A stretch of 63,719 bases of DNA, filler included, from Octopus bimaculoides (taxonomy: Eukaryota): assembly GCF_001194135.2 (NCBI RefSeq). It is 5 parts of 5 records of this genome, joined end to end, with 100 filler letters (N's around TTAATTAATTAA, not from the genome) between each part and the next. Parts side by side here need not be neighbours in the genome. Positions count along the whole stretch, not along the records: positions 1 to 10,400 come from NW_026386354.1; 4 more parts are not named here. One strand, written 5' to 3'. Positions 1 through 63,719 of this stretch are shown piece by piece (the stretch's first letter is position 1; every line of letters begins with the position of its first letter). The position numbers and the translations under genes were made by a program. The notes below the pieces were generated by a model. That model had not been told where the DNA came from and did not search any database. It was given only the letters and a program-made list of their open reading frames with translations.

Positions 1-145
1 ATATATATATATATATATATATATTTTATATATATATACACGCACAGAGAAACACACGTGCACACACACATATACAAACGCAGACAGTATACATATAACT
101 CAAAAACAAAAACAGTTCATGAAAAGAAAGCATTAACTCCTAGTA

Positions 146-302
146 CAATGGTTTCCAACCTTTTCACTACCACGGACCCCTTTTATTTCAATGAATTCTC
201 CCACGGACCCCAAGATATTGAAAGGTCTGTACAGGGCCTCCGCCCCAAGTACTACCTTTCCGGACCACGAGGGGTCCGCGGACCACAGGTTGGAAACCAC
301 TG
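146..302. mobile_element. hAT (Charlie-like) MITE, 157 bp
   Basis: TIRs CAATGGTTTCCAACC (146-160) and GGTTGGAAACCACTG (288-302). 8-bp TSD TCCTAGTA (138-145) / TTCTAGTA (303-310) with one mismatch. 8-bp CTAG-centred TSDs are typical of hAT-Charlie elements. Confidence 0.8.
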
Positions 303-319
303 TTCTAGTACTTACATGT

Positions 320-357
<38 letters not shown>

Positions 358-1074
358 NNNNNNNNNNNNNNNNNNNNNNNNNNNNNNNNNNNNNNNNNNN
401 NNNNNNNNNNNNNNNNNNNNNNNNNNNNNNNNNNNNNNNNNNNNNNNNNNNNNNNNNNNNNNNNNNNNNNNNNNNNNNNNNNNNNNNNNNNNNNNNNNNN
501 NNNNNNNNNNNNNNNNNNNNNNNNNNNNNNNNNNNNNNNNNNNNNNNNNNNNNNNNNNNNNNNNNNNNNNNNNNNNNNNNNNNNNNNNNNNNNNNNNNNN
601 NNNNNNNNNNNNNNNNNNNNNNNNNNNNNNNNNNNNNNNNNNNNNNNNNNNNNNNNNNNNNNNNNNNNNNNNNNNNNNNNNNNNNNNNNNNNNNNNNNNN
701 NNNNNNNNNNNNNNNNNNNNNNNNNNNNNNNNNNNNNNNNNNNNNNNNNNNNNNNNNNNNNNNNNNNNNNNNNNNNNNNNNNNNNNNNNNNNNNNNNNNN
801 NNNNNNNNNNNNNNNNNNNNNNNNNNNNNNNNNNNNNNNNNNNNNNNNNNNNNNNNNNNNNNNNNTATTACAATTTTAAGGTATGTATGTATGTATGTAT
901 GTATGTGTGTATTTATCTTCATCGACAATCGTATTTGAAGATCTACTGTCTCTTCCTGGTTGAATATTTTTTCTGTTTGTTCTTGACCGCATTTCTGTGC
1001 CTTAAGGCAAGCCGATACGTTTACTTACATAGAACAATTAGAAGACATGAAATAAAGACTAGGAATATACACAC

Positions 1075-1138
<64 letters not shown>

Positions 1139-1589
1139 AGAGAGAGAAAGGTAGAAAGAAAGCGAAAGGACGGAGAGGGGGAAAGAATGAATGTGGAAGA
1201 GTAAAAGGACTTTCTCTTGAGTCTGCAATTTGTCTTTTAATGTACAAAGCTTCATATCTGCAACAGTCTCATTTATACGTATTACTTTCGAACGAAGGAG
1301 AGGGTTTTCTAGTAATTGCTCCAATTTGCTAGAAATAGCTGGCAGTGGCGTACAAATCTCACTCGAATATCTAAAACGGAAATGGAAATTAAATAAGTGG
1401 CTTCAGAAGAATACATATTCTTAGAGAAAATTTGTCACGAATCCATCTGTTTCGCCCAGGGTTTATCAGATTATTCAAGATGTTTAGGCTGCCTGTACAA
1501 GAATTAAGCCGCACCTCACTAAAAAAAATGCGGGACGCCTGTCCTCTCCGGTGTTAACCCACAATTGCTCCAGGTACTCCTTCCTTCTC

Positions 1590-1706
1590 AGACGAGTGTA
1601 TAGGAATAATGTAAAACGAAGCGCAACTTGTCGACCAGAGCGAGGATTGAAAGCGAGTCCTAAAGCTCGTGCGTCAAGAGCACGCCTACCACTGGGTCAT
1701 GCCACC
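1590..1706 (-). mobile_element. degenerate tRNA-derived SINE head
   Basis: Minus strand reads GGTGGCATGACCCAGTGGTAGG (A-box-like) ... GCTTTCAATCC (B-box-like). The 3' extent is unclear. Confidence 0.4.
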
Positions 1707-3073
1707 TTGAACGGTCTTAGACGGGTCATTAAAAAGTAATTAAACAAAAAACAAATACAAAAGGGATTGCCATGGTTGGATCAGTGGCTAAACAGCAACA
1801 TCAACTACTACTACTACTAATACTACTACTATTACTACGACTGGTGTTGATGCTGCTGCTGCTACTATTGCGCATGCTAATTCTACTTCTATTACTAATA
1901 CTGCCATCACCAATAACAGTGAGGATTATGAGGATAGTGACGATTATGATGCTGATGATGCTGACGGTGAGGTGGTGTTGGTGGGAGTAATGATACTAAA
2001 GCTAAATCCTACAAAGGATTAGACTCTGGTTTTCTTCTGACTCTGCCAATCTGGTCGACTCTCGTCCAGCTGACTAATATCAAATTCCAACGACTTAAAG
2101 TCAATGTTAGAAAAACGCGTGATCTTATAACTGTAAAGAAAGTGGGAGAGAGAGGGAGAGAAAGGGCGATAAATAGATAGAGATAGGGAGATACAAAGAG
2201 AAGGCTGAGAGAGTGACAACGAGAAAGTGTGAGAGAGAGAGAGAGAAAGAGTAAAAAGAAAGACTGAAAGAGTGAATGGGAAAGCGGACATTTTGGAAAG
2301 TCTGTGGAGAACGTACACAGGCAACTGAAAAGGAGAGGGGCCGTATTATAGAAGGTAAGGGGACAGATACAAAAAAGTGAAAGACAGAAAGCCTGAACTC
2401 TTTAAGTTTAGGGTGGGGCGTACATTGGAGGGTGAAAGATAAGGGGGGGGGTCATATTTTGGAGGGTGGAGGGAGAAATATACTGGAGGAAGTAACACCG
2501 AACGAAAAGGTATGTTTCATGTTACAGAGACATATTCTAAGTCTTCGAATAAATGGTTCTTTTTCGGGTTGCCGTCCCCTTTGACACCTAGGCCACATAT
2601 CTAGCACCTCTCACCCCAACTAACCATCACAAACATACACCTTTTTCTGAAGCAAATTCAAAGCAACTGTATTTCATAAATAAAACTTTACCTAACGAAC
2701 CCATTATTTTGTGGGTTTACATGAATCGCTACCTCATTATGATCCCAATTTTTTTACTTGAATCACTACGCCAATATCACTCCACTTTCCCTCAACGTGT
2801 CCTTGGAACTTTCCACCGCCCTAGGGTGGGCAATACCATCCACTTTGGGAACCGCTTGATCTTCGAAGTTATGCGCTTATTTAATGAAAAGACATAACAG
2901 ATTCGGTGGGGTAGTGAATGTGCGTGTGCGCGTAGAGAGAGAAATTATGGAAGTGAAAAGAGGAAAAGAAAGTAAGGGTAGGTAGAGAAAGAAAAAGCGA
3001 GAAAGAGAAAGAGGAAAAAGGAGAGTAGGAGAAACTGATGTACAGTATATAGATTTATTAGTAAACAGGATGA

Positions 3074-3119
<46 letters not shown>

Positions 3120-3494
3120 NNNNNNNNNNNNNNNNNNNNNNNNNNNNNNNNNNNNNNNNNNNNNNNNNNNNNNNNNNNNNNNNNNNNNNNNNNNNNNNNN
3201 NNNNNNNNNNNNNNNNNNNNNNNNNNNNNNNNNNNNNNTATATATTTATATATGAGAGAGTGAGAGAGAGAGAGAGAGAAAAAGATAGATCGATAGCTAG
3301 ATATTAATATACAGGCATACACGCGCGCGTGCACACACACACACACACACATACATTTACACACACATATTATATATGCACATATATTTAATATACATTA
3401 TACAGATATATATATACATACGTATATATATGTATATATATACATACATATCTTTCTATTTGCCTATATATCTGAGCGCGTGTATGTATGTATG

Positions 3495-3561
<67 letters not shown>

Positions 3562-4413
3562 GTATAGATACACAAACACATATACACACACATATATGCA
3601 CGCACGCCTATACATGCATGCAAATATAGGAAAACTCTGCGAAATCCGTTCGTAATTCCTGTCACGAACTCAGTGGCATTAGCTTTCAACATAATGCACC
3701 TTGTCTGGGACTAATTTTTCATAGTTTGGTCACACTTTGCAAATACACACACCACACACAGAAGCGCAAACTCATGTGCGCATATGAGAATACTTGGGCA
3801 GGAACATACTCACACACGCACACGTATATAACTGACCTATGTACAGAACACACACACACACACACACATATATATATGTGATACACAAAACCATAGACCC
3901 ACACACATGAGAGTAATAAATTCTTGACAGTTGATGATGACATACAATTATAAGATATTGCAGACTGGCCGTCGTTATGCAGCAAGAGTTAAAACCACTT
4001 GCATTCTTACGTGTCAATAACGAGAAATCAACTCAGCCATATAACATACTAGAAATAGATGCTAACTCCTCTTCGCAATACACGTAGCAAAAGTTTGAAG
4101 CAAGTAATCATACATACGCCTCTTTCCCTATTTCTGTCCGCGTAATTCTTTCAAATTTTTTTTTAAATACAAGGCCAGCAATTCCTTGAGGAGGGGAGAG
4201 TTTCATTGCCTTATGTTTTTTCGCAGCTATAAGTGGCTTAACTGCTATTTCTAGCCATACATATGTGCTTATAGTACATACAATCACAAATATTGACGAA
4301 TAAATGTTGCCTATATAGTTTATATCTCGCCCAGTTGCCCGCGTTAATTTTACACTATATGATTTGGCATTTCGTTAAATTAGACATTATATATATGTGT
4401 TTATGTATGTTTG

Positions 4414-4444
<31 letters not shown>

Positions 4445-4952
4445 GCATGTGTGTGCATGTATGTATGTACAGTGTTCCGGTCAGTTTCTTGTTACGAAGT
4501 CTCGCAACTTGGCTGAAGACCCTGTGTAGCCACAGAGGAAACTCAGAGTTGCAAGAGACTGACTGTACGATAATAAAAATGTTATTAACCTTTACGATGT
4601 TACCGAGTACTCATTTTTCCGACAGTCAACTCTAAATGCATGTATGTATGTATGTATGTATGTATGTATGTCTATGTCTCACACTCTTAAGATATTTCTT
4701 ATAGTTCTGTTAGGAAGAATAAAAAATATAATAAATGCCGTAGTCAATGAAAAGCGATATGGATTTAGGGACAACAAAGGCACGAGATGGCATACTTTGA
4801 TTCAAACACTAAAATAAATACAAATACAGAAAGACCTATTTGCTTGGTTCGTAAATTATACCAAAGTATTTGACTGCATACACAAGTGAGTCCATCATCT
4901 CAATAGAAAAAAATGTCGGCTTAAATGGAAAGAGCATCAGATTTATCTGTGT

Positions 4953-5070
4953 GCTTACGGCCATATCACGTTGAGAGCACCGGTTCTCGTCCGATCACCG
5001 AAGTTAAGCAACGTCGAGCCTAGTGAGTACTTAGATGGGTGACCGCTTGGGAAACCTAGGTGCTGTAAGC
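4953..5070 (+). rRNA. 5S rRNA: 5S rRNA sequence, full length; probably a retroposed copy (A-tail, no T-run terminator)
   Basis: GCTTACGGCCATATCACGTTGAGAGCACCGGTTCTCGTCCGATCACCGAAGTTAAGCAACGTCGAGCCTAGTGAGTACTTAGATGGGTGACCGCTTGGGAAACCTAGGTGCTGTAAGC. Helix I pairs (GCTTAC/GTAAGC) and boxes A and C are present. It is followed by A6 and then a gap. The 5S identity is near certain; functionality is doubtful. Confidence 0.95.
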
Positions 5071-5391
5071 AAAAAANNNNNNNNNNNNNNNNNNNNNNNN
5101 NNNNNNNNNNNNNNNNNNNNNNNNNNNNNNNNNNNNNNNNNNNNNNNNNNNNNNNNNNNNNNNNNNNNNNNNNNNNNNNNNNNNNNNNNNNNNNNNNNNN
5201 NNNNNNNNNNNNNNNNNNNNNNNNNNNNNNNNNNNNNNNNNNNNNNNNNNNNNNNNNNNNNNNNNNNNNNNNNNNNNNNNNNNNNNNNNNNNNNNNNNNN
5301 NNNNNNNNNNNNNNNNNNNNNNNNNNNNNNNNNNNNNNNNNNNNNNNNNNNNNNNNNNNNNNNNNNNNNNNNNNNNNNNNNNNNNNNNNNN

Positions 5392-5579
5392 GGTATTTCG
5401 TCTGCCGTTACGTTCCGAGTTCAAATTCCACCGAGGTCGACTTTGCCTTTCATCCTTTCGGGGTCGATAAATTAAGTACTAGTTATGCACTGGGGTCGAT
5501 GTAATCGACTTAATCCCTTTGTCTGTCCTTGTTTGTCCCCTCTATGTTTAGCCCCTTGTGGGCAATAAAGAAATAAGAA
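5392..5579 (+). mobile_element. tRNA-derived SINE (GGCAGAAxCGTTAGC family); 5' end hidden in the gap
   Basis: B-box GAGTTCAAATTCC. Body and tail (GCCCCTTGTGGGCAATAAAGAAATAAGAA) closely match the complete minus-strand copy at 30407-30640. Confidence 0.85.
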
Positions 5580-7654
5580 TTATCTGTGTGCAATACTGGA
5601 ACCAAACGACAACCATAGAAATAGATCAAAAATTGTTAGAATCCGCAGAAATCAGAAGAGGTGTAAGACTGGGATGTGTGTTCACACCATACCTGTTTAA
5701 TATTCTACAATGTGTACGTTTTTCAAAGATTCAAATGAGATCAAGGAATCGCAATCAACAACATGAACATAAACAATGTAAGAGAAGCTGATGATTGGAA
5801 GAAAGCAATGAGATCTTACAAGAAATTATTGATGTTGGAAAAGAGATAAGTGCTAAGAACGGACTTAACTATGAAGGTAAAAAAAAGATAAAAAAGCAAA
5901 CAATGGTTATTAGAAAGAGAGAACAAAAGAAAGAAAGCATAGAAGTAGATAGACAAAAGGGTGAACAAGTAAAACTTGTAAGTATTTAGAATTAATAAAT
6001 CAGTTGAATTAATAAATCAGAAGGGTCGCTGCGTAGAAGTCACTCGGAGAATAAATAAGGCTAAAACTATTTATAAGATTGAAAAAAATCTTCACTTGAA
6101 AGTAAAGAACAATGCAACTACAATTAAAGTTGGTAAACTGTTATTTTTTTGTCAATTTTCTATGCTACGCAAAGACTTGAACCATGTACAAAGCTATGAA
6201 ATGGACTGGAGAAAATAGCTAGGCTGATTGTATGTATAAAGCACAAAGGGAAATTGTTGTGTCGACGTCCCCAAGCGAAGAAGTAGGATATACTTTGATA
6301 TATAAGAAAAAAAATTTAAGAATATTCTAAGCATATTGCTTAGAAGGTCGTGATAAAGACATTCTAAAATGAATTTATAACGGAATTAGATTATCTTATG
6401 GGTAGAAGTACATAGTATATTTTAGAGCAATAGAAAGAACTATTCTCTTCATTACGGGTGGACAACTATATGATATTGTAAAATATGGTATCGAATATAA
6501 GAGGTGATTGATTTAGCGGTATATTAAATGTATAAGGGCGTACATTCGGAAACAATACCTACACCGATTTGGGCATGTAAGCATTTAATAAATATTGCAT
6601 GGTTAAAAAAAATATACTAAAATAAGGATTGTCATATCCAGTAAATTATATAAAAAGACCTTATAGAAAAATTATTTATAAATTACAAACGCTAGGGAAG
6701 TATATGAAAAGATATACAAATGTATAAAAATATCAAATATATAGAAAATATATAAAGCATAATGGATAATTATAAATATAAAATATAATATTGTATTACA
6801 CAGTGAGTTTTATGGAGAGAGATTATAAACTCTTGATAAGCTATAGAAGCTTCACAAATGTATAAGAGGGTTTATAAATACATAAACTTAATAATATAAA
6901 ATATAAATATTTTATGAAATATGTCTTTAAAGAATGATATAAAACGTATAACAGATTAAATTAAGGATGAGTCAAAATAAAATAAGGATTATTCTATAGA
7001 TTATGATATAAATTATATTGGTATATTGAAAAGAATTCTTATATATGTTATTATAAATACCATGTAAAATACAAAAGTATATATGAACTATTAATTGAAA
7101 AAAATATAAATAAAGATACATATGAAAACGGGTTTATAAAATATTTCTAAAGTACATCAAATGCACTGATCTAGGTAGAATAATAACAGATCGTAGGGGT
7201 TACACCTTATACTTAGGGGAGGTGCAGGATTTAGTAATCCATTGTAAATTTGTTATACTATGAGGAAAGAGAACTCCAATACTGAAGCGGGGTAAATATA
7301 TGATATAATTATTAAAAGATTACAGATCGAAGGGGTTAAAATTTATTAGAAAGCAAAACGATAGAGATTTCGAGATAATAGAGGGCATGCTATGAATGAT
7401 ATGCCCCCCCCCCCCCGGATAACTTGTTCTTCCAAATCATAGTATGATATACTTATTATTATCTGCTTCTAAAGTATTTAAAGGTATGAGTAATCCTATG
7501 AACACAAGACCTAAGACCTAATTTATTATTAATCACATTTTGTTTATATCTGAATATTTCATATACCTCCTTGCAACACAGTTCACATCTATACCGGCTT
7601 TTTGCGTATGGCTATATCCTATTTTAGGCTGAATTTACTACTACTGTCTTTGGG

Positions 7655-7864
7655 TCCTCAGATTTTCGTAGATAATGTGTACCCTTAACGTAGTTCTGAG
7701 GGAGATTCGGCGTGACACAGAATGTCACAAGGATGACCCTTTTGAATTACAGATATAAATCCTTTTTGCCAAGTGAAAGGACTGGAGTATTGTGAAACAA
7801 AGTGTTTTGCTTTGGGAATTGAACTCACGACGCTACGATTATGAGCCAAGTACCACTTTCATGC
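7655..7864 (-). mobile_element. degenerate tRNA-SINE (CORE-like centre, tail shared with 59454-59840)
   Basis: Minus strand has GTGAGTTCAATTCC, a CORE-like centre and CTGTAATTCAAAAGGG..GTGTCACGCCGAATCTCCC..GAACTACGTTAAGGGTACAC. Confidence 0.6.
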
Positions 7865-8031
7865 CATACATATATACTCACATATATACATACATACACA
7901 CGTACATGCACACACACACACGTATATATAAATATACACAGATATATACATATATATACATGTATATAAACATATATATATATATACACATAAATACACA
8001 TATATGTATATGTATGTATGTATATATAAAC

Positions 8032-8062
<31 letters not shown>

Positions 8063-9283
8063 AATACACATATATGTATATGTATGTATGCATATATATA
8101 CATATATATACACATATACACACATATATATACACAAAGGTCATACAATTACACAAAGACGTGCATACGTTCCTCACACACAAACACATCACACATGTAC
8201 ATATCTACACTTGGACACGTAGACAAATTATCAAATTAACATAAACAGGATCAGCAGTATTTATTGCATTGCAGGTCAGCAAACAATTCTATTTAGAACG
8301 TCGTTGTATCTAACTTCAATTAACTTCCCCCCATTAATAAATGTAATTTAGAGTTTTAAAATAAGAAACAATTTCTTTGAAATTAATCATTAAAGAGATG
8401 AAATTAATGATATTTACTAGGCTTTATTGATCGATAATGTTTATAGGTATTTATAGGTATTCAACAGCTTTGTGAAAATCTATCTTCAGGACAGTAATTT
8501 AACTTATAAGCAAGACGAATGTAAACTGTTCTTATATATATAATATGACAATATATAAATATATGTGTGTGTTTGAATATGTATACATACATACATACAT
8601 ACACATATATATATATTTATATATATATACACATACATATGTTATCTATCTATTTATACATATATACGTTATACATGTATATATATATATATATATGCAT
8701 ATATGTGTGTGTTATATGTCTATCTATATATATGTTCATGTGTGTGCTTGTATATATACATATGTATATATATATATATATATATATGCACACACACATA
8801 CATAGACACATATTTATTTTTCTCACATCTTTTTTTATTTATTTAAAGAGATATATAAATATATTTACATATGCCCTCTCTCTCTCTTTATACATATATG
8901 AATACATATATATNNNNNNNNNNNNNNNNNNNNNNNNNNNNNNNNNNNNNNNNNNNNNNNNNNNNNNNNNNNNNNNNNNNNNNNNNNNNNNNNNNNNNNN
9001 NNNNNNNNNNNNNNNNNNNNNNNNNNNNNNNNNNNNNNNNNNNNNNNNNNNNNNNNNNNNNNNNNNNNNNNNNNNNNNNNNNNNNNNNNNNNNNNNNNNN
9101 NNNNNNNNNNNNNNNNNNNNNNNNNNNNNNNNNNNNNNNNNNNNNNNNNNNNNNNNNNNNNNNNNNNNNNNNNNNNNNNNNNNNNNNNNNNNNNNNNNNN
9201 NNNNNNNNNNNNNNNNNNNNNNNNNNNNNNNNNNNNNNNNNNNNNNNNNNNNNNNNNNNNNNNNNNNNNNNNNNNNNNNNNNN

Positions 9284-9324
<41 letters not shown>

Positions 9325-9751
9325 TAGATAGATAGATAGATATGACCCCAACAGGCCCATATAACATTCTTGAGAGTCCACACCAACAAAATAGTAAATT
9401 GGCGATTCACAGTATTATATTAAAGGCCTATAAATAAATTTTGCTTTTGATGTCTTTATTCCAAGAAACAGCTAAATTTCTTTATTTGGTGTTTCAAATA
9501 GATCAACCTAATGTGTGCAAAACAAAATAAGAATTTTGAAAGGAATACCTATAAAACTAGTTATTAAACATAGAATGGCTACGAGGGTCCAGTTGAGTAA
9601 ATTATTAATAAAAGGGGCCTATAAGTAACAAATGGTTGACAACCACTGCTTCATACTCGGGAAATATTTCCGGTCCTATCAGTGCAGAATATATTTCAGC
9701 AGCCATTAGTTCATGAGAGACCAACAATAGAATACTACGCTCACATTTAGT

Positions 9752-10006
9752 GTGGAGGCGCGTGGGTTAGTGGTTAGTATGCTGAACTCATTATTGTAAG
9801 ATTGTGATTTCGATTCCTGGACCGGACGACGCGTTGTGCTCTTGTACGAAACATTTCATTTTATGTTTCTCCAGTCCACTCAGCTGGCAAAAATGAGTAA
9901 TCCTGCGACGGAACAGCGTCTTGTCCAAGTGGAGAATTTATACGCCATGAAAAGAGGGAAGCCGGCCTTTATGAGTCGGCTTGAGTCTAGAAGGTAACTT
10001 TACTTA
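9752..10006 (+). mobile_element. tRNA-derived SINE with CORE-like centre
   Basis: Head GTGGAGGCGCGTGGGTTAGTGG and B-box-like TTTCGATTCC. 12-bp TSD CTCACATTTAGT at 9740-9751 and 10007-10018. Short ACTTT-type tail. Confidence 0.8.
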
Positions 10007-10360
10007 CTCACATTTAGTACAGCACCGTCGCTACACACAGTGACAGTGACATCCTGAATCTCCACCAGACTAGAGTCATTCGACTGATTGAAGTTACAAC
10101 ACTTTTGTATAATTTTTCTCGTTACTATCCGTGGCTTACAACCCTCCAGGCTAGCTGGGGCAATACTCCCAACACTCTAACATCTCTCATGCACTCTTTT
10201 ATCTTCGTCTCGACGTATTTGTGTCTAATGACATACCAGTCTTTATGCTAAACATTTTGCTCAATCATTCTGTATACTTATACAAAGAAGAATGCATATG
10301 TGTTGAGAAATATGTACTTCTGTTCTTACATATATTTGTTCATGAACGTGTATTTGTATA

Positions 10361-10396
<36 letters not shown>

Positions 10397-10444
10397 TGTA
10401 NNNNNNNNNNNNNNNNNNNNNNNNNNNNNNNNNNNNNNNNNNNN

Positions 10445-10456
10445 TTAATTAATTAA
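10445..10456. other. synthetic assembly spacer TTAATTAATTAA inside N44/N44 (also at 20268-20279, 32883-32894, 62141-62152)
   Basis: The identical 12-mer encodes stops in all six frames. It is flanked by exactly 44 N on each side (100 bp in total) at four places. Confidence 0.95.
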
Positions 10457-10624
10457 NNNNNNNNNNNNNNNNNNNNNNNNNNNNNNNNNNNNNNNNNNNN
10501 TATATATATATAAAAATATATAAATATATATATATGCATATATATATACATACATATACATATGTATATATATGTGTGTATATATGTATCTATCTATTTC
10601 TCTCTCTCTCTCTCTCTCTGTCTA

Positions 10625-10665
<41 letters not shown>

Positions 10666-11087
10666 GCATGTATGCTTGTATGTATATAGATATGTCCTGA
10701 AACATTGAGAGGAGAAGGTGTCTCCTTACGCAAAGGAAAAGACGAAGGAAACACCTTATTTGGTCATTTTTGTTCCTGCATCAAAAATCTTGACACTTGA
10801 CACTAGATAACCCCTTATCTTTTTTCTTTTTTCTTTTGTTGTTTTTACTGGGTTTGTTACTTTTTATTCTTTCATCACCATTGCATTATTTCTGGACAGT
10901 TCCCTCAAGGGACATCATCCTGGTGAACAAAAGAAATAAGGCAGCTATCAATCCTCTTAGACTGTTTTAGCATTATTTCTACCACTTTACTCACACACAC
11001 ACACACACACGTACACACATGCACACAGACACACACATTCATGCACACACACACATATATATATGAATAAATATTCATGCATGTATG

Positions 11088-11154
<67 letters not shown>

Positions 11155-11824
11155 ACATTTTTATTTGTATGTATATATTGTACATATTGTATATATAAAG
11201 ATGTATATATGCATATATATATATATATCGATACATACATACATACATACATGCATATATATAAATATCAACAATGGACAGAGACTTTTATACATATGTA
11301 AGACCCGACATACATATAAGTATACAAACGTTTATATGCTTTTATATGTGTGTGTGCGATAAATATGTGTGTGTATTTATGTGTATGTACATATATGTAT
11401 ATATTTATATTATATAAATATGTGTCTGTGCATGTATGTGTGTAAGTATATATAAACACATCCACTCGTACACATTCACATGTACATCAAGTGGCCTCGT
11501 TACGGGACTTCTAAATAATTACAAGTCGTGTCTTGGCCCCTAAGGTTACATAAATGAATAAATAAAAAGTTTAACAGCGAAATGATGTTAATAGATTAGT
11601 TTCAAATACGTTTCCCTTTTTGTTTTTTTTTTCTCTTTCATTTTTGCTGCTTCAAGTAGATGTGTTAATCCAGAGGAAAAACGAAAATGATGTATGCATC
11701 ATTTGGTCAAACTTAACTCTCTCAACCAGTCGCTCTGTCACCTTCATCTTTCTAAACAGAGGCACATGGGATCTGAGACATCACTCTATATCCCTAATGC
11801 TACACTTCACAGATTATCAATTTA

Positions 11825-11874
11825 TTGTAGTAGTAGTTGTAGTAGTAGTAGTAGTAGTAGTAATAGTAGTAGTT

Positions 11875-11919
<45 letters not shown>

Positions 11920-11946
11920 TCACCATCATCCTCATAATAATAATAA

Positions 11947-12026
<80 letters not shown>

Positions 12027-12050
12027 TGTATTATTATTATTATTATTTTC
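11825..12050. repeat. compound trinucleotide microsatellite (GTA)n/(ATT)n
   Basis: Direct reading. It is the source of the poly-V/S/I/L ORFs in the track. Confidence 0.95.
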
Positions 12051-12563
12051 CTTTCACTTACTACTAATACCACTGCTGCTATAACTACTACTGTAGTATT
12101 ACTATTACTATTACAACTAGTACTACTACATTATGGTCAATTGTGTTAGTAGTAGTTGTATTACAGAACTACAACTAATTTTGTTATTATTATCAGTCAT
12201 TTTTCTATTATTGTGATTCCATTTACTTTTGTTATACGTTTTAATTATATTTTTCATTTACTTACCTTTACATTTAGATAAAACCCATTGGCAGGACAGT
12301 TTCTTCTGTCTTGCTCTTCTCTCAATCTCACCCATATTTAATCTTAAATGATGTTTTAACACAATGGCACTTTCCTGTTATTTCCTTCTTGAGTGGGTTG
12401 GTCCATTGAGCAAGGACGGACAGAGTCTACTGCCTATTAAGTAACTTATCGAACTTAGTCAAAAGAAGCTATGATTCGATTTAGTTTAACGTTACTATAA
12501 TTTCAAGAACCGCGCTATTCATTTACTTTTATTCTCCAGTAATCAGCTTTGTGTGTCTGTGTC

Positions 12564-12624
<61 letters not shown>

Positions 12625-12934
12625 ATATATATATGTCTGTGTGTGTGTATCAATATGTGTATAAATACTTATGTGTCTCTATTCACAAACACACATTTTC
12701 CTAATCTATTCATTCCTTATGGAGTCATTAATATATGATACGTATTCAGAATACAGTCATTAGCATAATATATGTCGATAATATATAATGGGATAATAAG
12801 TGATGACAGGCAAAATAATGTCATCGTGTCATATCAATGCTTTTAATATGTTTTTGTACGTAGCAAGGAGAAGATAGAAGCACACTCAAGGACCAATCAC
12901 ACATGTCCCAGCAAAATATTATGGTTATAACTGC

Positions 12935-12984
<50 letters not shown>

Positions 12985-13364
12985 TTATCACTAGGTGAGT
13001 ACTCATTTCAAGCCGAGATGATTAGATCAAAGAGAAGGAAATGCGTTGCTCGAAGACAACGCACCACACTATTCTGACTTACTTAATCTATGTAAACCGC
13101 CTAAACTTTCTTTGCGTAACTTGTATATGTTACTTATAAATGCACGGACAGAATTCACCTAATTCAAGCAGGAGCAGCATGATACAAGGTGTGTGATAAA
13201 GGGTTGCTTCTCTAAATTACAGGTACGATTCTCCCAAAGGTTTCTGTACAGTTTCTTGTTTACTCAATTATATTTAAAAGAAATTAAACTCTGCCTTATA
13301 TGATGGGGATGGATCCGGGTCATCGTGGTTGCAGAAGCGGCCCTCTAAACTATTCGGCCATATA

Positions 13365-13536
<172 letters not shown>

Positions 13537-13699
13537 TTTCTTTATTAACCACAAGGGTTTACATTAAGAAAAAATTATGAGCGGTACAGGACAAAATAAA
13601 GTATGCGTGTGTGTGTGTTGGTGTGAATGTATGTTGTGAGGGTTTTGCGTGTGAAGAAAACGAACAAAATTAGCAACAACAACAACAATAATAATACCC

Positions 13700-14268
13700 C
13701 TGATGTAGTACCAGACACTGGCTATCATAACTTCTGATTTTAACGGATTGGAAGTGCTATCATGTCCATGTTTGTCTTGGTATAAAAGATGGGCTACCGC
13801 AAATATTTTGCTAATTACCACAGATTTGCTTATCACTTGTTTAACCATAGCCAGTTAAGCATGTTCCTTAATGGCTGACAATACGTGCATCTCTGATCAC
13901 GAGCAGAAGTATTGAGGGGGAATCATAGCCATGTGTTGAAAGGAATTCTTTGGGGTTTGAATAATTTCCCTCTGGAAACATGGGTGTTTCGTTTAATATC
14001 CTTAAACAACCCTTATTCACGGACCTTTGAAGCAGGATGGGTTACTCGACCAGAAAAAAAAATTAACTGTGCTGTATATCTTGATATAAGGTAACCATGC
14101 AGCGCACAGAGGTTGTGATGCATGTACCTGGTGTACCCTTATCAGACGGGTAGTCATGATGGGTATACTAAGCTTCGTGTATTTTACCCCAGTGTCATTC
14201 TGATGACATGCACTGCTCTCTAATTTAATAATAATAATAATAATAATAATAACAATAATAATAATAAA
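13700..14268 (+). mobile_element. probable non-coding retroelement 3' segment ending in a (TAA)n tail
   Basis: Complex non-coding sequence lying between AAT-type tracts and ending CTGCTCTCTAATT(TAA)n. The family is not identified. Confidence 0.45.
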
Positions 14269-14274
14269 TACAAT

Positions 14275-14688
14275 CATGAGATAGAGAATAGGAAACCAGA
14301 CGTAGTCTTAATTGAGAACGAAAACAAACTATGCTGGATCAAAGATATAGCATGCCCAGCTGACAGCAAGGTATGCGATTAGGAAGAAGTAAAAGTTGAG
14401 AGATATGACAGGTTAGCTTGGGAGGTTAAGCAGTTGTGGTCGATGAAAAAGGTAGCAGTAGTACCAGTAATTATCGGAGCCCTTTGAACAATGAGCAAAA
14501 TTCTCGAGAAGTACGTGGAACAAATATGAGCTGCAATAAGGGTGGAGTACTTGCAGAAAACAGCACTGCTTGGAACCACACGAATACTCTGGATGGTGCT
14601 CGAAAAATAAGAGGTGTTAATTTAGTTCACTGGTAGTGAACAGCTGACACCGTAGTACATCTCCAGCGTTAGAAGCTGTGCAAAGGCA

Positions 14689-14762
<74 letters not shown>
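14275..14762 (+). mobile_element. R4/Dong-type non-LTR retrotransposon 3' end: restriction-like endonuclease domain, 3' UTR, (TAA)n tail
   Basis: One frame 14275-14610 reads HEIENRKPDVVLIENENKLCWIKDIACPADSKVCD*EEVKVERYDRLAWEVKQLWSMKKVAVVPVIIGAL*TMSKILEKYVEQI*AAIRVEYLQKTALLGTTRILWMVLEK*. It has the PD..D core and the VPVIIGALG and LQKTALLGT motifs, with three premature stops. The long (TAA)n tail is at about 14690-14762. Confidence 0.85.
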
Positions 14763-14937
14763 NNNNNNNNNNNNNNNNNNNNNNNNNNNNNNNNNNAAAA
14801 CAAAAGTCAAACATAAAATAATAATAGTAATAATAATATGAACTTCTAACTTGTCTCGTGAGGTCTCTGGGTGAGACTTGGATCCAACTTGTACAAATGC
14901 AAAGCAAAAGTCAAACATAAAATAATAATAATAATAA

Positions 14938-14982
<45 letters not shown>

Positions 14983-15504
14983 AACATGAGCGAATACCAA
15001 ACAGCATGGACGTGTGACAGCAACTGCTGGGACGATAGATCAAATCTGAAACCATCGCGAAGCAGAAATTAAGAATCCGCAAAAACAATGAAAGAAAAAT
15101 GTGTCTAAATGTAAGCAATCTCAGGAAACTGAAAGATTTTTTTTTATATGGAGTATATATATACAAAAAATAGCTTCCCATAAATGAACCGTTAGAGTAA
15201 CATGTGCGTAAAAATGTAAATGCATTTCTATACGAGAACTGCAAAAATGTGGGCAAAATTTTAAATTCTACATTTTAATTAAATATACGTCCATATTTAT
15301 ACAAGACCTCATTATATATACATTGCTATTTCTTCTGGGTCTCTCGCTGATACATCAATAATAATTATAATTATAGCTACAAACGAAACATCAACACATG
15401 TCCATAGGCGGTGTTTAATTAAAAGAGTAAATGCTGCAAAAACGTACCCATAACATGACAAAAGCCAGCCAAAAGAGAAAGAACGGTGGACAGATAATCA
15501 ACTT

Positions 15505-16250
15505 GCTTTATGTTTGATCCTTCTCAGTTTAGTATCAAGGAAGGCAAAAACAGGGTATTAGTTCAGAAATAGTAGGGGAAACGTTAACCATTTAGTAAGA
15601 ATGAAAATGTAATAGATTCCTTAATACAGACTGTAAGACGCATCAGCAAAGCTATAGGAATAGAATTTGGCATAAATAGGTGTGCAATATTAGTCATAAG
15701 AAGGGGACGAGTAGTCAACAGTGAAGGCATCTAATTATCAGATAGCCAGACATTAAAACCATTGAAAGGAGGGGAGAGTTATAAGTATCTAGGAGTATTA
15801 GAATCTGACAGGGTACTGACTACAGAAATGAAAACGAAAATTGAGGAGTACATCAGAAGGGCGAGGAGGCTAATGAAATCAAAGCTAAACGGTCCGAATC
15901 TAGCAACAGCTGTAAATATTTGGACAGTATCGTTACTTAGATATTCAGCAGCTTTGGTAGATTGGACAAAAGCTGAATTCGTGATGCTAGACAGAAGAAC
16001 TAGGAAGGAATTCAATATGAATTGAGGACTTCACCCAAAGGCAGGAGTAGCAAGATTATACTTACCTAGAAAGGATGGTGGAAGAGGGTTAATATCAGTA
16101 GAATACTGCGTGGAGTTAGATAGAGTAGATACATAGTCCTACGTAGGTAACAGTGAAGTAAGTTTATTAAAAGCTGCTAGATTCACAGCAAGACATAGGG
16201 AGGCCGAAAACCCAAACGAACTAAAAAATCAGAAAAAAGAACAGAAATGA
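15505..16250 (+). mobile_element. R4/Dong-type LINE reverse transcriptase/thumb remnant
   Basis: IGIEFGINRCAILVIRRG..YKYLGVLE..YIRRARRLMKSKLNGPNL..LLRYSA..W....LDRRTRK..*GLHPKAGVARLYLPRKDGGRGLISVE. This includes ORF 15762-16025. Stops are present. Confidence 0.85.
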
Positions 16251-17703
16251 TCTGACTGCTACTACTACTACTCTGGGCAAAATGTTGGGACAGAAATAAT
16301 GTATGCGTAAAGTTTGGTGAAAATCGGTTGAGAATTGTGGAAATGTATGCGTTAGTTGAGCACTCAGAACGCATACCTATTAGTTTGAGTCATCCTACCG
16401 AAAACTCCTCTTTTTCTGTCTCTGTCTGTCTGTCTCTCTTTCTCTCTGCATTTATACATATGTGTGTGTTTGTGTGTGCGTGCGTGTGCGTGTGTGTGTG
16501 TGTGTATTTGAGTGTGTGCACGCGTGTAGGTGTGTGTATACCGATATTTATAGATAGTCAAATAACTACTGAAATTTTGAAAACCATAAAATATATATCG
16601 GAATGCAAGTCCTTCAAATATAGATAGCTCCAATAATTCTTTCTTTGAGATCTGTACAACTTTTGGTTCGTTTGGGCGGGTCTTTTTCTTCACATCCTAG
16701 ATATTGTTTTAACATGAGCCTTTCATAAAATGATGTTGTAAAATGATGACTGTTTGACTGCTGTGGCAGGTACATAAAGCAGATAGGCAGTTGATGAGAT
16801 AGGTAAGGCATGAGTGACGTAAAACAAAATTCAATAAATAACTACCCAACCAAAGTGTCGTATTGCATAGATTTAAAGAACAGCATATGTAGTAAGGGGG
16901 CTTAGACATAGTGGTTGTAAAAACAGAGACAGTGAGTGAGTGAGGAATTCTTAGATATCGTAGTTACAAAACAGAAGAGAATGAGTGAGCGAGGAGGCCT
17001 TATACATCGTAGTTATAAGGTAATGGAGATTGAGTGAGTGAGTGAAACTGAGAGAGAAAGAGGGAGAGAGAGAAAGAGATATGGAGAGTGAGAGAAGGAA
17101 AGAGAGATGGAGAGAGAAAGGGAGAGGGGTGAGAGATGGACAGACTACGAATCACACAAAGAGAATATATCAATTGGTGTGAAAGACTAAGATATGGAGA
17201 ATAATTAGAAGTGAGTGGGATAGAAGATCGCTAACGTTGTCTGCTAGATCCTGTCACGTGACATATATGTGTGCTTTACTGTTAGTTTACTTACGTCTTT
17301 AGCTGATTATGTCTGAATAACCCTGTGTAATGTTGACACCGGAAATGTTGAGCGTCTTGGAGAAATTGGGAAATAGTTCTATGACCTTGCGTACTGCAGG
17401 ATTTAGTGAGAGCAGGCTTAGAATCAAGGAAGCTTTTAGTTCTAAGACATGTCTTCTCACGTCTCTTAATCAACTTCTGAGCAATGCCATTTCATTTACT
17501 TATCCAGTCTTTTATCTGTCTACCTATCTGCCTTTCAGTCTGTTTGTATAAATACATACGTACATATGTACAAACACACACACACATACGCATGCACATA
17601 CAAGTACGAATGTATGTATGTATGTGTATGCATGCATCTGTATATGTATGTGTGGGTGTCTCTTTCTCTCTCTATATATACAGAGAGAGAGAGAGAGAGA
17701 GAG

Positions 17704-17742
<39 letters not shown>

Positions 17743-17863
17743 AATAATGAGAGAGGGAGAGAAAGATTTCACATCTTCGATTATTCTATAAATCTATATA
17801 TCTACGTATCTTTCTAGCAATCACTCAGTCTTTTTTTCTCTATATCTTTCTCTCAATTATTCA

Positions 17864-17894
<31 letters not shown>

Positions 17895-18292
17895 GGCTTG
17901 TTTATTTAAGTCTAACTTTGCTTCTCCCGTTTTGGCTCTTAGCCTGTATGTTTCTACTGTTATGTATATATGCACGATGTGCATGCATGTGTACTTTATA
18001 CGCGTGTATATANNNNNNNNNNNNNNNNNNNNNNNNNNNNNNNNNNNNNNNNNNNNNNNNNNNNNNNNNNNNNNNNNNNNNNNNNNNNNNNNNNNNNNNN
18101 NNNNNNNNNNNNNNNNNNNNNNNNNNNNNNNNNNNNNNNNATATATACACTCGCGCGCGTATATGTATGCAAGTATGTACACGCGCACATATATACCGAT
18201 ATGTACATGTGTACGTATGTTCGTATGCATATATATATAAATGTATATATAAATGTATTATGTATGTATATATCTTTTTATATATGTGCTTG

Positions 18293-18324
<32 letters not shown>

Positions 18325-18623
18325 GATGTGTGTGAGTATGTGTGTGTGTAGGCATGTGTGTGTATGTCCAATAATCACTAAATGCATAGACATAGAAAGC
18401 AGGCATGCCTCAGCATAAACATACATCTGTCTCCGTAAAGAATAAGAGATAAACAAGCCAAAGATGAGGAAATCTCAAACCAAACGGGAGACTAATGTAA
18501 CCATAACATTTACCGTTTCGATTTACTTCTGGCGGACATTTTTGTTATACATACACATATACATACATGCACACATACATACATGCATACATACATACAT
18601 ATATATATATGTATATATATGTA

Positions 18624-18666
<43 letters not shown>

Positions 18667-20171
18667 NNNNNNNNNNATATATATATATATATATAAATAT
18701 ATATACACATGTATATATATATATATATGTATGTAAGTATATGTATATCAAGGAAAGTTTGGATTGGTCGAATAGCTAGGAGTAGGAAGAGGAGTTTAAT
18801 GTGGGAGGAGAATCGAATGTGGAAGGAAGGAAAGAAGATTAAAAGATGTAGGTGGTGGAGATGGGGAAGAAGACAATAAAAAGGATGAGGAAAAATAAAC
18901 AGGAGAGGAGGAGGAGGAGGAAAGTAAGAAAGAGCGGACAGAAAGAAGAGAAGGATAAAATAAATTCTGAAAGATGTACTTATTGATAAGGATAAGGTGG
19001 GGACAAACAAAATGATATGAAAGTGAGTCGATGAACGATATATTGATGCTGCTGCTGCTGCTAATGATGATGGTATGATAGTGATGAGGAGGAGTAGAAA
19101 GAAGGAAATGAAAATAAGAATGAAGAACAAGAAAACGGAAACTAGTACGAAGGGGGAGGAGGAGGTAAATGCATATGAATAAGTAAGTAAGAGGTGAAAA
19201 AAGGTGAATGAGAGATGAAATGATAGACGAGAGAGACTAGAAATAAAATAATAACAACAAATAATGCAAAAGAAAGCGAGAAAGTATTCATTCCCCCCTC
19301 TTTTACCCCACCCGCACCAAAAGAAAAGAATGAAGGATAGAAGGAAAGGTGCAAATAGAATGGAAGTAGAAAGCAAAAATGAATAATAAAAATATAGGAA
19401 AATAAATTATATGAAAACAAGAAACAGGTAATAAAATACAGAATGAAAAAGAAAAGGGAAAACGGAATAAGAGAAATAGCCAACAAATAAAGAAATAACA
19501 TCTTAAAAGAAGTCTGTATGATTGTTAAGCGATCGAATCCAATATGGTCGCTGGATTAGCACTCTAATAATTCTAGAGAAAAAAAAATGGCTTTGCGATC
19601 CAACAGTGTTAAGGTCGAAGAAAGGCAAGAGAAAAGCAACAGAAGAGAACAAAACGAAAACATGCGAAAGCAATAAAAAGCAATTCATGTATGCTTATTT
19701 CATTGAGAAAATATTTACATATCTACTCGCCATGATGTCCGTTTATTTTCCAAACTAATCTTTGCTGCTGTATATTTGAGCAATATGTTCCTATTGTATA
19801 TAACAAACCATTTTTGTAGAAATACGTTTTCTTCTCGTGCCAGCAACACTCCTGCCCTCGCAAACTGGAAAAGAAAGGGAAAACGAATATAAAATACTTG
19901 TGTGTGGGTTGGTGACGAGGTGGCATGTTCAGTATGGTATATTATGTATTCTCTTTTCAAAATCTTCTCTCACACTTTATCCCAACCAAACTCTCCACCA
20001 ACCATCTATTAGTATTTCACGTCTTATTATATATTCCACTAGGATTTCACACCTGATCATTTTCCATTCGCGGATTATATGTTTATGTATGTAAAGTAAA
20101 TATGCGCATATGTATAGAATTGTGCATACGTACATATATACATACGCACATATATATATACATACATCTGC

Positions 20172-20223
<52 letters not shown>

Positions 20224-20323
20224 NNNNNNNNNNNNNNNNNNNNNNNNNNNNNNNNNNNNNNNNNNNNTTAATTAATTAANNNNNNNNNNNNNNNNNNNNN
20301 NNNNNNNNNNNNNNNNNNNNNNN

Positions 20324-20668
20324 GATCGTGGTTTCGATTCCCAAACCGGGCGTTGTGAGTGTTTATTGAGCGAAAACACCTAAAGCTCCACAAGGCTCCG
20401 GCAGGGGATGGTGGCGAACCCTGCTGTACTCTTTCACCATAACTTTCTCTCACTCTTACTTCCTGTTTTCTGTTGTACCTGTAATTCAAAGGGTCGGCAT
20501 TGTCACACTGTGTCACGCTGAATATCCCCGAGAACTATGTTAAGGGTACACGTGTCTGTGGAGTGCTCAGTCACATGCACGTTAATTTCACGAGCAGGCT
20601 GTTCCGTTGATAGGATCAACTGGAACCCTCGACGTCGTAAGCGATGGAGTGCCAACAACAACAACTGG
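20324..20668 (+). mobile_element. long tRNA-derived SINE, same family as 59454-59840; 5' end in the gap
   Basis: Near-identical to 59504-59835. Ends GAGTGCC(AAC)n. Confidence 0.85.
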
Positions 20669-20999
20669 CGACTACATAGGAACTTAAAACAATTAGTGAA
20701 AGCACGGTACATATTACCAGGTCATATAAGGTACAGTACGGTATATACTGTGTACATAGCACAAATGGAATGCGGAGAATAAGAGACGGGCAGTTGGACA
20801 AGTGTGGTTGCAATGGGTAGAAAACATTTCGACAAATGGAAACACACAAAAATAAATAAAAATAAAAGTTAAGTATGCCGATAAAGAAAGGAACAGAAGC
20901 AAAGTGATGTTTCAGATGAACCCTTTATTAAAGTAGAATAAGAGACACGACAGCAAGGAAACAAGGAAAGAAACGATGCCTATTTGAAACATACATTCT

Positions 21000-21225
21000 T
21001 TTATTCTTTAATTCTTTTATTCTTTTACTTGTTTCAGTCATTTGACTGTGACCATGCTGGAGCACCGCCTTTAGTCTAGCAAATCGACCCCAGAACTTAT
21101 TCTTTGTAAGCCTAGTACTTATATTATCAATTTCTTTTGCTGAACCGCTAAGTTGCGGGGACGTAAACACACCAGCATTGGTTCTCAAGCGATGTTGGGG
21201 AGGGGGACCAACACACACACACACA

Positions 21226-21271
<46 letters not shown>

Positions 21272-21810
21272 TATATATAGAAGTGGCTGTGTGGTAAGTA
21301 GCTTGCATACCAACCACATGGTTCTGGGTTCATCCCACTACGTGGCACCTTGGGCAAGTGTCTTCTACTATCACCTCGGGCCGACCAAAGCCTTGTGAGT
21401 GGATTTGGTAGACGGAAACTGAAAGAAGCCAGTCGAATATATAAATATATATATGCATATGTGTGTTTGTATGTGTATATTTCTTCCCCCACCATCGCTT
21501 GACAACCGATGCTGGTGAGTTTACATCCCCGTAACTTAGTGATAAAAGAGTATTAGGTTTACAAAGTACTAGGCTTACAAAGAATAAGTCTTTAGGTTGA
21601 TTTATTCGACTGAAGGCGGTGCTCCAGCATGGCCGCAGTCAAATGACTGAAACAAATAAAAGAATATATATATATATATATATATACGACGGGCTTCTTT
21701 TCAGTTTCCGTCAACCAAATCCACTCACAAGGCTTTGGTCGGCCCGAGGCTATAGTAGAAGACACTTGCCGAAGGTGCCACGCAGTGGGACTGAACCCGG
21801 AACCGTGTGG
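21000..21810 (-). mobile_element. microsatellite-containing tRNA/CORE-like SINE split by a nested copy of the same family
   Basis: The 3' half at about 21000-21210 and the 5' half at about 21686-21810 are both on the minus strand. They are separated by (CA)n/(TA)n and a plus-strand copy. Confidence 0.8.
21282..21666 (+). mobile_element. full-length microsatellite-containing SINE nested in the copy above
   Basis: A-box TGGCTGTGTGG, degenerate B-box GGTTCATCCC, CORE-like CACCTTGGGCAAGTG, internal (TA)/(TG) tract, tail GACTGAAACAAATAAAAGAA. Confidence 0.85.
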
Positions 21811-22544
21811 TGTCTTCTAGAATGAAGTAATGAGCGAGAGAGAATAAGAAAGACAGCTAGAGAAAAAAAATGTACAGCAGATATAGATGGAGAGAAGGAG
21901 ACAACAGGAACACAAACCGAAGCTGATGCCGAAGGAAAGAAGAAGGGGAGGTTTTTGGTGTTCTTTTTAACCGGAAACCACTCCTTTTGACTAATCATTT
22001 TAGTATTTTTACATTCGGAAGAACTTTAAAAGTAATATTTAATTTTCGAACAATATAAAATGACAAACTGTCAATTTCCATCTTAAGAGAAGAATTCGTT
22101 AGGTTTTACTATCCTCTCTCTCTATCTCTGTCTCTATCACTCTCTCCCTCTCTCTCTTTCAGTCTCTCTGTCTCTGTCCTTTTCTTTGTGTCTCACAAGT
22201 GCGCATGCGTTCTTTAGTTGCTTCTCACTTCTCTATCTTTCCTACATTTTCGCTACCTACTTTGTTCTGGTGCTTCATGTAATGGAAATAATAAATATGC
22301 ACTACAGACTTTATTATATGCCAGTCCGTGCGTTCCTGCCCTATAAAATACAGGGTGGTCTAAAAGTAATAACATATATATTACTCTGAAAAACCAACTT
22401 ACCATAAGCAATATGTACGTATTTCTGTGTGATTGTGTGTATGTGTATTGTTGTGTGTGTGTCTTTGTGCGTGTGTCTTTGTGGGTTGGTGTGTGGGTGT
22501 GTGTGCCTTTGTGTGTATATGTGTCTGTGTGTGTGTGTGTGTGT

Positions 22545-22745
22545 TTATGTTTGTCCCCACCACTGATTAACAACCGATGTTCGTTTCTTTACGCCAACGT
22601 AACTTAGCGGTTCGGTAATACAAGAACGACAGAACAAGTGCCAGGCTTCCAATGTAGTACTGGAATCGATTTGTTTCTCTGAAATCATTCAAGGCGGTGC
22701 CCCAGTATGGTCGCCATTCAATGACTGAAAGAAGTAAAAGATAGA
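22545..22745 (+). mobile_element. 3' half of the microsatellite-containing SINE
   Basis: TTGTCCCCACC..CAACCGATG..AACTTAGCGGTTCGG..CAAGGCGGTGCCCCAGTATGG..GACTGAAAGAAGTAAAAGA. Confidence 0.75.
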
Positions 22746-23599
22746 AGGTTAATACATACAAACATACATACATACATAGAAACATACAAACATACATACA
22801 TACATACATACATACATACATACATACATACATACATGCATACATACATACATACATATACACTGCCTAAATGCCAATCTGGAGAAATTAGGCGTCTCAA
22901 ACCCAGAAAGAAGAAAGCTAATTCGAAGACTAAGCTAACTCAAACCAATTCCATCACTGGAACTGTAAAAATCTGTAAAACTTTCCAGAAGTTTATCATT
23001 TAAATATATATGAGCATGTCTAGATATGCAACTATATGCATGAGAATACATACATACATACATACATACATGCATACATACATACATACATATATACATG
23101 CATGCATGCATGTATACATAAATACATACATTGATAAGATTTAGCAAATGCAGTAACCGAGACACACTTCCAGCTTCGTAGCTATTGTTATGACTGGTGC
23201 AACAGGATACGTACCAACATGCCTGGAGCAAATCATGGTTGAACATAATTTCAAGAGGAGAGAATGCAACGCTCTAATTCTGAAACAATATAAATCTGCA
23301 AGACCTTCTTAAAACTTAAAGGATTTAGAGAACGAGACCTAGAAGCAGCTAGGTCTCGTTCTCTAACATTTTACATAGTTCAATTTACATAAGTTGATGT
23401 GCGGAAAACAAAATAGGAATGGTGAAAGAAGTTTCTATAAAACTAGTTTTTAAGCATCGAATGGCCATGGGGGTCCACCAGAAATGAATAGTAATCTCTG
23501 GGGTCTATAGAATGGTTGAGAACCCCAGGACTAAAGCCTTCAAGGTGGTCGCAGTCCAACGATTGAAACAGGGATAAAAGAATGAGTGTGTGTGTGTGT

Positions 23600-23733
<134 letters not shown>

Positions 23734-24454
23734 GGAAGTCGGTGTTGCTATGGTTAATTTTATATTGGAAACGAGTTCTTCACACTTTACTTACAGGCAC
23801 CAGCCAGTTTTCTGACAATAAACAGAAAATAAACAGAAAACTTCGCAACATGGTTGGAATACTTTTAACTATTCTGTAAATAACTATTTCTACAAACAGC
23901 AGCTTTATAATTCCTTACCAATATTTTCTTTTCTTTTCTTTTCTTTTCTTTCCCCAGTAGACAATTCGTTCCTTTTTACCTTCGCTAAGCATTTATAACA
24001 ACCAGAATTATATTTGAATTTGTATCTCTTTACTGATCTGTAGTTGTAATCTTTAGAGAACAAATCCGCGTCGTTTTATTTGCTTAGATACTGTATAATA
24101 AACAAAATATACAGTATAATAAACATAATAAACTACGAATTTTTTTTTTCTATATACTATTCAAACGACCTGATACGTAATGAGCTTAATCTAGATAGGA
24201 TAAACTCTTATTTTTTCCAATTCTAAGCAAAATAAAGAAATCTTAAGAAATATCTTTCATGTTTATGTGTGACATAAACAAAATATTTTCTATCGCATCT
24301 TATTAATAATACTGCTTCAAAATGTTAGACATAGAATCATTTTAATATGACTTGGGTTCAAATTTATTTAACATAATCTCAGAAATCTCTGCAACGTTTG
24401 CTTCGAAAAGTTTTTGTTTCTTTACTGCATCATTTTTTTTATATATATTGTGTC

Positions 24455-24693
24455 TTTTATCTTTTATTTGTTTCAGCCATTAGATTGTGGCCGTGCTGGG
24501 GCACCACCTTAAAGGGTATAGTCGAACAAATTGACCCCAATACTTATTTTCTTAAGTCTGGCACTTATTCGATTGTTCTTTGATGTCGCACTGCTAGTTT
24601 ACAAAGACATAAACAAACCAACTCCGATTGTCAAGTAGTGTAGAGTGGGGACAGACACAAACACGTATACACACACAGACGTGTGTATGTATA

Positions 24694-24740
<47 letters not shown>

Positions 24741-25105
24741 NNNNNNNNNNNNNNNNNNNNNNNNNNNNNNNNNNNNNNNNNNNNNNNNNNNNNNNNNNNN
24801 NNNNNNNNNNNNNNNNNNNNNNNNNNNNNNNNNNNNNNNNNNNNNNNNNNNNNNNNNNNNNNNNNNNNNNNNNNNNNNNNNNNNNNNNNNNNNNNNNNNN
24901 NNNNNNNNNNNNNNNNNNNNNNNNNNNNNNNNNNNNNNNNNNNNNNNNNNNNNNNNNNNNNNNNNNNNNNNNNNNNNNNNNNNNNNNNNNNNNNNNNNNN
25001 NNNNNNNNNNNNNNNNNNNNNNNNNNNNNNNNNNNNNNNNNNNNNNNNNNNNNNNNNNNNNNNNNNNNNNNNNNNNNNNNNNNNNNNNNNNNNNNNNNNN
25101 NNNNN

Positions 25106-25136
<31 letters not shown>

Positions 25137-25298
25137 CGACGGGCTTCCACACATCGTCTATAAAATTCACTCACAATGCATTAGATGGCCTGGGTCTACA
25201 ATAGAAGACACTTTCCCCACCCGACGTGCAGTGTGACTGTAACAGAAACCATGTGGTTTCAAAACGAGTTTCTTAACCACACAGCCAAACTTGTGCCT
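24455..25298 (-). mobile_element. microsatellite-containing SINE with the internal (TA)n collapsed into a gap
   Basis: Both halves are recognisable on either side of the (TA)n-N-(TA)n tract. Confidence 0.75.
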
Positions 25299-26826
25299 AC
25301 TGCGTCATAACTATTTACCAACAACATTTTTCGATCGATAGGTCATTTATGGAAAACCATGAACCCAGTGAAACTTTCTTAAAATATTTTAATCATGATG
25401 GCTGCGAGTGCCCATGACTCTTTGAATGGCCTCCAAAGACTAGTTAGGCATGGAAATAGTAAGGGAGTTATTCTCAAACAGGTGACTTTCCCTGAATGTT
25501 TGCAACAAAGTGGACTCTGTTAAAAGCACCCCAAAGGTACTAGGTGGTCGCGTTAAACCGAGCGACGGATTAAGTCTACCATCTAAGAAGGCCATGCCGG
25601 GATTTGAACTCGGATCGTAAACAAAGTCAAAATGCATGCGGCAAGGCATGCAGCCCGGCTTTCTTAGAGTTCAGTCACTCCATCCTCCTGGATAGGTACT
25701 CTCTTTTTGTTCTTGTATTATTTTTAACGATCCCGAAAGGATAACAGGCGAAGTTTGACATCAGTGGAATTTGTACTCAGACAGTAGGAAATCAGAGATC
25801 ATATCGCAAGATATTCTGTCTGACACTCTGACCACTCTTGCAATTCGCCGTCTTAACGTATGTTTCAATTATCAAGTCATGACACCGAGTCAAATAAATG
25901 ATTATCAATATTTTATAAAACGACAAATTTTGAATAATATCTCAGCTCTTCTGTCATACATATTAGTTAAGACTAATGAAGTTATAATCACAGTAAAACT
26001 ACAGAACAAAGACATTATAACATGCCTTACCGCTTGTCGTTCATTTAACACTGAGATAATAGAAAGGAGAGTGACGCCACGAAAGTGTGAATACATAGAA
26101 GGTGGTGTTCCCAAATGGTCTCAGCCGTATTATCTAATGCAAACTAGAGAACCACAAAAAAACTACAGAACACGTTTTAAATGTAAATCAATTACATTCT
26201 CTTCTGATAAAATCGTACGTTTTATTGAGGTTATTTTAATTTTGCTTCTTATTCGTTTTGCTTTTAAATTTGTTTGGTTAATAATATTCCAAAATCTAAG
26301 AAAAATAAAAAAGAAATGGAGATAACATGAATTTGCAATGAAATTCTATCTTTACTCCCAGTACTGAGTGATTTTGTACATATTGAAAGGAAATTGTCCT
26401 GGGGATAACAAAATCATAAACCATTCTCATAAAATTATTATTAAACAACTTCTAAATGCATTATATTTTACATAATGACTATTTTATTATTTCACAAACT
26501 GGAATTTAAGTATCAATATGAAATTGCTTAATGCAAAATATATGATACAATATTATAATTATGCTACAGTAATAGAAACTGATGTTTCGATTATTAGTTT
26601 TTTTAATTTTTTTTGGTACATTATTAACATGAAATATACGAAAGGTGAGCGTTGAAAAATCGATGAGGCGTTGGACAGAGCACTTTTGTGTATTTGGTTA
26701 CGTCACACTATTTTCTGAGTTCTAAAGCGATAGTTTTTTTGTTTTTTTTTTTTCATTCTTCCGATCTTGAGAAAATAAATATCAGTGGAGCAGTGCATTT
26801 ACAATCTGAAAGTAGCAACACTAACG

Positions 26827-27101
26827 CAGTGGTTCCCAACCATTTTTTATTTATTTATAGAACTAGTTTTATAGATATTTTGTTTGCCATACATTCACTT
26901 GTGTAGGTTGAACTATATAAAACATTAGAGAAAGAAAGCAAGTTGTTTCTTGCATTAAATACGTTTAAAGCAAATTTTTCATGAACCCTTAAATTAATAC
27001 TGTGGACCCAATTAATTATTTTCCTTATGTGGGTCCCCTTCCACTCCAAAAATGTTATATGGACCCTCAGGGGTCATATGAACCCCGGTTGAGAACCATT
27101 G
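26827..27101. mobile_element. hAT-type MITE related to 146-302
   Basis: TIRs CAGTGGTTCCCAACC and GGTTGAGAACCATTG, with internal GGACCC motifs. No TSD is recognisable. Confidence 0.65.
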
Positions 27102-27102
27102 A

Positions 27103-27350
27103 TCGAATGACTTGAAGGTATAGTTACAACCTAACGACGTGAAGTCATGGGAACAGTCCAATGCGTTTAGGTTATGATCACAATGTAATGACTTACAGAC
27201 CTGGTCATGGTCTAATGACTTGAAAATATGATCACAGTCTAAGACTTGAAGGCATGGTCATAGTCTAATGACTTGAACGTTTGATCACAGTCTAATGACT
27301 TGAAGGTATGGACACAGTGTAACGTGTAGCCAAGATCACACTCTAATGAC
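27103..27350. repeat. degenerate ~27-bp minisatellite, about 9 units
   Basis: Consensus approximately AGTCTAATGACTTGAAGGTATGATCAC, repeated in tandem. Confidence 0.8.
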
Positions 27351-28890
27351 TGAAACCAGTAATAAAAGAATAAATGAATAAATTATGAATGAAATGTAAA
27401 TTTCGCTTTATATCGCCATTATTCGAAATATTCTTTAGAAATGAAAATAATTTTTTTTTAATGGCTGTTTAAAGATATTCTTAATCGGAAACTTCATGCA
27501 AAAGAAAACTGCAATAAATAAATAAATATTTACAATAAACAAAATATTTTGTTAAATGACGAAATGTTTTGTCAACATTCTAAATTTTTTCCTTTGAAAT
27601 TAACAAAAATTCCAAGAATTCCGCAGAAGAATGAGTGTTAAATATTGCGTTTTGTTTTCATCTGAATTAAAGACAAGTTTGAAACATTTACAACTTGAAA
27701 ACTTATTAGTTTTCGATATTTCTAATAAACTTACACCTGCGTTTATCGCCTGCAGTCGAACTGCTTCGAAATTATATTAAATACATAAATATTTGCACAT
27801 TGCGATGTCTGTACAAGGCAATTAGACATTATTACAAACTTTGATAGTCATTAAAACAAGACTATAGGATATTATTGAAATACTGTGCTATTATATTAAG
27901 TGCAAATATTATTAAAATCTTACTTCATCTCTGCTATTATAATCTACGATCTGTAATATCATAATCTATCATAACACTTTTAATAAATAGTTTCAAACGA
28001 AGAAATCTGTTACTATCTCAGCAAGATTATTCCTTCGAACATCGGAATTTAGAAAGTAAAATATATTTCATTAATACGTATGTCCTCTCTATCTCTCTCT
28101 CTCTCTCTCTCTTAATCACTTTCTTTCTCTCTATTTCTCTCCCCACTGCTTTCCATTTGCTGCTACTATAATAGTTAAGTAAATTAGCAATGCAATATAT
28201 CAGGCATATCTGTATCCTGCATAACAGTAACACAGAGCCGCAGGTGTGGCTGTGTGTAAGAAGCTCGTTTTGTAAACACGTGGTTTCGGGTTCAGTATCA
28301 CTTGAGGAAATGTCTTCTACTATAGCTCCATGACTCAATGCTTTTTGAGTGAATTTGGTAAGCAGAAACTGAAAGAAGACTGTCGTATATATATATATAT
28401 ATATATATAGCAGTTAAATACTATTCCACTACCAGAATGCGAGTTCTTACTCGTCTATATGAATTCGGAAGTGCTGGTTTTTGGATATAAGCTGTTCGAT
28501 GGTGCTTGGTCGAATACATATCTTAATTATTAGCACTCTCAGATTTATAATCGAAATACTATACTGAAGACAAAATAAGTGAGTAAGGTGTTTTACATCT
28601 CTTTAATCCAGAAACGCGTATATAGTTAATCAAAGCCGGGTGGATTCCTTATTTTTTCTCTTTGTCTGCGTGAGTTGAGAGTATTGCTGTCTGGGAGATA
28701 TTTTATGGTAGTGGAATAGTATTTAACTGCTATTTCTAAATTTCGGTATGAGGTGAAGCAATCTTTGCTTAACCCTAATTATAATTATGTTTATAATTAT
28801 AAAATTTTTGTATAAGTTTGCCGATAATGGTTCTTTTAACATACCGAGCTACTTGGTAAAATTATTAATTATTAGTTTTACCCTATATCA

Positions 28891-28969
<79 letters not shown>

Positions 28970-29389
28970 CGAGTGAATGAACAAACGAAATTGGTACTCA
29001 ACGCAGTGGGTATGAGTTACACATATTATTTAAGAACAGTTTCACTCAGCTCCACCATACGACTTAAAGTTTCGTAGACTCGTCACATGGATCTTACTTG
29101 TCAGGGATCTAGATGCCACTAAACCTTTTTGACAGGTTTTACTTTGTCAATTAAATTACACCAGCTGGTATCTTTCGTACGTTAATTGCCCAACTGAGTG
29201 AAACTAACTCAGACACCAGCAAATTAGAAAAGTCACCCCTAACCATCACTCTCATGCAAGTATATCTTAGTAGCATGTACCGTATTTCGCTTATTGTTTT
29301 AAGTGCCTATATAGACACGAGAAGTCAGATACCTACTCAGCCTTTCAACCTCGATCTAGCAGAACATCGAAGAGAGAGCTGCGCTTGCA

Positions 29390-29512
29390 CTCGTTTCAGT
29401 GGACTGGAGTGATGCAAAATACAGTACTACCTTGCTCAACGACATAATGAACCACCCTGCTCAGGAAGCGAACCTATGAACCCCACACTCTAGCCTCTAG
29501 ACCACGCCTCCT
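29390..29512 (-). mobile_element. degenerate tRNA/CORE-like SINE
   Basis: Minus strand reads GGAGGCGTGGTCTAGAGG..GGTTCGCTTCC..GTTGAGCAAGG..CTCCAGTCCAC. Confidence 0.55.
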
Positions 29513-30406
29513 TCTAATACAAGGAAAACACGATATTAGTCAATCATATTTTATCGGACGAAAAATATCTAACGGATAGTGCAAGGACGATGTATTGGCA
29601 GAGCATCGGACAGAATATCTTAATGTGCTTAGTTTACCCTCTTTATATTCTAGTTTCGAAACTCACAGAAGTCAAGGTTGTATTTCATCTATGGTCAATA
29701 AAATAAGTAGCATTCAAGAACTCTTTCTTCCCACCTCTCAGAAAAAAACAAATGATTTGTTTTTGTGCCAAGTTAAGCAACCGTTATTTTCAGGCCACAA
29801 TGGATGTCATTTCTGAACGTGTATTACTTTTATTCTAAGCTCATCAGCAAAGTTTAACCGCCATCTTATGTATAAGCAGTGATGAAACAAGCATTAAATA
29901 TACAAGATTGCACAAGGGTTTGCGTAGAAAAATGGGAAATTTTGGAGTATACTTAATTAGGAAGCATTCACCAACCTACAAATATTGGTAACTGTCTTCT
30001 CCTCCTCCTCCTCATCCTCCTTTTATTAGAAATCCATTCAATGTGGTCGTCTGTAAATTGAATATTATATAATCATTTTATTCAATATGCTTACATTATT
30101 GTAATAGTGGTGGGGTACCATGTTCGTGATGACATAATTGCTCAATATATTTTTCCTAGTTTGGCATTTATTACTAAATATGCGACAAAAGACATAATTT
30201 GTTTATCTAAATAATGAAATAAATTTATTGAAACTGAAATTGTAAACTGCGAAACTGAAGTTTTAAACCAAATTTTAAAGACTTATACAAATTTAAATTA
30301 TTCGCGAAAATTTGATTATTCAGACAGGTGAAGATATGAAAGTTTACATTGACAATGATAATGTAATATTTTTTTCATCATATCATCTTTTATCATTCAT
30401 TTGCTT

Positions 30407-30640
30407 CTTATTTCTTTATTGCCCACAAGGGGCTACACACAGAGAGGACAAACAAGGACAGACAAACGGATTGAGTCGATTACATCGACCCCAGTGCGTA
30501 ACTGGTACTTATTTAATCGACCCCGAAAGAATGAAAGGCAAAGTCGACCTCGGCGGAATTTGAACTCGGAACGTAGCGGTAGACGAAATACCGCTAAGCA
30601 TTTCCCCCGGCGTGCTAACGTTTCTGCCGGCTCGGTCCCT
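30407..30640 (-). mobile_element. complete tRNA-SINE of the GGCAGAAxCGTTAGC family
   Basis: Minus strand reads GAGCCGGCAGAAACGTTAGCACG..GAGTTCAAATTCC..GCAATAAAGAAATAAGAA. Approximate flanking duplication AGAAGCAATGA / AGAAGCAAATGA. Confidence 0.85.
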
Positions 30641-30689
30641 CCGTCATTGCTTCTGTCATTGGAGTGCATCTGTGCTACAGTATCAACTT

Positions 30690-31193
30690 GAAAGGTTTAG
30701 TCGAAAAAATCGACCCCAGTATTTATTTCTAAATCTGATAACTTATTTCTATTGATCCCTTTTGTGGGACCACTAAGTAATTGGAATGTAAACAATCCAA
30801 CACCAGTTGTCAAACGATTGTAGGGAACAAACACTTACATGCATGCATGCATACATACATACTTACGTATGTATGTATGTGCGCATTGTTTGATGTATAG
30901 GGATTTATAAACTTTGAGAAAATATATTTACATTTAGTTAGTTATTTATTGGAAAGATGTAAGTCGGAGCAAATAAACCTATAAATAATCACTTGCAAAT
31001 ACTGGGTTGAAATACCCAATTTGGGGACAAAACGTTCGAACGATAGCCGTGGGTTTCGAACCCACATCTCCTGCAAATATGACAGGAGTTCTACCATTAG
31101 ACCAAATCAATCCTCCGAATTTCCATAGCCGTTTAAGAAATTTTATTCATTCTTATCAGCGAGAATTGCATGTTGCTGACGCCATATGAATGT

Positions 31194-31256
<63 letters not shown>

Positions 31257-31279
31257 TACATACATACATACACACACAA

Positions 31280-31316
<37 letters not shown>

Positions 31317-31555
31317 NNNNNNNNNNNNNNNNNNNNNNNNNNNNNNNNNNNNNNNNNNNNNNNNNNNNNNNNNNNNNNNNNNNNNNNNNNNNNNNNNNNN
31401 NNNNNNNNNNNNNNNNNNNNNNNNNNNNNNNNNNNNNNNNNNNNNNNNNNNNNNNNNNNNNNNNNNNNNNNNNNNNNNNNNNNNNNNNNNNNNNNNNNNN
31501 NNNNNNNNNNNNNNNNNNNNNNNNNNNNNNNNNNNNNNNNNNNNNNNNNNNNNNN

Positions 31556-31592
<37 letters not shown>

Positions 31593-31765
31593 CTCACACA
31601 CACACTAAGGCCTTCAACACAGTTTCAGTCAATCCATTTTACTCATAAGACATTGCGTTAGCTCGGGTCTATAGTAATAGACAATTGTGCAAAGAACCTC
31701 ACACTGAAAACTGAACCCAAAACCACGTTATTGCAAAGCGAATTTCTTAACCATACAACCATGCC
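30690..31765 (-). mobile_element. old microsatellite-containing SINE whose internal tract hosts a ~300-bp insert
   Basis: Degenerate 3' half at 30690-30835 and 5' half at 31610-31765. Confidence 0.6.
31042..31112 (-). pseudogene. tRNA-like cloverleaf (pseudo-tRNA or SINE head); nominal anticodon TAT
   Basis: T arm GTGGG-TTCGAAA-CCCAC is perfect. Anticodon stem CCTGT/GCAGG with loop CATATTT (non-canonical positions 33 and 37). D arm GGTC-TAATGGTA-GAAC. Acceptor stem GATTGAT/GGCTATC has two mismatches. Confidence 0.6.
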
Positions 31766-32807
31766 TGTGTTGATATCGATAAATTATATTGGAAATATGA
31801 AGAAATCTATACGTGACATATTTATGTAAAAGATATCACGGAAATAAAACAAAGTTCAATCGATTTCGAATTGAATTCAAATATAAAGATCAATTTTTTT
31901 TCCTTTATCAACATTAAAGGTGATAATGTTAGCATGAATCACCTTCTTAGCCGTTCGCTGACTCTCTTGTCAGAAGATGACATTGCTCTTACCGAAAACA
32001 ACGAGTTTATTATATATTCTCTCTAACATTTCGAAACTGTACAAAGCCACCACAAACTGATGAAAATAACTAAAACTCAATATCCGGAAATTCCATCCAA
32101 CCATAAGAATTTGAAACACTATTCATAAAACCGACAAAATGTCTGATTGTATATTTAGCGTCAGTCAAAGCTTGTTTACCAATAATGGAGATAGTATAGT
32201 CTTGACTTGACGTTGGTTTTTAAAATGTCTCCTGAACATACCAGTTGAAGAGATACAGCAAATGTCAACAATTGCATAATATTAAGAGAAGTATGCTGAA
32301 AATAGATTTTGTCCCTCCTCGAAGTTCTGGTGAGCATGAAACATTAATGACCTTCAGATTGTCAAATGCAAGTTTTTAATGAAAAAGACAACATACTTAT
32401 CCTAACATGCTTCATATTACGATAAGGGTATTACGATATAACATATACATATACATGTGTGTGTGTAGTGTGTGTAGTGTGTGTGCTTATGTATTTAAGT
32501 ATGTATGAATGTATGTATGCTTGCATGTGTATGCATGCATGTATAAGGAGCAGCATACACATATATACACACACACGCACACACACACATATATATACAC
32601 TTTGTATGTGCGTATATATTCGCATAAATTCTTTATACAAATATATATATCTATATAGGTACACATATACATACATATATATACATTTATATATATATAC
32701 TTACATACATATATACATATATATAATGTAAGTGCGTGCGTGCGTGCGTGCGTGCGTGCGTTTGTGTGTGTGTGCGAGAGTGCGTGTGTGTGTGTGTGTG
32801 TGTGTGC

Positions 32808-32838
<31 letters not shown>

Positions 32839-33393
32839 NNNNNNNNNNNNNNNNNNNNNNNNNNNNNNNNNNNNNNNNNNNNTTAATTAATTAANNNNNN
32901 NNNNNNNNNNNNNNNNNNNNNNNNNNNNNNNNNNNNNNGACAACTCGGCTCTCATGAGAGAAAACTTAATCTAGAGCAAAACAGCAGAACAAAAGTTGAA
33001 ACTCAGGTGGAGAAGACAATACTAGAAACCATGAACGTGTATGGCTGGGTGGTTAGGTGGTTGGTTAATTGGTTGGTTTAAATGAGACAATATGGATTAA
33101 TGAATCATAAATACAATAAATATTTAATAATAAGCAACTAATTTAGAAAAAACTTGTTTTATTTAACCCATTTATTATTTCATATATTGTATTTGGTGAA
33201 CAATAGCGTTGTTGGTTACAGGTTTCCAATAAACTAGTCATCAGTTCACAACATTACTGATCGTGAGCGGGATAAGGGATTGTCTGTGGAACTTGGTTTG
33301 GAACAAATATCACCAAGGGTGTTTTTATTTGACAGTACTAGTTTTTCTGTTTCTCTATAATGTTTACATCTTTTACCTTTATATATTGGTAAA

Positions 33394-33424
<31 letters not shown>

Positions 33425-33446
33425 CACATAAACATGTGCACACACC

Positions 33447-33862
33447 TTTTACCTTTCATCTGTTTCAGCCATTTGACTGTGGTCATGCTGGGTTAACACC
33501 TTGAAAGGTTTTTGTCAAATAAATCACCCCAGGACTCACTTTTTTAGAAGCCTGGTACTTAATCTTTTGCCAAACTGTTGGTACTTATTCTTTTGCCAAA
33601 CTGCTAAGTTACAGGGATGTAAACACACCAACATTGGTTGTCAAGTGGTGGGCAGAGGAGGGGAACAAACACAGACATACACACGTAAATATATACATAT
33701 AGATGATGGGCTTCTTTCAGTTTCCATCAACCAAATCCACTCACAAGACTTTGGTCAGCCCAAGGCTATAATAGAAGACACTTGCTCAAGGTGCCATGCG
33801 GTGAGACAGAACTCAGAATCATGTGATTGGGAAGCAAGCTTCTTACCACAGCCACACCTGCC
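33447..33862 (-). mobile_element. full-length microsatellite-containing SINE with a short internal tract
   Basis: Both halves are contiguous around a short CA/TA tract. Further copies lie at about 37430-37812 (-), 40288-40660 (-), 47161-47550 (-) and 60258-60608 (+). Confidence 0.85.
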
Positions 33863-34254
33863 TCCAAATGTATACAAACTTTTCAGCAATCTTTCATTCA
33901 ATGCACAACAAATTGGAAAGAAATATGCCAAACTAGTATACAATGAAACCAGTCTTTAATTTGTAGAAAACCCACTCAAACCTTATGTTTGTGATAATGG
34001 AACCAAGTAAACTCTTGAAAATAATCTGAGATGAGATTGTCCAAAGTTCCATACATGATGCAATATTTGTGCTTAATGTATGAGAGTGTATGATGTTGTT
34101 AGTAGCCATTATGATGGGGACAACTACGTAATTCATACACAAATTCATAGACACACACACACACACACAAATATCACTATAACCTTTCATCACAAGATCA
34201 CCTCCCCCAATGTCCCCTCCCCTCCTGAAATTTTTTTTTTTTTTTGTCTTGCAA

Positions 34255-34557
34255 GTACTTGGTGATCCTGTCAGTGCAGGTGTAACTTTAAAACACCCAC
34301 TCCACACTGTAAAGTGATTGGTGTTCGGAAGGGAGTCCAGCTGTAAAAACCTTGTCAAAACCGATCCCGCTTGTGCCACACAAAAAGCACTAAGTCCACT
34401 CTGATGAGTGGCTGGTGTTAGAAAGAGCATCCAGCTGTAAAAATCCTGCTAAAACAGTCACAGAAGTCTAGTGCAGGTTTCTGTTGGCCAGCTCTTGTGA
34501 AACCATCCTACTCATACTAGCATGGAAGGCAGATGTTAAACAACGATGATGATGATG
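34255..34557 (+). mobile_element. probable LINE (RTE-type) 3' UTR ending in (GAT)n, with an internal duplication
   Basis: Two copies of GGTGTT.GAA.G.G..TCCAGCTGTAAAAA. Ends CTAGCATGGAAGGCAGATGTTAAACAAC(GAT)n. A related copy lies at 41325-41482. Confidence 0.6.
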
Positions 34558-34684
34558 TGGAATGGAGAGAAGCAGAAAGTAAAAGATTTGCTAATGTTCC
34601 ATGACATGAGGTATTTTGGATTGCAAGATAAATGTGACTCTGTAATGATTTGGCAATTATTTTCCTTTCAATTTGTTGTCCACC

Positions 34685-34905
34685 TAAGGTGGTGAGCTGG
34701 CAGAATCATTAGCACTCCAGGCAAAATGCTAAGTGGCATTTCATCAATCTTCACATTCTGAGCTCAAATTCCGCCAAGGTCAACTTTGCCTTTCATCCTT
34801 TCGGTGTCAATAAAATAAGTACCAGTTAAACACTGGGGTTGATGTAATCAACTTATCCCCTTCCCTGAAATTGCTGCCTTGAGCCAAAATGTGAAACCAA
34901 TTTGT
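34685..34905 (+). mobile_element. tRNA-SINE, GGCAGAAxCGTTAGC family
   Basis: GGTGGTGAGCTGGCAGAATCATTAGC..GAGCTCAAATTCC..CACTGGGGTTGATGTAATC. Many other copies occur, for example 44455-44645 (+), 47630-47815 (-), 51310-51470 (+), 59025-59200 (-), 59225-59400 (+) and 60733-61000 (+). Confidence 0.8.
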
Positions 34906-36399
34906 TGTCCACCATTATATGTACCTCATACAAAAGACCACCCCCCTTTATATACACACACACACACACACACACATAGTCTGGAACAGGTTTCAGTTAC
35001 TGAACTGTGACTATACTAGAGTACTTTCATCCAAAGTTTAGTGAATCAGATTGGCTCCAATGTTTAACTTTAAGACTGCTGCCATATTGATATCTATTTG
35101 TTAAACCATTAGTTTATGGAAAATATACAACAGCACTGGTTTTTAAGCAGTGTCACCATAAAGACAGTCTCTGAGACCTAGATCATTATGTTTGGTAGAA
35201 ACACACAGAATGGTCTTCCTTACAGTTTCCATCAACCAAATACCACCCACAAAGCGTTGGTCGAACCAAACCAACAGTAGACAACCTGGATGCAAAGCAG
35301 AGTTCTTAATCACATGGCCATATTTATTTCAGACTAAGAAGACCTCAATTTAGTAAAATCAGGTGGTTGTTTTAAAAAATACATTAAGAAATTAATAAAG
35401 TATGTATAAAAAAAATGTGGAAGAGTAACATTTCAGGCCAGACACTTTCTTGGACGATTAACAAAGAGAAATGGGTTGAATAGGTATTGAAAGAAGGGTA
35501 CATACAGTATCTAGGGAATAATAAATGGGAATGAGATAGAAGAAATTCAGAAAGTTATTAAATTGTTGTTGTTGTTTAAGCTCTCTAAGTCCATCAGTCA
35601 TTATCTAATAGGCCTAAAATCAAAAGTATTCCAGGCATTACGAATTTGTCTGTATTTCAAGCAGTATATTGAGGACTGGATTATCCAATTGGTCCTGCCT
35701 TTTTTAATTACAATAAGATGTGGTTTGAGAAAAATTTCTTGTTACTGGAAGAGGTATAGTGATGACCTTTAAAAGATTGCTTTCAAATTAAAGGTATGGG
35801 AAACATGTTTTAATCAGGAGGCTACTGCTTCAGGGCAGACTTGTAGTTAACCCATTAGAATTCAAATCTAAAGCTTATTTATTCATATTGTTTTGAATTA
35901 ATCATGCATACTCTTATAGCTTTGAGAATTCAATGATGTGATTATTCATTTTTAGAACGACATAGTAGGATAGGAGGGAGAAGCCAGATCTGGATGGTTT
36001 GAACATGTAAAATATTTGGGCCAGATATGGCCGGTTAAAATGCTAAAGGTTAAACATCACCACCACCATGTTCTACCACACCACACTAATGTAGACTAGA
36101 CTATTATGTTTAATAAAAACACACACAAAAAAAAACTGATGGTCATAGCTGTAATCACAGAGTTGACCTGGGCTAAAAAAAGACAATGAACAACCATATA
36201 AAAAGAAAATGATAGGTGTGTTGGAATGTGTAGCAAGAGTGACTCAATAATACACAACCATACTGATCAAACTAATAATGCAAGAGTCTGTACATGGTGG
36301 TTCAACTTAGTAGAAATGGTAATCAAATTTCCTTTGAATCTCATCAAAGTGTTTTAAAAATGGAAAAGGAGACACTATGCATCCAGGATAGTGTAGTCC

Positions 36400-36650
36400 A
36401 AATGCAGTGTCTTCATCAGATCCTTGGTGTCTCTCTAATCTTAAACAACATCCGAGAACAATGTCACCAAAACTGCCACACCAACTTTTGTGGCTGCAGT
36501 GCACCAAAGAAGACAAGGGCAAAACAAATTGAGGAAGACCTAAAGTCACAGCACTTTGACCTCGGGCATGCTAAGGCCAGTGCCATGAATTGGAAAATGT
36601 GGAATAGCATCATCACCAGAATCCAGTGGCACCCACAGCAATGTATTGCT
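36400..36650 (+). mobile_element. RTE-type LINE ORF C-terminal remnant
   Basis: APKKTRAKQIEEDLKSQHFD..ASAMNWKMWNSII resembles the GRPRKTW..xxEDL..A.DRxxWR terminus of RTE ORFs. Confidence 0.5.
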
Positions 36651-37904
36651 GAAGAGGACAACCTTCCTCTCCATCTAGGGATTAAAGAAGTAGTAGTCCT
36701 GAATACACTATACCTTAAAAATATAAACAACATGGATGATCAAGGTTTCAGTACCTTTGGCAATAGAAATTCCGAATCAAGGCTTACTTGGTGTTAATCA
36801 TCATCATCCAATAAACAGTTACGGATAAACAAATCCAATGCATTTTTAATGAAATTTCCAAGTTTCATAGGAAACAGAAATGGAAATGCAGCCCCTGTCC
36901 CCCCATACACACAAAACTGCTCACAAGAGATATCAATGAAATCATGAGAAAATCATTTTTCATATTCCCTCATCCGTGGTATAATGAATTTGATGAGGTT
37001 GGTTTAGTATGAAGAAATGATAAATATTATTACACACAACATTCGTCTGACCTTTAATTTCTCAACAGATAGGTTTTGTTTAGTAATAATTTATAATTAG
37101 ACAGCTGTTATGGCCTACATTTAGAAGGAACCAGAGAGAGAGGGAGGGAGACAGCAAACATCTAGTGGGGGTAGCTATGTGTGTGCATATGTGCCCCCCC
37201 ACCCCTGCCCTTGAAAATTTAGAGGTGAAGCATATATACTGCCATCAATATTATTTGAACTTAATGTAAAAGGAGAATCTAAAACTACAATTTGTACAGC
37301 ATTCAGTCCACTGCGCTAACCATTTCTGCTTTTAGCACCACCATCTTAGCAATAATGATTCCTGATGTTGTTGCTAAGACAACAACTTCTGGAGAAGGAC
37401 ACATTTTATTAAATCAACCAGAGTACAACTTTTATCTTTTACTTGTTTCAGTCATTAGACTGCAGCCATGCTAGGGCACTGCCTTGAAGAATTTTTAGCC
37501 AAATGTACCAACTCCAATACCATTTCATCTTTTAAGCCTGGTACTTATTCAAGTAGTCTCTTTTGCTGAACCACTAAGTTACAGGGAAAAAAACAAACCT
37601 ACACCAGTTGTCAAGCAGTGGTAGGAGACAAACACAGACACACACACACATGTGACAAGCTTCTTTCTGTTTCTGTCTACCAAATCCACTCACAAGGCTT
37701 TGGTCAGCTCAAGGCTATAGTAGAAGACACTTGCCCAAGGTGCCACGCAGTGGGACTAAACCCAGAACCATCAAGTTGGGAAGCAAGATTCTTACCACAC
37801 AGCTATGCCTGCATCTACTTGACTGTTATATATATATTATACAGACTGCCAATATTGAAGATTATTATTATTATTATTATTACTATTATTATTATTATTA
37901 TTAA

Positions 37905-38310
37905 AGTGACGAGCTGGCAGAATCATTAGCATACTAGGTAAAATGCCTAGCGGTATTTCGTCTGCTGTTATGTTCTGAGTTCAAATTCTGCTGAGGTCGA
38001 CTTTGCCTTTCATTCTTTCAGGGTCGATAAATTAAGTACCTCCACCAAATTTCAGGCCTTGTGCCTATTATAGAAAGGATTATTATTATTATTAATGTGG
38101 TGAGCTGGCATAACTGTTAGCGTGCTAGGGAAAAATGCTTAACAACATTTCTTCCAACTCTTCTGAGTTCAAATTCCACTGGGGTCACCTTTGCCTTTCG
38201 TTCTTTCAGGGTCGCTAAAATAAGTACCAATTGATCACTGGGGTTGATATAATCGCCTTATCCCCTCCCCCAAACTTGCTGGCCTTGTTCCAAAATTTGA
38301 AATCATTATT
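37905..38310 (+). mobile_element. head-to-tail dimer of GGCAGAAxCGTTAGC-family SINEs joined by (ATT)n
   Basis: Copy 1 is at about 37905-38075, the (ATT)n linker at 38079-38095, and copy 2 at about 38097-38310. A long (ATT)n precedes the pair. Confidence 0.8.
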
Positions 38311-38369
38311 ATAATTTGTAGTACAGTCAATAAAATGACATTTGGCTTAAACATTTAAGCTCCATATTA

Positions 38370-38919
38370 GCAACCACAGTGATTATGATGGGTTCATCAA
38401 CACCACAGACAGCAGTGATTATACTTATTTACATCACAAACCACAACAATCATACTAGGTTTATTAACGCAAGCAAAAGTAATTATACTAGATATATTAG
38501 CACAAAAGAAATGATAGGTTTATTAACAAACCACAGTAATAATAATACTAGGTGTATTAACTCAAGAAATCATAGTAAAAATACTAGGTTTATTAACATA
38601 CTAGACTATAGTAATTATAGATACATTAACACAACAAATCACAGTTACAAGTTTAACACAACAGTCCACAGTCATTACACTAGATTTATTGATAGACTTG
38701 TTAACAAACCATAATAGTCCTTTTTACTATAGGCACAAGGTCTGAAATTCTGGGGGAGAGATTAGTCGATTACATCGACCCCAATGCATAACCGGTACTT
38801 ATTTCATCAACCCTGAAAGGATGAAAGCCAAAGCTGACCATGAGGGAATTTGAACTCAGTGTGAAGACAGATGAAATGTTGCTGTCCAGCACAAAAATGA
38901 TCTCGCCAGGTTGCTACCC

Positions 38920-38954
<35 letters not shown>

Positions 38955-39545
38955 GTTTCAAATTTTGACAAAAGGCCCGTGATTTCAGGGATTAAATGAA
39001 CCCTGGTGTTCAACTGGTATTTATTTCAACAACCCCAGTGTTCAACTGGTATTTACTCCAACAACCCCAAAAGGATGAAAGCAAAGTTGACCTCAGCAAA
39101 ATTTGAACTTAGAACATAAAGATGGATGAATTGCCACTAAGCATTTTTCCCAGAGTGCTAATGATTCTGCTAGCTCACCACCTGTAACAAACCATAATAA
39201 TAATACTAGGTATCTTAACAAGGCATAGTAATGATGCTAGGTTTACTAACACAAACTACAGTAATGATACTAGGTTTATCAACACAAACTGCAATATTAC
39301 TAAGTTTATTAACATAAAATCATGTTAATTATAAACAACAAAAGCCAAAATAATTATACTACGTTTATCATTAACAATAATATATGAGGTATGAGTTTAT
39401 TAACACTATTAACTGCTATAATTACAAGTTTACTTATATAACAAACCACAGAAATAATAGTTTTAACAAAACCAGCTACAATAACTGTACTAGACTTATT
39501 AACACAGCAAACCACAGTAATTGTACTTGATTTAATTAACACAAT
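38370..39545. repeat. degenerate ~33-bp minisatellite in two blocks (38370-38716, 39186-39545), split by a SINE dimer
   Basis: Consensus approximately ACAAACCACAGTAATAATACTAGGTTTATTAAC. It explains ORFs 38379-38714 and 39354-39542. Confidence 0.8.
38717..39185 (-). mobile_element. head-to-tail SINE dimer inserted in the minisatellite
   Basis: Two minus-strand copies are separated by a (TAA)n tract near 38921-38951. The direct repeat AACAAACCATAATA flanks them at 38703-38716 and 39186-39199. Confidence 0.75.
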
Positions 39546-40875
39546 AACTTAGTGTGACACACTAGAAGATGAAAAAGTCATGTTGCTAAGTTGGATTAAG
39601 ACTGCTGAAACAATTGGAATACAACTGCGTGTGATTATGTAAAGGATTTTCATTCAACATCCATTGTTCATAACTAAAATAAGCTTGACAGGGAGTTTAA
39701 TCAGACAACATTTTACAGGTAGATGCCTTTCTTGCCACTAAATGTTACCTGTTTTCTAAATAAAGGATGTTTTTAATTCCACAGCTTTTCAAAATGGGAA
39801 GTTACTGGTGGTGATGTCAACAACCAGTGGAAACATCACATTCCTGTTTCACTGTAGTATATCAACATTCACAAGCATGCGGACACGCACACATTTAGAC
39901 AAAAAGACAGACAGGTAGATATACAGATAGATGCATAGACAGATATACAAAATAAACAGTTGAATTTTTTTAGAAATTATGTCAGCCTCAAGAAGATGTG
40001 TTTACAATTAGCCAACTGGCAATTGAGAATAACTCCATATAAAAAGGGGTGATAATCTCAAGAATTAAATTTCTGTGAAGTTGACAAGTCATAGGAAAAG
40101 AACAAACATTTATATGTGTATGCATGGTGCAGGGTTCGATTCTCTGTGGAGGCTTTCTGGCCACTTTTCATCTTCTGAAGGGTATTTACCTAATTTTCTA
40201 AGCTGTCTACATAGCCCTCCTGTGTTCAAGGATTCTATCTCTCTTTCTCACTCTGTACATATACATGTATATGTATANNNNNNNNNNTTTTTATGTCATT
40301 TGACTGCGGCCATGCCAGAGCACAATCTTGAGAGGTCTTAGTCATACAAAAGGACCCCAGGACTTGCTTTTTTTAAAACCTAGTACTTATTTTATCAGTC
40401 TCTTATGCTGAAGTGCTAAGTTATGGGGACGTAGGCACACCAACACCGGTTGTCAAGCAGTGATTGGGGGGACAAACAGAGTCACAACAACAACACACAA
40501 CGAGCTTCATTCAGTTTCCTTCTACCAAATTCACTTACAAGGCTTTGATTGGCTCGAGGATATAGAAGATGATACTTGGCCAAAGTACCATGCATTGGGA
40601 CTGAAGAGGGAACAATGTGATTGGGAAGCAAGCTTCCTATCACACAGTATTGCCTCTGCATATATCTAAACACACACACACACATATATATACATACACA
40701 CATATATATACACACACATATATATATATATATATACATACATATATACATATATATACACACACACATATATGTATATATACACACAAATATATACAAA
40801 GACACATATATACATACATATATACAGACATACGTACATACATACAGACATACAAACAAATATGTACATACACAC

Positions 40876-40924
<49 letters not shown>

Positions 40925-41029
40925 NNNNNNNNNNNNNNNNNNNNNNNNNNNNNNNNNNNNNNNNNNNNNNNNNNNNNNNNNNNNNNNNNNNNNNNNNNNN
41001 NNNNNNNNNNNNNNNNNNNNNNNNNNNNN

Positions 41030-41069
<40 letters not shown>

Positions 41070-42900
41070 TAATATATCCTTTATATATATAAATATATAT
41101 CCTATATATACTAATATATCCTTTTGTTATTTACACCACCTGTCCTCGTCTGTTATTATTTGTATTTTCTCCCATATATATATATATACATATATATACA
41201 TACACACATATGTACATACATACATACACACACATATGTACATACAAACATGCACATATGTACATACATACATACACACACATATGTATGTACATACATA
41301 CATATATATATATATACAAGCACCCACTACACTCTCAGAGTGGTTGGTGTTAGGAAGGGCATCCAGCTGCAGAAACTCTGCCAGATCAGATTGGAGCCTG
41401 GTTTAGCCATCCGCTTTGCCAGTCCCCAGTCAAATCGTCCAACCCATGCTAGCATGGAAAGTGGAGGTATGATGTCGATGATGATATATATATATATATG
41501 TATGTATATATATGATAAAGGCAGGTGTATAAATAACAAGCAGTTGTATTAGTTTGATGCTAAGTGAGAAAGTCTTTTACATTTTGAGCCTACACTCTTC
41601 AACAGAGGAATGAGAGAAATTAAATAGAGACAATAAAAAAAAAACTTGTGGATTTAGCAATTTTTAAAAAATTGTTAGTGGATTTGCAGAACCATTAACA
41701 TGTTTGAAAAAAGGCTTCGCTGTATATTTTCGGCTCTCTACGTTCTATGTTCAAATCCCGCTAGAGTCAGTTAACTTTGCATTTCATCTTGAGTTCAATA
41801 AAATAAAACACAGGTCAAGTTCTGGACTTGGTGGCATTAACTAACTCCTACCCCCCAGTTACTGCTGGCCATGTCCCTAAATTAGAAACAATTACCATCA
41901 TTACTATTATCATAGGGTAGTAGATCAACAAAATTGATGAACGTTGGACAAAATGCTTTGCAATATTTCTTCTGTCTCTTTACGTTCATAGTTCAAATCC
42001 AGGTACGGTCAACTTTGCTTTTTATTCTTTCAAGGTCGATAAAATAAATACCAGTAACTACATAGGCCCATGGTATTGACTACACCCCATCCTCACTGTT
42101 ACGTCTCTATGCTAGAAGAACAATTATTATTCTTTAGTCAACTATCAACAGCGATTTAACAGACCAATGCCTTTCCCCGCAAATTTTTGGCCTTGTGACG
42201 TTAAGAAATTCATCAATTATCACTATGTAAATTACTGATTTATTTTGTCTTATTTCTTATATTAAACACATTATTTTTGTTTTTTAATCCTTCTTGTTTA
42301 GCTTCAGTTCAGTTCCGATCCAGCACACCAATAAATCGAAGATGTCCTAAATCTGGCCTTTTATTTACCCATACAGTAGGGTGTGGAGTATAAGAGAGAT
42401 TGGGCTGCTAGCAGGCCGAGCGATCCCATAGAGGCTCTCTCTCGTTCATTTGTACACAGCTTTAATGAGTCACTCAGGTGTATACGTGCGCACACACTCA
42501 AACACACGAACGTAAAATCACAAACAGACGCCATTTTGGGGGTGGCTAAATGACAATGAGTGAGCAAAGGAAGAGAAAAAAATTACGAGCGGGCACAAAA
42601 TAAGGGACCAATTTTATTACTATACACTACTTTAAAATGATCCCTCAATTCTAGTCAGGATTTCAGCATCTTGCATATAGGAAAAGGGAGATAATGCAAA
42701 ATTTGTGTAGTACACCTTTCATATGTATGTATGCGTACACATATATACACACACATTTCCCCAACAATCTCATCTCTATCTTTATATATATAGATCTTTA
42801 TATATGTATATATATATAAACTCTAGATTGATTGGTTACCTCTACATCTATATGTATGACAAAAAAATATCATGTGACTATCAGAAAAAAAGCAGGAAAA

Positions 42901-42948
<48 letters not shown>

Positions 42949-43026
42949 TGGGTTTTAAAAAATCGCATATTTTACTCTGCAATTCCAGCTTGAATGCTCC
43001 ATATGTGTATGACGAGTGTGTGAGTG

Positions 43027-43059
<33 letters not shown>

Positions 43060-43889
43060 ACTGAGATGCGGGTGTGTTCCAAAAGTGCGTGTGACAAATA
43101 TACTACCGTGTCTGAGACAAAAATTAAAAAGTAAAAAAAAAAAAAAAGATACAAAGAATAAATATGGCTCTGACGTCTTTGGAAAAGTTTTGTATCTAGC
43201 AAACTGTGTCAGGAAGAAAAAAAAATAAACAAACATATTTGTAGTCGAGGTGAAACTAAATAGAAAATCATTTCTAGTCTTTATATAATCCAGCGTATGC
43301 GTGTGTGTGTGTGTGAGATGACGATGGTCTTGCTTCAATTACTCATATTTCTTACTACTCGACTTAACAGTACATAAACTATGACATTATATAGTTCGTA
43401 TGAGATATTTATATAGACACACACACATATGCAGTACATATACTAACATTTGTATACACACGCACACAAATATATTCAGGTGCGTTATGTATTTTAATCT
43501 GCTTAGGTTGTTTCTATTAAATTTAGTTTGCTTCAGATTTTTTTTTTTTTCTTTTTTCTTTCAATAATAAAAAAGAGAAAAAAACTTCCTTAAACCTAAT
43601 ATGGATATTTCGAAATATAATTTTAAAAATACAGAAAGCGGAAAAGCTTTTAAATTCTCAAAAAAAATTACCAAGTCATAAGCGGAAATAGGAAAGTAAA
43701 AGCTTTTACACACAATTTAGATGTGAAAAAAAAATGTGAGATAGTATGAATGCGTGTACGGTTTATATATATGTGTGTGTGTATATATAGTGTATGTGTA
43801 TAATCCTCTCTCTATAAATGTATAAGTTATATGAAATGAAACTGTGTGCTTGTCAGTGAATATATATCAATGTGTGCGTGTGTGTGTAT

Positions 43890-43933
<44 letters not shown>

Positions 43934-44301
43934 ATTCAGAGAGCGGGGAATAGTGAGAGAACGAGCAAAGAATGAGTGAAGAAGCAAGAAAGAAGCAATG
44001 TAACAATAAGTAGTCCATTAGTCAGTTGATGTGTTTGTTGTCTTCAGTGAAAAACATGAATCACACCAGTTATGAGCTACTTGGAGAAACAACAACTACA
44101 ACAACAACAGCAGCAGCAGCAGTAGTAGTAGTAGTAACAGCAGCAGCAGCAGCAAGAACAATAATTACAACCCCGAGACAGTGAAACCTTTACATGATCA
44201 CCCCTAGAAATAACAGTCATATTTTCATCATAATTAAATCCCTTTCGTCATCATTAAAAAAAGTGGTACATAGAATGAGTTAAGCCAAGATAGACTGCTT
44301 C

Positions 44302-44371
<70 letters not shown>

Positions 44372-44679
44372 TTAGGGAAAAGGACCAAGGTTCATGAACT
44401 CATCATTATTTTTAATTTTTAATAAATTGATTTTAATTAAAGAAATACCACTATGTATTTTGTCCGACGCGCTAACGATTCTTCCAGCTTCAGAGTTAAA
44501 ATACCACCGAGATCAACTTTGATTTTTATCCCGTCAAGATCGATAAAATAAACAACCAATTAAGTATTGGGGTTGATGTCATCGACTAACACCTTTAGAT
44601 CACCTTTAAAAAATTGTCGGTTTTGTGCCAAATCGGAAACCATTATTATTACTATTATTAAGCTCAGTGCAAGCACTTT

Positions 44680-45640
44680 CCGACCTCTCGGAAGTGTCCT
44701 CTCTCATCGCTTCTGTACGCTTTGGCTCTTGAATCACTGCAGCAGAAAGATAGGTTTTAAGGAGTATAATGCTCGAAGAGGGGCGTTAGACTGTTGCGTC
44801 AGTACCCTTGGTCGCACTCCCGCTGACGTGATGTCGGACACTACGGAAACTGAGGTGGACAGCATTATATGGAAATAATACGCAACAGTAACAGGAGCAC
44901 GTAACAACCAAGAAAAGTTGGTGGGGTTGCACCTCGACAACTGGCAAAGTAAATCCATGCTGACTAGCGCCGAGTGTCGCCAGAGAGGTCCTGCTGAGAT
45001 GCTTGGAGACTGATTCAGGCCAAAACGCTATGTGTAGAGAAACCGGGATCAAGTTACGAGTAGGGTATCCAGTCTCATCCGGAAGTGGGCTGAGAGAACT
45101 CTGTATTCGAAAAATCGGATACAAGTGGATAGAAGTAGTGAACATATACATCGCCTCGCTTCCGTTATTTATTGTTGCCTGATCCTCGTACCATGTTCCA
45201 GCTTTTATCTGACTAGACTGGAACGTCTACACTTCAGATTCTTGTGAAAGAGATACGTTCCACTAGTTAGAAGATCCCATTTGCTGCCAACAGAAGATCT
45301 CATTTGCTGCAGAGTTCACTTTGTGGCTAATGATACACAAGCATGCGTTCAAGTTGCAGCGTCTGCAGAAACTTCTGGAGATTAGTAAGTCGTGGACGCC
45401 GTTTGTGAGGTACGTTTTCCCGCAGCTCATCTCTTTTGGCAAATCTGCAGCCGAGGGTCATGTGATGACCAAGAGTGGGTGCCTAGAATCGAGAATCTTG
45501 TCAGGCGCTCACAGTTCCCTTACTAGTCAAGCAGTGTTGCCTGTAATTGGTCGACCTTTGCATTTTATAGAGGATTGGCGAAAGGCAAGAGCAACGAAAT
45601 TCGAAGGAGAGTCTAGGAATCAACGAAGATCGATTTAAGC
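44680..45640. mobile_element. GC-richer complex segment, possibly a decayed retroelement ORF
   Basis: Composition shifts abruptly. A plus-strand stretch LCIRKIGYKWIEVVNIYIASLP weakly resembles APE-endonuclease (VxNIYxPP) regions. All frames are broken. Confidence 0.3.
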
Positions 45641-47343
45641 TATTCAGGGGAATTTCCAGCTAGCATTAGTTAAACGATTCTAGCGATTATTGAAATTACT
45701 AAAATATATTATAAAAAAGAAAAGTTTGTTAGCTGTATTTTTCTAATCGAGTATACCTGTGATCACAAGAATCTGTGATCTAGCAATCTCATCTCCTTTT
45801 CAGACGACATTAGCTAATGTCCTAATTTGGGGGCAAAAACTGTGATTTGAAGGAAATTTGGTGGTTATTTTTAGCAACACAAGCAACCACATAGAGGGTT
45901 ATTGTTCTTTTGACTTCAAGTATATGCGAAAATAAAAAGTCGGAAACAGAAAGTTGTAGCATAATCTGGGTCAGCTCTAATAAAGCAAACCTCTGATCGA
46001 AGACATTCCAAGCGTTACAATCTCATTTATTTTTTGCTCTTTTGTTGGGGTTTTTTTCTCTTTTTTTCAAATATATTATATCTAAGACTATATTAGCCAT
46101 TGTGATTTGCTATCTACGGCCTAACTAAAAACCACTTCCTTTTATTCTGATTATTACTTTTCACATATCGAATGCGATAGGGACTGGGCCTCGTTTGCTG
46201 TCATTCTTCCCGGTCTGTTATCGATACCTTGTCATTCAAGCTTGTTATTGATACTCCATTAACTTGCTCGTCATGTAAAGCATATATAATAACCAAGTCG
46301 CTATTTAAACCAGTCCCAACCATCTAAAAACAAAACTGTGTGTGTGTTTGTGTGGTACGATTTAAATCGCATGACATAACCGGTTTTTAGAACTCTGCGC
46401 GCAAGTTTCCTTTAACCTTACGATCAATACCTTTCCTCGTGATCAAACAGAAGAAAATTGTATGTCTTTACTCTACTCAAAGGAAGGCGGCTGTGCGATC
46501 CCCACAATGGACTCCACTGACAGCCGGATCAAGTCTGCATAGGAAATCGGCTGATCACCAACCCCACAAGTCAGTATTACTCAGACTCAACGAGGGGTAC
46601 GTGTTGAACGGGTTTGTCGCTCTGCCCCCCCCCCATCTCGGACCTTTGATGATAAGTTAATTTGTACCAGCAGGACTAAATTCACCTGGGGCTGAACAAC
46701 AACAGAAATGGCGCAACTGTTTCTAGTAATATGGCTAAATCCACTCTACATTCCCATTTGGAATCTCTCTCAGATCGATAAAACCAGTACTAGTGATTGC
46801 CTGAGTATTGTTGTTCGTGTTATTGGTTTAGCCCCAGGTCAACTCTGATCCAGCCAGTAGATATGATCGAAGACATTCTAGCTGTAACCATTCTTCTTTT
46901 GTATGTTAATGTTTAATCTATTTGAATTTGAATTCGAAGGTAGAATCTGAGTCAGCAAATTAGTAACATAGCCTGAAGATCATAAGAATTTTAAACACAA
47001 ACAGAAGCGCAGAAATAATTTAACTAAGACTACATCTATGTAGTTTTAAGACAGTAGGGAATTTGACTGCTATTTCTAGCAATCGAACGACCAGACAGAA
47101 GCTCCCAATCTGTATATATTTGGGAGTGATTCTTGACGGTTGAAGGATACGCTTTTTTTTTTCTTTCTTTCATTTGTTTGACTCATTGAATTGCGGTCAT
47201 GTTGGAGCACCACCTTGAAGAGTTTAGTCGAACTGATTTTCAAGTCTGGTATTCAATCTATCGTTCTCTTTTTCCGAACTGCAAAGTCACAAGAATGTAA
47301 ACAAACCAACACCGGTTGTCAAGCGCTGGCAAACACACACAAG

Positions 47344-47424
<81 letters not shown>

Positions 47425-48014
47425 GACGGGGTTTCACAGTTTCCGTCTACTAAATTCCCTGACAAGGCATTAGTTGGTCTGGGGCAACCGTAGAAGACAC
47501 TTGCCCAAAGTGGAACTGAGTCCACGAGCTTCTTAAACCAATAGCTATGCTTCTATCGAGTAAAGACACCAGCAAGTTATATTTTAATCACCACTGTCAT
47601 TATATTATTTTTAACACAGACAAACAGACGCAAGATCAGAAATTTTGAAGAGGTTAGTCCATTACACTAATTTTAGAACTTGCCTAGTGCTTAATTTCAT
47701 TGACTGTCCGAAGAGGGATAAAAAGCAAGACTGAACTCAGCGGCATTTGAACTCGAAACATCGAGAGTGTTGCAAGGCATTTTGTCCGACATTCTAACGA
47801 ATCTGATAATCCACCACCACCCTAACCACCAGAACAATATTATATTATATGGCATTCTAAGTTCAAATACCTTGATTTCATCTTTGCGGTGTTTCACTAA
47901 ATAAAGAACTAGTCAAGAACTAGGAGATCGATATATTCCAAACACCGCCCTTCCTCTCTCCCTCCTTGCTCTGCAGATGTGTCATTTTGTGTTACTCATG
48001 TAAGAAATAGTCAA

Positions 48015-48400
48015 AGATGGCGGGAATAGAATCGTTAGCGCGTCGGGCAAAATGCTTTGCGATATTTTTTCCGATTCACTGTTCTGAGTTCAAACACCAC
48101 CAGAGTCAACTTTGCCTTTCATCTTTAAGTGATCGATAAAATAAATATCAGTAAAGTACTGGGGATCGATGTAATCGACTTCCCCCTCCCTTCAAAAACT
48201 GTTAGCCCTGTGCCAAAATTTGAAACCATTATCATTATTGGCAGAATCGTTAGCACGCAGGGTAAAATGCTTAGCGGCATTTCGTCCGTCTTTACGTTCT
48301 GAGTTCAAATTCCGCCGAAGTCAACTCAGCCTTTCAACCCTTTGAGGTCAATAAAATAAGTACCAGTTGAGCACTGAAGTTGGTATGATTTGATAATTAT
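48015..48400 (+). mobile_element. head-to-tail SINE dimer
   Basis: Copy 1 ends AAAATTTGAAACCATTATCATTATT and is immediately followed by GGCAGAATCGTTAGC of copy 2. Confidence 0.8.
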
Positions 48401-48509
48401 TCTTGTTGTTTCATATTTGTTTTAGTTCGATTTCCAGCAAAGTTAACTTTCCTGTTATTTCTCCGTTACTAACGCAGATAAAAACCCAACGCTTAAGCGA
48501 ATGCGCCCC

Positions 48510-48690
48510 TGCATGGCCGCTAGAAATAACAGTCAACCACCCTTAAATCACACCGTCTTAAAAAAAAGAACACGTTGAATAATACGGTCTTGGGTTCTCT
48601 GTACATAAGAAAAACACAGGATGGTCGTGGTTGGAATGCTTTTTGATCATAGAATAGTGTGATCAGGGCTAACCTAAAGCTAAGCAATAA
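48510..48690 (+). mobile_element. additional interspersed repeat family (CTAGAAATA.CAG.CAAA..CC.TTAAATCACACC..GTCTTAAAAAA..)
   Basis: Related copies lie at about 44205-44300, 45800-45990, 54000-54090, 56060-56260 (-) and 57170-57335 (+). Confidence 0.6.
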
Positions 48691-49646
48691 CTATTTCAAC
48701 GAAGAAGCCGCCTCAACGTAGTCGCTCGATCTGCTAGAAATGAATTAAATTTCACTAAAATCACAACCTCCGTCTTAATCGTTGCCAATAGACAAAATTA
48801 AGTTTTTATTATCCATAGGTGTGCAGCATCAGGGTTGCCCTCGAGTTGAAATAACCACCAGAACCACCAGTAAATAAATGGCTCATTTATATTGACCATA
48901 ACGCCGCCATACATTCAACAGGTCTTATGACAGCCTCAGAAAATATAATGATTACGGTGGCGAGCTGGCAAAATCGTTAGAGCATTGGAAAAATAAAAAA
49001 GACCTTGCGGCATTTACACTCATGAGTTCAAACGCCGCCTACGTCAATTTGCTTTTCATCCCTCCGAGGTAGATAAAATAAGAATCTGTCAAATTTAGGA
49101 GGTCGTTGATATCAACCAACCCCTCCCTTCAAAATGTGTCTAAATTATTGACAGAATTCTTAGTGTCCAGCAAAACGCCTTGGGGTGTTTAGTCTTACCC
49201 TTTACGTTTTGAGTTCAAATTCAACTCGAATCAAATTTTTCTTTCATCATTCCAGGATAAAATAAAAGACGTGTGTGTGTATGTACACCCCACCCCATAT
49301 ATATATATATATATATATATTTCAAGGTTTTTAACTTTTAAATTTGCTNNNNNNNNNNCCGCACACACATTTATATGTCTATATATATATATGGAAAAAA
49401 ATGTGTTTATTATGGTAGTTTTAACTTTAAAAATCCCTCCTAGCGTGAGGCATTTATGTATAGTAATGCCCTTAATATAAATAAATATATTTAAAGGGAA
49501 TAATTAATAAATGTTTCCCTTATGAGGTTTTTCACGCTAACTACTTGATAAATTCTTATAAAGATTTTATCCTATTTTTAGATATGAAAAAATGAATAGA
49601 AATGGCTTTTCTCATAATTTTTCCACTTTCACAATTAGATGTTTAT

Positions 49647-49690
<44 letters not shown>

Positions 49691-50448
49691 TTCAAGGTTT
49701 TTAACTTTTAAATTTGCTACATCCTCTGGAAAATTATATATATATATATTCGGTAAATTTTGATAAGTGCACATCAAAATTTACCTATTCTTCTTTTAAC
49801 GATCCCAAACCGATGAAAGACAAGTCAACTTTTGAACTCAAAACGTTTCTGCCTCACCAGACTCAGTCATACTTACTTCCTTCGATATGCTTAAACATCG
49901 AATACTTGACACAGAATTCAAAGCTGAATCTGCAGAGTGTGAGTTTGAGTGTGAGTTTGAAAATAAGAATTAAAAGACAGGCGATTGTTTCTCGCAGATA
50001 TTGAAGCACTCTAACGGAATGAGGAGGAAAATCCTAATACAAAAATAACTAAAATTAGATAAGAAATAAATTTATTGTCAACACACATAAGAGGGATGAA
50101 ACACGAGTGAACGGGTATAGGTAGCAAGAAAATTGAATTTCTCTCTAAGGGGAGAGGGGTCACGTGCGGTTAGAAATGGCAGTCAAAATATCCCTCAAAT
50201 CGTGTGCCCTGCCACCATCTTTAAACAAAGGAAGGACACTCTGAATATTATAGCTTTACAATATTATATTAAAGTCAGGATGGTCACAACAGGATCGCGT
50301 TTCATCGTGGGCCTGACGGATCACCGCAAAACCTGTGGCTAAAAAAAGAACGAGAGAGAGAATGGGTTGGAGCATGGACGGGTGGATGGGTATTTCAAGC
50401 AACAAACTGTGACACGGGACATCAGTAGTGGTAGTATTAGTAGTAGAA

Positions 50449-50767
50449 TTGGCATTCCGTCGGTTACGACGACGAGTGTTCCAGTTGTTCCGATCAACGA
50501 AAACAGCCTGTTCATGAAATTAACGTACAAGTGACTGGGCACTCCACAGACACGCATACTTTTAATATAGTTTTTGGGGAGATTCATCGTAACACAGAAT
50601 ATGACAAGGTTGGCCCTTTGAATTACAGGTACTACTTAATTTTTGCCAGCTGAATGGACAAGAACAACGTGAAATAAAATGTCTTCTTCAAGGACATAAC
50701 GCACCGCCGGGTAACGAACTCACGATCGAGAGCCGAATGTCCTAACCACCAAACCACGCGCCTGCAC
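50449..50767 (-). mobile_element. tRNA-SINE: CORE-like centre plus the tail of the 59454 family
   Basis: Minus strand reads GTGCAGGCGCGTGGTTTGGTGG..GAGTTCGTTACC..TGTCCTTGAAGAAGACA..CAGCTGGCAAAAAT..CCTGTAATTCAAAGGG..GAATGCCAA, followed by a CTA-type tail. Confidence 0.75.
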
Positions 50768-51784
50768 AGTAGTAGTAGTAGTAGTGGTAGTAGTAAATCG
50801 GTCAATTTGACTTTAAATAGTTGCTTGCAATACAACGACAACCACCACGGACAAAATGTTACCAGAACTGACGAGATAGATTATACGAAATACGCAGGGT
50901 GGAGACTAATTGACGAAATAGGGGGGAAAAAAATTAAAAAGTAAAGGTGTTGATTGGAGCAGAAAGTACAACTTTCTAGGAGAGGAGAGAGAGAGTTAAA
51001 GTTAGCTAATGAATGAATGAATGAATGTTACGAGTTTGTAGTGGAACGAGATATTAACGAGTAGCGACCGTTACGAAACTCGGAGCAGTAACAGTAACTC
51101 AGAGAAAACACCCTCACATACGGTGGTGCCTCTCACACATGTAATCTAAGTGATTATTAACTGAGATTACCCATGCAGTTAGCTGACAAAAACTCCCTCC
51201 AAAGAGCTTAAAATTTAAAATGGGAAATCACTAATATCAGCCAGTAGTAGTAGTAAGACGGAAAGAATAAACGAAATATCAGAAGTGTCAAATTATTTTC
51301 CGAAAAAAAAAAAAAAATACTTTGCAACTTTCGTTCCGGCTCTCTTAAGATCTGAGTTCAAATCTTATCGAAGTAAATTATTGCCTTTCATCCTGCATGG
51401 GTCGAAAAATAAAGTATATGTCAATTACAGAAGGCGTTGTAATCGACTCGTCCTCCCTCAAAATGCCAGGCGTTATAGCTTTATTAAAAACGATTACCGG
51501 GTAGTGCCACACCTTACCCGACACTGGACAAGTATTTATTTCAGCAACAGCAGGACGATGATAAAGCAACGAAGACATCGACTAGATTTGAACTCAGAAT
51601 GTCCTACTGATTCCGTCANNNNNNNNNNNNNNNNNNNNNNNNNNNNNNNNNNNNNNNNNNNNNNNNNNNNNNNNNNNNNNNNNNNNNNNNNNNNNNNNNN
51701 NNNNNNNNNNNNNNNNNNNNNNNNNNNNNNNNNNNNNNNNNNNNNNNNNNNNNNNNNNNNNNNNNNNNNNNNNNNNNNNNNNNN

Positions 51785-51827
<43 letters not shown>

Positions 51828-52386
51828 CTTTCGATTTCATGTTCAATAGAGATCACTTGTTCCTTTAGTTACATTTTATAACATTGTATTTAGAGAGAAA
51901 AAGGCGTGGCATAAGTATGAAAATCTCCAAGTCCAGTCCACTACCACTACTAACCCTTCTGGTATCAAGTCCTGTATAATCCTCTCATTACGAGATCCAC
52001 TACTACCAAGCCCCGTTTTCATAGATTACCTGTAGTATCAAAGCCTGTATAATTTTCACATCATTAGACTCACACCACCACCATTACTTGCAACCTTGTT
52101 TCTAACGAGGCCCTTAAGTATTAATCACATCGTCAAACCCATTCCTCTGCCAGAACAACTACAAGGCCCCTAGCATTAGGGGTTTTTTTTTTAAATTTTA
52201 TTTCTCTCCCCACCCACCTCGAGTGAGGACTTGAAGTATCAGGGCTCATTAAACCATTATAATCGTAAGGATTCCGCCGGACAAATATTTTACACCATCT
52301 AAAATGGTTCCCGTTCGTGGAAATGCATTTAGTACAGGCGACTGCATCACGCACACACATACACACACGTGTGTGTGTGTGTGTGT

Positions 52387-52435
<49 letters not shown>

Positions 52436-53634
52436 ACTCACACATGAACTGATGTGTGAGGATAGAATTTGAGTGCTAGAATATACGGTAGTATTTGTCG
52501 TACTATTATAATACACATACGGTGCATAAGTAGTACGTGCACACCAGTATATTCATACTAGTCAGGTAAATACACAAGATATTTTTACAGAAGTTTGAAT
52601 ATATAATAAACATCCCTATAATACTTTATAATGCGTGTGTGTATTTTTGCACATACACACATCATGTATACAAACGAAAACAACAAGCCTTTACATATCC
52701 ACTATATATATATATATATATAATGTATGAATATTGCGAAGGGATGTAAGCATATAATGAAACACTAACCAATATCATCTATGCATATACATACCCTTCT
52801 TTACAAACATGTATGGGCAGACTCACAAAGTTTAAAATGTTTTGGTTTCTGTTTGTTGTTTTTAGATCGAGAAAGTTTTGTTTAGTTTTGTAGAGAGAGA
52901 ACAAAAGAAAGGATAAGGAAGAAAATTAATAAACGTATATTTAAAGGCAATGGGAATATAGAAAGCAGTGACTTCGTTTTAACAACAGCGCGCCATGGAG
53001 TAGAAGGTAGGTAGGGGGGATCAGTTTATGTAGCGCTTTCTACTCAAAACTGGACCCTCACTTCTGGGGGGAAAAAAAACTGATGTTTAAAAAGAAACCA
53101 GAAGAAAAAAAATAGCCAATAGTCAGAAAATAAAACAAACTGCGATAAATAATGATACTAATGAATTATAGATATCATAAATACGATAGTCCTTAAGTTT
53201 TTAACACTGAACCTAAATTAAGAAGAGGAATCTGAAAATATAAACCAATAATTATTATTATAATTATAACTATTATTTCCCAATTATTGAGCATATATGT
53301 TGAACTTAACGTCGTTTTACGATTTGGTTTAGCGTCAAGAATTTGAAGCTTAGTTACACATAGACAGTGTGTGTGTGTGCATATACATGTCAACTATTGA
53401 CTAATATATACACACATAGACAAAATGCATAGACACACACATTGTATACTATTTCTTCCACTATTCACAAATATCAAATCAAATGATTGAGATCACTTGT
53501 GTCTATTTGGGTGTATATAAGGTAAGTATATATACATGAATATTTAACTATATATATATATATAATATATAGTGAACGTGTGTTGTACGAAGTTATAAAT
53601 GATATGTATACGTATGTTTATGTACCAATGGGTT

Positions 53635-53693
<59 letters not shown>

Positions 53694-54964
53694 ATATATG
53701 TGTGTGTGTTTAGGAAAGAGAAATGAAAAATAATGACAGAGGTTTGAGTGAAAGCTGGTGTTGGAGTAGAGGTTGGAGTGAGGTCTGGTGTTCCGTTCAA
53801 ACAGGCTTTATCATAAAAGCTTCAATTTAATATATAATAATAATTAATACAATATAAAGATAATATACAGTCGAAAGGAAAATCCAGTTGGTGGTGTAAA
53901 GTAGAGTTATTATTCGGCCCTCGGTCAGCAAAGCGTTCCTGCTCTGACCATCTTGTCCCTTATTCAATCAAACTACATTATCCAATGTTTTACTTATCAT
54001 TTTTTTCTTTAAAGACAGTAGGACATGATGTGAAGGAGATTTGGCTTCTATTTCTCGTGACCACGAAATGGTGATTCATGGTCCCTCTGTTACAGAGGTA
54101 CTGTGTAGTTTTTCTTGTCCAGTCAGGAAAAGAATGAAGGGCAGCACCTATGACCGTTTCCCCGTAACTGGTTTAAGGAAAGGGAGTCTGTTATCCTCAG
54201 AATTGAGACCTGACCCCCGAATACTTGCCAAAAAAAAAAAAAAACCCCACTGAATTCCGTTAAATGTACCCAAGGGTGGGGTAAAATAAATTTGGTAACG
54301 GATCAAGTCATACCATCCAAGTGTTAGTGTAATGAAATGCTGGTGTGATATTTGAGTGATTGCAGAGGTGCTGTATCGGTGATGGTGGATGATGTAGTAG
54401 AAGTTGCTGATATGATGTGATGTTTGAATGAGTGGAATGTAGCGATGCTGCGGACTAGTCAAATAGTGGTGAAGTTCTTTAACTCCAGTTCAGTTTTATC
54501 GAGCAGAGCTACGATCAAAAGCATTCCATGCGTGACCATTACACTTTATTATAGTTTTTTTTATACGTAATACGCGCTTTTATTTTTTTTAAGGCGTTAT
54601 TTATCTTCTATTTCTAGCAGGTCGATGAACCAAGTGGAGGCTCCCCGGTGTGGCCAAGTGGAGGGTAGTGAAGTGGTGATGTAGTATTTTAAGTGACTGT
54701 AATGGTAGTGTTGGTGCGGTGGAGCGGAGATTGGTGCTGTTTGAATGGGTGTAATAGTTGCTGTGAGTGTGAAGTAATGAAGCAGTGGTGTGGTGTATGG
54801 TGTACTATGGTAGAGATATAGTAGAGGGCGAAGCAGTGTTGCTGAGTGATGAGTGTGTGTGAGACGAAGATGAAAGATAATGTCTATCATCAGTATCTTA
54901 TAATAATAATAATAATAACATCAACAACAAAATGAGAGGTAAATGAAATCGACCAAAGACTTAC

Positions 54965-55330
54965 TTGAAGTTCTGCTCTCTCCACCTCCCATTGCGACCG
55001 TTCCATCTCGAATCTTGCCCATTCCGTTTGTAAGAAATGTAAAATTCCCGGCATAGAATACTGAGGCCTTTGGCTCGATTCATCGGCTTGTTGTTTGGTA
55101 ACCATTCCAGCAGCACCAAGTCCACCAACAACACCACTACAACCACCACAACTACTACCAACACTATTACTGTTGTTGACGGCGGAAAAGATGACTGGAC
55201 TAGCGCCGTTGTTGTTGTTGTTGTTGCTGCTGCTGATACTACCACCTCCTACTACCTGGCCACCACCACCACCACCAATACTACTACTACTGCCTCCTCC
55301 GTGTTGTGATCCGGGGCCGTCTTCAATCAT
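54965..55330 (-). CDS. STRN: striatin family (STRN/STRN3, Cka-like; PP2A B''' / STRIPAK scaffold), first coding exon, 122 codons
   Basis: After a Gly/Ser/Asn-rich leader it encodes QYSMPGILHFLQTEWARFEMERSQWEVERAELQ, the conserved striatin caveolin-binding/coiled-coil start. It ends in phase 0 at a canonical CAA|GTAAGT donor (54964-54959), at the position where I recall vertebrate striatins having their first intron. Confidence 0.93.
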
Positions 55331-55350
55331 CTTACCATGACCGCCGCCAT
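55327..55350 (-). promoter_or_regulatory. uORF MAAVMVR* whose stop overlaps the striatin ATG
   Basis: Minus strand reads ATG GCG GCG GTC ATG GTA AGA TGA. The TGA shares bases with the main ATG. Function is inferred. Confidence 0.55.
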
Positions 55351-55407
55351 TACACTGGCTTTCCTTTCCTTTCCTTCCTGCTACTTACTCGGCGGCTTTA
55401 CTTGCAA

Positions 55408-55415
55408 TGACGTCA
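55408..55415. promoter_or_regulatory. perfect CRE palindrome TGACGTCA near the striatin start
   Basis: Exact motif about 80 bp upstream of the ATG, in a locally CpG-containing stretch. Confidence 0.55.
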
Positions 55416-55649
55416 CTCTCTCGCTGTGTATGTGTGTGTGAGAGTAAATGGAGTATTTGTGTGTTGTTTTTGTTATATAGTTCTTTTACTGTAAAAGTGT
55501 ATGTACGTTATAAAGTTGTACGATTGAGCATGTTTCCCTCTCTCTCCCTCTCTCGCTTATACTCTCTACCTTTCTCTCTTCCTGTCTGTGTATGAGTGCG
55601 TTCCTATGTTAATTCATGTGTGCGCGTTTTCGTTGTTACAGAGGTTGTG

Positions 55650-55860
55650 CCGTGACTGTGGTTGTCTCCCCCTTTCTACCAGTGTGTGTTTAAGTATGTT
55701 AGTGTGCATGTATTTCCGTCGTTATATATAACGATGTGTACTTATGACTGTAGTTGTCTCCCCCTCTCTGTCTGTGTACACATGTATTACGTGTATTACT
55801 GTGTGTCTCGATGTGATTGTGTGTGCCTGTAACTGTGTAGTTGTCTCCCCCTTTCTACTC
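55650..55860. repeat. three spaced copies of ACTG(T)G/TAGTTGTCTCCCCC(T)TCT, about 90 bp apart
   Basis: Copies lie at about 55653, 55746 and 55832, upstream of striatin. Confidence 0.7.
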
Positions 55861-56484
55861 TCTCTCTTTCACGTGAATGTATGTATGTGTGTCTGATCGT
55901 GTTTGTTTATATAGGATATGTGACTGTGACCATGGTTTTCTCTCTCTATCTTTTTCTCTGTGTGTCTGCTGTGCGTATGTTTATTTCGCCCTCTCTCACT
56001 CATGCATATGTGTTTGTGTGTTGTGTGTGTGTGTGCGTACGCGCTTACGTTTAGTTGCTTAGCCCCAGGTCTACTCTGATTGAGTAAATCTATGATCAGA
56101 AACGTTCCAGCACAACCATTCCGTCTTTTTGTGTTTCAGGAAATTGCATTTTTCAACGTATCCTTTTCTTTATAAGACGACGGGGTGTATATATATATTT
56201 AAGGGAGATTTGGCTACTATTTCTAGAAAATCGACCTATCACATAGAGGCTCCCTCGTTATATCGATGTATTTGTCACCCTCCCTCTTAATTAGTCTGTC
56301 TCTATCGTCGAGTTATATGTGTTAACTCCCTCTCTTTCAATTTTCTCTCTCTCTTTCTCACTCTCTCTGTATATTTGTTTGTCTTTACCTTTTCCTTTTA
56401 CATCAATTTCCCTTCGTGCTTTGTTGTATTTTATGATCGTCTATTTGTATTTATATTTCTTGAGCTTTTCACCATCTCATTCTT

Positions 56485-56531
<47 letters not shown>

Positions 56532-59453
56532 TTCTCTTCCTGTATGTATATGTATTTCTGTGAGCGTGTGTACATTTCTATATCTACTTGTAGCTGTAAA
56601 TATATGTATGGGCTTACTTTGTCGGTGCATTAGTGTATAACTAGACAAATAGGTGTGTACGAATATCTAAATCTATCGTGCGGCTGCTTCATATGTATGT
56701 ATGTGATTTAAAACTATATGATTTTGTGAGTGTGTGCGAATGCGAATCAAACTCTTGTGTTGTAGTAAACAAAAATTGCGCCATAGATGGTGTGACAGTA
56801 AATGAGAAGCTACAAAAGAGAATGTATATGAAGATAACAAGCTGGCTACTACGTTCTTACAAATTGTGACTGTAAACGTTAATATGGAAGTGTCGGTGTG
56901 ATTTAAGATCGTGTGTTTTTGTGAGTCAATAATTAAATAGCGTGTGTATGAATCTGCATACACAGAAATTCTAGATGTGGTCACTCCATTTGCTTGAAAT
57001 AGTAATCAATCTACCTCAAATAATAATAATTAGAGAAAGCACACCTCCATAAAAAAAAGACAGGCTAGCCTTTGATCATAAGTATTCAATCAGGGCTCAC
57101 TTGGAGCTTAACGTGTGTGTGTGTGTGTGTGCGTTACGACTCAGCAAGACAACAGTTATGCAGTCGCATAGTCTGCTAGAAATAGTAGCCAAATTTTCTT
57201 GAAATTAAACCTACCATATTAAAAAAAAAAGGACACATTGGTTAATCTAGCGATAGGAACCCCGAATAATACAGAATGAACACGGCTGGAATGCTTTAAT
57301 TACGACTGACCTGTGGCTAAACAACATTAATAGCAACAGTGAGAAAGAATAATGATTGTATATATGTGAATGAATGAGTAAATGTCAATGTGTGTGAGCT
57401 TGTGTCAATTTCCATAAACTATGTGTATGTATTTACGTGTGCAAATCGAGGTCTAACCATTACTGTAATATAAGTGAATGTATTCATATACTTATGTATA
57501 CGAGTGTTTCTCCGTGAGTGTGTGTATTTATAAGAGTATACCTCTTATGTGTTGTGTGAATGTATTATAGTAGACCTATATGCTTGTGTGAATTTGTGTT
57601 AATATTGTAGCTATGTAAGAGTGTGTTCAGTCGTAACTGGATGTCATTGTGACTCAGTGAATAACAAATTCGTATATGTCTCTCTGTGTGTATAAAATTG
57701 TGAATTAGACTATGAAAATGTGTTTGTGTGCAACAGTTTGAGCTCGTACGAATAATCTACACGTTTATCTCTCTTTCTCTCTCTTTCATTCTCCCAGTAG
57801 ACACATACACATGTATGTGTGAGTATATATTTATATATATATATATGTATCAGAATATATATCTGTAACTATATACCGTACACACAAGTGCCTATATATG
57901 CTTGTGTTTGTGTAATTTGGATATGCATAGTTATGTCTGCACGTGTAGGTGGATTTATAACTTGTATGCATATGCTTATTCACGAAGGTCTGTGTTTGTA
58001 TGAATATGCCTCTGTGTATGTATCTGTATGTATACACACATAGACACACAGACGTACGAACATGCGTAGATAGATAAATAGGTAGGTAGGTAGGTAGGTG
58101 GATAGATGGATTCACAGATAAATAAACATTTGAAGTAAGAAAAAAATGTATAATCTACATATCCATGTGGATGTATTTTAGCGCAAGTGCAGGGTAGGTG
58201 CATATCTTCCCCCGCCTTTATATCTTCTATAAACATCCCCCATAATCCTTGCCCTCCCGTCCCGTACACACACACACATAAATGTATTATAAATACATAA
58301 GCGCGCACGCACACACACACACACCTATCTACACGCCCGTTGCCTTGACACGATGTGTGCTCATTTTTCTCCGACTTTCTTCCTCTTTGAATGTATCAGA
58401 TACTCTACGTGTATAAATAGATGGATGAGATCTTTGCGTGTGTGTGGTGTGTGTGCGCGCGCGTGTATGTGTGTGTGTGAGTGTGTGTACCTGTCTGGTT
58501 ATCATCACACGACTGCTCACCTAAGTGAGTTGTATTTTTCTTAATCCAATCTCCACAGAAACGCTAGAAAGGTTGAGTTGCATTACCAGGAAATCGGACG
58601 CAAACAGACATACTAACACAAATATATATATATACATATATATATTATGTATAAAGATAGATAGGTATCCAAACACATGTATACATATGTATTCACACAC
58701 ACACACATATATACTAGTATACCCGTGCCGTGAAAAGATTTTAAGACGGGCTAAATGCATCAAGATAAAAATACATTCTAAATATTTTATATAAGACTTG
58801 AACATATGAAATAATTACCTTATGGAAACTACTTTGAAGGATTGAATCCAAAGAGAATTAAATATGAGAGCAAGTTTTATATATAAAGTGTTTCATTAAA
58901 TTATTTTATTAAAACAATAAAAACTTTTTTTATTTTAATCGTTGACGATTTTCTCCAACTATTATTTTCTTAAATCAAAGGTAAACTGTGCTACCACAAA
59001 TAACATTAATTTACATTTATATTGGTTTCAAATTTTGGCACAAGGCCAGCAACTTCAGGAAAGAGTTGTAAGTCAATGACATCGTCTCCAGTGCTAAACT
59101 GGTATTAATTTTATCAACCCCAAAAGGATGATAGGCAAAGTTGATCCCAGCAGCATTTCAACTCAAAACATAAAGACAGACGAAATGTCACTAAGCACTT
59201 TGAATGTATAAATATTATTCCTCTCTAAGGCAGCATTTCATCCATCTTTATATTCTGAGTTCAAATTTCGCCAACGTTGACTCTGCCTTTCATCCTTCCT
59301 AGGTCGATAAAGTAAGTACCAGTTGAACACTGGGGTCAATGTAATTGACTTACCCCTACCCCGAAATTGCTGGCGTTGTGCCTAAATTTGAAACCTATAA
59401 TATCCCTCTGCTTAACAGTATTCAATTCTTTTCTCACTGTATTGCCATTCACA

Positions 59454-59840
59454 GTGGAGGCGCAATGGCCCAGTGGTTAGGGCAGCGAACTCGCGGTCAT
59501 AGGATCGCGGTTTGGATTCCCAGACCGGGCATTGTGAGTGATTATTGAGTGAAAACACCTAAAAGCTCCACAAGGCTCTGGCAGGGGATGGTGGCGAACC
59601 CTGCTGTACTCTTTCACCACAACTTTCTCTCACTCTTACTTCCTGTTTCTGTTGTGCCTGTAATTCAAAGGGTCAGCCTTGTCACACTGTGTCACGCTGA
59701 ATATCCCCGAGAACTACGTTAAGGGTACACGTGTCTGTGGAGTGCTCAGCCACTTGCACGTTAATTTCACGAGCAGGCTGTTCCGTTGATCGGATCAACT
59801 GGAACCCTCAACGTCGTAAGCGACAGAGTGCCAATAGTAG
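59454..59840 (+). mobile_element. full-length long tRNA-derived SINE
   Basis: Head GTGGAGGCGCAATGGCCCAGTGG and B-box-like GTTTGGATTCC. 11-bp TSD TGCCATTCACA at 59443-59453 and 59841-59851. Confidence 0.9.
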
Positions 59841-61399
59841 TGCCATTCACACTTATATGAACCTGTATTTGTAAATGTGTGTATGTCTGTGTGTGTGTAT
59901 ACACCTTTTCACTCAGTTTGAGGTTGCTTTTTCCTTCCCTTCTCTAACTTGCTTGCAAGTGGCACAAAAACACACCCAGAACACACTATAAAGTGGTGCC
60001 GTTAGGAAGGGCAACCATCACTTGGTGTCAAGAGATGTGTGCACTCAAGCACACGCATACACATTCACTCACACTTGCACATACTCATTCACACATTTGC
60101 ATGCGTACACACACACACTCACACACAGAGCTATACATATCTTTATGTGTATCAGGCTACATGCACCACACACACACACACAGATGCATGCAGATACATT
60201 ACATTCACAAACACACAAAAACATCGAAATACATAAAAATACATATACATACAGTTTCAGGCATGGCTGTGTGGTTCGAAGTTTGCTTCCCAACCACATG
60301 GCTCCGGGTTCAGTCCCATTGTGTGACGCCTTAGACAAGTGTCTTCTACTATAGCCTCAGGCCGACCAAGGCCTTGCTAATGGATTTGGTAGATGGAAAC
60401 TGAAAAAAACCTGTCATGTGTATGCATATTTTTGTGTTTGTCCCCCAACGCCGCTTGACAACCAATGCTGGTATATTTACGCCCTTGTTAGAATAGATAC
60501 CAAACTTCAAAAGAAAATAAGTACTCGGGTTGATTAGTTCAACCAAAATTCCTCAAGGTGATGCCCCAGCATGGCCACAGTCCAATGACTGAAACAAGTA
60601 AAAGATAACAGATACAATATATTGACATACAATAATTTCAAAAATGTACCTTCTCTCTGCAGAATATATTAAGTGCAGGCTACCATACTTGAGCTGGTGA
60701 GGTGAAAATGATTTTAATAATCACTTGAAACAAGGCGGCAGGCTGGCAGAATCGTTAGCACATCAGGCAAAATGCTTAGTGGCATTTTGTCCGCCCTCGC
60801 TTTCTGAGTTCAAATTCCGCAGATGGTNNNNNNNNNNGTCCGCCCTCGCTTTCTGAGTTCAAATTCCGCAGATGGTCAACTTTACCTTTCATCCTTTTGG
60901 GGTCGATAAAATAAGTACCAGTTGAGCAGTGGGGTCAATGTAATCAACTTTCCCACTTACCCAAAGTTACTGGCCTTATGCCAAAATTTAAAACCAATAA
61001 TTACTTGAAATTATAACCCTAATGAGTAGAAAAGTCATTAGCATTATTGAAAATTTTCTTCTCAGTAGTGGCAAGGGAAAGAACTCCAGAAATTTCAATC
61101 AGCCAAAACTTAAATGGTGTTAGCAAGGGGCAGGGAGTTATCCTTTAAAGTTATTCCTATGGCAGATTCCATAATTAAACAACTAGATTGTGTATTTTTC
61201 AGTCACTTACAATTTCCTTTCTTTACTTTATAGCTAAATGATGAGTTGTTTTATCTTTGACTTTGAGATTCATAAAAGCCTATGCTACTCTAAATAATGG
61301 TTTTGCACTTCTAATAACCCTTTATTCCACCAATTATCATGGCAAGCACGTAAAATTTTAGGATAAATCCTGATGTAATTTTAATAGATGTAATGTTCA

Positions 61400-61610
61400 A
61401 GAGAAAAAGACAGTGCTGGTGCAAACATGAAATGCATATAGATGATGATAGATGGGTAAAGAGTTGAGCCACTAGGAGATCAATGTGGAAGGAAGCATAG
61501 AAGACCAAGGAAAACATGAACAAAAGTGGAACATATGGATCTCAGGATACTAAGCTTCACAAAGAAGACAAAAGAATGACAAGTGCTGTGATACTGTGGT
61601 GGTGCAAGCA
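61400..61610 (+). mobile_element. degenerate RTE-type LINE 3' ORF end
   Basis: Resembles V.G...RGRPRKTW......DL..L.L.KE (GTGGAAGGAAGCATAGAAGACCAAGGAAAACATG..GATCTCAGG..CTAAGCTTCACAAAGAAG). Confidence 0.45.
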
Positions 61611-61795
61611 TTTACAAGGAAGCTGTAAAAATGAAGATGATGAGGATGGTGATGGGTGTAGCCTGTTATCCCCCAGTATATTTGAATATATAACTGTATG
61701 ATATTTACATAGTACTATTGAACACTCTCTGATGATGTATTATATATTGGAAAGATACAGAGATACCACATTGGGTGTGTTATGTGACTTAACTA

Positions 61796-61831
<36 letters not shown>

Positions 61832-61836
<5 letters not shown>

Positions 61837-62096
61837 CAACTGCTACAAAGGTAAAGGTGACGCTTTAGATACAAATAATTACAGAGGCATCAAGCTGTTA
61901 GATCAGGTTATGAAAGTTACAGAGAGGGTCATAGCCCAACTAATTAGGGAGCGAATCAATTTAGATGAGATGCAGTTTGGGTTCGTGCCAGGTAAAAGCA
62001 CTACTGATGCCTTATTTCTAGTGAGACAGTTGCAGGAGAAATACCTAGCTAAGGATAAACCTCTGTACCTGGCTTTCGTTGACATGGAGAAAGCCT
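61832..62096 (+). mobile_element. RTE-clade LINE reverse transcriptase fragment, open frame
   Basis: VVNCYKGKGDALDTNNYRGIKLLDQVMKVTERVIAQLIRERINLDEMQFGFVPGKSTTDALFLVRQLQEKYLAKDKPLYLAFVDMEKA. It starts right after (TA)n and is cut by a synthetic join. Confidence 0.9.
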
Positions 62097-63319
62097 NNNN
62101 NNNNNNNNNNNNNNNNNNNNNNNNNNNNNNNNNNNNNNNNTTAATTAATTAANNNNNNNNNNNNNNNNNNNNNNNNNNNNNNNNNNNNNNNNNNNNCATG
62201 CATGTACGTGTTTACGCACACACACACACACACACTAGAGTTCAAGGGTTTGGGTAAAACGAAATAGGGGAGGATCAGTTAATTATGATTTTATTCAACA
62301 TATTCTCCTCTCAGATACATACACATATTGCAGCTGCCCTTCAGTTTTACTAAGGCCTCTCAAAGAACTTGGAAGTTTGGACCTCCAACCAGGCCTTTCG
62401 CAATACCCTTAAAGCCAGGAACCTTGCTGTACCCCCTCGTGTGTATATATATATATATATTTGCATATATGCAAATACTCATATAGAAGCATTTGGAAAT
62501 GGGGAAATAAATATCTGTTAACTAAATATGTATACAGTCTCATAAAATAGGTAACCGATTGAAATATGCACATGGCTTAATACGAACCTAAATGTCAGAT
62601 TATCATTATTAGAACACCTTGATCTGGTTCCATATGTATATCAAGGGGAAATGAAAACATTAGCAGTAGTAGACGATTACTTGGCCATAGAAGTTCTTAC
62701 TTTGATCAGCCTATACTACAGAACCCCATCGATGAAATAATTGAAAATTGAAATGCATTCATTATAGAATAGCTTCCGTCTGTAAATAGTTCCATTACTG
62801 GAAGTGAAGTTGTAATTAAAACCAATTATTAGGAATAATACAAATAAATGCATGCACCAGTGGGAAATATGAGTTTGTCACAAGATCGCTCAGCGTTTAC
62901 CTCTCTTATAATGTCGCAGTTACAACACTACTGTAGCAAAGCTAATTTGCTTTGCAGAAATATCCTGCATTAATACATTTGATAGTGTGTTGCATCATTT
63001 CCAAGAAAATTAATCATTGTCAGTATGAAATTATTTAAACAACGCTGGAATGTGATAATGAATAGATTTACAAAACGGAAGGAGTCACTAATGAATGTAA
63101 TTACAACCTCGATTACATCTTCGATATCTTCCAATATTTGTAACTGTTGTAAACAGATCGATGGGGATCCTGCCGTCCAGTTTTGCCCAAACATTAAAAT
63201 AAAATTATTCAGTTTATTTTCTATTAATTTGTTAAATTTATTTCAATTCAAGGATATAATGATAGACGATTTTATACGGGTGGCTGCTGGTAGTTGTTTC
63301 GGGAGAGGAATATGTAACA

Positions 63320-63380
63320 CCGATGAGCGGAAATGACAACGCTATATCGGTATCTCTCGCTTTCGTTCACTTCCGGAGCA
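63320..63380. promoter_or_regulatory. candidate housekeeping-type promoter island with two ETS-like motifs
   Basis: GCGGAAATG (about 63327-63335) and CACTTCCGG (63368-63376) lie in a CpG-containing non-repeat island. Confidence 0.35.
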
Positions 63381-63682
63381 ATATTCCTTCCACCATCTTT
63401 GAAGGGATCTAAGTCGAAATACTGCAGCTGTGAAGCATTCAGTGACACATTATGTAATGTTGATAATGTTTACATATACATGTGGACTCACATATGCACA
63501 AACCCACACACACACACGCACATACACACACGTGCACACATACAGACACACACATATATATACAAAATTGAAGAAATATTAAAATAGCAATTTGTATAGC
63601 ATATTTAATGTATAGATGCTGTGTATAAGCTTGTATTACTGCAGTAATCATCCTGAGTAGCATATTCTATCGTTTCCTTCTC

Positions 63683-63719
<37 letters not shown>

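What the first reader, a model, noticed from the sequence alone, without database searches (positions are those of the whole stretch)
4943..5591. 5S rRNA + A-tail + tRNA-SINE bracketed by one target-site duplication inside a LINE RT: candidate 5S/SINE chimeric retroelement
Seen: TTATCTGTGTGC occurs at 4943-4954 and at 5580-5591. Its last two bases on the left are also the first two of the 5S, a microhomology typical of TPRT 5' junctions. Between the copies lie a full 5S sequence, A6, a 315-N gap and a SINE whose tail abuts the right repeat directly, with no leftover poly(A). Removing the insert restores the LINE RT frame (..IR[F/I]ICVQYWNQT..). Established: 5S-headed SINEs (SINE3) and template-switch chimeras of Pol III RNAs with retroelements are known in vertebrates. 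Inference: this is either a single chimeric retrotranscript (SINE copied first, then a switch to 5S) or a member of a 5S-headed composite SINE family with two Pol III promoters. I do not know of such a family in octopus, but I cannot search to confirm that.
Basis: partly seen in the sequence, partly recalled or inferred. Interest (0 to 1): 0.75.

Follow-up and report, generated by a model that had tools for sequence, protein, structure and literature searches.

The report
5S rRNA–SINE retrocopy in dead octopus LINE
A full-length 5S rRNA copy and an octopus SINE lie head-to-tail between one 12-base target-site duplication inside a decayed LINE reverse-transcriptase gene; they probably went in together as one chimeric retrocopy, a kind known from vertebrates, but the junction is hidden in an assembly gap that I could not fill.

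Summary
TTATCTGTGTGC occurs exactly twice, at 4943-4954 and 5580-5591. A complete 5S rRNA with no mispaired stem position (Rfam 113 bits) starts at the last two bases of the left copy and is followed by A6, not a T-run. An Octopus bimaculoides SINE ends directly at the right copy.

Removing the insert plus one 12-mer gives a sequence that aligns without gaps to reverse transcriptases. The 12-mer is therefore a true target-site duplication, and both contigs belong to one locus.

Ordinary copies of this SINE carry about 49 more bases at the 5' end. At least that much of the 315-N gap is SINE head. The 5S/SINE junction itself cannot be seen.

A single chimeric retroposition is the most economical reading (about 0.55). 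The rival is two insertions re-using the same nick, with a third repeat copy hidden in the gap (about 0.2).

A propagating 5S-headed family has no support: 0 of 13 SINE copies in 39 kb of octopus DNA carry a 5S. That sample is far too small to exclude a family.

I rate this a new member of a known kind, of modest interest.

The parts
4674..4942 (+). Left part of a decayed, frameshifted LINE reverse-transcriptase remnant (host of the insertion)
   Evidence: tblastn of RVT_1 proteins P0059, P0031 and P0062 hits 4674-4883. The joined translation aligns with RTs. Pfam RVT_1 on the stitched fragment is only E 0.005.
4943..4954 (+). Left copy of the target-site duplication TTATCTGTGTGC; its last two bases (GC) may equally be the first two of the 5S
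   Evidence: The RT alignment needs only one copy.
4953..5070 (+). Full-length 5S rRNA retrocopy starting at RNA position +1, with all helices canonically paired and box A / IE / box C regions present
   Evidence: Rfam RF00001 113.1 bits, E 6.6e-25, model 1-120, no mispairs flagged.
5071..5076 (+). A6 directly after the 5S where a gene would have a T-run terminator; the run may continue into the gap
   Evidence: No T run of 4 or more occurs in the readable bases on this strand until 5719-5723.
5077..5391 (.). Assembly gap (315 N, length estimated). It must hold about 49 nt of SINE head if the SINE is full length, plus the 5S/SINE junction
   Evidence: Gap coordinates. The missing head is inferred from the alignment with L001 copies.
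5392..5579 (+). Octopus SINE, positions about 50 to the 3' end. It has a B-box-like GAGTTCAAATTCC at 5417-5429 and a subfamily-specific 3' domain ending ...CAATAAAGAAATAAGAA
   Evidence: blastn against L001: 90% identity over 188 nt, plus 12 partial relatives. Alignment.
5580..5591 (+). Right copy of the target-site duplication. With the preceding AGA(A) it matches AGA(T) before the left copy, a 3-nt microhomology between target and SINE tail
   Evidence: 16-mer with one mismatch.
5592..5941 (+). Right part of the same LINE RT remnant, including the RGVRxGC..P.LFN motif and a degenerate YADD motif (READD)
   Evidence: Exhaustive phmmer with 5582-5791: 42 hits, best E 9.3e-13. All 8 hits checked are RVT_1. 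tblastn extents.

Best explanation
A LINE-encoded reverse transcriptase nicked an old, already dead LINE copy at AGAT|TTATCTGTGTGC. It began target-primed reverse transcription on the 3' tail of a SINE RNA. The cDNA that was finally integrated carried a complete 5S rRNA sequence at its 5' end. The staggered second cut produced one 12-bp target-site duplication around the whole 5S-A(n)-...-SINE insert.

Shown: the TSD is genuine, the 5S begins exactly at RNA position +1, and the SINE ends exactly at its canonical 3' terminus against the TSD. Both parts have the same orientation, and both flanks are one locus.

Inferred: the two parts went in together. That could have happened by a template switch from the SINE RNA to an oligoadenylated 5S RNA. 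It could also have happened by retroposition of a read-through Pol III transcript from a source locus where a SINE lies behind a terminator-less 5S-A(n) retrocopy.

The copy retains an intact-looking 5S internal promoter and no terminator before the SINE in the readable bases. It could in principle be transcribed as a unit, but nothing shows that it has propagated.
For: The 12-mer is exact and unique. A gapless RT alignment across the joined flanks shows the ancestral site had one copy. The 5S is full length and starts at the TSD edge with a 2-nt overlap. The SINE tail ends at the same position as in the only other copy of this subfamily and touches the right TSD, so there is no room for an A-rich TSD or leftover A-tail of a separate SINE insertion. 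A 3-nt target/tail microhomology (AGA) lies at the 3' junction, and L001_20839 shows a comparable 3-nt overlap (AAT). Two ordinary SINE copies in L001 have clear 11-17 nt TSDs directly against their own heads, so a 12-nt TSD fits this machinery, and a left TSD touching a 5S instead is the exception. Chimeric retrocopies with a small Pol III RNA at the 5' end, and 5S+tRNA composite SINE heads explained by a SINE-to-5S template switch, are documented (PMC4824008, PMC4758252, PMC11838501, PMC2104539).
Against: The junction is unread. The gap (estimated 315 nt) is about 250 nt larger than the roughly 49-nt missing head plus a short A-run needs, so other sequence or a third TSD copy may be there. 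The A6 after the 5S looks like the tail of an independent poly(A) retrocopy rather than a direct template-switch fusion. The canonical SINE 3' end rests on a single comparator copy. In humans, 5S/LINE-1 chimeras are mostly truncated and antisense (PMC11838501), unlike this full-length sense copy.
Confidence: 0.55

Rival explanations
1. Two sequential insertions used the same nick. One order is a SINE first, followed by a 5S-poly(A) retrocopy at the preserved left copy of the target. The other order is a 5S-poly(A) retrocopy first, followed by a SINE nicked exactly at the A-tail/TSD boundary. Either way a third full or partial copy of the 12-mer lies in the gap.
For: The A6 after the 5S is what a free-standing polyadenylated retrocopy would carry. 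After a first insertion the left copy keeps its original upstream context AGAT|TTAT, so the endonuclease site is regenerated. The nick contexts seen here are all A/T-rich. The gap is large enough to hide a third copy.
Against: This needs re-use of the same nucleotide position. For the SINE-first order it also needs a second staggered cut of the same 10-12 nt, so that the 5S starts flush with the 12-mer. No A-rich TSD or residual A-tail follows the SINE. The AGA target/tail microhomology fits SINE priming on the original target, not on a poly(A) tract.
Confidence: 0.2
2. The insert is one copy of an established, propagating 5S-headed composite SINE family (5S promoter + linker + tRNA-type SINE body, AmnSINE1-like) in octopus.
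For: There is a single TSD around the composite. The 5S internal control regions look intact, and no T4 terminator occurs in the readable bases between the 5S and 5719. 5S+tRNA composite heads exist in deuterostome SINEs (PMC4758252, PMC4824008).
Against: None of 13 SINE copies in L001 has a 5S, and no other 5S lies in the window or L001. The 5S is complete with no mispaired stem position flagged, like a fresh copy of the rRNA rather than a drifted SINE head. No report in cephalopods was found. The sample (about 41 kb) is tiny, so this is weak evidence.
Confidence: 0.1
3. Assembly artefact: the two contigs, or the 5S end of the left contig, are wrongly joined, and the 5S and the SINE are not neighbours in the genome.
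For: An unresolved gap lies between two repeat-derived contig ends. The left contig stops after only six A, and the right one starts inside the most conserved part of a high-copy SINE.
Against: The flanks continue one RT reading frame without a gap and share the exact 12-mer at the element borders. Two different LINE copies hit at the same 12-mer by two different elements would be needed.
Confidence: 0.05

Closest known systems
LINE-mediated chimeric retrocopies (U6/L1, 5S/L1, U3/L1, Alu/L1; template-switch or RNA-ligation chimeras; tripartite chimeras in Magnaporthe)
   Same: A small Pol III RNA copy at the 5' end and the 3' end of a retroelement at the 3' end. Same orientation, one TSD of 7-15 bp around both, and the 5' part starts at RNA +1 (PMC11838501, PMC2104539, PMC6789731).
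   Different: The 3' partner is a SINE of a mollusc rather than L1. An A-run follows the 5S. Human 5S/L1 chimeras are mostly truncated and antisense, whereas this one is full length and sense. Direct fusion is unverified because of the gap.
AmnSINE1 / 5S-headed DeuSINEs and SINE3
   Same: A 5S sequence placed 5' of a tRNA-type SINE. [quoted passage not shown]
   Different: Those are multi-copy families with a drifted, partial 5S head fused to a partial tRNA part. Here a single copy is known, the 5S is complete, and the SINE's own head may be complete too.
5S rRNA poly(A) retropseudogenes with a later SINE insertion (nested insertion)
   Same: A solitary 5S starting at +1, an A-run instead of a T terminator, and a flanking direct repeat.
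   Different: A nested SINE should carry its own TSD and leave A-tail remnants before the outer TSD. None is visible on the right side.
Octopus tRNA-type SINEs (OK, OR1 and OR2 of Ohshima and Okada 1994; OR1 or OR2 is counted as a CORE-SINE)
   Same: The 3' part is an ordinary member of the abundant octopus SINE population, with a shared head and core and 11-17 nt TSDs.
   Different: ARAGORN and Rfam do not call the heads tRNA.

Membership tests
LINE-mediated chimeric retrocopy (template-switch type) | One target-site duplication encloses both parts, and the empty site has one copy | tested here: met
   Exact 12-mer at both outer borders. The joined flanks align gaplessly to RTs.
LINE-mediated chimeric retrocopy (template-switch type) | The 5' part is a small cellular RNA starting at its +1; the 3' part is the 3' end of a retroelement; both in the same orientation | tested here: met
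   5S model 1-120 at 4953-5071 on the + strand. SINE 3' end at 5579 on the + strand.
LINE-mediated chimeric retrocopy (template-switch type) | The parts are fused directly, with no internal TSD and no internal poly(A) | tested here: inconclusive
   The junction lies in gap 5077-5391. A6 follows the 5S.
SINE3 / 5S-headed composite SINE family | 5S-derived head with box A, IE and box C | tested here: met
   Complete 5S at 113 bits. The boxes were judged by eye against the human 5S recalled from memory, not scored.
SINE3 / 5S-headed composite SINE family | Many dispersed copies of the same composite, each with its own TSD | tested here: inconclusive
   0 of 13 SINE copies in L001 carry a 5S, and there is no other 5S in the window or L001. 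Only about 41 kb of octopus DNA was reachable.
Functional 5S rRNA gene | Tandem array unit with a T-run terminator directly after the gene | tested here: not met
   A solitary copy inside a LINE remnant, followed by AAAAAA. The first T run of 4 or more in the readable bases is at 5719.
Octopus tRNA-type SINE | Multi-copy element of about 240 nt with its own TSDs and A- and B-box-like motifs | tested here: met
   13 copies in 39 kb of O. bimaculoides; two clear TSDs of 11-17 nt; shared head. tRNA ancestry itself is not confirmed by ARAGORN or Rfam.
LINE reverse transcriptase (host sequence) | Significant similarity to RVT_1 proteins on both sides of the insert, collinear | tested here: met
   The remnant is frameshifted, and the stitched fragment reaches only E 0.005 against Pfam. 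The LINE clade was not determined.

The most novel reading that the evidence does not exclude
The locus is a newborn or low-copy 5S-headed composite SINE of a cephalopod. It would have a complete 5S with a working internal promoter and no terminator, an A-rich linker, and a tRNA-type SINE that supplies the LINE-recognised tail. That would be an AmnSINE1-like family caught at its origin, and the first SINE3-type element in molluscs.
Probability: 0.1. Interest if true: 0.65.

Novelty: new member of a known kind. Interest (0 to 1): 0.35.

Why it matters
If the single-event reading is right, this is a clean invertebrate example of the step thought to create composite SINE heads: a small Pol III RNA joined to an existing SINE during retroposition. 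Here both parts and the target-site duplication are still intact. It would show that the octopus SINE/LINE machinery makes such chimeras, and it would give a defined locus to test for Pol III transcription. If the insert is two nested insertions, it is routine.

Tried and rejected
- **Window ORF look-ups:** exact look-ups of 11 window ORFs, including four that span the element borders, found none in the protein collection. No independent assembly of the locus was reached.
- **Stitched RT search:** the word-index homology search with the stitched RT found nothing. The exhaustive search was needed instead.
- **5S peptide search:** it returned only metagenome ORFs of 85% identity or less, none from octopus.
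- **Metagenome DNA scan:** the scan with the 5S-end/A-run 16-mer gave only chance hits, with no 5S around them. This was a poor use of the single scan.
- **Viral-contig scan:** the scan for the SINE core found 0 matches.
- **RT homologues:** their contigs (L122-L124) are not octopus and lack the SINE.
- **tRNA detection:** ARAGORN and Rfam do not recognise the SINE heads as tRNA.
- **Literature:** no paper prints this SINE's sequence or reports a 5S-SINE in cephalopods. The Walker and Doolittle 1983 5S paper is not held, so the 5S could not be compared with the functional octopus 5S.
- **miRNA hits:** the many mir-297/mir-466 hits are sub-threshold matches to TA/CA microsatellites and were rejected.

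Full report
**What is in the sequence.** TTATCTGTGTGC lies at 4943-4954 and 5580-5591. It occurs nowhere else in the window, even with one mismatch allowed, and none of 200 dinucleotide-preserving shuffles gave two matches.

Rfam places a complete 5S rRNA at 4953-5071 on the + strand: 113.1 bits against a gathering score of 38, E 6.6e-25, model positions 1-120, with no non-canonical pair flagged. The first two 5S bases (GC) are the last two of the left repeat. After ...GCTGTAAGC come six A (5071-5076) and then 315 N (5077-5391). A gene would have a T-run there. On this strand the first run of four or more T in the readable bases after the 5S is at 5719-5723. The 5S is therefore a solitary, RNA-derived copy and not a gene of a tandem array.

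**The SINE.** Searching a six-frame translation of 5392-5579 gave one hit, a kelch-like protein 10 isoform of Octopus bimaculoides. Its genomic locus, L001, is 39 kb of GCA_001194135.2 chromosome CM046612.1.

- L001 holds 13 blastn matches to the window's element. One is 90% identical over all 188 nt (L001 4794-4607). The others share the first ~120 nt but have a different 3' domain.
- In the eight L001 copies aligned, GGTATTTCGTC (window 5392) is preceded by about 49 nt of head, roughly AAGGCGGCGAGCTGGCAGAAnCGTTAGCACGCCGGGCGAAATGCTTAGC.
- The window's SINE is thus cut by the gap at about its position 50. At least that much of the gap is SINE if the copy is full length.
- The same-subfamily copy ends ...CAATAAAGAAATAAAAA before its flank. 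The window copy ends ...CAATAAAGAAATAAGAA and then runs straight into the right 12-mer. No spare A-tail or A-rich repeat is left there.
- Two ordinary copies show clear TSDs directly against their own ends: L001_20839 with 17 nt and one mismatch, of which 3 nt overlap the SINE tail, and L001_11656 with 11 nt and one mismatch.
- ARAGORN and Rfam do not call any of the heads tRNA. The tRNA ancestry rests on the literature (Ohshima and Okada 1994, cited in PMC4758252) and on box-like motifs, not on a test here.

**The host and the empty site.** The stitched flank translation reaches only E 0.005 against Pfam RVT_1, and the word-index search found nothing.

An exhaustive phmmer search with 5582-5791 then found 42 proteins, best E 9.3e-13. 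All eight hits that I scanned are RVT_1 proteins. With the insert and one 12-mer removed..YTKVFDCIHK.SIISIEKNVGLNGKSIRFICVQYWNQTTTIEIDQKLLESAEIRRGVRLGCVFTPYLFNIL.. aligns without a gap across the junction to P0031, P0053, P0034, P0042 and others. tblastn puts consecutive parts of the same proteins on 4674-4883 and 5558-5941.

Three things follow. The ancestral LINE had one copy of the 12-mer, so the repeat is a genuine target-site duplication. The two contigs are neighbours in the right order and orientation. The LINE copy is old, with frameshifts, stops and READD in place of YADD, and it is only the landing site.

**The gap.** I could not read across it. None of 11 window ORFs is on record in the protein and contig collection. 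Whether the 5S A-run meets the SINE head directly is therefore unknown. The estimated 315 nt exceeds what the ~49-nt head plus a short A-run needs, but the estimate's error is unknown.

**Mechanism.** The right junction, where the canonical SINE end meets the TSD, shows that target-primed reverse transcription started on a SINE RNA at this nick. It also carries a 3-nt AGA match between the target and the SINE tail. The left junction shows that the integrated DNA ended with position +1 of a 5S RNA, with 2 nt of microhomology.

The simplest account is one event, and it could have arisen in two ways:
- a template switch from the SINE RNA to an adenylated 5S RNA;
- retroposition of a read-through transcript from a source locus where a SINE lies behind a terminator-less 5S-A(n) copy.

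Comparable chimeras, and the SINE-to-5S switch proposed for 5S+tRNA SINE heads, are documented (PMC11838501, PMC2104539, PMC4824008, PMC4758252, PMC5786205 as cited in PMC11838501).

The A-run is the awkward fact for a plain switch, and it fits a free-standing 5S-poly(A) retrocopy better. Two sequential insertions remain possible, but both orders need the same nick to be used twice. They also predict a third copy of the repeat in the gap. A SINE landing inside the A-tail would have left an A-rich TSD and tail remnants on the right, and these are absent. I put one event at about 0.55, two events at about 0.2, an established family at about 0.1, and an assembly artefact at about 0.05. The remainder is unassigned.

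**Family question.** None of the 13 SINE copies in L001 has a 5S, and no other 5S is present in the window or L001. This bounds 5S-headed copies only to below roughly 20% of the SINE population. No paper in the library reports a 5S-derived SINE in cephalopods. The 5S looks like a fresh copy of the rRNA, complete and with no mispaired stem position, rather than a drifted family head.

**Verdict.** The chimera reading is plausible but unproven, and the family reading is unsupported. The kind of event is known from vertebrates and fungi. Here it would be a new member in an octopus, with an unusually intact full-length sense 5S.

Noticed in passing
L001 (O. bimaculoides CM046612.1:40585310-40624399); protein P0023, residues about 419-468: The annotated kelch-like protein 10 isoform X1 carries a ~50-residue insert (..NWYLIYRPRKDERQSGPRWNLNSEHKDRRNT) that is the antisense translation of this SINE, so a SINE has apparently been exonised in a gene model. 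No 100% match for that stretch was found in the readable bases of L001, which has 8150 N.
   Followed up: partly
L001, copies at 11656, 20839, 30912 and 32529 versus 4794, and window 5392-5579: The SINE copies share the head and core (about the first 170 nt) but carry two unrelated 3' domains...CCCCCAAAATTTCGGGCCTTGTGCCTAGAGTAGAAAAGAAT versus ...CCCTTTGTCTGTCCTTGTTTGTCCCCTCTATGTTTAGCCCCTTGTGGGCAATAAAGAAATAA. This suggests two subfamilies with different LINE partners.
   Followed up: partly
window 1-360, 866-1140, 3040-3620, 4390-4680, 7850-8150, 8550-8910, 9284-9340, 10320-10400: There are dense TA / CA / TATG microsatellites. All other assembly gaps (358-865, 3120-3238, 8914-9283) sit inside them. 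They also produce dozens of sub-threshold mir-297/mir-466/mir-3149 Rfam matches, which are artefacts of low complexity.
   Followed up: yes
window 5763-5800: The RT catalytic motif of the host LINE reads ..INNVREADD.. (YADD changed to EADD) and lies in a different frame from the upstream RT motifs, confirming that the LINE copy is dead.
   Followed up: no
L001 20660-20895 (minus strand) and window 5576-5583: In both cases the direct repeat extends 3 nt into the SINE tail (AAT in L001_20839, AGA in the window). This fits base pairing between the nicked target and the SINE RNA 3' end during priming.
   Followed up: partly
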